Assembly (NCBI GenBank): GCA_002717565.1
Contig: PBAZ01000021.1
Coordinates: forward strand, 28,837 to 65,040
DNA from: Chloroflexota bacterium
GTDB lineage: Bacteria; Chloroflexota; Dehalococcoidia; Lucifugimonadales; GCA-2717565
Direction: 5' to 3'
Length of the DNA: 36,204 bases
Below are positions 1 through 36,204 of this stretch, in pieces (the first letter of the stretch is position 1; each line of letters starts with the position of its first letter). The position numbers and the translations under genes are program-made. The notes beneath the pieces are model-generated. The model worked only from the letters and a program-made list of their open reading frames with translations. It was not told where the DNA came from and did not search any database.

Positions 1-1116
1 TTCTTGAAACTGTCTGCCTTCCAGGACGATTTGCTCGACTGGATGGAACACCAGCCTCATTGGCGTACTAACGTTTCGAACTCGAGTCGGAGCTTTCTGC
101 AAAGCGGATTGAAGGACAGAGCAATAACGCGGGATTTGAATTGGGGTGTTCCGATCCCAATGGAAGGATATGAAGACAAGCGCATCTATGTCTGGTTCGA
201 AGCGGTAATCGGCTACCTGTCCGCCGCGATAGAATGGGCTGGGCAATCCGACGACTCTAGCGCTTGGTTGGATTTTTGGAAGGATAAAAATACAAAAAGC
301 TATTACTTTATTGGGAAAGATAACATACCTTTCCATAGTATTATTTGGCCGGCCATAATTATGGCATACGGCCATGATCTTAACTTACCCTATGACGTCC
401 CTGCCAATGAATTCCTCAGCTTGGAAAGTCGCAAATTCTCTACAAGTCAAAACTGGGCCCTATGGGTGCCTGATTATCTGGAATATTATGATCCTGACCC
501 CCTCAGATATATGTTAACGATGAACATGCCAGAGACCGGAGATTCGGACTTCAGCTGGGCAGAATTCATTCGCAGAAATAACGATGAATTGGTCTCTACC
601 TACGGCAATCTTGTAAACCGGATATTATCTTTCACGTATCGGAACTTTGATGGCTTAGTGCCTGAACCCAATGACTTACATGAGTCTGACCTCGGTTTAT
701 TAAAGACCTCTGAAGACGTGTTAGCTAGTGTGCTAGAGACCCTGGAAGCCGTGAAGATACGACAGTCACTGAACCAGATCTTCAGTTTGGCTCAAGAAAC
801 CAATAGGTATTTAGATGCCAAAGCGCCTTGGAAAGAAATTAAAACGGATAAAGCTTCTGCAGGGACTACCTTGTGGGTTGGGATAAATATTTTAAACAGA
901 CTCAAGATTATGTTAACTCCGTTTCTACCGTTCACCAGCCAGAAGCTTCATGAATTCTTAGGCTTTCAAGGGGATGTTAGCTCTGAACCCTGGCCCGACG
1001 ATTGGAGCACAACTCTCGTCTCTGGCGGAACTCCCTTGGCATCTCCCACTCCGTTGTACTCCAAGCTAGATGTTGATGTAGGAATCCCAGGTGAATCTGC
1101 CTTGGAGAGAGGATAA
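1..1116 (+). CDS. metG: Methionine--tRNA ligase, 3' part (5'-truncated by window edge); short form without C-terminal tRNA-binding appendix
   Basis: Motifs RAITRDLNWGVPIP, KRIYVWFEA, YFIGKDNIPFH, KMSKS-like KFSTS, DPLRY, and an anticodon-binding region (GNLVNR...NRYLDAKAPWK). Frame is open from base 1; ends shortly after P-L-Y-S-K. Confidence 0.96.
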   Translation, partial: FLKLSAFQDDLLDWMEHQPHWRTNVSNSSRSFLQSGLKDRAITRDLNWGVPIPMEGYEDKRIYVWFEAVIGYLSAAIEWAGQSDDSSAWLDFWKDKNTKSYYFIGKDNIPFHSIIWPAIIMAYGHDLNLPYDVPANEFLSLESRKFSTSQNWALWVPDYLEYYDPDPLRYMLTMNMPETGDSDFSWAEFIRRNNDELVSTYGNLVNRILSFTYRNFDGLVPEPNDLHESDLGLLKTSEDVLASVLETLEAVKIRQSLNQIFSLAQETNRYLDAKAPWKEIKTDKASAGTTLWVGINILNRLKIMLTPFLPFTSQKLHEFLGFQGDVSSEPWPDDWSTTLVSGGTPLASPTPLYSKLDVDVGIPGESALERG

Positions 1117-1123
1117 AATTCAA

Positions 1124-2107
1124 GTGATTAGTGGTTTAGACTCTGCAACGTCAGCGATATATGAGCCGATTCTGGCACGGTTACAACGCGTTGAGGATCG
1201 TTTGTTAACATTGAGGAACGATTCACTACCGGATTTGGATTTGTTGATAAAACATATTCTGAACAGCGGTGGAAAACGAGTCAGACCAGCTGTTACCTTA
1301 CTGGCATCGTCCGTTCATGAAGAACAATCGGATACGTCCGTAACCATGGCTGCAGCGATAGAATTACTACACATCGCAACCTTAATACATGACGACACCG
1401 TTGACGACGCGGAGACTCGTCGGGGCGTTGCCACTGTTAGTCAGAAATGGGGAAGTAATATCGCTGTGTTATTCGGGGATTATGTCTTTGCCACTTCGGC
1501 TACGTGGGTCTGTGAAACTGAAAATGTCAGGGTAATCAGACGATTTTCAGAGACAATAATGGAATTGGCTAGCGGCCAAATTAGTGAGTTTTTTAGCAGC
1601 TTCGATGCCTTTAAAGCTCGTTCGGATTACGAGGACCGTATATACCGGAAAACGGCTTCGCTATTTTGTACAGCTGGGGAAACGGGCGCAATATTAGGGA
1701 GCGCGCCAGAACAAAGTATACAGAGTTTGCGGTCCTACGGGTATTCGATTGGAATGGCCTTTCAAATCATGGATGACGTATTGGATTTCGAGGGCAATTC
1801 TGACCATATAGGTAAGCCTGTAGGCAGCGACCTATGCAATGGTGTGTTAACATTGCCAAGTATCACCTTTCTAGAGAAATATCCGGATAATAACCCTGTT
1901 AGGAAATGGTTTTCCGATGCTCGAGATCCGGAGCAACTAAAGCTTGCGATAGATATGATCATGAATTCGGACGCTATCGCAGATTGTTATTGTGTTATTC
2001 AAAAGCATTGTGCCAGTGCGCAGGCGAGTTTAAGAGAACTTCCCAAGGGACCATCTACAGAATCACTCAATTTGTTGACCGAATACATAATGTCCCGAAC
2101 GAAATGA
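1124..2107 (+). CDS. Polyprenyl diphosphate synthase (long-chain, HepT/IspB-like)
   Basis: GGKRVRP, first Asp-rich motif ATLIHDDTVDDAETRRG, KTASLF, second motif FQIMDDVLD, GKPVGSDL. Small Ala upstream of the first motif suggests a long-chain product. Start chosen at GTG 1124 downstream of GAGAGG; ORF track begins at 1091. Confidence 0.92.
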   Translation: MISGLDSATSAIYEPILARLQRVEDRLLTLRNDSLPDLDLLIKHILNSGGKRVRPAVTLLASSVHEEQSDTSVTMAAAIELLHIATLIHDDTVDDAETRRGVATVSQKWGSNIAVLFGDYVFATSATWVCETENVRVIRRFSETIMELASGQISEFFSSFDAFKARSDYEDRIYRKTASLFCTAGETGAILGSAPEQSIQSLRSYGYSIGMAFQIMDDVLDFEGNSDHIGKPVGSDLCNGVLTLPSITFLEKYPDNNPVRKWFSDARDPEQLKLAIDMIMNSDAIADCYCVIQKHCASAQASLRELPKGPSTESLNLLTEYIMSRTK

Positions 2108-2113
2108 AGTGAT

Positions 2114-3676
2114 CTATTCGGGTAAGTCGTCATGTACTACAACACCGTCTATTACCGTGAGTATCGCATAATTAGACTCTGGCGGAGGAAGATGAGGGCC
2201 TGGAGACCATGGAAACATCGCGAGGTCAGCTTTTTTACCGATAGTTATTGAACCTTTCTCCATGTGGGTATTGTCCGAATATGCCGCGCCCAAAGTGTAA
2301 GGATATATTGCTGCTTTCAGTCGGCTTAGTAGCGGAGCGTCAGTTGGCAATGTCCCCCTGTAAAACGGAGGGCGACCGTTTAGGATAGCATCGATGCCAC
2401 ACCACGGGTTCGGGTCTATGACCGGTGCATCAGAGCTGAATGCATACGGGATATTATTCTCTGCGAATTTGGGAATCGGATATATATAGGGCTGCATGTC
2501 TTCTGGAACAGTTTCTTTATACCGCTGATGCCTCCAGTACAGGAATCCAGGCTGGGTTACAACCATAGCTTGGCTCCTAGCAATTGTTCCAATGATCGCG
2601 CTTGGGGCTTCCGAACAATGTTCAATTCGGTCATGACGGCTTATGGATTTTTCGTCATGCAGGACACCTAAAACTTCTGCAGCTGCCTGGACAGCCTGCC
2701 ATTCTACTGCGTGAATTGCTACAGGGAAGCCCAAGTCATGACTTGTCTGGACCTGATAATGCAGTTCATCTTGGCTCGGGCTTAATCTTCCGGTCGTGCT
2801 CCCTAAAATGATCTTTGTGTGCCCGAGGCGGAGACGATCATGGCATGAACCAAACGTCATTCCCTTAGTTTTAAATTGCTCTATAGAATCGATCCCAACC
2901 ATCATTGTGGTTTTCAGTTGCCATGCCCCGGATTCTATGAGGTCTACATATGTATCCCAGTGAGACTGGCCGTTTGTATAGCTCGCGTCTTGGACCGAGG
3001 TAATACCGTATTTGATGAGGTGTTCATTGGTGTTATGCATCGCGTCTCTAAATACGCGGTGGTCTAGAGTATGGCCCAAACGGTCTTTTAGAAATCTTTC
3101 ACAGTCTAAAAATACTCCACTTGGGGTAGTTGAACCATCATATCGGAAGATAATACCCGACATAGGATCCAGGGTTTCAGCATTGATATTAGCAAGCTGC
3201 ATCGCTTTGCTGTTTAACACTGTTATGTGACCAGACCTATCAGTAAGTTTTATAGGGTGGTCACACGAGACAAGATCCAATTCAGAACGGTCGAGTTTCT
3301 GTGGAGGTTCCACTAGTGCCTCATCGTAGCCGTGCCCCAGAATCCATTCATTCAATCGGGTTTCAGAAGCCTTGACACGAAGGAGATCAACCAGCCCGGT
3401 TACAGAGTTAGTATTATTGTGAGCACAGTTGACACTAGTGGTGTTCCTGGCTATCGAAAATGGGTGCATATGAGCATCTATAAAGCCAGGTATCACTAAA
3501 AACTGTTTACAGTCAATCACTCTGGTTCTGCCCGATATAAACGATTGGATATCTTTCCCGTCGCCTACCGCGACTATTCTACTATTCGATATGGCAATGG
3601 CTGTGTGTAGATCCTGCCCTGTTTCATTGGTCATGAAATTGCCGTTTAGCATTACCATGTCGACTGACTGTTCCAT
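2114..3676 (-). CDS. Amidohydrolase family 3 (YtcJ-like) metal-dependent hydrolase
   Basis: PGFIDAHMH, WILGHGYDE, SGH..VLNSKA, AIHAV, RIEHC, FSSDAP, YTLGAAY, KGSITIGKKADL. Confidence 0.9.
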   Translation of the reverse strand: MEQSVDMVMLNGNFMTNETGQDLHTAIAISNSRIVAVGDGKDIQSFISGRTRVIDCKQFLVIPGFIDAHMHPFSIARNTTSVNCAHNNTNSVTGLVDLLRVKASETRLNEWILGHGYDEALVEPPQKLDRSELDLVSCDHPIKLTDRSGHITVLNSKAMQLANINAETLDPMSGIIFRYDGSTTPSGVFLDCERFLKDRLGHTLDHRVFRDAMHNTNEHLIKYGITSVQDASYTNGQSHWDTYVDLIESGAWQLKTTMMVGIDSIEQFKTKGMTFGSCHDRLRLGHTKIILGSTTGRLSPSQDELHYQVQTSHDLGFPVAIHAVEWQAVQAAAEVLGVLHDEKSISRHDRIEHCSEAPSAIIGTIARSQAMVVTQPGFLYWRHQRYKETVPEDMQPYIYPIPKFAENNIPYAFSSDAPVIDPNPWCGIDAILNGRPPFYRGTLPTDAPLLSRLKAAIYPYTLGAAYSDNTHMEKGSITIGKKADLAMFPWSPGPHLPPPESNYAILTVIDGVVVHDDLPE

Positions 3677-3744
3677 TATCTATACTCGCTACTATCTTGA
3701 GAACCTGATACTATGATTTTATCATCGTCCTGGAGAAGATTAGA

Positions 3745-4512
3745 ATGCCAGAAATCAAAATTGTCCTGTCAGGGTACACCTTTAATTCAGATCAAACAGG
3801 ACTTGGTTTATCCACAGTGGCGCTAATAGAGGGAGAGGTCCTAACCCTAGTAGATGTCGCACATTTTGGACGCCGAGTCATATTGAAAAATGCTCTGGAG
3901 GATATCGGTCTTTCGTTGGATGATATCGGAAGAGTGATTCTTACTCATGCTCATTGGGACCACTCACAGAATACCGATATGTTTCCAAACGCGGAGATTG
4001 TGATTCACGCTAAAGAGCTGGAGTATTCTAAGAACCCTCGGCCTAGTGACCACGCTACAGCGCGGTACTTCGCTGAAACCTTATCTGGGCAAAATGTATT
4101 AGAGGTCGATAGTGAGACGGTATTAGAACCTGGAGTAAAGGTTATTGAAACACCTGGCCATACTAGAGGTCATATCAGTGTAGTGGTTGACACCGAACAA
4201 GGGCCGGTTTGTATTGGAGGTGATGCGTTTTCTGACGCAGGTGCCTTGCATCGTGGTACTCCAGCTCTGGTTTTCTGGAGTGAATCAGAGGCAAGAGAGA
4301 GTATACGAAATATTATCGCGGAGAGCGATACTATTTATCCGGGACATGATCGCCCATTTAAAATTATTAATCAGGATGAAATAGAGTATCTTGTCGAGGC
4401 TCCATCGATTAAATTCACTGGAGTCCTTGACCAAATGGGCAGCACCTTTTCAGTGGATGTGGCATTAGCTCCCAATAGAGGAACAACGGTGCAACCCGAG
4501 GCATGTGATTAG
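3745..4512 (+). CDS. Metallo-beta-lactamase-fold hydrolase
   Basis: THAHWDH (HxHxDH), TPGHTRGH, GGDA, YPGHD; RBS GGAGA upstream. Confidence 0.9.
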   Translation: MPEIKIVLSGYTFNSDQTGLGLSTVALIEGEVLTLVDVAHFGRRVILKNALEDIGLSLDDIGRVILTHAHWDHSQNTDMFPNAEIVIHAKELEYSKNPRPSDHATARYFAETLSGQNVLEVDSETVLEPGVKVIETPGHTRGHISVVVDTEQGPVCIGGDAFSDAGALHRGTPALVFWSESEARESIRNIIAESDTIYPGHDRPFKIINQDEIEYLVEAPSIKFTGVLDQMGSTFSVDVALAPNRGTTVQPEACD

Positions 4513-4544
4513 AATGAGTCAGGATACGAATCTGTTATAACCTT

Positions 4545-5186
4545 ATGAAAACTAAATCAGCCATCATATTTGATTGGGATCTGACATTATGGAACAGTTG
4601 GGACCTCCACATTTGGTTATTGAAGTATACGGCGGACGTTCTTCAAGTTGTGCCTCCCGAGCCGAACGTTGTGGCCGACGCATATGGTACTCCATTTTTA
4701 ACTCATCTAGAACACGTTTTAACCCTTCCGATCGACCGTATCCTCCCTGTTTACATGGGTATGTATCATGCGCTGGTCCAACAAAAGGGTCACTTGTACG
4801 ATGGGGTTCTACCCACTATAGGTGTGTTATCCGATCAGGGATTAACGATGGCAATTTTGTCTGACAAGAGGCAAGTCTTCGGCGAATTGGAAGTTGATAT
4901 CTCAGGAATACAAAATCATTTTCAATACATCTCCTTCCTTAACTCAGGAAGAGAATACAAGCCGTCTCCTAGTAGATTATATGAAGTCTGCGACATCTTG
5001 GGACTGACCTCAGGACAGGTGCTTTACGTCGGTGATTCCGTATCGGATTTACAGTGCGCAAAATCGGCAGGAATAGACTTTGGGGCCGCAATGTGGGCAT
5101 CCCTGAATGCTAATGGACTAAGATCAGAGTCCGAGTACGTATTTCAGCAGCCGGCTGACATCCTCGACTCGCTGATTCACAGTTAA
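4545..5186 (+). CDS. HAD-superfamily hydrolase (phosphatase-like)
   Basis: Motif I FDWDLTL, motif II LSDK, motif III YKP, motif IV YVGDSVSD. Confidence 0.88.
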   Translation: MKTKSAIIFDWDLTLWNSWDLHIWLLKYTADVLQVVPPEPNVVADAYGTPFLTHLEHVLTLPIDRILPVYMGMYHALVQQKGHLYDGVLPTIGVLSDQGLTMAILSDKRQVFGELEVDISGIQNHFQYISFLNSGREYKPSPSRLYEVCDILGLTSGQVLYVGDSVSDLQCAKSAGIDFGAAMWASLNANGLRSESEYVFQQPADILDSLIHS

Positions 5187-5193
5187 CGCATCC

Positions 5194-6102
5194 TTACCTG
5201 GGTTGCAATGTGGCGCTTCTATGCTGCTCGTCTGCATGATAGGAACTTCTGACAAGTGGCCCAGAAGCGACATGTTTGAATCCCATGCTAACTCCCTCAC
5301 CTCGCAGAAATTCGAACTCAGCAGGTGTATAAAAGCGGTCCATCCGGATGTGCTGCTGGGATGGTCGTAGATATTGGCCAATCGTCAATAAATCACAGTC
5401 AACCGCTCGGAGATCTCGCATTGTTTCGATCACTTCTGAGATGTCCTCTCCCATTCCGACGATTATGCCGGACTTGGTAGGAATAGACGGTGCTAATCGT
5501 TTAGAATTAACCATGAGTTCCAGAGATTGGTCGTAGTTACCTTTAGGACGGACCAGTCGAAAGATAGTGCGTGTCGATTCAATATTGTGATTTAAGACAT
5601 CGGGTTCGGCAGTTAATACTGTGGCAAGTGGTTCGACCAACCCCATGAAATCTGGAATAAGCACTTCCACTTTGCAACTTGGAAGAGCCTTATGAACTCT
5701 TTCGATACATTCAGCAAATATACTCGCTCCACCATCTTCCAGATCATCCCTATTTACGGACGTGATCACACAATACTCCAACTGCATGTCTTTTGCGGTC
5801 TGGGCGAGCCGAATAGGTTCTAAGGGATCCACTTGGAAAGGTTTTCCCGTGGTTACAGCGCAATATCTGCACGCCCGTGTGCAGATATCTCCTAGTATCA
5901 TGAACGTGGCTGTCCCACGTTCCCAGCATTCTCCGATGTTCGGGCAATGTGCTTCTTCGCATACGGTATGCAGATTCTTAGATCGCATCAAGTTCTGTAA
6001 CTCGATGTACCGCGGACCACCTGGCATTCGGACCTTCAGCCAATCTGGAAGTCGGGGCCTTGATTCATCGGGTTGTGTATTGGGAATCTTGGCTTCTGTC
6101 AT
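5194..6102 (-). CDS. lipA: Lipoyl synthase
   Basis: CEEAHCPNIGEC (CX4CX5C), radical SAM CTRACRYC, ITSVNRDDL, HNIE, GQYLRPS, terminal VRSSY. Confidence 0.98.
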   Translation of the reverse strand: MTEAKIPNTQPDESRPRLPDWLKVRMPGGPRYIELQNLMRSKNLHTVCEEAHCPNIGECWERGTATFMILGDICTRACRYCAVTTGKPFQVDPLEPIRLAQTAKDMQLEYCVITSVNRDDLEDGGASIFAECIERVHKALPSCKVEVLIPDFMGLVEPLATVLTAEPDVLNHNIESTRTIFRLVRPKGNYDQSLELMVNSKRLAPSIPTKSGIIVGMGEDISEVIETMRDLRAVDCDLLTIGQYLRPSQQHIRMDRFYTPAEFEFLRGEGVSMGFKHVASGPLVRSSYHADEQHRSATLQPR

Positions 6103-6719
6103 AATAGCTCAGCTATACGAGGCGTCAGCCTCGCCTTCTCCGCGCATAGAATTGAGTCAATAGTGGTCACGGCGTGTTGGACATCTCCTTCTATATTGAT
6201 TACGCGATATTCAAACTCGGAGATTCTACCTAATTCTTCTTCCGCAGTGTCAATTCGTCTTTGGAGGTCTTCTGGTGACTCTGTTTGGCGTTGCGATAAC
6301 CGTAAAATAAGGCCTGATCTGGATTCGGCAATTATGAAAATTAAGATGGCTTCAGGAATGATTTCTTTGATAGTTGCCGCTCCTTGCACGTCTATCTTCA
6401 GGATAACATCTTTTCCTGCTTTCAGACTATCTCTGACCTCTGATCTCGGCACGCCATAAAAGTTTCCATAGACTTCTGCGTGTTCTAGGAACTCTGCCCT
6501 CTCCACCTTTCGCAGAAAAGCTTCTCGTGTTAAGAAGTGGTAGTCTCTTCCATCTTGTTCTCCGGATCTTAATTCACGCGTAGTGGCTGTAACCGGAAAA
6601 TGCCAGGGTCTGTCCAATTTTCGTAGTTCGTTGATAACAGTATCCTTACCTACTCCAGACGGACCTGAAATAATGGCTACAAGAGGAATTGCGGGATTAG
6701 CTTCTGGGATATCCGTCAT
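6099..6719 (-). CDS. gmk: Guanylate kinase
   Basis: P-loop SGPSGVGKDT, TTRELRSGEQDGRDYHF, EVYGNFYG, IDVQGA; 4-nt overlap with lipA. Confidence 0.97.
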   Translation of the reverse strand: MTDIPEANPAIPLVAIISGPSGVGKDTVINELRKLDRPWHFPVTATTRELRSGEQDGRDYHFLTREAFLRKVERAEFLEHAEVYGNFYGVPRSEVRDSLKAGKDVILKIDVQGAATIKEIIPEAILIFIIAESRSGLILRLSQRQTESPEDLQRRIDTAEEELGRISEFEYRVINIEGDVQHAVTTIDSILCAEKARLTPRIAELL

Positions 6720-6765
6720 ATAAAATCACATGCTTCAAAATTTACATAGCAACGGGTCTTTTAGG

Positions 6766-7776
6766 TTATTTTTTTTCTTTACTGTCGCCCCAACCGCTCA
6801 TTAACTTTCGCAAGCGGGTACCTTGCCTCCCAAAGAACATTTGAGCCATACCATCACCGAACGTGGGCATTTCAGTTTGCGGGCTAATGATGCGGTTATC
6901 CTGCTGGACGCTACCCGCCATCCATTGAGTGCGGGCCGTTTTAGCTTGTTGGAATAGATTTTCCAGAGTACCGGACTCCAGTGATCCTGGATCAGCAAGA
7001 ATAGACCGATATTCTTGTAGTTCTTGAATAGCAGCGTCTATCCACCCGACTATGGGTTCCGAGTTTCCATGACAGATATCTCTATGCATTGTAACGTCCC
7101 CCGACGCTAGTCTGCTGATATCACGATAACCCGAAGCTGCCAACTCAGATATCTCTTGCCAATTCGGGCTCTTGGAAGTACACCCTACTAGCGCTACGGA
7201 TAAAATGAATGGGAGATGACTTGCGGCCGCAACAAAACTATCGTGTTCTTCTGCTCCTATAAAGAGAGGTTTGGCTCCTACAGCCTCTACCATTGTGGTT
7301 ACCTCTGACACTGCTCGCTCGGTAGCGTTACGGCTAGGGATCACGCAGTAGACTTTATTAGCGAAAAGGTTGGCATCCGCGTTTAACGGGCCAGATGCCT
7401 CACTCCCAGCCATTGGGTGACCTGCGACGAAATTGACACGATCTGGAAGATGTTCTTCGGCCCATTTCAGTACTATAGCTTTTGAACTACCTACATCCGT
7501 AACCACGCAGTCATCTGGTAGTTCTGGTCCGATTACTTCCAATAAGGCTTCCATTGCCATTAATGGTGTGGCCAATACTACAATGTCTGCGGTGTCTACC
7601 GCAGGGATAAGCCGGTTCTCAACGTGGTCGAATGCTCCCGATTTCTGTGCTCCTGTGCGCGAAGCATGCTCCAGATCGGTGCCGATAATAGTGAGGTCTC
7701 GCAGTGCCGAACCTCTGAGAGCAAGGGCTAGCGAAGTGCCCATTAGGCCCGTACCGATTATTGAAATTGTTGGCAT
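6766..7776 (-). CDS. tyrA: Prephenate/arogenate dehydrogenase
   Basis: GTGLMGTS Rossmann motif, TDVGSSK, GHPMAGSE, HDSFVAAASHLP, GYRDISRLA; RBS GGAGG. Confidence 0.93.
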   Translation of the reverse strand: MPTISIIGTGLMGTSLALALRGSALRDLTIIGTDLEHASRTGAQKSGAFDHVENRLIPAVDTADIVVLATPLMAMEALLEVIGPELPDDCVVTDVGSSKAIVLKWAEEHLPDRVNFVAGHPMAGSEASGPLNADANLFANKVYCVIPSRNATERAVSEVTTMVEAVGAKPLFIGAEEHDSFVAAASHLPFILSVALVGCTSKSPNWQEISELAASGYRDISRLASGDVTMHRDICHGNSEPIVGWIDAAIQELQEYRSILADPGSLESGTLENLFQQAKTARTQWMAGSVQQDNRIISPQTEMPTFGDGMAQMFFGRQGTRLRKLMSGWGDSKEKK

Positions 7777-7819
7777 ACGCCTCCGAGTTGATGTGCTGAG
7801 AGAATGTTTTTCAGCATAA

Positions 7820-7835
7820 CTGTTAGGATTCTGTT
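7820..7835. repeat. 16-bp motif CTGTTAGGATTCTGTT, copy 1 (upstream of tyrA)
   Basis: Exact match to 34500..34515; contains CTGTT twice at an 11-bp period. Confidence 0.5.
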
Positions 7836-7983
7836 GATCATAATATTATACTATGCGTCAGCCCCAGGGAAAACGTGCGCGCGGTCTATCAGCGGGCGGT
7901 AGGACCACTAGAAACCCTATATTCTTCAGCTGATCAATCATATAATAACGCGGCGATTCTATAACAACACTGGAGGAACCTCA

Positions 7984-8706
7984 ATGCCGAACCAACCTGT
8001 ATCAGATGAAAAACTTCAAATCCTGAGCGCGATCCCGACGCAGACTTTGATTGACGCACTTTGGGTGATGAATTGGCCAATGAGTATGATTGAGGGGGCA
8101 TTACCATTACAGGCTGGACAGAAGCTTGCTGGTCGAGCAGTGACTTTGCGCTTCGTACCACACCGTCCTGATTTAGCTGCAGATAAACCGAAAGCCGAGC
8201 AGTCTGCCGAATATGTAGCCTTTGAATTGTGCGGGCCTGGCGAAGTCCTAGTAATTGATGCTATGGGATGGCAGTACAGCTCAATTGGGGGGGACATAAA
8301 ATTCTATAGGTTGTTCCAACGGCAAGTAGGTGGACTGGTAACGGATGGAGCTGTCAGGGACACAGCATCTTTGAAGGATTACGGGTTTCCAGTGTATTCT
8401 GCTGCTGCTACTGCCAAACAAGGGCCTGCAGAATTTTGGCCGTGGGAAGTTAATGAAGCTATCCAGTGTGGCGGCGTATTGGTTAGGCCCGGTGACGCTA
8501 TTATAGGGGATGATGACGGGGTCGTAGTAATAGCATCATCAATGGTAGACGAAGTCATCAGAATTGCACACGAACGGGAGGAAGTGGAAGAAGTAATAAA
8601 GGCCCAGTTGAAGCTCGAAAAGTGCTCGCCAGGAAAGTACTATCCGTTCAACGATACGACTTGGGAATTATTTAAGGAAAAAACAGGAAAAGACCGGTAT
8701 CAATAG
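7984..8706 (+). CDS. RraA-like / HMG-aldolase family protein
   Basis: AGRAVTLRF, GEVLVIDA, GLVTDGAVRD, CGGVLVRPGDAIIGDDDGVVVI; RBS GGAGG. Confidence 0.88.
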   Translation: MPNQPVSDEKLQILSAIPTQTLIDALWVMNWPMSMIEGALPLQAGQKLAGRAVTLRFVPHRPDLAADKPKAEQSAEYVAFELCGPGEVLVIDAMGWQYSSIGGDIKFYRLFQRQVGGLVTDGAVRDTASLKDYGFPVYSAAATAKQGPAEFWPWEVNEAIQCGGVLVRPGDAIIGDDDGVVVIASSMVDEVIRIAHEREEVEEVIKAQLKLEKCSPGKYYPFNDTTWELFKEKTGKDRYQ

Positions 8707-8819
8707 TAGAGTTGAGATGTAAGCTTGTAAATTAGGACTGTGGTGGTTAATGTTAGGGTTACGTCGAAATATGCTTATTCATAAAAATAATTAATAGTTA
8801 GGTTTGCAAGGAGGGTTAT

Positions 8820-9374
8820 ATGGCAAGAATTCCAGTGGCTACCAGGGATACTGTACCATCTCATCAGGCGGTGGTGTTTGATGAATTGTTCGCAAACGGA
8901 GAGGCTCCTCACTACGGACCTGGGTCCGTGCTGGCTCACGTACCAGAGTTATCTAAACGCAACACCGCTCTCAATAATTATCTTCGCGATGATTCGTCAC
9001 TCCCGAAAAAAGCGCAAGAATTCGCGATGATAGTAACGGCCAGAGAGATGGATTGCCAGCATATTTGGAATGCACATGCCGGATCAGCTCGCGAGGCCGG
9101 GGTCGACGATGATACAGTTGACGCGCTTCGAGAGGAGGAAGAACTATTTGACTTACCTGCTGATGAAGAAGCAATCGTCAACTATGCTCGCTCGTTGATA
9201 CAAAATCATTACGCTAGTAGAGGCTCATATCAGATGGCTCTTGAGCAGTTCGGACGACAGGGTCTAATTGAGCTTACCATGATAATTGGTCAGTACTCTA
9301 TGCTCGCTATGACCATAAACGCGTTTGACACGAATTTGCTGCCAGATCGGTCTGAACCTTTGTTGCCTGTCTAA
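8820..9374 (+). CDS. Carboxymuconolactone decarboxylase / AhpD-fold protein (no CxxC)
   Basis: LAHVPEL...LPKKAQEFAMIVTAREMDCQHIWNAH...GLIELTMIIGQYSMLA; RBS AAGGAGG; paralog of 29898..30452. Confidence 0.82.
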   Translation: MARIPVATRDTVPSHQAVVFDELFANGEAPHYGPGSVLAHVPELSKRNTALNNYLRDDSSLPKKAQEFAMIVTAREMDCQHIWNAHAGSAREAGVDDDTVDALREEEELFDLPADEEAIVNYARSLIQNHYASRGSYQMALEQFGRQGLIELTMIIGQYSMLAMTINAFDTNLLPDRSEPLLPV

Positions 9375-9414
9375 TCGAAGAGTCTATGGGGGCCTAACAT
9401 AGTGCATACTGTGA

Positions 9415-10413
9415 TCATACGTTGGAGGAGCTGATCTCCCTGTAAACTTGGAGCCTATGTCGGCAGCTATCTACGATGAAGATATCTCCCAAATCATTTG
9501 ACTCAATTGCAGTAGGTCCCCAGAAATAACTTTCCACGTTCGCAGACGGTTCTCCTCTTGCAGTTTGCCGGCCAGTTAAATCCGGTAATAGATTCGCGGA
9601 CAGGCGGGCCTCTGCCTCCTGCGGGTTGGCCTGTAGATAATCTTCGGCCCATTTCGAATCTTCGGCTTGGCCATAAAGGAGTTGTACAGGGTCTGACCCA
9701 GCAAGTACGACTACTCTATTATTGCCCCAATCTGAGACTATGAAGTACCCGCTGTTTGTGGTTAATATATGGGAGGGCCGGTATAAACCTGTATGCTCGC
9801 TATCGAATGTCGCTGTGATATCACCGGCCTCGTCTAGTACTTTAATTGAATCATCTCTCCAATCACACACAAAAAGGTCAGAGCCTAGTAAGTCTAACCC
9901 CCACGGGAAGTTGAGGTTGCCAATACCTCCCCATGAGGCAAGGTATTCACCTTCTGTAGTAAACAGTTGTACCCGGTGATTCATGCTGTCGGATACATAT
10001 AGAGTGCCATCACTTGCGAACTTAACGTAAGAAGGACGATTCAGTTGACCAGCATCTCTCCCGCTCACTCCAAAGTGATGAGTGAGTTGCCCATCGGGTG
10101 TGAAGAAGGATAACCGATCTAGGGCTTCATCAGCGATGACAATCTCTCCCGATGCTGTGTAATCTATCGAACTCGGCCACCAGAATTCACCCGGTCGTAT
10201 TCCTCCTGTGCCAAACTCGCGAATATATTCCCCATCCGATGTGCAGACGCTTACGCGCTTGTAAGGAAGTCGTATGCCCACTTCAGGCCCGGCTCGATTA
10301 AGTACGTAGAGTAGACCGTCAGGGCCGATGCACATATCGATTGGGTTATTAAATCCTCTTCCCTCGTTGGAGAGGAACCCTATTGTGTGACTGTATGCCA
10401 GAACAGATTTCAT
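9415..10413 (-). CDS. NHL-repeat beta-propeller protein
   Basis: Repeated units FNNPIDM, GEFWWPSSI, GQLNRPSYV..LYVSDSMNHRVQ, LNFPWGL, LYRPSHI..VSDWGNNRV, FWGPTAI..IVDSCRHRLQVY. Confidence 0.88.
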   Translation of the reverse strand: MKSVLAYSHTIGFLSNEGRGFNNPIDMCIGPDGLLYVLNRAGPEVGIRLPYKRVSVCTSDGEYIREFGTGGIRPGEFWWPSSIDYTASGEIVIADEALDRLSFFTPDGQLTHHFGVSGRDAGQLNRPSYVKFASDGTLYVSDSMNHRVQLFTTEGEYLASWGGIGNLNFPWGLDLLGSDLFVCDWRDDSIKVLDEAGDITATFDSEHTGLYRPSHILTTNSGYFIVSDWGNNRVVVLAGSDPVQLLYGQAEDSKWAEDYLQANPQEAEARLSANLLPDLTGRQTARGEPSANVESYFWGPTAIESNDLGDIFIVDSCRHRLQVYREISSSNV

Positions 10414-10453
10414 GATTTCCTATAGCGACTAGCGCCAATACAAGAGAAGCATC

Positions 10454-11863
10454 CTATGCCATCTGATATTCCCTCGTAGATACAATCATTTGGAGTAACT
10501 CCGTTACACGCTGCTCTGAGCAGGGTATAGAGTCAGGCCGCGCGAAAGAAAGATTGCCCCATTTAGAAGCGTACTCAACGAGTGTTTCAATGGTCTTACT
10601 CGGCATGTCGTATACTGCCATCGCTTCAAGACAACTGTGGACTAAGGTCTCAGGTTCGATGGTAGGGCCGTAAGAGCGTACGAAATCTATAATGGATCTT
10701 ATCCCTGGATGAGAGCTATTACTGATTTCTTTTGTCGAGGCGTTAAGTCTTTCAACCAGACTGCCGGTTTCTATCCATTCTGATCCTGTATGCCACCCTT
10801 CGACAGTGGGTGGATTCAATATCTCCTGCCCCATAAAATTCACATCCATGGCTGTCAGGACGATGGTCCAATCTGGAAATTGGTGGCTTTCTGCAAGCCT
10901 GCAGGTCTGGACAACAAGTTCAATTGGGCTCATCACCTTAGACCTGATATTATGAATTGACTTAAAGTAGTCCGAGTTGAATAGTTCCCGAAGCACCTGT
11001 CGGATGTCTCCATGACATTTCAAAAATACTCGTGCCAATTCATCAACCGAACGCTCGTCTATAGCATCAGATACGAAGTAGCGGTAGAGCTTTTCGCATA
11101 TGAACCGCGCCGTCGCAGGGGAAGAGCAAATCATATCCAATATATCCTCGCCGTTAAAGCGTCCAGTTTGTCCAAGGAATGTTTTGACGCCGTCGTCGTG
11201 ATTTTGAGGTATGTATTCGAATTGCCAATCTAATCGCCCGTAAGGCCATATCGAGTCTCTTTCAGCCCTTCTACTCATATATTCGGCGTTTCTAATGCTC
11301 CAGCCAGTGAACGATCTAGCGCAATTCTGTACATCTTCTTCGGTGTACTGGCCAATGCCCATGGAGAAAAGCTCCAATAGTTCCCTACCGTAGTTTTCGT
11401 TGGGGGCCCCCATTTTGTTATCTTTATTGTCTAGCCAAAAAATCATCGCTGGATCTTTCGAGAGTTCGAGAAGTATTGCCCGTAGATTGCCCAGTCCAAA
11501 TTGTCTGAACATATCGATTTGATTTACCACCGCTTTGGCGTGATTGAGCTTTCCATATGCAGTAGCGAAAAGTCCATGCCAGAACAACGCCATTTTCTCT
11601 TCCAAAGGGCTGCGGCTGTTTACTAATTTATATAACCAGTTTGCCTGAGAACTTTCAATCAGCATCAAGCTATTTTGGTCTACGTGATAGCGCCGGATTA
11701 AATCGTCATCCATATTGGGATGAAGTTCCGGATAAAGTAGCTCCTCTACGGCAGCTTCATAAGTCCCGTTGCAAAGCCGCTCTACCTCGACACGAGTGGC
11801 CCCCAGGCCCGCTCGTCTTAAAAGATGCGCAAACAGTCGCTTGTTTTCTGGTGTCAGTGACAT
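10454..11863 (-). CDS. DUF1800 domain protein
   Basis: AHLLRRAGLG, LEEKMALFWHGLFAT, DPAMIFWLDN, PNENYGRELLELFSMG, ARSFTGW, PPTVEGW, C-terminal STREYQMA. Start set at ATG 11863 with AGGAG RBS; the longer track ORF overlaps the PFK gene. Confidence 0.9.
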   Translation of the reverse strand: MSLTPENKRLFAHLLRRAGLGATRVEVERLCNGTYEAAVEELLYPELHPNMDDDLIRRYHVDQNSLMLIESSQANWLYKLVNSRSPLEEKMALFWHGLFATAYGKLNHAKAVVNQIDMFRQFGLGNLRAILLELSKDPAMIFWLDNKDNKMGAPNENYGRELLELFSMGIGQYTEEDVQNCARSFTGWSIRNAEYMSRRAERDSIWPYGRLDWQFEYIPQNHDDGVKTFLGQTGRFNGEDILDMICSSPATARFICEKLYRYFVSDAIDERSVDELARVFLKCHGDIRQVLRELFNSDYFKSIHNIRSKVMSPIELVVQTCRLAESHQFPDWTIVLTAMDVNFMGQEILNPPTVEGWHTGSEWIETGSLVERLNASTKEISNSSHPGIRSIIDFVRSYGPTIEPETLVHSCLEAMAVYDMPSKTIETLVEYASKWGNLSFARPDSIPCSEQRVTELLQMIVSTREYQMA

Positions 11864-11931
11864 TAGAGCTCCTGCTGCATAAGTGTTGACAGAGTATACC
11901 AGATAATACCAAGACAGAAGTAAGATGTCTG

Positions 11932-13116
11932 TCAGAATCTCAGGAATGCAGGCAAGGGGTTTCCAATCAGCGGTCCGGCATATTCGTAAAAACTTTCGGT
12001 CGGGAGGTTGGTTCCAGGTGTCCGAAAAGACAAAGGAACAGTCGCAACGCGGTTCGCGACGGTCTCTACGGAGGTCAATCCCGTTTTGCACACATATGGT
12101 GAGTTGGAAGACCTGACTAGGGTTACCATACGATCGGTGAATCCAGATGCTGCTGCTTCGATGGCAGCAAGTCCGACCAATTTCGCTTCTTCCTTGTCAC
12201 TACTTGAGATATTTTCAACAAAGCTTCTTTGTATGGTCCCGGGGTATTCATGGCGCACCCGTGTGTTCAAGGCATTTGATAACATATTAGTTAAGTGCTT
12301 GCCCGGGCTTTCATGATAAGCGTGCCCAAAGTCGTCAACCAGCAACGGTTTGGTTTCCGGACCTAGTATACCCTCTGTACCTCTACAATTCTCTGATATA
12401 ACTGCAACAGCGAACCCAAATTTAGTATAGGCATCGGACATTATCTGGACGAACAATTCTTCATCGATTGGCACTTCCGGTATTCCAATAAAATGCGGAG
12501 CGTCTTGGTCGGACCTCTTCCCCAGACCTGATGCCATAGCAAGCCATCCCGCGTCTCGGCCCATGACCTCAATAACAGTAATCGGGGATGCTTTGCCCAT
12601 AGAGAGAGCATCCTGTCCTGAACCCATGGTAGCGAGGGCGACAAACCTAGCCGCACTTCCATACCCTGGGGAATGATCCGTTTGGACCAAGTCATTGTCG
12701 ATTGTCTTAGGTACGTGGATCACACCTAAGCTCATTCCGCTCGCTTTGCCGGCTTCTGAGATTTTTGCAGTAGTATCGGCGGTATCGTTTCCCCCAATCA
12801 AAAATAGATAACCGATACCATGACGATCTAGCGTGTCTAGCAAAGGCTGGATGTCGGTATCGTTAAGTTTTTTACGAGTTGCTCCTAAGGCAGCTCCCGG
12901 AGTCTGACGTATTGCTGCCCAAGAGGAATCAGTAACGCTACATAGATCAGTGAGGGAGTCTGATATTAAACCTTCAATGCCTCTAAGTGATCCGAATATT
13001 TGCGAGGAAGGAAAGGAAGTTTGGGATCCATTAACAACTGCCCAAAGACTTTCATTGATAACGGGTGTGCAACCACCAGATTGCAATACAGCTATGTTTG
13101 CACGCTCAACTCCCAT
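11932..13116 (-). CDS. pfp: Phosphofructokinase family, probably pyrophosphate-dependent
   Basis: QSGGCTPVIN, IGGNDT (Asp at the PPi-determining position), PKTIDNDL (Lys, PPi type), EVMGRDAGWLA, PGTIQRS. Confidence 0.85.
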   Translation of the reverse strand: MGVERANIAVLQSGGCTPVINESLWAVVNGSQTSFPSSQIFGSLRGIEGLISDSLTDLCSVTDSSWAAIRQTPGAALGATRKKLNDTDIQPLLDTLDRHGIGYLFLIGGNDTADTTAKISEAGKASGMSLGVIHVPKTIDNDLVQTDHSPGYGSAARFVALATMGSGQDALSMGKASPITVIEVMGRDAGWLAMASGLGKRSDQDAPHFIGIPEVPIDEELFVQIMSDAYTKFGFAVAVISENCRGTEGILGPETKPLLVDDFGHAYHESPGKHLTNMLSNALNTRVRHEYPGTIQRSFVENISSSDKEEAKLVGLAAIEAAASGFTDRMVTLVRSSNSPYVCKTGLTSVETVANRVATVPLSFRTPGTNLPTESFYEYAGPLIGNPLPAFLRF

Positions 13117-13120
13117 TGAC

Positions 13121-14419
13121 TTAAAACACGTTCCATCTGGGGCGTTGGCCTGCCTCCCGTACTAGCTTGTCTGGAAGCCAATCCCGCAGGTTTGGACTTA
13201 TATAGAAGGTCGGCTCGATTAAATCCGACTCCGATGAAATTAGACCTTCATCTAAGGCCAGTTTCGCCTCCGGAGTCCCTGGCATCAAGCTCAGGCCGAT
13301 CCGAAGATTCACGAGAGCCGGATCCAACTGTTTCAGGAACTGCAGTTTCTCTTCCACTGAACCGCGTGTTTCTCCTGGACCCCCAAATCTTTGAGAAATA
13401 CTGTACTTGAGGCCCCGATCTTCACACATGCGACATGTTTCTAGGAGTTCTTCGTTGTTCTTTTCTAAATTATTTCCATCATGAGCATCGCCACCTGCGG
13501 AAGTCATCAAAACCAACCCGCAACCGGAAGTTTTCATAAGGTCAATTAATTCAGTGTCACAACCAAACGGGCCTAGACACGTATTCCAGCGTAACGACAC
13601 ATGCGCATCAATCAGAGATCTACAAAGGTCTTTTGCATGTTGTAGAGGTGCATTGAAGCAGTTGTCGATAAAGAACACCTTTTTCAAATCATATTCGGAC
13701 CGCATGTGAATCACTTCATTTACGACTTCTTCGATAGGTCTAATAATTCTCCACAGCGTGTCGCTTTCTTCTATGTTTTGACTTTGGGTGGGGTAATAAA
13801 ACCCGCCCAGTTTTGTCAGAATACCTACCCCAAAACCCGCATGCGCGTACTTTTGCATATCAAGTCTTTCGAGATTTGGCGGCCTATCGAATGTCGAACT
13901 GCAACGACCATTCGAACTGATGGTCAAGCCATTATCAGAGTAAACCACGCCTGGCAATTTATTGGGGCTTGGCTCGCCAATCTCTAATCGATCTACCAAC
14001 TCTGAAAAAGCTTCCCCTGCATCCCCGACGATGCCGAAATCGGGTCTCACATATTCAAAACATTCGACCGGTAATATGCTGAACGCGGGTCCGCCACAAA
14101 CTATACGTGCGTTACTCAATTCTCTAATACAAGCTACGACCTCTTTCGTGATTGGCAGCTGCCATTGAGGATCTAGGTAACTATGATTACTGAGATTCCG
14201 CATCGATATCCCGACGACATCAGGAGCAAAGCTTTTGGTCTTCTCAGAGACTTCTTCTAAATAATCTTCACCAGCGAACATTAGATCTAAGGTCTCAACT
14301 TGATGTTTATTCTCGTCTAGGTAGGCGGCGACGTAAGCTAGTCCAATTGGGACAGGTCTAGCATCCATGCGACTCATTAGCCGATTGTGTCGGTTAGTGG
14401 CAATCAATAATACTCTCAT
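13121..14419 (-). CDS. Cobalamin-binding-domain protein with radical-SAM-like domain lacking the CxxxCxxC motif
   Basis: N-terminal B12-binding pattern PVPIGLAYVAAYL...PDVVGISMRN...IVCGGPAFS; downstream RPIEEVVNEV, FFIDNCFN, FGGPGET, EPTFYISP. Expected Cys triad position reads TKLGGFYYPTQS. Confidence 0.8.
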   Translation of the reverse strand: MRVLLIATNRHNRLMSRMDARPVPIGLAYVAAYLDENKHQVETLDLMFAGEDYLEEVSEKTKSFAPDVVGISMRNLSNHSYLDPQWQLPITKEVVACIRELSNARIVCGGPAFSILPVECFEYVRPDFGIVGDAGEAFSELVDRLEIGEPSPNKLPGVVYSDNGLTISSNGRCSSTFDRPPNLERLDMQKYAHAGFGVGILTKLGGFYYPTQSQNIEESDTLWRIIRPIEEVVNEVIHMRSEYDLKKVFFIDNCFNAPLQHAKDLCRSLIDAHVSLRWNTCLGPFGCDTELIDLMKTSGCGLVLMTSAGGDAHDGNNLEKNNEELLETCRMCEDRGLKYSISQRFGGPGETRGSVEEKLQFLKQLDPALVNLRIGLSLMPGTPEAKLALDEGLISSESDLIEPTFYISPNLRDWLPDKLVREAGQRPRWNVF

Positions 14420-14558
14420 GATCCCTCCATACCCAATCTGATTGTGTAGATTTTACACTCTCCAATGAATCTTGGCATTCGATGATTCACTCTATGGTAC
14501 TCTTAAATTATACTGTTCAATATATACTCCTGTGACTTTATGAGGATTAACGTCTGGT

Positions 14559-15134
14559 ATGAAGCATTCTGTTGGGAACATTGTCTTGCTGAGCGTCTCT
14601 TCACTGTGTCTGATTCTCATAGGAGCCTGCACTTCATATGTGGGTTCTTCCGGCAAGGAAGCAGCGCTTACTCGAGTTAGTCAATCAGATTCCATCATTG
14701 CAGGTGGCATAGCTTACACAAGCTACGGTAATTCAGTGTCGCTGCCTGGTGAAGAAGTCCTTTGGAACGAGTTGAATGGGACACCTCTAGTGTTGAATTT
14801 CTGGGCGGGGTCATGCCCCCCATGCAAAGCTGAAATGCCGGATTTTCAAGAACTTCATGAAACGATCGGGGATCGCGTGAAGGTAATTGGAATTGACGTC
14901 GGTCAGTTTTCTGGGCTAGGAAGTAAAACTGAAGCTGAGGTATTGCTAGAGAGCTTATCCATCACCTATGAGACAGGATTTAGCTCCGATCCGGCCGTTA
15001 TGGAGAGGTACGGGATCCTAGCGATGCCCACTACAGTCTTTATTCGAGATGATGGTACCATCGCGCGTACATGGGCGGGCATAATTACCGGCGACAAACT
15101 TGACATTGAAGCCGAGAAACTTCTAAGCGATTGA
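14559..15134 (+). CDS. TlpA/ResA-like thiol-disulfide oxidoreductase, probable lipoprotein
   Basis: VLNFWAGSCPPCKAEMP, cis-Pro AMPTTVFI; hydrophobic N-terminus ending in lipobox-like LIGAC. Confidence 0.9.
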   Translation: MKHSVGNIVLLSVSSLCLILIGACTSYVGSSGKEAALTRVSQSDSIIAGGIAYTSYGNSVSLPGEEVLWNELNGTPLVLNFWAGSCPPCKAEMPDFQELHETIGDRVKVIGIDVGQFSGLGSKTEAEVLLESLSITYETGFSSDPAVMERYGILAMPTTVFIRDDGTIARTWAGIITGDKLDIEAEKLLSD

Positions 15135-15224
15135 CTACTGAAGAAAATGTGCCTTGAGCGAATTGCATCCCTGGTATAGGTAAAATAAAATGTACCCGAA
15201 CAATATAAAGAAAGTGTAATAGAG

Positions 15225-16184
15225 ATGAATACAGAAAAGATAAGTTTTGGGGTAAATTTAAGTGTAGACGACTATGGCGATTGTGGGAAGTTTGCCTCTG
15301 TGGCAGAAGATCTTGGGTTTGATCGTGTATGTACTGGAGAGCACGTTATGGATGGCAATCCTCCGCGGCCTACCATAATGACAATCCCTGCCATGGCTGC
15401 AGCAGCCGGAGCAACACAGCGTATAAGAGTTATGACGGGAATAGTTATAGCACCTTTGTACCACCCAGTTATGCTCGCAAAATTAGTTGCCAGTCTCGAT
15501 ATCGTTTCCAATGGCCGTTTAGACTTCGGAATAGGAATTAGTGGACAGAGGGGAACCAAAGTAGAGTTTGACGCATTAGATATACCGGTCTCTTCTCGTG
15601 GCCGCCGAACCGATGAGATGCTGGAATTAATGAAGCGATTATGGACAGAGGATCACGTTACACATTCGGGAAGATACTTCAATGTGGAAGATGTCACGTT
15701 GCTACCTAAACCCCATCAGACACCTAGCCCACCAATATGGGTGGCCGGCCGTAGTGAGGCTGCTATGAGGCGGGCCATTGTCCATGGCAACGGATGGTAT
15801 CCATACCTTTTTACTGTACGTCGCTTAAAGGCAACTAATGAGCAGATTGTTTCAATCGCTAACGAAATGGGAAAGGACCTAAGTGGCTTTCATTGGGGTC
15901 TGAACCAGCCAACTGCAATTTCATTAGACTCCAAAGCCGCACTGGACAGTGCTATAAGAAACGTAGGCCAGAGATACGTTACCGCCGAAAGAAGTGCTGA
16001 AGATATAGCCAAGGCTTTGTGTGTAACAGGAACCCCAGAAGAATGCATAAGAAGTATAGAGGAACGTGTAGAAACAGGGGTGAAAGAAATCAACTTCGGG
16101 TTCCTCTCGGACACACCGGATGAAATGTACAGACAAATGGAGCTGTTTTCCGAAGAAGTAATGCCCCATTTCAAACACAATTAG
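15225..16184 (+). CDS. Luciferase-like (LLM class) flavin/F420-dependent oxidoreductase
   Basis: AEDLGFDRV..GEH, AGATQRIRV.TGIVIAPLYHPVMLAK..ASLD.VSNGRL.FGIG, PKPHQTPSPPIWVAG. Confidence 0.92.
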   Translation: MNTEKISFGVNLSVDDYGDCGKFASVAEDLGFDRVCTGEHVMDGNPPRPTIMTIPAMAAAAGATQRIRVMTGIVIAPLYHPVMLAKLVASLDIVSNGRLDFGIGISGQRGTKVEFDALDIPVSSRGRRTDEMLELMKRLWTEDHVTHSGRYFNVEDVTLLPKPHQTPSPPIWVAGRSEAAMRRAIVHGNGWYPYLFTVRRLKATNEQIVSIANEMGKDLSGFHWGLNQPTAISLDSKAALDSAIRNVGQRYVTAERSAEDIAKALCVTGTPEECIRSIEERVETGVKEINFGFLSDTPDEMYRQMELFSEEVMPHFKHN

Positions 16185-16186
16185 AC

Positions 16187-16615
16187 ATGCCTCGGTTATC
16201 TTTAACTTCACTAATACCAGGAGCCCCGAAAGAGGTCTTCCAATACGTGACAAAGTTTCCCGTTTCAGGGAACCCTGCTCTTGCAATACTCGAAGATACA
16301 TATGGAAAGGTGATAGAGAGCACGGGTAATATATATATCTTCCATGACAAACAACATGATTACATCACGTGGGAATGCCAGTTCGACGCGCCACACAAAC
16401 GAACTATGAAAGCGTTGAACTCCAGTTGGTCTGACAGAACGGATACTTTCATCAAAGCGGGAGCAAACACTCTGTGGACTATTGATTGGCAATCAAAGGC
16501 TACCGGTTTAGCAGTCTACACTCAATGGATGGCTTTTCATATCAAAGTAAAACGAGAAGCGTATCGAAACATCATTGATCCAGTGGTTTCGCACTTCCGG
16601 GACACCAACAAATGA
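16187..16615 (+). CDS. Small hypothetical protein, probably SRPBCC/START-like fold
   Basis: N-terminal IPGAPKEVFQYV, central FDAPHKR, beta-rich core and C-terminal helix pattern; 2 nt after the LLM gene. Confidence 0.6.
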   Translation: MPRLSLTSLIPGAPKEVFQYVTKFPVSGNPALAILEDTYGKVIESTGNIYIFHDKQHDYITWECQFDAPHKRTMKALNSSWSDRTDTFIKAGANTLWTIDWQSKATGLAVYTQWMAFHIKVKREAYRNIIDPVVSHFRDTNK

Positions 16616-16632
16616 GATCGACTTGACAATAT

Positions 16633-16661
16633 TTGACATTATTCGTAGCCGGGAATAGGCT
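16633..16661 (+). promoter_or_regulatory. Sigma70-type promoter candidate for the MBL gene
   Basis: TTGACA (16633-16638), 17-bp spacer, TAGGCT (16656-16661); a second TTGACA lies 10 bp upstream. Confidence 0.5.
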
Positions 16662-16688
16662 TGAGATTAACGCGACGGGAGTTCAATC

Positions 16689-17813
16689 ATGGATCATAGA
16701 TTCAAAGAGTTATTGGTATTACGTGACGCCAAAGAAAATGGCGACGGCACAGTATTAAAAATTACGACTAAGGGCGACACTGTCATCCATGCGATATCAG
16801 TGGCTCGGGAAGGTTTTTCTTACACTGGACCAACTTGGACGTATCTGTTTGAGAGCGATGGGCTAACTCTAATAGACGCTGGAGAAGCCGGATCCCTTCC
16901 TAGGCTCGAGGACGGCCTAGCGGTAGCCGGCTTTAAACTTCAGGATATTGACAGGGTGATTATCAGTCACGGCCACGAAGACCATGACGGGGCAGTGTCC
17001 GAACTCGTAGAGAAAGCAGATATAGAGGTCTGGGCGCATGAAATTTACGCCCATCTCCAAGCTTATGATCCCCGAACTATTAGCCGGAGAGTCATTTCCC
17101 CAATACAGAAAGAGATGTGGCGAGTAGCAGATCTGAATCGCTCTTTCCCTCCCACATCACCACAAAGGGACGAATACGTGAGACGTCGGCAAGCTCTTAC
17201 AATTGACCACCCAATTAAGGCTAACGAAACGATTGGAAAGCTAGAGATACTGCATACTCCAGGGCATTCTCCTGACGAACTGTGTATGAAGCTCGACGAA
17301 GTGATTTTTACTGGAGACCATGTATTGCCAGAGATTTCACCACACCCGACAATGAAGGCAGAGTTTCCCCCAGAAATTAAAGCAAATCTCCCTGACAGTT
17401 ACAAAGATGCCGACAAATGGTATGGCTTGTCACGTTATTTGCAATCTCTCAAGATAATAGTGGATTTCGGTCCAGAGAGAGAACTCCTACCAGCGCATAG
17501 ATACTACAATCGGGGCCATTTCAACTTTATTAACACGGAGCGTGCCGCAATTATCCTAGACCATCATGGTCAACGTCTTACAGATATATTAGAGAAAGTT
17601 GGGGCTGGAGAAGTAAATCTAGAAGATCTTACACGCGCCGTATTCGCTCATAGAGAACTCCTATCCGACAACTTGTTGGCCGGTTTAAGCGAGGTAGTAG
17701 CGCATGTAGAAATTTTGGAAGAGGTGGGAGATTTAGAAGTATCAGAAGATGGGGTAATATCTGCCACTGGTGTATCAAATCATTTGGGTTTCCTAAGTGC
17801 CTTGCAGGCGTAG
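16689..17813 (+). CDS. Metallo-beta-lactamase-fold hydrolase with C-terminal helical (probably winged-helix-like) extension
   Basis: LIDAG, SHGHEDH, TPGHSPD, FTGDHVLPEISP, LPAH; C-terminal EVVAHVEILEEVG. Confidence 0.88.
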   Translation: MDHRFKELLVLRDAKENGDGTVLKITTKGDTVIHAISVAREGFSYTGPTWTYLFESDGLTLIDAGEAGSLPRLEDGLAVAGFKLQDIDRVIISHGHEDHDGAVSELVEKADIEVWAHEIYAHLQAYDPRTISRRVISPIQKEMWRVADLNRSFPPTSPQRDEYVRRRQALTIDHPIKANETIGKLEILHTPGHSPDELCMKLDEVIFTGDHVLPEISPHPTMKAEFPPEIKANLPDSYKDADKWYGLSRYLQSLKIIVDFGPERELLPAHRYYNRGHFNFINTERAAIILDHHGQRLTDILEKVGAGEVNLEDLTRAVFAHRELLSDNLLAGLSEVVAHVEILEEVGDLEVSEDGVISATGVSNHLGFLSALQA

Positions 17814-17851
17814 GTTAGTCATTTCACAGAGAGTAACTACCCCAAACGTCG

Positions 17852-18634
17852 CTACTGACCATGCGCAGCAACCATATACCGCCCACCAACTACATTGATT
17901 TGATCTCCAGTAACGTAACTGGATTCATCTGACGCTAAATATAGACACGCATTTGCGATGTCAGATACCGTACCGAGCCTGCCTAAGGGCACTGGGTCTA
18001 GGTTGCGAGCAGTCGCCTGACCAAGTTCTGGATTATGAGGAGCCCATTCGGGGTGTCTCCTGCTTGTATCAATAGTTCCTGGGTTGACCATGTTTGCTCT
18101 TATATTGTTCGGAGCGAATTCTGCGGCAACGGCTCTGATAAACCCCCAAAGCCCCGTCTTGGCGGCTGTAACTGCGGAGGTCGATGGCCTTCCAGTAATC
18201 GCGGCCATACCACCTATTCCTATGATACTACCTGTCTGACGCTCTTGCATCTGCGGGATCAGCGCTTTACATAGATAGAAGGTGGAATGGAGATTTATGG
18301 CGAATACTCTATGCCAATCTTCATCGGATACCGTTAGTAAATCATGGTGAGGACGTATAGCCGCATTGCTAACAAGTATGTCTACTTGGCGTAATGCATC
18401 AATACTGTTCTGAGCAAACTTGGAACATTGCGTTGACTCGGCTACGTCTACTTGTTCGGTGTAGACGTTCGCTCCAAATTCGCGACACTCGTCCGCAACC
18501 GCACTCAGATCGTCTGGGCTATTTAGAGAGCAGAGTGCTAGATTCGCGCCTTCTCTTGCAAACGCGGTGGCAATCTCGCGACCGATGTTTCTACTAGCAC
18601 CGGTGATCAGGGCTGTCTTACCTTCAAGTCTCAT
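17852..18634 (-). CDS. Short-chain dehydrogenase/reductase with atypical active site
   Basis: TGASRNIG, DILVSNAA, IRANMVNPG, YLASDESSYVTG; the YxxxK position reads VTAAK. Confidence 0.9.
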   Translation of the reverse strand: MRLEGKTALITGASRNIGREIATAFAREGANLALCSLNSPDDLSAVADECREFGANVYTEQVDVAESTQCSKFAQNSIDALRQVDILVSNAAIRPHHDLLTVSDEDWHRVFAINLHSTFYLCKALIPQMQERQTGSIIGIGGMAAITGRPSTSAVTAAKTGLWGFIRAVAAEFAPNNIRANMVNPGTIDTSRRHPEWAPHNPELGQATARNLDPVPLGRLGTVSDIANACLYLASDESSYVTGDQINVVGGRYMVAAHGQ

Positions 18635-18658
18635 ATCATTATCCTCGGTATGTGACGT

Positions 18659-19420
18659 TTATATAAGCTGGGCTGGTGTGAAAATCCCTTCCATATCTTG
18701 TTCCGTGGCTGGGTCTTCTGCAGTCATATTCAGCTCGGTTTCCATGAACCAATAGATTTGCTTCAGGTGATGTGTACTATGGCTTAGGATTATGTTAAGT
18801 AACTCCAAAACTGTCACTTCACCACCATAGTGGGCAGGTACAACCCGGTCAAAGGCATCTTCATTTTCACTGTTAAGGAACTTCACTATATCTTGTCGCA
18901 CAGTCTCGCCATACTGGCATATCTGGTCTGAAGTTATGACATCGCTCAGCCTCTCCCTAATAGCCTGCATATCATCGGTACTCATACTCCCATGTTCATG
19001 ACTCTTCCAAGCAAGTTCAGGAAACGAGATGATATGTACGATGGAATCCCTGACTCGCTCAGGTCTCCACGGAACGTCTCGTAGGAGTTGATCTGGCGTT
19101 AATTGTTGAGCCGCTCTCATTGCTGCCGATAAGATCAAGTCATACTTTTCAGCCAACCAGCTCGTTCGACCAGAATGCTCTAATGCCGTGGTCAAATTGA
19201 GCGCGGGAATCAGTTTTTTCGGGTAATAACCGATTATCACTTCCGACCCATCTATTATAGTAACGGGCGCAGCCTTAATGCCTCGTGATTCAAGATCTAG
19301 CCGTGCTGGTTCGTCTGTTAAGAGGTCGTGGTGTTCAAAATGAACTCCATTTGATCGTAAGAACTCTTCCAGAGTTCGACAACTGAATCAACCAGGGTTG
19401 GTATAAACGTGTACATCCAT
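18659..19420 (-). CDS. Putative selenoprotein: glutaredoxin/NrdH-like domain (U-F-S-C) fused to DinB/YfiT-like domain, 253 aa
   Basis: ATG at 19420 with GAGGAG RBS. Reads MDVHVYTNPG-TGA(19390-19388)-FSCRTLEEFLRSNGVHFEHHDLLTDEPARLDLESRGIKAAPVTIIDGSEVIIGYYPKKL, in frame with track ORF 18659..19240. C-terminal domain has DinB-type His pattern (SIVH...HSTHH). Confidence 0.85.
19361..19377 (-). promoter_or_regulatory. Candidate bacterial SECIS hairpin
   Basis: mRNA GAACUCU-GGA-AGAGUUC is a perfect 7-bp stem with a G-starting loop. The stem begins 11 nt and the loop 18 nt 3' of the in-frame UGA. Lower pairing GUUGU/ACGAU is also possible. Confidence 0.7.
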
Positions 19421-19507
19421 TTTGTAAGCTCCTCACTATATAACTTTCACAATTCGTATCCGCTAGACCACTATTAATTACTTGTGGTCATAATATAACA
19501 GTCAGTG

Positions 19508-20422
19508 TTAGGGCAGATCACCGGCGTCGGGGTCGGATAATTCCTCTGACACATTTAAATAGGAATTATATTCATACTCGTTTGCTGCTTTATCGATAAT
19601 ATCTTTAGCCTCTTGATTATTTTCGGCTATACGATCGAGAGTCTTTTTTAGAGCTGCAGACTCCTTTACCCCCAATTCTCTAAGCTCTCCAAGATCGAGT
19701 GATAGTCCGCACATGTCTTTGAGACGACGCATAATATCGTAGTATGCTCTGTGATCTGTGTTTATCCCAACTTGTCTGTTTTTCTGCGTAGTGAATGGGT
19801 ACATTGGAGCCATCGCACCAATGCGTAACACTTGATTTTGTGGGTACTTATAATGGGCCAGATTTACCAGAGCCATTCCAATCGTAGGTCCTTGTCGGCC
19901 TGTACTACCGTAGTTTGAATATTGAAAGGCGTAATTATCAAGATCTTCTCTCATTTTCGGGTCACTGTAGACACAGCTAACCCGCCGCTCTAGTTCCGGA
20001 GGAGCAGGCCCGTTATACCCCTCTATAGTAATCGTTCTCGTGACCCCTAAACGATTGATGGCTTCAAAGAACGCCTCACCATATCGTTCGATGTCGTACC
20101 AAGGCTCATTACCTCTGAATATGAGGAGACCGTCGCCTGCGTCGTAAAAGGAATTCTCCCAGGTTGGAGGTGAAGAAGGTAGTCCGTCCTCAAATGATAC
20201 CCTCGGTCGAAAAATGTCGTGAGTTCCGGCTATATGGAACGGAAAACAGATGTGTCCAATTTCAGTACTCATCTCACCAATCTTTTTGGCACCTGTCTTA
20301 TTGATTAAATAGCGAGACAAACCACTTGATATATCCCCACCGTCAGACCATTGCCTACGCCACCCAGCTATCAGATAATTGGCTTTAGGTATCTCAGTAA
20401 AGTGACAATATTTCTCGTCCAT
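19508..20422 (-). CDS. PAC2 (proteasome assembly chaperone-like) family protein
   Basis: LIAGWRRQWSDGGDISS, FRPRVSFEDG, LIFRGNEP, acidic helical C-terminus. Confidence 0.7.
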   Translation of the reverse strand: MDEKYCHFTEIPKANYLIAGWRRQWSDGGDISSGLSRYLINKTGAKKIGEMSTEIGHICFPFHIAGTHDIFRPRVSFEDGLPSSPPTWENSFYDAGDGLLIFRGNEPWYDIERYGEAFFEAINRLGVTRTITIEGYNGPAPPELERRVSCVYSDPKMREDLDNYAFQYSNYGSTGRQGPTIGMALVNLAHYKYPQNQVLRIGAMAPMYPFTTQKNRQVGINTDHRAYYDIMRRLKDMCGLSLDLGELRELGVKESAALKKTLDRIAENNQEAKDIIDKAANEYEYNSYLNVSEELSDPDAGDLP

Positions 20423-20529
20423 TGTTTAACTTCTCGTTCGTAACTAAATATTGAGGTTGTTAGTCTTGATACACATTTCTGGTATTATACACCTTATCTA
20501 AATCTGCTTTGTTTATGACAGGAGGACAT

Positions 20530-21312
20530 ATGGCCTCGGTGGGACGACTCTCCGGAAAAGTAGCGTTGATAACCGGAGCAAGTAGTGGACTCAGCGGTTC
20601 ATTGATGGGATTTGGTGGCGCCGCAGCAAGGCTATTTGCTGACGAAGGGTGCAGTGTAGTCCTGACAGATATAAAAGACGAGGACGGCATAAACACCGCG
20701 AAGCAAATCCGAGATCTCGGCGGTACGGCAACCTACCACCATCTGGATGTTACCAAAGAAGAAGACTGGATTACTATTCTCAGGGAGACGGTAGACAGTT
20801 ACAACAAGATAGACATTCTCGTAAACAACGCTGGCAGTAGCGCTCGCTACACTATAGAGGAAACGACTTCCGAAACCTGGCAGGCTCAAATGGATATCCA
20901 TGGCAAGGGTGTGTTTCTTGGTACAAAACACGTCATTCCCTACCTGCGGCAAAATGGTGGCGGGTCCATAATCAATATTTCATCAATATACGGAATGATT
21001 GGGTCACCTTCGTCTACGGCGTATCATATTGCGAAGGGGGCGTCTCGCCTCTTTACAAAATCGGCAGCAATCCAATACGCTTCAGAAAACATAAGGGTGA
21101 ACTCCATACATCCAGGATTCGCATTCACGCCATTGACCGAAGTGAATTATTCCAAACCTGACTTACAGGAATGGGTGCTGGATCGGATACCTCTGGGGCG
21201 CATGGGAGAAGCTATGGAAATTGCGTATGGGATTCTCTACCTTGCGTCAGACGAAGCATCATTCGTCACGGGTTCTGAGCTAGTGATAGACGGCGGAACT
21301 ACCGCTCAATGA
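20530..21312 (+). CDS. Classical SDR oxidoreductase (3alpha,20beta-HSD/cyclopentanol dehydrogenase-like)
   Basis: LSGKVALITGA, DILVNNAG, INISS, YHIAK, IRVNSIHPG, ASFVTGSELVIDGG; ATG 20530 after AGGAGG. Confidence 0.93.
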   Translation: MASVGRLSGKVALITGASSGLSGSLMGFGGAAARLFADEGCSVVLTDIKDEDGINTAKQIRDLGGTATYHHLDVTKEEDWITILRETVDSYNKIDILVNNAGSSARYTIEETTSETWQAQMDIHGKGVFLGTKHVIPYLRQNGGGSIINISSIYGMIGSPSSTAYHIAKGASRLFTKSAAIQYASENIRVNSIHPGFAFTPLTEVNYSKPDLQEWVLDRIPLGRMGEAMEIAYGILYLASDEASFVTGSELVIDGGTTAQ

Positions 21313-21314
21313 TC

Positions 21315-23369
21315 CTACCGTGGAAATGCTTCCTTGACACCACCATCCACTGGGATCATTGCTCCTGTTGTTCTGGATGAGCGCTCTGATGCCAAGAAAA
21401 GCACGGTTTCAGCAACATCCTGCGCTCTAACCTGGCGTTTTAAGAGAGTCCTGTCATGGTAAAAGGCTTCCAGCCCGTCTACCGTAACTCCGTGCGCTGC
21501 AGCTCTTTCTTCACGCAACTCGGTGGACCATAGCTGTGAGCCTTCAAATATAGCATCAGGGTTGACGACATTAACCCGAATTCCATTAGCACCTGTCTCC
21601 AAAGCTAACACCCTCGCCAGCTGCACTTCCGCGGCCTTGGATACGCTATAAGCTCCAAATTCAGCTCCAGGCGCAGGGACATTCTTGGTTCCAATGAACA
21701 CCAAACTTCCACCTCGGTTCTGTTCTTTCAGGATTTGAATGGCCTTAGCGGCTACTAAGAAATGACCAGTCGTGTTGATATCTAGGGAACGCTGCCAGTC
21801 AGATAGTTCCAGTTTATCAATTGCCCCTACAGGAGCTATCCCTGCATTGGATACGATAATATCTATACCACCATATTGAAGGCGCGTTTGCTCAAATGCG
21901 GCCGCCACTGAATTGGGGTCGCTTACGTCTAATGAAAGGCCGATGGCTCTGTCAAAACCATTCGCGGTTACTATGTCGGCCGCCACTGATTCCGCTGCGT
22001 TACCGGCAATGTCAGTCACGACAACATGTGCACCCTCGCTAGCCAGGCGCTCTGCAATAGCCTTCCCTATACCGCTGGCCGCCCCAGTTACTAATGCTAC
22101 TTTCCTTGCAAGCTCCTTCTCTGGCGGTGCCATTGTTAGTTTATACAGTTCTAGAGGCCAATATTCGGCATCGTAAACATCCTGTGGGGTTAGTGAACTA
22201 TACTGGCTTATCGCTTGAGCTCCACCCATTACATTGATGGTGTGATGGTATATATCCGAAACTATTCTCGCGGCGTGGGCATCGCGACCGGTTGTCCACA
22301 TTCCGACTCCTGGCATGAGGATCACGCGTGGATAGGGATCCAACATGGGGTGTTCTCCTGACGTATGTTTCTCATACCAAGACGTATAATCTGTAACGTA
22401 CTGGTCCATAGCATCATCTATTAATCCCTTGATATCCTCTAGATCGTTCACATCAACCGGATCGACCCACAGTGGCCGGCGCTTTGTATGTATGAGATGA
22501 TCCGGAGTAGCGGGGCCAATTGCGCTTAACCTTTTACCTTCTTCGCTACTTAGAAAAGTCAACACAGACTCGGATGCATCGTATTTGAGTACCATCCCTT
22601 GTCTCTCTGAGACTAACCCGCGAATGTATGGACCGATATCGCTAGCAAGCTTCCTTCTATGTTCATCGCCATTCTTACTAGGCAAAACTGACCCAAATAC
22701 AGATTTGCGACCCTTAGCGATGTATTCTTCTGCCTTGTTCACAAGTGATATATGCTTGTCGTAAGCCTCTTTCGTATCACTGCCCCAAGTGAATAAACCA
22801 TGGTTCATGAGAACCACTCCGTCCAGAGCTGGTGCTTCTTTAACCGCCAGTCCGACCAATTTGCTTAGCTTAAAGCCTGGTCGATAGTAATCCACAACCG
22901 CGATTTTGTCTCCGTACACATCGGCTAAGACTGAACTAGAGTCGTGATTATTAGTCAGCGAAACTACCGCATCAGCGTGCGAATGTGCCACACTCATAAA
23001 CGGTAAAAATGCGTGTAACAGGGTTTCTATTGATGGTCTAGGAGACTCTCCATCCATTAGACATCGTTCTAGGTAAGCGACCATATCTTCATCGGACATG
23101 TCCTCTCGGTCAAAAAGTGGCATGATGTTGTCATGATTAAGTCGCGGAAATTGTGCCCGGTGCATAGATTTCATATCTGATCCAGAGCCCTTTATCCACA
23201 TAGCAGGAGCTTCATTCCCCATGAAATCTTTCTCAATAATTTTAATCGACGTGTTCCCACCTCCCCAAACCACAAGAGAGGTGTCTGCCCCAATTAGGTT
23301 AGTCATATAGACGAGCTTATCTAGCTCATCGAGTCCATCAGCTTTTGTTGGGTCCCATAGGTTCTCCAT
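21315..23369 (-). CDS. Bifunctional class II aldolase / SDR (rhamnulose-1-phosphate aldolase/dehydrogenase-like)
   Basis: GGGNTSIK, KGSGSDM, RPSIETLLH, HSHAD, NHGL, PATPDH, EYWPLELYKL, then TGAASGIG, SNAG, YSVSK, VNPDA; RBS GGAG. Confidence 0.92.
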   Translation of the reverse strand: MENLWDPTKADGLDELDKLVYMTNLIGADTSLVVWGGGNTSIKIIEKDFMGNEAPAMWIKGSGSDMKSMHRAQFPRLNHDNIMPLFDREDMSDEDMVAYLERCLMDGESPRPSIETLLHAFLPFMSVAHSHADAVVSLTNNHDSSSVLADVYGDKIAVVDYYRPGFKLSKLVGLAVKEAPALDGVVLMNHGLFTWGSDTKEAYDKHISLVNKAEEYIAKGRKSVFGSVLPSKNGDEHRRKLASDIGPYIRGLVSERQGMVLKYDASESVLTFLSSEEGKRLSAIGPATPDHLIHTKRRPLWVDPVDVNDLEDIKGLIDDAMDQYVTDYTSWYEKHTSGEHPMLDPYPRVILMPGVGMWTTGRDAHAARIVSDIYHHTINVMGGAQAISQYSSLTPQDVYDAEYWPLELYKLTMAPPEKELARKVALVTGAASGIGKAIAERLASEGAHVVVTDIAGNAAESVAADIVTANGFDRAIGLSLDVSDPNSVAAAFEQTRLQYGGIDIIVSNAGIAPVGAIDKLELSDWQRSLDINTTGHFLVAAKAIQILKEQNRGGSLVFIGTKNVPAPGAEFGAYSVSKAAEVQLARVLALETGANGIRVNVVNPDAIFEGSQLWSTELREERAAAHGVTVDGLEAFYHDRTLLKRQVRAQDVAETVLFLASERSSRTTGAMIPVDGGVKEAFPR

Positions 23370-23393
23370 TAATCGTAGGCTCCTAATCGTTTT

Positions 23394-24767
23394 TCATTTT
23401 TGTATAACAAGGCTACTAACCAAACTGGACAGATCTCGCTGCGTATCTAGTGTCCACCACTGACTAATAATTTTATTGGCTTGCGATTCGTTTAGATAGA
23501 TATCCGTTTGCTCTCTGAATTTGTTTTCCACTTCGACGTCACTCATAGCGTTACTGGGATGCCCCTTGTGATAACCCAGCTCTGCATAGTGCTCAACCCC
23601 AGAATCCATACGAATTAATACTTTACTTACACGCTTCTCGGGAAACAATTGCGTCGCGCTCTCATCTGATACAACGTTTATCTTCTTCATTAATTCTCTG
23701 ACTGTTTCATCACCTAAGTACCCATCGGAGAAATAATCATCGTTTATTTCTCCGAACAATAACATTATCGCGACACAATACGGTAGACTATGATCCGCTG
23801 TTTCCCTGTTGAGCGGGCTCCATTTTTCGCGTACATCCGCCATTACATTCACTCCAAATTGGAAAGTGCGCACCTCAACTTCGGAAATCTTGTGGATCGA
23901 ATCAATATCAGATCGTAGTTCTAAAATGCATTCTAACGCAGTTTGGGCAACTGATCCTACTGCGAAATGCTTCATGCTTGCCTGCATGATGCGAAACGGT
24001 TCTTCTTTGCCACCAAACTTTCCTAGTTCGAACTCACCAGATATTCCGTGGAAAAAACCTCTAGGACCGTCAAAGATATTTAACGGACCAGTCATACCTT
24101 GCTTCGCTAGAGATGCCGAGAAAACACCATTGCGAACTCCGTTGGCAGCCGCGCAACCTTTCCACATTGACACTTCCCCAAAACGGACTTCACCTAGGGT
24201 TATGTTCGACGCAGTTGTAAGAGCGATAGCATTGGCGGTTTCGTCCTGAGACAAACCCATTACTTTACATGCGGAGCACGTAGAGGCAATTGCTATGGCT
24301 ATGGATTGATCAAATCCGTAGTCGCGAAACGGTACTCGGTCAGCCAATCTAGCATAGATTTCCCATGCGATAACAGAACCTAACAGGACTTCCTTCCCCG
24401 TTACTCTCTCTTGTTCGGCAACAGACAGTGCGGATGGGAACGCATCACTCGGGTGGCCGCTCTCTTTCGCCTCCGGACCTTGATAAAAATCGTTGAAGTC
24501 CAAATACCGGACCATCGAGCTGTTCACAAAAGCTGCCATCTCAGCAGTAGTTTGTTGCTGACCCCATAGTACTGTGGCCGGTGACTTTGAGCTGCTCATT
24601 TCTGCTAGGGCGACGCCAATTTGAACGGGTGGACTACTGAATGCTCTGGGAGTACATGCCAACGTATCTAACCATAGCCGTTTGGTTTGGTGAGTAATAT
24701 CGGCGGGCAGATCCTCATACGTAATGTCGCTAACGTATTGGCTGATATGACTTAACACTTTGTCCAA
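23394..24767 (-). CDS. MmgE/PrpD family protein (2-methylcitrate dehydratase-like)
   Basis: AAFVNSSMVRYLDFND, GHPSD, SMWKGCAAA, GMTGP, RETADHSLPY, KGHPSNAMS; TTG start. Confidence 0.9.
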   Translation of the reverse strand: MDKVLSHISQYVSDITYEDLPADITHQTKRLWLDTLACTPRAFSSPPVQIGVALAEMSSSKSPATVLWGQQQTTAEMAAFVNSSMVRYLDFNDFYQGPEAKESGHPSDAFPSALSVAEQERVTGKEVLLGSVIAWEIYARLADRVPFRDYGFDQSIAIAIASTCSACKVMGLSQDETANAIALTTASNITLGEVRFGEVSMWKGCAAANGVRNGVFSASLAKQGMTGPLNIFDGPRGFFHGISGEFELGKFGGKEEPFRIMQASMKHFAVGSVAQTALECILELRSDIDSIHKISEVEVRTFQFGVNVMADVREKWSPLNRETADHSLPYCVAIMLLFGEINDDYFSDGYLGDETVRELMKKINVVSDESATQLFPEKRVSKVLIRMDSGVEHYAELGYHKGHPSNAMSDVEVENKFREQTDIYLNESQANKIISQWWTLDTQRDLSSLVSSLVIQK

Positions 24768-24808
24768 CTTACACCTACCAAGATAATGAGTGAATATCCT
24801 TGTCGGCT

Positions 24809-25651
24809 CTAATTTTCCCTTGTAGATTCAGCTAATGGTTCGTCTATTATCGCTAGGGCATCCTCCACATACGGCCAGCCGCGATACCAACCTGCCTGCG
24901 ACACTAATTCACAGACTTCCCGTTGTGTTAGGGATCCATTCAAACAACGACGAACATGTTCACCAAACTGGTGCCAGTGGCCTCGGCACATCAATGCAAC
25001 CAATATACAGGCCATCCGCTCTTTTGTACTCAAGTCACTTCTACGCCACACTTCGCCGTATTCATACGACTCAATCAAACGATGCAATTCCGGTATAAAC
25101 TGCTCTTCCAGAGAATCTAATCTGGATAGAACGACGCCACTATCCATGTTACTCGTTATTACACACTGGGCGTGCTGAAACTTTTTTTCGACAGAATCCA
25201 GCCAATCCGCCTTTAGTGGCATACGGTCTTCCGATATCCACTCAGTGCGTTCATTAATGACCCGTTGTGCCTGACTCAACGCGAACACCGTTGCTGGAAT
25301 TCCTGCATAAAACATAAGTTGTAGAAACAGACCTTTAATTTTTTGCGGGCTCATACCCAGCGACAATCCAACCCGCACCTGATGATGCAGGCCAAACCCC
25401 CACCCATTGCAACATTGCGCGGAAATTGTAGCAATACTCCGCAATGTAACGTCCAATCCTGGGACTTGCCAAACACCACCCCACATAACTTCATCTTGAA
25501 GCTTTACATAGTCTGTGCTGATACTTGGCAATGCACCAGTGAGACGTCCTTCTGGCACAAACCGGTCTATAAAGCTCTTTAACTGCTGAGACGCGGTAAA
25601 CAATTCATGGGAGGTGATATTAATCGGCATAACAAACTCGAATAGCCTCAA
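24809..25651 (-). CDS. Double carboxymuconolactone-decarboxylase (CMD)-domain protein, paralog B
   Basis: Two PcaC-like repeats: WGGVWQVPGLDVTLRS...QLMFYAGIPA and YGEVWRRSDLSTKER...QAGWYRGWP; exact start uncertain. Confidence 0.8.
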   Translation of the reverse strand: MRLFEFVMPINITSHELFTASQQLKSFIDRFVPEGRLTGALPSISTDYVKLQDEVMWGGVWQVPGLDVTLRSIATISAQCCNGWGFGLHHQVRVGLSLGMSPQKIKGLFLQLMFYAGIPATVFALSQAQRVINERTEWISEDRMPLKADWLDSVEKKFQHAQCVITSNMDSGVVLSRLDSLEEQFIPELHRLIESYEYGEVWRRSDLSTKERMACILVALMCRGHWHQFGEHVRRCLNGSLTQREVCELVSQAGWYRGWPYVEDALAIIDEPLAESTREN

Positions 25652-25659
25652 CCATAATA

Positions 25660-26460
25660 TTATTTATCTCCGGTGTTCGAGTCTAATAGAATATCCGACA
25701 CGGCGCGGAGAGCATCTTGTACGTATGGCCAACCCCTATACCAACCCGCTTGAGAGAACACCCCGCACACCTCCCTTGCCGATACTCCTGAGTTAAGAGC
25801 GTATTGGGTGTATTGCCTCAATTGAGCCATATGCCCTCGACACATCAACGCGGACAAGACACAAACCAAGCGCTCTTTGTTGGAGAGTATATTTCTTCGC
25901 CATACCTCCCCGAAATTATAGGCATCAACGATCTGCGAAGCTTCGGGTACGAGGCGCCGCGCGATGGAATTGCCGATTTCCTCAGCTGAGCCGGCTCCCC
26001 AAGTCTCTGACATTCTTTGGTGGCCTGCCTTCAATTTATCGGCAATTGAGGGCATCCATTCCCATGTCTCTGCGGTATCAAGATCTTTCCATTCTTGTCT
26101 TTCATTTATAACTTTCTGGGACTCCAGCAATCCAAAGACAGTCGCGGGAATCCCTGCGTAGAACAACAATTGAATGAAAATCTCCTTGATCTCAGGAGGT
26201 GTGATTCCAATAGTTAAGCCAGTCCTAACCTGGTGTTCAATCCCAAAGTCATATCCGTTAACACATTGGGCAGATATTGTGGCGAAACTTTTCAGTCGGA
26301 GGTCCAGATCTTCTGTTTGCCAGACCCCGCCCCACATGAGTTCATGCTGAATCTTTACAAAATCTGACAATACAGGCTCGGGCCTTTCATATGGAAGATA
26401 TTGGTCGAAAAACCCCCTTAATTTCGCGGATTTGGCCTGCAATTCATTTACTGTACTCAT
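25660..26460 (-). CDS. Double CMD-domain protein, paralog A
   Basis: WGGVWQTEDLDLRLKS...QLLFYAGIPA and FGEVWRRNILSNKER...QAGWYRGWP; RBS GGAGGA. Confidence 0.82.
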   Translation of the reverse strand: MSTVNELQAKSAKLRGFFDQYLPYERPEPVLSDFVKIQHELMWGGVWQTEDLDLRLKSFATISAQCVNGYDFGIEHQVRTGLTIGITPPEIKEIFIQLLFYAGIPATVFGLLESQKVINERQEWKDLDTAETWEWMPSIADKLKAGHQRMSETWGAGSAEEIGNSIARRLVPEASQIVDAYNFGEVWRRNILSNKERLVCVLSALMCRGHMAQLRQYTQYALNSGVSAREVCGVFSQAGWYRGWPYVQDALRAVSDILLDSNTGDK

Positions 26461-26486
26461 CCGTTCCTCCTATGAAAGATCTGTAG

Positions 26487-27263
26487 TTAAACCACAGGGT
26501 TACTCAATCTACCGATACCAGCGATTTCCACTTCAACTGTGTCCCCTGGATTTAATTGTTCAACTGCACCTGGAGCTCCTGTCAAAATCAAATCACCTGG
26601 ATAAAGTGTCACAAACTCACTGATCCGACTGACTGTTTCATAGCAGTTATAGATCATACCCGACGTCTCTCCGGTGTCGTGCACGGATTCATTTAAAATT
26701 GTGGTGATTTGAGTTTTGTGCGGGTCCAAATCAGTCTCAATCCAAGGTCCGACAGGGCCGAAGGTATCGGTGCATTTTCTCCGCCAATTAGACAAATCTT
26801 TTGACCATTCGCCTTCACCGCTGACATCGTTCGCACAGGTGTACCCAAATATGTAGTCGGGTGCGTTGAGGGCATCCACGTGCTTAGCTCGCTTCCCAAT
26901 TACCACGGCGAGTTCACCTTCATAGTGAACATAGTCCGCGTCAGACGGAAGTTCGATCTTAGATCCCGTACTGATAATGCAGCTCGTTCCTTTCTGCCAT
27001 GGCCTAAACTCCTGCGCGTCCCTTTGAATACGATCTGTATCCAAAGCCTGTTCTTGATGGGCGATATGCGCGGCGTAATTCAACCCCACAGCCCAGAAAC
27101 TTCTGGGTTCACAGGGCACCAGAAGTTTTACTTCGCCTAAGTCATACGACGTATTTGTGACCACATAATCACCGTATACGTTCCCATCTATCAAATAGAC
27201 AGAATCTCCCTCCACGAGTCCATAGGAAACGCTTCCCTCAACTGAAACTCTGCAAATCTTCAT
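26487..27263 (-). CDS. Fumarylacetoacetate hydrolase family protein
   Basis: AVGLNYAAH, HYEGELAVVIGK, GYTCANDVS, DTFGPVGPWI, LYPGDLILTGAP, GIGRLSNPV; 4-nt overlap with the GMC gene. Confidence 0.93.
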   Translation of the reverse strand: MKICRVSVEGSVSYGLVEGDSVYLIDGNVYGDYVVTNTSYDLGEVKLLVPCEPRSFWAVGLNYAAHIAHQEQALDTDRIQRDAQEFRPWQKGTSCIISTGSKIELPSDADYVHYEGELAVVIGKRAKHVDALNAPDYIFGYTCANDVSGEGEWSKDLSNWRRKCTDTFGPVGPWIETDLDPHKTQITTILNESVHDTGETSGMIYNCYETVSRISEFVTLYPGDLILTGAPGAVEQLNPGDTVEVEIAGIGRLSNPVV

Positions 27264-28804
27264 GAGTTACTGCCTTGTATAGTTCCTAATAATTCTTGCG
27301 CTAGCTTTTCCGCCATCATAATGGTTGTAGCGTTAGTATTAGCGCGTACTATTTCCGGCATGATAGAAGCGTCAATAACTCTTAAACCAGAGAGGCCATG
27401 TACGCACGCATTTTCGCCTACAACCGCCATCTCGTCCGAGCTGGGCCCCATTTTACAGGTGCAAGAACTATGACCCGCGACTGTAGCAGTTGTCTGCATC
27501 CAGTTATCCAAGGCATCGTCATCAATTAGCACATCGTCTTTCGGAGATATGCGCGCGCCGACAGTGTTTTTCAACGGCAGTTGATTGAATAGGGCAACAA
27601 CAGTCCGAACGGCATCTCGAAGGCGTTGTCGATCGAAAGGGTCGTCCAAGAAGTTAAATCGGAGTTCTGGTTGAACGTGGTGGTCAGTGCTGATCAATCT
27701 GACTGTCCCGACACTATGGGGCATCTCCAGCCTTATCCCTACTCGAATGTCCGGTGACTCTTCGTCTGGAGGATATGACGTGGTTGGTTGGACCTGAATT
27801 TCGTTCCTATAATCTGACCCACAAGTAGTAAATCTCAAGCTGACCTGATTCCTGGGATGAGATGAGAGTATGGGATTATTCGGAGTTTCGTGGAATCGTA
27901 TTGATGCACTTGGGTGATTTTTGAGGTTTTCACCGACACCCGGGAGGTTAATCTCAACGGGAATTCCCAGTGCTTTCAAGGATTCCTCTGGCCCTATTCC
28001 CGATAACAACAATAGATGGGGAGAACCTATAGCCCCTGCACTGATAATAATCTCTTTGCCAAAGATGCTAAATTCTTGATCTCCGCTTTCAACCAAGACA
28101 CCAAAGGCAACAGCATCTGCACAAAGCACCTTTGTTACATGCACATTTGGCTTTATGGTGAGATTCATCCGGTGGCGGGAGAGGGCCAAATACGCCATAG
28201 CCGTACTTACCCGAACTCCATTAGGATTATTTAGAGGCATCGCTCCAACACCGGTACCGTCGGGAGCATTCATATCTTCATCAACATCGAACCCTGACTG
28301 CACGCAAACATCGTAGAATGCCCGTTGCAGAGGGGTCCAGCGTTCGGCAGAATGCCGGACAACCGGTATGGGGCCCTCAGAACCATGCCAATCTCCCTTA
28401 ATAACCATATCCGTTTCTGATTTCCGGAAATAGGGAAGCACTCTGTCAAAAGCCCAGCTGGGATTCCCAAGATACGCCCAATTGTCAAAATCCTCAGGCA
28501 AGCCTCTTAGGAATATTTGGTGGTTTATAGCACTAGTACCACCGGTTACCTTTCCCCTAGCAACCAACGCAGGTTGTTTTTGCTGTTCGTTGGCATACCC
28601 GAAAAAGTTCCAGCTATGCTCTGCATTAAGCTTGGAGGCCGCTTGGTGCATATCATATTTCAGTGTTTCGGGCAGTAAATCATCGCTCGGATAGTCTGGT
28701 CCAGCTTCCAACAGAAGTACTGACACAGCTGGATTCTCACTTAATCGACTGGCGAGGACTGAACCTGCGGAGCCGGCACCCACTATGATGTAGTCATACT
28801 GCAT
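27260..28804 (-). CDS. GMC family FAD oxidoreductase (choline dehydrogenase-like)
   Basis: YDYIIVGAGSAG, LLEAG, RGKVTGGTSAIN, GAIGSPHLLLLSGIG, GHSSCTCKMG, DASIMP..RANTN. Confidence 0.94.
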   Translation of the reverse strand: MQYDYIIVGAGSAGSVLASRLSENPAVSVLLLEAGPDYPSDDLLPETLKYDMHQAASKLNAEHSWNFFGYANEQQKQPALVARGKVTGGTSAINHQIFLRGLPEDFDNWAYLGNPSWAFDRVLPYFRKSETDMVIKGDWHGSEGPIPVVRHSAERWTPLQRAFYDVCVQSGFDVDEDMNAPDGTGVGAMPLNNPNGVRVSTAMAYLALSRHRMNLTIKPNVHVTKVLCADAVAFGVLVESGDQEFSIFGKEIIISAGAIGSPHLLLLSGIGPEESLKALGIPVEINLPGVGENLKNHPSASIRFHETPNNPILSSHPRNQVSLRFTTCGSDYRNEIQVQPTTSYPPDEESPDIRVGIRLEMPHSVGTVRLISTDHHVQPELRFNFLDDPFDRQRLRDAVRTVVALFNQLPLKNTVGARISPKDDVLIDDDALDNWMQTTATVAGHSSCTCKMGPSSDEMAVVGENACVHGLSGLRVIDASIMPEIVRANTNATTIMMAEKLAQELLGTIQGSNS

Positions 28805-28840
28805 ATCTAGTCTCTACAAAATTAAAATATGGGGGAGTTT

Positions 28841-29848
28841 TTAGGCTGCATCAAGATCGAGTAACACTTCAAGATTGCGCCACAGGATTTTCTCTTTCTC
28901 TTGCTCCGTCAAAGACTCCAAGCTATTTATCCAATGGACAGGGGATGGGTCCCATGCGACGTATGGCCAATCACTTCCCAGTACCACCCGCTCAATTCCG
29001 ACTTCATCGATTAGGAAGCGAAGGGCTCTTTCGTTCATGGTGATACAGTCATAATACAACTGGCTCTGATAAGTACTTGGGGGTCTCGATATATTGGTCC
29101 TGGCCTCTGCTCTAACCTGCCAGCCGCGATCCATTCGGCCCATACCAAAACATGCGGCGCCTCCACCATGTGCAACACATACCTTAAGGTTCGGACATTT
29201 TTCCAGGACACCTCCTAGAATAAGGGTAGCCACGACCAGCGTGTCTTCCAGCGGAACTCCAAAGCTGTTTCCCATCGAGTACTTTGCGAACGTTTCAGCA
29301 ACTAAATTATTGTTCGGCTGCGGATGATAAAATAGTACAGCACCCATATCTTCAGCAGCTTGGAATAGTGGTAAGAATTCTGGCTCATCCCAGTTCTTCC
29401 CGTTGACGACTGTGTCTAGTTCAGCTCCCTTAAATCCCAAATCGGTCATACATCGTTCCAGCTCGCCTATAGCCGTAGGTACATCTTGCATAGGTAGCGT
29501 TCCTAAACCAATGAAGCGCTCTGGCCAAGCCGTGGTCATATCATATATCTCGTTATTGATATCGTGAGCAAGTGCTAAGCCATCTTGGACATCCAAGTCG
29601 TAACCGAACATGGGAGTAGCAGTGGATACTACTTGTATGTCGACCGACTGACGGTCCATATCCTCGATTCGCTCGCTCGGAGTTGAGTTGAGCTTGTCGG
29701 AAGTGACTCCGTCTCTACGTGAGCCATTTGTTGTAAACTGACGTCCATTAATTTCCTCTAGGCGCATACCATACCAGGATTCCCCCGATTCGGCAGCGCG
29801 CCAGAAGCTTTGAGGCATTAGATGTGCGTGGATGTCAATAGTCTTCAA
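28841..29848 (-). CDS. Amidohydrolase family 2 protein (ACMSD-like decarboxylase/hydratase)
   Basis: IDIHAH, LGTLPMQD, LFYHP, VAHGGG, GRMD, LYYDC, LGSDWP; TTG start at 29848 after AGGAG. Confidence 0.9.
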   Translation of the reverse strand: MKTIDIHAHLMPQSFWRAAESGESWYGMRLEEINGRQFTTNGSRRDGVTSDKLNSTPSERIEDMDRQSVDIQVVSTATPMFGYDLDVQDGLALAHDINNEIYDMTTAWPERFIGLGTLPMQDVPTAIGELERCMTDLGFKGAELDTVVNGKNWDEPEFLPLFQAAEDMGAVLFYHPQPNNNLVAETFAKYSMGNSFGVPLEDTLVVATLILGGVLEKCPNLKVCVAHGGGAACFGMGRMDRGWQVRAEARTNISRPPSTYQSQLYYDCITMNERALRFLIDEVGIERVVLGSDWPYVAWDPSPVHWINSLESLTEQEKEKILWRNLEVLLDLDAA

Positions 29849-29897
29849 TGAATATCTCCTAGATACATAAAGTCGCAATGTAGTTTGATTTTAGCAA

Positions 29898-30452
29898 TCA
29901 AACAGGGAGTCTGGGTTCAGTAGAATCGGCACTTATTTCAACCTCAAACGCATTCAATATGAAAGCGGTTTGAGCATAGTGACCCATGAGTGTAGTGAGT
30001 TCTACCAAATATTGCGTGCCAAACAGATCAAGCGCCTTACTAAAGGTATTATCGGTTATCCTGTGAGCTGTGTAAAACTCGGTAGCGTAAGCTATTATGA
30101 CACTCTCTTCATCGGAGATCTGTGGCATAGTCTTCTTTTCCCTAAGAGCGTCAATCAATTGATCTGATATCCCTTCTTTCCGCGCTGCTGGAGCGTGGGC
30201 ATTCCACACGTAAGCACAATCCATTAGCCGTGCAGTAGTTATTATGGCAAGTTCGAGGTACTTTTTCTCGAATTGAACTTCGTAACGCAGATAGTTTGTT
30301 AGAGCCCCGCGCCTGCTAGCCATCTCTGGACTGTTGATTGTAATCGACGTAGGCCCGGATAGTCGCCCGTTGTTTGCATCCATGACCGCATCATAGGCAT
30401 TGCGAAATTCTTCCGGAACACTATTCCTATCGGCCGCCGGTATACGAGCCAT
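29898..30452 (-). CDS. CMD/AhpD-fold protein (no CxxC), paralog of 8820..9374
   Basis: MARIP...ELAIITTARLMDCAYVWNAH...LVELTTLMGHY...EPRLPV; ATG 30452 after GGAGG. Confidence 0.82.
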   Translation of the reverse strand: MARIPAADRNSVPEEFRNAYDAVMDANNGRLSGPTSITINSPEMASRRGALTNYLRYEVQFEKKYLELAIITTARLMDCAYVWNAHAPAARKEGISDQLIDALREKKTMPQISDEESVIIAYATEFYTAHRITDNTFSKALDLFGTQYLVELTTLMGHYAQTAFILNAFEVEISADSTEPRLPV

Positions 30453-30608
30453 ATATCCCTCCAATACTGGTATTTATAATTTGTTGTTCCCTGAACATGG
30501 ATCGAATTGTATTTAGAAGTCTATGTTGTGGCAAGTCGCCGTCGAAGTTACCTGTGGCCAACTTCGTGAGGTATGATACCCTTACACAATAATGAATACC
30601 GGAGGTAT

Positions 30609-31565
30609 ATGCTCGTGCCACAAATAGAGACAGTCCTCGGCCCCATCTCAACTGACGATCTGGGATTCACTCTATGCCACGAACACGTTGGGACGAATGC
30701 CGCAGGCATTCGCCAGATATATCCTGAATTCATAGACCCAGGGCTAGAAGATCAATCAGTCGAAGCACTGACGCAGGCACGTCAAGAGGGACTTAAAAGC
30801 ATAATCGATCTAACCACAATTGATCTTGGAAGAGATATTCAACTGATAAAGCGCGTCTCAGAACGGAGCGGAGTTCAAATCGTCGCGGCCACTGGCAATC
30901 ACCTCGCAGTGCCAAGACCATTTGGAGACGTGGCCCCGAAAGTTATATCGGAGCTATATATCCGTGAAATACGCGTCGGCATCGAAGGGACCGGAATTAA
31001 AGCAGGGATCATTAAAGTAGCTAGTGACGCTGGTGGGGTCACTCCACCACAAGAAGTGATACTACGAGCTGCAGCTCTTACCCACTTAGAGACGCAGTCA
31101 CCGATCTCGACCCATACATGGTCCCCAGACAAAGTAGGCCTACAACAAATAGCAATCCTCAAGGAAGAAGGGGTAGACCTCACAAAGGTCTACATAGGAC
31201 ACAGTAATGATGACACTGACATCTCATACCTGCATGAGCTCCTTGACAATGGTGTGTGGGTCGGGCTAGATCGATATCCTGGTGGAATTCGACCAGGCAC
31301 CCCTGACTGGGAAAAACGGACAGACATAGTCAAGCAATTAATCGATGAGGGGTTCGTCCAACGCTTGATCCTGTCACATGACTACTCCGTTCCGAAAGCG
31401 CGTCACGGTGCCAAAATGCAAGAAGAGCGCTTTCGGGCCAATCCTGATGGATATAACTTTATAACCAGAAAGGTTTTGCCGCGGCTCCTGGAACTCGGCG
31501 TCACACAAGATGATATTGACAAGATGATGATCCACAATCCCAAGCAGTTCCTGGAAGGGCGCTGA
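30609..31565 (+). CDS. Phosphotriesterase-related (PTE-like lactonase) amidohydrolase
   Basis: ETVLGPI..LGFTLCHEH, DLGRD, GIIKVA (carboxylated-Lys position), STH, IGHS, LSHD, HNP. Start is ATG 30609 or GTG 30615 after GGAGG. Confidence 0.92.
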   Translation: MLVPQIETVLGPISTDDLGFTLCHEHVGTNAAGIRQIYPEFIDPGLEDQSVEALTQARQEGLKSIIDLTTIDLGRDIQLIKRVSERSGVQIVAATGNHLAVPRPFGDVAPKVISELYIREIRVGIEGTGIKAGIIKVASDAGGVTPPQEVILRAAALTHLETQSPISTHTWSPDKVGLQQIAILKEEGVDLTKVYIGHSNDDTDISYLHELLDNGVWVGLDRYPGGIRPGTPDWEKRTDIVKQLIDEGFVQRLILSHDYSVPKARHGAKMQEERFRANPDGYNFITRKVLPRLLELGVTQDDIDKMMIHNPKQFLEGR

Positions 31566-31605
31566 TAGTATCGCCGGCCTAAGTGATGTGAGTATGTCTA
31601 ACTAA

Positions 31606-33039
31606 ATGTTCGTATCCCGACGTTGGCTTGTTTTCTCTGCTGTCGCAGTGGGAACTTTTTGTTCAGTAATTGATCACGGAAGTGTAAGTGTAGCTCTACC
31701 CTCTATTGCGAACTATTTCGCTACAGATCTGCCTACTACACAGTGGGTAGTGATTGTGTTTTCCCTCACAATAGTCATTCTTTTGCTCCCGATGGGCCGA
31801 CTAGGTGATATTTGGGGTTTAGCAAAAATTTATTACCTTGGATGCACGATACTACTTTTGGCAACCATAGGGGCCAGTGCTTCGCCGAGTATGGGAATCC
31901 TACTACTAAGCAGAATATTCCAAGGCTTAGGTGCAGCGATGACGCAAGGCTTAGGTATGGCCCTAGTCATTTCCACCTTTCCCGGGAATCAACGCGGAAG
32001 AGCAATCGGATTAATTATGACGACAGTCGGATTGGGAGCGATTGCCGGCCCAGCGTTTGGTGGCTTGCTTGTTGATCTCTATGGGTGGCGAGCAGTGTTT
32101 CTTGGAAACATTCCGTTGCTCTCTCTTAGTCTGGCGTTAGCTGTCACGGTCAGACGCATGAAGGACGAACAAACGCTTGAACGAGCCTACGCTATTGAAC
32201 CTTTTGATTGGATGGGTGCTGGGACCTCCGGATGCGCTATCTTAGGTGTAATGCTAGTTGCGACTAACCCTAGAATCGTATTTGCGCACTTTGTGTTGCC
32301 GATTCTTACCTTCTCAGGGATAGCAATTCTTGTAATAGCATTCATTTTGAGGGAGATCCGTTCAGTATCACCCATAGTGGACCTTAATCTGTTCAAAGTG
32401 CCGCGCTTTTCTTGGGGCGTTACAGGAGCTTTCCTAATGTTCTTCGGAAGCTCCGGCGTGTTGTTCCTCACACCTTTCTATTTGCAGGAGATACTAGGGT
32501 ACAGCCCCAAGGTTTCGGGGCTTGCTGTTATTCCTGGGGCTTTTTCTATGGCCGTTTGTGGCGCACTGAGTGGACGATTGTCTGACTATTTCGGCTGGGG
32601 TAGGTTCACTATCCTCGGTCTCATGATCTCGGCTACGGGCCTTTTAGTCTTATCCTTTCTATCGCTGAATTCAAGCTTGATGCATGTAATTGCGGGACTA
32701 CTACTGCATAGCACAGGGATGGGAATCTTCTACTCGCCCAATTCAAGCGCCATCTTGAGTTCCACCCCAGAGAACCAGAGGGGATTGGCCTCAAGTATGG
32801 TAAACCTTGTCCGCAATTCTGGGAGTATAGTAAGTGTTGCCTTAGTCACCAGCGTCGTAACTGTAACCATGGGTTCTTTGGGGTTCGATCCCAGTCTCGA
32901 CGCCGTGATATCAGCGGACACCGCTGGTACGGCCGCGGCATTCGTAATTGGTTTACAATGGGCCTACCGGTGTCTGGGATGCCTCATATTACTCGCGCTC
33001 GTATCAACGCTATTCCAGATGAAATCTCAGATTAGGTAG
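31606..33039 (+). CDS. MFS transporter, DHA2 (EmrB/QacA-like, about 14 TM)
   Basis: VSVALPSI, GRLGDIWG, RIFQGLGAA, GPAFGGLL..GWRAVF.NIP, GRLSDYFG; many hydrophobic segments. Confidence 0.92.
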   Translation: MFVSRRWLVFSAVAVGTFCSVIDHGSVSVALPSIANYFATDLPTTQWVVIVFSLTIVILLLPMGRLGDIWGLAKIYYLGCTILLLATIGASASPSMGILLLSRIFQGLGAAMTQGLGMALVISTFPGNQRGRAIGLIMTTVGLGAIAGPAFGGLLVDLYGWRAVFLGNIPLLSLSLALAVTVRRMKDEQTLERAYAIEPFDWMGAGTSGCAILGVMLVATNPRIVFAHFVLPILTFSGIAILVIAFILREIRSVSPIVDLNLFKVPRFSWGVTGAFLMFFGSSGVLFLTPFYLQEILGYSPKVSGLAVIPGAFSMAVCGALSGRLSDYFGWGRFTILGLMISATGLLVLSFLSLNSSLMHVIAGLLLHSTGMGIFYSPNSSAILSSTPENQRGLASSMVNLVRNSGSIVSVALVTSVVTVTMGSLGFDPSLDAVISADTAGTAAAFVIGLQWAYRCLGCLILLALVSTLFQMKSQIR

Positions 33040-33063
33040 CAATCCATTACCCCTGTGAGTTGA

Positions 33064-33915
33064 TTACCAGTCCAAATACGATCTAATTTGAGCTAAAACC
33101 AAGTTTGGATGCTCCATAGGTACAAAGTGAGACCCCTCTGGAAATTGATAAAATTGGAACTCTCGGGCCTCTTTGCTTAATGTCTGTACGGCCTTGTCAC
33201 TAGTTTTTTGGTTGCCTTCATAATTCCCAACGGCCAACATGTATCGCGCGCCTAGACCGCGCAGAACCTGAGAGGTATCCATGAGGTTACGAGTTTCGTA
33301 AAATGTCGCTTCAACCAGATTGGAACACTTTATTTGCGCTGTGCCGTCATCCAGAACACGGGTTCCACCGTAAATGTAGTCACTGAACACTTCATCTGTC
33401 CACGTCTGAAACACGCGCCTGTTCCGATAGGCCTCATACATTATCTCTTGTGTTTCCCAGATCATTCTTTTCTGGCCTGTCCTTTTTAACCGCTCTGCCC
33501 GCTCCTCAGGACTTAGGCGAGACATTGGGCCATCACCGACTCTAGTATCAATCAACATGATTTTTTCTAATTGCCCTGGTACCACGTGATCTGAGATCAA
33601 GAGTGACATACCGCCCGCTGAATGGCCGACTCCCCAGGCACCATTGATACCCAATTCTCGAATGAACGCTGCTATATCCTCACCCATCTTGAAAAACTCA
33701 TAGTCTTTCCCTGGATCGTCGGTGTCGCCATGCGCTCTAAGGTCAAGAGACAGCACGTGGTAATCACTGGCCAATGACCGAGCTGCGTTGTTCCATATTT
33801 GGGCGCACAATCCGATGCCGTGAGTCATTAAAACAGTCTGGGCGTCTGAATTCCCCCAATCCAAATAATGCTGTTTCAATCCATTTGCTACTATATATTT
33901 ACTTACCGGTTCCAA
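33064..33915 (-). CDS. Alpha/beta hydrolase
   Basis: THGIG, DLRAHGDT, nucleophile GHSAGG, SHFVPMEHP. TTG start at 33915 after AAAGGTG; the track's extension to 33981 crosses a terminator hairpin. Confidence 0.9.
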   Translation of the reverse strand: MEPVSKYIVANGLKQHYLDWGNSDAQTVLMTHGIGLCAQIWNNAARSLASDYHVLSLDLRAHGDTDDPGKDYEFFKMGEDIAAFIRELGINGAWGVGHSAGGMSLLISDHVVPGQLEKIMLIDTRVGDGPMSRLSPEERAERLKRTGQKRMIWETQEIMYEAYRNRRVFQTWTDEVFSDYIYGGTRVLDDGTAQIKCSNLVEATFYETRNLMDTSQVLRGLGARYMLAVGNYEGNQKTSDKAVQTLSKEAREFQFYQFPEGSHFVPMEHPNLVLAQIRSYLDW

Positions 33916-33943
33916 TGTACATACACCTTTCAAATAAATTCGC

Positions 33944-33976
33944 ACAAAATTATGGGGAGAATCCTTCTCCCCATAA
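33944..33976 (-). terminator. Rho-independent terminator candidate after the 34006..34488 gene
   Basis: Perfect 12-bp inverted repeat TTATGGGGAGAA-tcc-TTCTCCCCATAA (33950-33976); followed by TTTTGT on the minus strand. Confidence 0.75.
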
Positions 33977-34005
33977 AACATCCTAAGTTAGGATCCTAGT
34001 AAAGA

Positions 34006-34488
34006 CTAATAATTCGTAGAAATCAAGTTTTCTCCGATGGCTTGCCCTCGAAGATCTCCGGAGTCATCCAAATGCGCCTTGATCGCAATTAGACCCTTCT
34101 TGACTAGGTCAGAATTCAATTTGCCGGCAGCGTCTTCGTGCTCTGCTTCTTTCAACAATGAAGCGCATTCACTGCTTATTTGATCAAAACTCCATGTTAC
34201 TTGAGCGTCGACGCTCTCTACTCCGTCTGGGAAGTCTACGTGAGAGTTACCTGGTCGTCCTTTTCTATCGTAACCACCACGATGCCAGTGGCCCGGTTTA
34301 TCGTGACAGTCGTATCGGATTACCTCTTCGTTACCTACGTCCACTCCCAAAGTGGGTCCGCCCATTCCTTCAGGACCAGGCCTGAGAATTCTGCAGGGCC
34401 ACACGTAAAGAGATACCTGCCCATCATCGGATAGCGGCACGGTCAAAGCTTGTCCCCTATATGTTTCTCCATCAATTTTCCTAGCCAT
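34006..34488 (-). CDS. Hypothetical protein with RYDCH..GHWH motif
   Basis: ATG 34488 after strong GAGGAGGA RBS; followed by a terminator hairpin; no family confidently recognised. Confidence 0.75.
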   Translation of the reverse strand: MARKIDGETYRGQALTVPLSDDGQVSLYVWPCRILRPGPEGMGGPTLGVDVGNEEVIRYDCHDKPGHWHRGGYDRKGRPGNSHVDFPDGVESVDAQVTWSFDQISSECASLLKEAEHEDAAGKLNSDLVKKGLIAIKAHLDDSGDLRGQAIGENLISTNY

Positions 34489-34499
34489 TGTTTCCTCCT

Positions 34500-34515
34500 C
34501 TGTTAGGATTCTGTT
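34500..34515. repeat. 16-bp motif CTGTTAGGATTCTGTT, copy 2
   Basis: Exact match to 7820..7835; abuts the RBS of the minus-strand gene. Confidence 0.5.
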
Positions 34516-34605
34516 CACTTACCCCCAAGCATAGCACAACTCGAAATAAACAGGAATATCCTCTTTGTGAGATGGTCTCTTACGTGCCCGTCCACTACAC
34601 CGTAA

Positions 34606-34634
34606 TTGACATTAATTCAGTCCAAAGCTACAGT
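34606..34634 (+). promoter_or_regulatory. Sigma70-type promoter candidate for the LLM-GMC genes
   Basis: TTGACA (34606-34611), 17-bp spacer, TACAGT (34629-34634). Confidence 0.6.
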
Positions 34635-34698
34635 TCTTACCGTTGCCCCAAGACAGGGGTGCCCTCGTTTTTAATTTTTGGGGAGACCACACTATACG

Positions 34699-35613
34699 AT
34701 GAAGTTTGGCGTAAATCTCATTAATTTCGGACCAGGAGTAGGACCGGATTCGATGGAGGAATGGGTTCACACCTCAGAAGAGTGCGGCTATCACTTAGTC
34801 ATGACATCCGATCATATCGCTATTCCAGAGGAAGTCCAATCCAGATACCCCGCACCCTTTTATGAGCCTATTTCCACTCTCGGCTGGATGAGCGGGATTA
34901 CTAAGTCAATAGAAATAGGCACCACAGTATTCGTCGCCCCGTATCGTCATATTCTAGAAACAGCAAAGGCTTGCTCAAGTATTGATCAGTTTTCTAACGG
35001 ACGTCTGATTTGCGGATTCGGTGTTGGATGGTCCGTGCAAGAGTACGAAGCCTTAGGTGTCCCATATCACTCTCGCGGTGCGATAACTAACGAGTATCTG
35101 GCAGCACTAAAAGTCTTGTGGACCAACGACATTGCCTCTTACAAGGGGAGATTCATCTCCTTTGAGAACATCTACACTGCTCCAAAGCCAAAGCGAGTGC
35201 CTCCTATCTGGGTAGGAGGGTATAGCGATGCTGCTCTCAAAAGGGCCGTTGATTTCGCCGATGCTTGGCATCCAATTCGAATAAGTTTGTCCAATTTTAA
35301 AACCACCGGTATTGCCCGCCTTGACCGCATTGCCAATCAATCCGATAAACCTAGTCCTGATATATGCCCGCGCATTAAGCTAAAGGTGACTCCCGAAGCC
35401 ATTAAATCCGAAGACCGTCTCGCAGGGCACGGAACCATCGCTCAGATTAGAGACGACCTGTTGACTCTTGAAGAACTAGGATGTCAATATGTCCTATTTG
35501 ACACATATAATGAAGACCATACTGTTCCTGACCATGCGAGGCAAGGTATATCCTGGTTAGTCACGCTTGCCGATCAAATTCTTGACCTTAAACAGGAAAC
35601 AATTCAAAGCTGA
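34699..35613 (+). CDS. LLM class (probably F420-dependent, Rv2161c-like) oxidoreductase
   Basis: MKFGV, MTSDHIAIP, YPAPFYEP, IGTTVFVAPYRH, SNGRLICGFGVGW, PPIWVGG, DAWHP. Confidence 0.92.
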   Translation: MKFGVNLINFGPGVGPDSMEEWVHTSEECGYHLVMTSDHIAIPEEVQSRYPAPFYEPISTLGWMSGITKSIEIGTTVFVAPYRHILETAKACSSIDQFSNGRLICGFGVGWSVQEYEALGVPYHSRGAITNEYLAALKVLWTNDIASYKGRFISFENIYTAPKPKRVPPIWVGGYSDAALKRAVDFADAWHPIRISLSNFKTTGIARLDRIANQSDKPSPDICPRIKLKVTPEAIKSEDRLAGHGTIAQIRDDLLTLEELGCQYVLFDTYNEDHTVPDHARQGISWLVTLADQILDLKQETIQS

Positions 35614-35672
35614 ACCCAAATTATTGAGCAGTTGATCACCGATCAAATACGCGACGTTGAAGGAGGATATTC

Positions 35673-36204
35673 ATGAAATACGATTACATCATAGTTGGTG
35701 CCGGCTCGGCGGGTTGCGTGCTTGCTACTCGCCTGACAGAAGATCCTAACAAGTCCGTCTTGTTGCTGGAGGCAGGCCCAGATTATCCGGACTTTGAGGA
35801 GTACCCAAACGATTTGAAATTCGGTTACGACCAAACTGCCTCCGCTATAAATGCCCCGCATAACTGGTCTTGGTATGGAACCGCCACTCCAGAACAAGGT
35901 CCCATGCCGGTACCTAGGGGACGCGTTGTTGGTGGGTCAAGCGCTATAAATGGTCAGGTATTCCTTAGAGGAGTTCCAGAGGACTATGACAACTGGGCTT
36001 CTTGGGGCAACGATGAATGGTCGTTTATCAAGACATTGCCATACTTTCGAAAAGCGGAGACAGATACGGATATCAAAGACGATTTTCATGGTTCAGACGG
36101 TCCAATACCTGTCAGGCGGCACAAACCGGAGACTTGGTTGCCTGCTCAGACCGCGTTTCGAGAAGCCTGCATCGCCGCAGGGTATCCTGAAGATCCCGAC
36201 ATGA
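35673..36204 (+). CDS. GMC family FAD oxidoreductase, 5' part (runs off window; absent from ORF track)
   Basis: ATG 35673 after AAGGAGG. Translates MKYDYIIVGAGSAGCVLATRLTEDPNKSVLLLEAGPDY...PRGRVVGGSSAINGQVFLRGVPEDYDNW...LPYFRKAETD. Confidence 0.93.
   Translation, partial: MKYDYIIVGAGSAGCVLATRLTEDPNKSVLLLEAGPDYPDFEEYPNDLKFGYDQTASAINAPHNWSWYGTATPEQGPMPVPRGRVVGGSSAINGQVFLRGVPEDYDNWASWGNDEWSFIKTLPYFRKAETDTDIKDDFHGSDGPIPVRRHKPETWLPAQTAFREACIAAGYPEDPDM

What the first reader, a model, noticed from the sequence alone, without database searches (positions are those of the whole stretch)
18659..19420. Hidden selenoprotein: Sec-glutaredoxin (UxxC) fused to a DinB/YfiT-like domain
Seen: the apparent gap at 19241-19420 is coding. 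A GAGGAG RBS and ATG 19420 give MDVHVYTNPG, then an in-frame TGA (19390-19388), then FSCRTLEEFLRSNGV...RGIKAAPVTII..IIGY, continuous with track ORF 18659..19240. Established: this matches the glutaredoxin/NrdH pattern (VYT.PGCxxC...FL...GV.F...cis-Pro APV...GY), with TGA exactly at the attacking Cys of CxxC, the usual selenocysteine position in thioredoxin-fold selenoproteins. The C-terminal domain has the His arrangement (SIVH...HSTHH) of the DinB/YfiT superfamily, which includes bacillithiol/mycothiol S-transferases. Inference: one polypeptide may couple a Sec redox centre to a metal-dependent thiol-transferase fold, for example forming and then reductively resolving thiol conjugates of a low-molecular-weight thiol not identified here. 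I do not recognise this fusion as a described selenoprotein family. Standard gene callers would truncate it.
Basis: partly seen in the sequence, partly recalled or inferred. Interest (0 to 1): 0.88.

Follow-up and report, generated by a model that had tools for sequence, protein, structure and literature searches.

The report
Hidden selenocysteine glutaredoxin–DinB fusion enzyme
A marine Dehalococcoidia gene that databases cut short at an in-frame TGA really encodes a 253-residue selenoprotein joining a selenocysteine redox domain to a metal-binding DinB domain, a combination I did not find described.

Summary
Window 19420..18659 (minus strand) reads ATG, ten codons, TGA (19390-19388), then 242 codons to TAA. 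Reading TGA as selenocysteine (Sec) gives a 253-aa protein. Pfam finds Glutaredoxin and DinB_2, both above cut-off.

The case for Sec decoding is strong:
- The genome holds selD, selA, selB and tRNA-Sec.
- TGA is an ordinary stop elsewhere in the window.
- The same codon is TGA in 80 of 80 related Dehalococcoidia/Chloroflexota loci, and in 8 more distant loci (25-35% identity in the seven for which it was reported).
- Distant homologs with the same two-domain build carry Cys there (CxxC).
- Residues upstream of the TGA are conserved as protein.
- Synonymous sites around the TGA are unusually constrained.
- A hairpin follows the TGA in Sec forms but not in Cys forms.

Gene callers do truncate it: 117 of the 120 best database hits start after the TGA.

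The function is inferred only. I read it as an NrdH/Grx-like UxxC redoxin working on a substrate held at the three-His site of the DinB domain.

Three selenoprotein reviews or database papers do not contain the word DinB. A PAC2-family gene sits beside it in 60 of 81 loci.

I call it a new variant of a known kind, with moderately high interest.

The parts
18659..19420 (-). Full selenoprotein gene: ATG 19420, Sec codon 11, TAA stop 18661-18659. The product is 253 aa.
   Evidence: AlphaFold2 model of the read-through product: mean pLDDT 95.1, pTM 0.91.
19429..19434 (-). GAGGAG ribosome-binding site, 8 nt upstream of the ATG
   Evidence: Read directly.
19388..19390 (-). In-frame TGA, read as selenocysteine U11, the first residue of U-F-S-C
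   Evidence: TGA at the aligned codon in 80 of 80 close loci and in 8 distant loci. Cys in 75 of 80 Cys-form loci.
19354..19383 (-). SECIS-like stem-loop. Lower stem GUUGU/ACGAU. Upper stem GAACUCU/AGAGUUC (19377-19371 with 19367-19361). Loop GGA (19370-19368). The upper stem starts 10 nt after the UGA codon.
   Evidence: minimum-energy and centroid folds. Related Sec forms have a hairpin at the same place. Sec versus Cys control. An alternative partner for the same 5' arm lies at 19349-19342.
19187..19420 (-). Glutaredoxin/NrdH-like thioredoxin-fold domain, residues 1 to about 78, with UxxC at 11-14 and the invariant cis-Pro candidate P52
   Evidence: cGrx1 7c12/7c10, 40-41% identity, TM 0.90-0.95 on the target.
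18662..19165 (-). DinB/YfiT-like helical-bundle domain plus an ordered C-terminal tail, residues 86-253. His codons: H129 at 19036-19034, H214 at 18781-18779, H218 at 18769-18767.
   Evidence: YizA 2qe9, YjoA 3dka, 2p1a, YfiT 1rxq, DR0053 6iz2.
19508..20422 (-). PAC2-family gene (304 aa) 87 nt upstream on the same strand. It is a conserved neighbour and a possible partner or substrate.
   Evidence: Pfam PAC2, 51.8 bits. A homolog lies within 3 kb in 60 of 81 loci, in three arrangements. Invariant C59, C150, H68 and D69. Fold matches.

Best explanation
The gene at 19420..18659 (minus strand) encodes one 253-residue selenoprotein.

What is shown or strongly supported:
- UGA codon 11 is decoded as selenocysteine by the cell's SelA/SelB/SelD/tRNA-Sec system, helped by a stem-loop that starts about 10 nt downstream.
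- The product has an N-terminal glutaredoxin/NrdH-like thioredoxin fold whose active site is U-F-S-C.
- That fold is joined to a C-terminal DinB/YfiT-like helical bundle with a conserved three-histidine site (H129, H214, H218).
- The protein belongs to a large family with this same two-domain build, in which Sec and Cys alternate at this position.

What is inferred (about 35-40% for the general scheme):
- The DinB domain holds a metal and a substrate.
- The selenolate of U11 attacks that substrate or a conjugate of it.
- C14 resolves the adduct as a selenenyl-sulfide.
- The oxidised redoxin is re-reduced by thioredoxin reductase, as NrdH-type redoxins are.
- In effect this would be a DinB-type thiol enzyme with its own tethered nucleophile, in place of bacillithiol or mycothiol.
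For: Sec machinery in the same genome:
- selD, 370.6 bits, itself with one in-frame TGA.
- selA, 446.4 bits.
- selB, 327.8 and 324.7 bits.
- tRNA-Sec, 67.2 bits by Rfam and anticodon tca by ARAGORN.

Genetic code: TGA ends 9 of 29 long ORFs in the window, so the code is standard.

Conservation of the TGA:
- 80 of 80 species-level loci at 64-96% protein identity have TGA at the aligned codon. All 81, window included, have an in-frame ATG or GTG 6-19 codons upstream with no stop between.
- L022 and L023 at 29-30% identity also have it.
- 5 of 5 matches at 25-35% identity in four other genomes of the same order have it.
- One Sec form, L175, sits inside the Cys clade.

Sec/Cys alternation:
- 26 full-length homologs at 20-26% identity read Cys at the aligned site, mostly PGC[ST]SC.
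- 75 of 80 metagenome loci of that group have TGC or TGT. This count is biased, because one search pattern required Cys.
- On a 52-row tree the Sec label needs at least 3 changes.

Translation upstream of the TGA: V-H-V-Y-T-N-P-G is conserved while valine codon -8 is split across GTA/GTT/GTC/GTG as 22/20/19/16.

RNA-level constraint:
- Synonymous codon entropy is 0.41-0.90 in windows over codons 3-33, against a gene-wide mean of 1.15.
- Hairpins follow the TGA in every Sec lineage folded.
- In the 75-sequence alignment the helix at columns 20-25 with 40-45 has 88.9% of cells paired and 23 compensatory cells. None of 500 shuffles reaches that.
- The 54 nt after the codon fold better than shuffles in Sec forms (median z -1.21 for 59 close, -0.97 for 8 distant) but not in 71 Cys forms (+0.17).

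Domains:
- Pfam finds both domains above cut-off.
- A PDB profile search hits glutaredoxin 7c10 at 1.3e-17, NrdH proteins, and YfiT 1rxq at 5.3e-7.
- The model has pLDDT 95.1 and pTM 0.91.
- Foldseek gives cGrx1 and NrdH for the N-domain, and YizA, YjoA, YfiT and DR0053 for the C-domain.

Donor: thioredoxin reductase is present, 397.8 bits.

Presence in samples:
- The DNA is held whole in 14 marine DNA runs of 7 studies (some may be the source of this DNA). It is held in part in 6 RNA-library runs of 4 studies.
- One RNA-library contig (X20 record 12) spans 19264-19431 with no listed difference at the TGA.
Against: - There is no experimental evidence of selenium incorporation.
- Rfam finds no SECIS family, either over the whole window at gathering scores or in 19250-19470 at E up to 10.
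- Single-sequence folds are only weakly better than shuffles. Of the 12 folds, z runs from +0.45 to -2.49, and the window's own is -0.47 to -0.72.
- Two mutually exclusive helices fit the alignment, and the window's own hairpin is in a third register. The exact SECIS structure is therefore not settled.
- The sequences in the Sec/Cys fold comparison are related to each other, so its p-values overstate the case.
- Database entries show other residues at the position: W in P0010, P0024 and P0139, R in P0023, S in the fragment P0225. I could not inspect their DNA.
- RNA-library contigs can contain DNA, so they do not prove transcription.
- For the mechanism, I could not measure the distance between U11 and the His site because no coordinates are given. 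No metal, substrate or donor was tested. No BshC, GshB or EgtB, and no MshC above cut-off, was found, so the thiol chemistry has no identified cofactor.
Confidence: 0.87

Rival explanations
1. The TGA is a true stop, a pseudogene lesion or an assembly error. Only a DinB-only protein would then be made, from an internal start such as GTG 19240.
For: Gene callers annotate it this way. 117 of the 120 best hits start after the TGA, and one is named 'DinB family protein'. Table 11 gives only the 193-aa ORF 18659..19240.
Against: - The TGA is kept in 80 of 80 close loci and 8 distant loci from independent assemblies. The stretch is held whole in 14 DNA runs of 7 studies.
- The ten codons upstream are conserved as protein, with free synonymous change.
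- In the window no ATG, GTG or TTG lies between the TGA and 19240. The table-11 product would therefore lack half of the glutaredoxin fold.
- The full read-through folds as one confident two-domain protein, pTM 0.91.
Confidence: 0.03
2. The UGA is read through, but as another amino acid (Trp, Cys or Gly, as in recoded lineages or by near-cognate suppression), not as selenocysteine.
For: Three database entries show W at the position: P0010, P0024 and P0139. Rfam finds no SECIS family.
Against: - TGA is an ordinary stop for 9 of 29 long ORFs in the window.
- selA and selB have no internal stops.
- A full Sec system is present.
- The position is the attacking Cys of a CxxC motif in the homologs, where Trp or Gly would kill redox activity.
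- A hairpin specific to Sec forms follows the codon.
- The W entries sit on contigs of 1.2-1.6 kb where the length is listed (P0010 and P0024). They are most simply gene calls made under a TGA=Trp code. That is inference: I did not see their DNA.
Confidence: 0.03
3. It is a selenoprotein, but the DinB domain is not a small-molecule enzyme. The protein would be a dedicated redox partner (reductase or sensor) for the neighbouring PAC2-family protein, acting on its two invariant cysteines.
For: - A PAC2 homolog lies within 3 kb in 60 of 81 loci, window included, in three arrangements: 34 downstream on the same strand, 7 upstream on the same strand, 19 upstream on the opposite strand. It often starts about 20-70 nt after the selenoprotein stop.
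- C59 and C150 are invariant in 39 PAC2 sequences.
- Two conserved loops of the PAC2 model have low pLDDT, as parts that order on binding might.
Against: - No PAC2 gene is adjacent in 7 distant Sec loci (1.5 kb flanks where the contig allows), although PAC2 genes exist elsewhere in those genomes.
- None is adjacent in 80 Cys-form loci.
- The 81 loci are fairly close relatives, so some of the linkage is inherited synteny.
- The His triad is conserved across the whole family, including members without a PAC2 neighbour.
Confidence: 0.15
4. It is a selenoprotein that still works through a diffusible low-molecular-weight thiol. The DinB domain would conjugate the thiol to an electrophile, and the Sec-redoxin domain would then de-thiolate the product or the enzyme.
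For: Characterised DinB-family enzymes are bacillithiol or mycothiol S-transferases (recalled from the literature; NCBIfam MST_Rv0443 gives a weak match of 19.9 bits). Glutaredoxin-type domains typically remove thiol adducts (general knowledge).
Against: - No BshC, GshB or EgtB was found, and MshC-like hits are far below cut-off (258 against 485 bits), in a 90.9%-complete genome.
- The redoxin domain scores best with the NrdH and YruB families. Those are thioredoxin-reductase-dependent rather than glutathione-dependent (recalled).
Confidence: 0.2

Closest known systems
Selenocysteine-containing glutaredoxin (Grx, UxxC), such as the Clostridium oremlandii glutaredoxin solved as cGrx1 (PDB 7c10/7c12)
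   Same: - Thioredoxin fold with U/C-x-x-C at the start of helix 1.
- It is the best solved match to the N-domain: profile E 1.3e-17, and 40-41% identity with TM 0.90-0.95 on the target.
- Sec-Grx with UxxC is a listed selenoprotein family (PMC13188914, passages seen).
   Different: - Known Sec-Grx proteins are single-domain, about 75-85 aa. Here the domain is fused to a 170-residue DinB domain.
- The motif here is U-F-S-C.
- That cGrx1 is naturally a selenoprotein is recalled, not shown by a call.
NrdH-redoxin and YruB-type glutaredoxin-like proteins
   Same: They are the best NCBIfam matches: YruB 48.3 bits and NrdH 39.8 bits. NrdH structures 4fiw, 4hs1 and 1h75 match the N-domain. The G-Y-Y-P-K-K-L stretch resembles the NrdH WSGFRP region (a recalled motif, not tested).
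   Different: Both scores are well below the family cut-offs of 88.55 and 85.75. No ribonucleotide reductase context was seen. This protein uses Sec and is fused to another domain.
DinB/YfiT superfamily, including bacillithiol and mycothiol S-transferases (YfiT/BstA, MST)
   Same: - DinB_2 is above the Pfam cut-off.
- The helical bundle matches YfiT 1rxq, YizA 2qe9, YjoA 3dka, 2p1a and DR0053 6iz2, with TM 0.69-0.82 on the targets.
- Three conserved His lie on the helices at residues 123-143 and 204-229.
   Different: - No known member carries a fused redoxin or a Sec residue.
- MST_Rv0443 scores 19.9 bits against a cut-off of 170.
- No bacillithiol or mycothiol pathway was found in this genome.
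Uncharacterised Cys-form glutaredoxin-DinB fusion proteins of marine and soil bacteria (for example P0173)
   Same: - Same two-domain build and length, with CxxC at the aligned place.
- Same His triad, and a similar conserved C-terminal Gly/Pro tail (G.P.P in the Cys forms, EGI.TP here).
- The group is large: 1169 proteins at E up to 1e-10.
   Different: - Only 20-26% identical to the window's protein.
- Cys instead of Sec, with one exception (L175).
- Source names are 'glutaredoxin', 'DinB family protein' and 'glutaredoxin domain-containing protein', from Gammaproteobacteria and Rhodospirillales.
- No PAC2 neighbour.
- No NCBIfam model is above cut-off.
Glutathione S-transferases (a likeness of architecture only)
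   Same: A thioredoxin-fold N-domain followed by a helical C-domain that forms the substrate site. Cys-type GSTs resolve thiol conjugates reductively (general knowledge).
   Different: Foldseek TM is only 0.24-0.33 on the query, with rmsd 13-18 Å. The helical domain is a DinB bundle, not the GST C-domain. This is not homology.

Membership tests
Bacterial selenoprotein (SelB-dependent UGA decoding) | In-frame UGA that aligns with Cys in homologs | tested here: met
   U11 aligns with the first Cys of the CxxC motif (mostly PGC[ST]SC) in 26 full-length homologs. TGC or TGT in 75 of 80 Cys-form loci.
Bacterial selenoprotein (SelB-dependent UGA decoding) | selA, selB, selD and tRNA-Sec in the same genome | tested here: met
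   All are above cut-off. ARAGORN finds tRNA-SeC with anticodon tca.
Bacterial selenoprotein (SelB-dependent UGA decoding) | Stem-loop (bacterial SECIS) just downstream of the UGA | tested here: inconclusive
   For: hairpins are present in all Sec lineages folded, there is some covariation, and the stability is specific to Sec forms. Against: no Rfam match, weak single-sequence z-scores, and more than one helix register fits.
Bacterial selenoprotein (SelB-dependent UGA decoding) | Selenium actually incorporated | not testable with these tools
   Needs 75Se labelling or mass spectrometry.
Glutaredoxin family (Pfam PF00462) | Profile score above the curated cut-off | tested here: met
   33.4 bits against 22.9, on residues 3-59.
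Glutaredoxin family (Pfam PF00462) | Thioredoxin fold with CxxC at the start of helix 1 and a cis-Pro loop | tested here: met
   The model has strand 3-7 then helix 12-23. P52 is invariant. TM is 0.90-0.95 to cGrx1. The cis conformation itself was not checked.
NrdH-redoxin (TIGR02194) and YruB (TIGR02196) | Score above the NCBIfam cut-off | tested here: not met
   39.8 against 85.75, and 48.3 against 88.55.
DinB/YfiT superfamily (Pfam PF12867 DinB_2) | Profile score above the curated cut-off | tested here: met
   30.0 bits against 24.8. PF05163 DinB is below its cut-off, 19.7 against 23.
DinB/YfiT superfamily (Pfam PF12867 DinB_2) | Helical bundle of the DinB type | tested here: met
   Foldseek probability is 1.00 to 2qe9, 3dka, 2p1a, 1rxq and 6iz2, with TM 0.69-0.82 on the targets.
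DinB/YfiT superfamily (Pfam PF12867 DinB_2) | Three-His metal site | tested here: inconclusive
   H129, H214 and H218 are at least 90% conserved in 80 sequences. They lie on the expected helices. Their geometry and metal binding could not be checked because no coordinates were available. That these are the YfiT ligand positions is recalled.
Mycothiol S-transferase (NF047843) | Equivalog score | tested here: not met
   19.9 bits against 170.
UXX-star glutaredoxin-like selenoproteins (NF041212, NF041211, NF047338) | Score above cut-off and Sec three residues from the C-terminus | tested here: not met
   31.2 against 66, 25.6 against 100, and 12.2 against 97. Sec here is residue 11 of 253.

The most novel reading that the evidence does not exclude
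This would be a DinB-family enzyme that needs no low-molecular-weight thiol. A tethered selenocysteine on a fused NrdH-like domain would replace bacillithiol or mycothiol as the nucleophile at the His-bound metal, and thioredoxin reductase would recycle it. It would give marine Dehalococcoidia (SAR202-type and sponge-associated) a selenium-dependent route to reduce or detoxify electrophilic or halogenated organic matter. In this clade it would work together with a PAC2-fold protein of so far unknown bacterial function.
Probability: 0.2. Interest if true: 0.82.

Novelty: new variant of a known kind. Interest (0 to 1): 0.64.

Why it matters
Three reasons, if it holds.

1. **Annotation.** A protein family present in many marine Dehalococcoidia genomes is cut short in public databases. 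In one scan of species representatives, 207 stretches were confirmed, and the best 80 all carry the TGA. The truncation removes the catalytic residue and half of a domain, so metabolic reconstructions and proteomic searches miss it.

2. **Biochemistry.** DinB/YfiT enzymes are known as users of bacillithiol or mycothiol. A version with its own Sec/Cys redoxin domain, in genomes where I found none of the four marker genes searched for those thiols, for glutathione or for ergothioneine, points to a different way of running this chemistry. It also gives a concrete protein on which to test that.

3. **Selenium biology.** It adds a widespread, aerobic-ocean and sponge-symbiont selenoprotein with clear Sec/Cys switching (at least three switches on the tree). 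That is useful for studying why Sec is kept.

Tried and rejected
**Searches and analyses that gave nothing, or less than hoped**

- **Rfam.** The whole window at gathering scores gave nothing. Positions 19250-19470 at E up to 10 also gave nothing.
- **RNAalifold.** The consensus chose a long-range helix, columns 20-27 with 48-55. It is 97% paired but has only 3 compensatory cells. I do not take it as the settled structure.
- **Low-molecular-weight thiol pathways in the own genome.** No BshC. MshC-like hits of 258 and 213.7 bits are below the 485 cut-off and are probably cysteinyl-tRNA synthetase-like. No GshB and no EgtB. The genome is 90.9% complete, so this does not prove absence.
- **Neighbours of the Cys forms.** No cluster that I took for a real neighbouring gene was shared by more than about 10 of 43 loci longer than 5 kb. 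I took the larger clusters to be overlapping-frame shadows of the gene itself, and did not check this. No PAC2 was found there.
- **Neighbours of distant Sec forms.** No PAC2 within the flanks.
- **Other shared neighbours among the close loci.** GMC oxidoreductase in 46 loci and an MFS transporter in 31. I read these as plain synteny.
- **GST likeness.** TM of 0.33 or less, so rejected as homology.
- **Read laying.** X17 and X18 contigs stop short of the TGA or do not bridge it. X15 record 4 passes it by only 13 nt. Uncovered parts say nothing.
- **U11 to His distance.** It could not be measured, because the model's coordinates are not given to the script box.

**Literature**

Searches by call:
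- 'selenoprotein' + 'DinB' + 'glutaredoxin'
- 'selenoprotein' + 'DinB'
- 'selenoprotein' + 'SAR202'
- 'DinB' + 'glutaredoxin' + 'fusion' + 'thiol'
- 'NrdH' + 'DinB'
- 'selenocysteine' + 'Dehalococcoidia'

For some searches I read only the listings. No title pointed to this fusion.

I saw passages only, by term search, of these four papers:
- PMC13188914
- PMC2398784
- PMC9312934
- PMC13326102

None contains the word DinB. PMC2398784 lists a 'Grx-like' UxxC family of 42 sequences, which could overlap this one. I could not see its supplements or the contents of BSepDB.

Full report
**1. The observation**

On the minus strand, GAGGAG (19434-19429) lies 8 nt before ATG 19420. The frame reads MDVHVYTNPG, then TGA at 19390-19388, then FSCRTLEEFLRSNGV..., and runs to TAA at 18661-18659. 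With TGA read as Sec the product is 253 residues, with no other stop. Under table 11 the only ORF listed there is 18659..19240, a GTG start of 193 aa.

Pfam finds Glutaredoxin on residues 3-59 (33.4 bits, cut-off 22.9) and DinB_2 on residues 165-222 (30.0 bits, cut-off 24.8). No NCBIfam model reaches its cut-off. The best are YruB-type (48.3 against 88.55) and NrdH (39.8 against 85.75).

**2. Is the TGA a selenocysteine codon?**

*Machinery.* The window lies in a 1.68-Mb, 32-contig genome rated 90.9% complete. That genome holds:
- selD, 370.6 bits, itself with one in-frame TGA
- selA, 446.4 bits
- two selB-like genes above cut-off
- a tRNA-Sec, 67.2 bits, with anticodon tca

TGA ends 9 of 29 long ORFs in the window, so the genetic code is standard.

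*Database hits.* A word-indexed protein search found 992 relatives. Of the 120 best, 117 cover at most 94% of the query. Of the 12 I read, eight begin MEEFL or LEEFL, just after the CxxC. Three are full length, with W, R or W at the position. This is what truncated gene calls look like.

*DNA of close relatives.* A scan of one genome per prokaryote species confirmed 207 stretches and kept the best 80, almost all titled Dehalococcoidia, Chloroflexota or SAR202 MAGs.
- All 80 have TGA at the aligned codon (PG*FSC).
- All 81, window included, have an in-frame ATG or GTG 6-19 codons upstream with no stop between.
- Upstream of the TGA the amino acids V-H-V-Y-T-N-P-G are kept while synonymous positions vary. 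Valine codon -8 is split 22/20/19/16 over four codons. So this stretch is under protein-level selection in the same frame.

*More distant relatives also carry the TGA:*
- two genomes of the same phylum at 29-30% identity
- 5 of 5 matches at 25-35% identity in four genomes of the same order, one genome with two copies
- one metagenome contig inside the Cys group (L175)

*Cys forms.* An exhaustive HMMER search (348 hits at E up to 0.001) brought full-length proteins of 20-26% identity with the same two domains. 26 of them carry Cys at the aligned place, mostly as PGC[ST]SC. This Cys group is large, with 1169 proteins at E up to 1e-10. Sources call its members 'glutaredoxin', 'DinB family protein' or 'glutaredoxin domain-containing protein', from Gammaproteobacteria and Rhodospirillales. 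Of 80 metagenome loci of that group, 75 have TGC or TGT, one has TGA, and four were not located by my pattern. One of the two search patterns required Cys, so this count is biased.

*Tree.* I built a 52-row tree from the window, 12 of the 80 close loci, 3 distant Sec loci, 27 Cys forms and 9 truncated entries. On it the Sec label needs at least three changes.

**3. The RNA signal**

In the window a hairpin (GAACUCU, loop GGA, AGAGUUC) starts 10 nt after the UGA codon, over a lower stem GUUGU/ACGAU. Its stability is ordinary for its composition (z -0.47 to -0.72).

Other Sec lineages have a hairpin at the same place, built from different letters:
- GGACG.../...CGUCC in most close relatives
- GACGAAAGC/GCUUUCGUC in L022 and L023
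- CCAAGG/CCUUGG in L175
- CGAAAGA-GUU-UCUUUCG, or a one-letter variant, in the five same-order loci

On a 75-sequence alignment (66 distinct rows):
- The helix at columns 20-25 with 40-45 has 88.9% of cells paired and 23 compensatory cells, mostly C-G to U-A at one pair. None of 500 shuffles reaches that.
- A rival helix, columns 20-27 with 48-55, is 97.2% paired but nearly invariant.
- An extended version, columns 20-30 with 35-45, is 84.3% paired.

Synonymous codon entropy is 0.41-0.90 in windows across codons 3-33. The gene-wide mean is 1.15, and later windows run 0.86-1.62.

As a control I folded the 54 nt after the codon:
- 59 distinct close Sec forms: median z -1.21
- 8 distant Sec forms: median z -0.97
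- 71 Cys forms: median z +0.17

Mann-Whitney p values are 1e-10 and 0.006, overstated because the sequences are related.

Against all this, Rfam reports nothing, even permissively. I conclude that a SECIS-like element is very probably present, but its exact pairing is not fixed by my data.

**4. Presence in samples**

The 862-base stretch is held whole in 14 marine DNA runs of 7 studies (any of these may be the source of this DNA). It is held at 42-77% of its sampled words in 6 RNA-library runs of 4 studies.

When the contigs were laid on the window, X20 record 12 covers 19264-19431 across the TGA, and X15 record 4 covers 18696-19403. Neither has a listed difference at 19388-19390. RNA libraries can carry DNA, so this is a hint of expression, not proof.

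Several short contigs from other organisms match only 19358-19420. That fits the nucleotide-level conservation around the UGA.

**5. Structure**

With an 80-sequence alignment, AlphaFold2 gives mean pLDDT 95.1 and pTM 0.91:
- Strand 3-7 is followed directly by helix 12-23, with UxxC at the helix start.
- The rest of a thioredoxin fold runs to about residue 73.
- Long helices follow (86-106, 123-143, 148-160, 164-182, 204-229).
- An ordered tail without secondary structure closes the chain.

Foldseek against the PDB matches the N-domain to cGrx1 (7c12/7c10, 40-41% identity, TM 0.90-0.95 on the target), BC3987 and NrdH proteins. It matches the C-domain to YizA, YjoA, 2p1a, YfiT and DR0053. No chain covers both domains (best TM on the query 0.51). 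GSTs appear only as a loose likeness of architecture. A PDB sequence-profile search agrees.

H129, H214 and H218 are at least 90% conserved across the 80 sequences, as are G200, Q221 and P249. P52 is invariant. I could not get coordinates, so the distance from U11 to the His site is unknown.

**6. Surroundings**

The gene sits among catabolic-looking genes:
- luciferase-like monooxygenase
- metallo-beta-lactamase fold protein
- three short-chain dehydrogenases
- an aldolase-dehydrogenase fusion

The gene 87 nt upstream on the same strand is a PAC2-family protein. A homolog lies within 3 kb of the selenoprotein gene in 60 of 81 loci, window included. It is downstream on the same strand in 34, upstream on the same strand in 7 (5 of them adjacent), and upstream on the opposite strand in 19. 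In the downstream cases it starts about 20-70 nt after the stop.

It is highly conserved (71% mean column identity), with invariant C59, C150, H68 and D69. Its model (pLDDT 80.9) matches PbaB, PbaA, Rv2714, Rv2125 and other PAC2-fold proteins of unknown bacterial function.

The link does not extend further. No PAC2 gene was found next to 7 distant Sec loci, although those genomes have PAC2 genes elsewhere. None was found next to the 80 Cys-form loci.

**7. Mechanism**

Shown: the domain identities, the UxxC motif, the conserved His triad, the Sec machinery, and a thioredoxin reductase in the genome (397.8 bits).

Not found: marker genes for the bacillithiol, glutathione and ergothioneine pathways (BshC, GshB, EgtB), and any MshC above cut-off.

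Inferred: the redoxin domain is of the NrdH/YruB kind, which is reduced by thioredoxin reductase (recalled knowledge). The DinB domain, by analogy with bacillithiol and mycothiol S-transferases (recalled), binds a metal and positions a thiolate against a substrate.

In a fusion, the simplest reading is that the selenolate of U11 is that nucleophile. C14 would then resolve the adduct, and the reductase would reset the enzyme. I put about 35-40% on this general scheme and about 20% on the bolder form given under the novel case. Both are kept in the rival list.

**8. Comparison and novelty**

Sec-containing glutaredoxin with UxxC is a known selenoprotein family (PMC13188914, passages). DinB/YfiT is a known superfamily. 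The fusion, and Sec in it, I did not find described.

The word DinB is absent from the main texts of a 2026 review (PMC13188914), a 2022 review (PMC9312934), the GOS selenoproteome paper (PMC2398784) and the BSepDB paper (PMC13326102). Five word searches gave no relevant title.

Limits on this claim:
- The GOS paper lists a 'Grx-like' UxxC family of 42 sequences that could overlap this one.
- BSepDB ranks Dehalococcoidia among the selenoprotein-richest bacteria, with 49 and 46 genes. It may hold this family under another name.
- I could see neither supplements nor the database.

No NCBIfam model covers either the Sec or the Cys form. I therefore rate it a new variant of a known kind.

**9. Verdict**

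- Real selenoprotein gene: about 0.9.
- Two-domain Grx/NrdH-like plus DinB-like architecture: near certain.
- Mechanism: inferred only.
- Interest: 0.64. New prokaryotic selenoprotein families are still being reported regularly, which tempers the surprise. This one is widespread in marine Dehalococcoidia and truncated in 117 of the 120 best database hits. It also joins two chemistries, a Sec redoxin and a DinB thiol-enzyme fold, in a way that makes a specific biochemical question testable.

Noticed in passing
window 19508-20422 (-): A PAC2-family gene is a conserved neighbour of the selenoprotein gene (60 of 81 loci, three arrangements). It has invariant Cys59, Cys150, His68 and Asp69, and two conserved loops that the model leaves disordered. 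The function of PAC2-fold proteins in bacteria is unknown.
   Followed up: partly
G000:C8:96196-98046 and G000:C16:13571-15427 (loci L005, L006, L012): Two selB-like genes score above the selB cut-off in this small genome (327.8 bits, and 324.7 bits or 350.6 with neighbouring pieces). A second SelB paralog is unusual.
   Followed up: no
G000:C1:265846-266766 (locus L001): The selD gene itself contains one in-frame TGA, so SelD is probably a selenoprotein here too.
   Followed up: no
G000:C22:21088-22284 and G000:C5:30268-31398: Two MshC/cysteinyl-tRNA-synthetase-like genes (258 and 213.7 bits, below the MshC cut-off). One lies in a 744-aa open frame, longer than a usual CysRS.
   Followed up: no
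window 19358-19420: Short contigs from RNA-library runs X17 and X20 match only this stretch (start codon to just past the hairpin) and then run on into unlike sequence. It is as if other organisms share just the nucleotide-conserved UGA/SECIS region.
   Followed up: partly
proteins P0010, P0024, P0139 (W), P0023 (R), P0225 (S): A few database entries of the close family are read through the Sec position with Trp, Arg or Ser. The Trp cases are probably gene calls under a TGA=Trp code. The Arg case would need a real CGA or AGA codon. I could not see their DNA.
   Followed up: no
L185 and L189 (genome G438): One genome of the same order carries two diverged copies of the family (35% and 25% identical to the window's protein). 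Both have TGA at the active-site codon.
   Followed up: partly
L083 (contig titled Candidatus Entotheonella palauensis): A 68%-identical Sec-form copy sits on a 13-kb contig of a genome that is not named as Chloroflexota. It may be a mis-binned sponge-symbiont contig or a transfer.
   Followed up: no
window 15225-23369: The surroundings are rich in catabolic oxidoreductases: luciferase-like monooxygenase 15225-16184, metallo-beta-lactamase fold 16689-17813, short-chain dehydrogenases 17852-18634 and 20509-21312, and an aldolase-dehydrogenase fusion 21315-23369. The dehydrogenase at 17852-18634 starts 24 nt after the selenoprotein stop and may be co-transcribed.
   Followed up: partly
proteins P0152, P0154, P0166: Further database relatives of 28-30% identity begin M(T)KEFLS, exactly after the CxxC position. 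They are probably more truncated Sec forms from other lineages.
   Followed up: no
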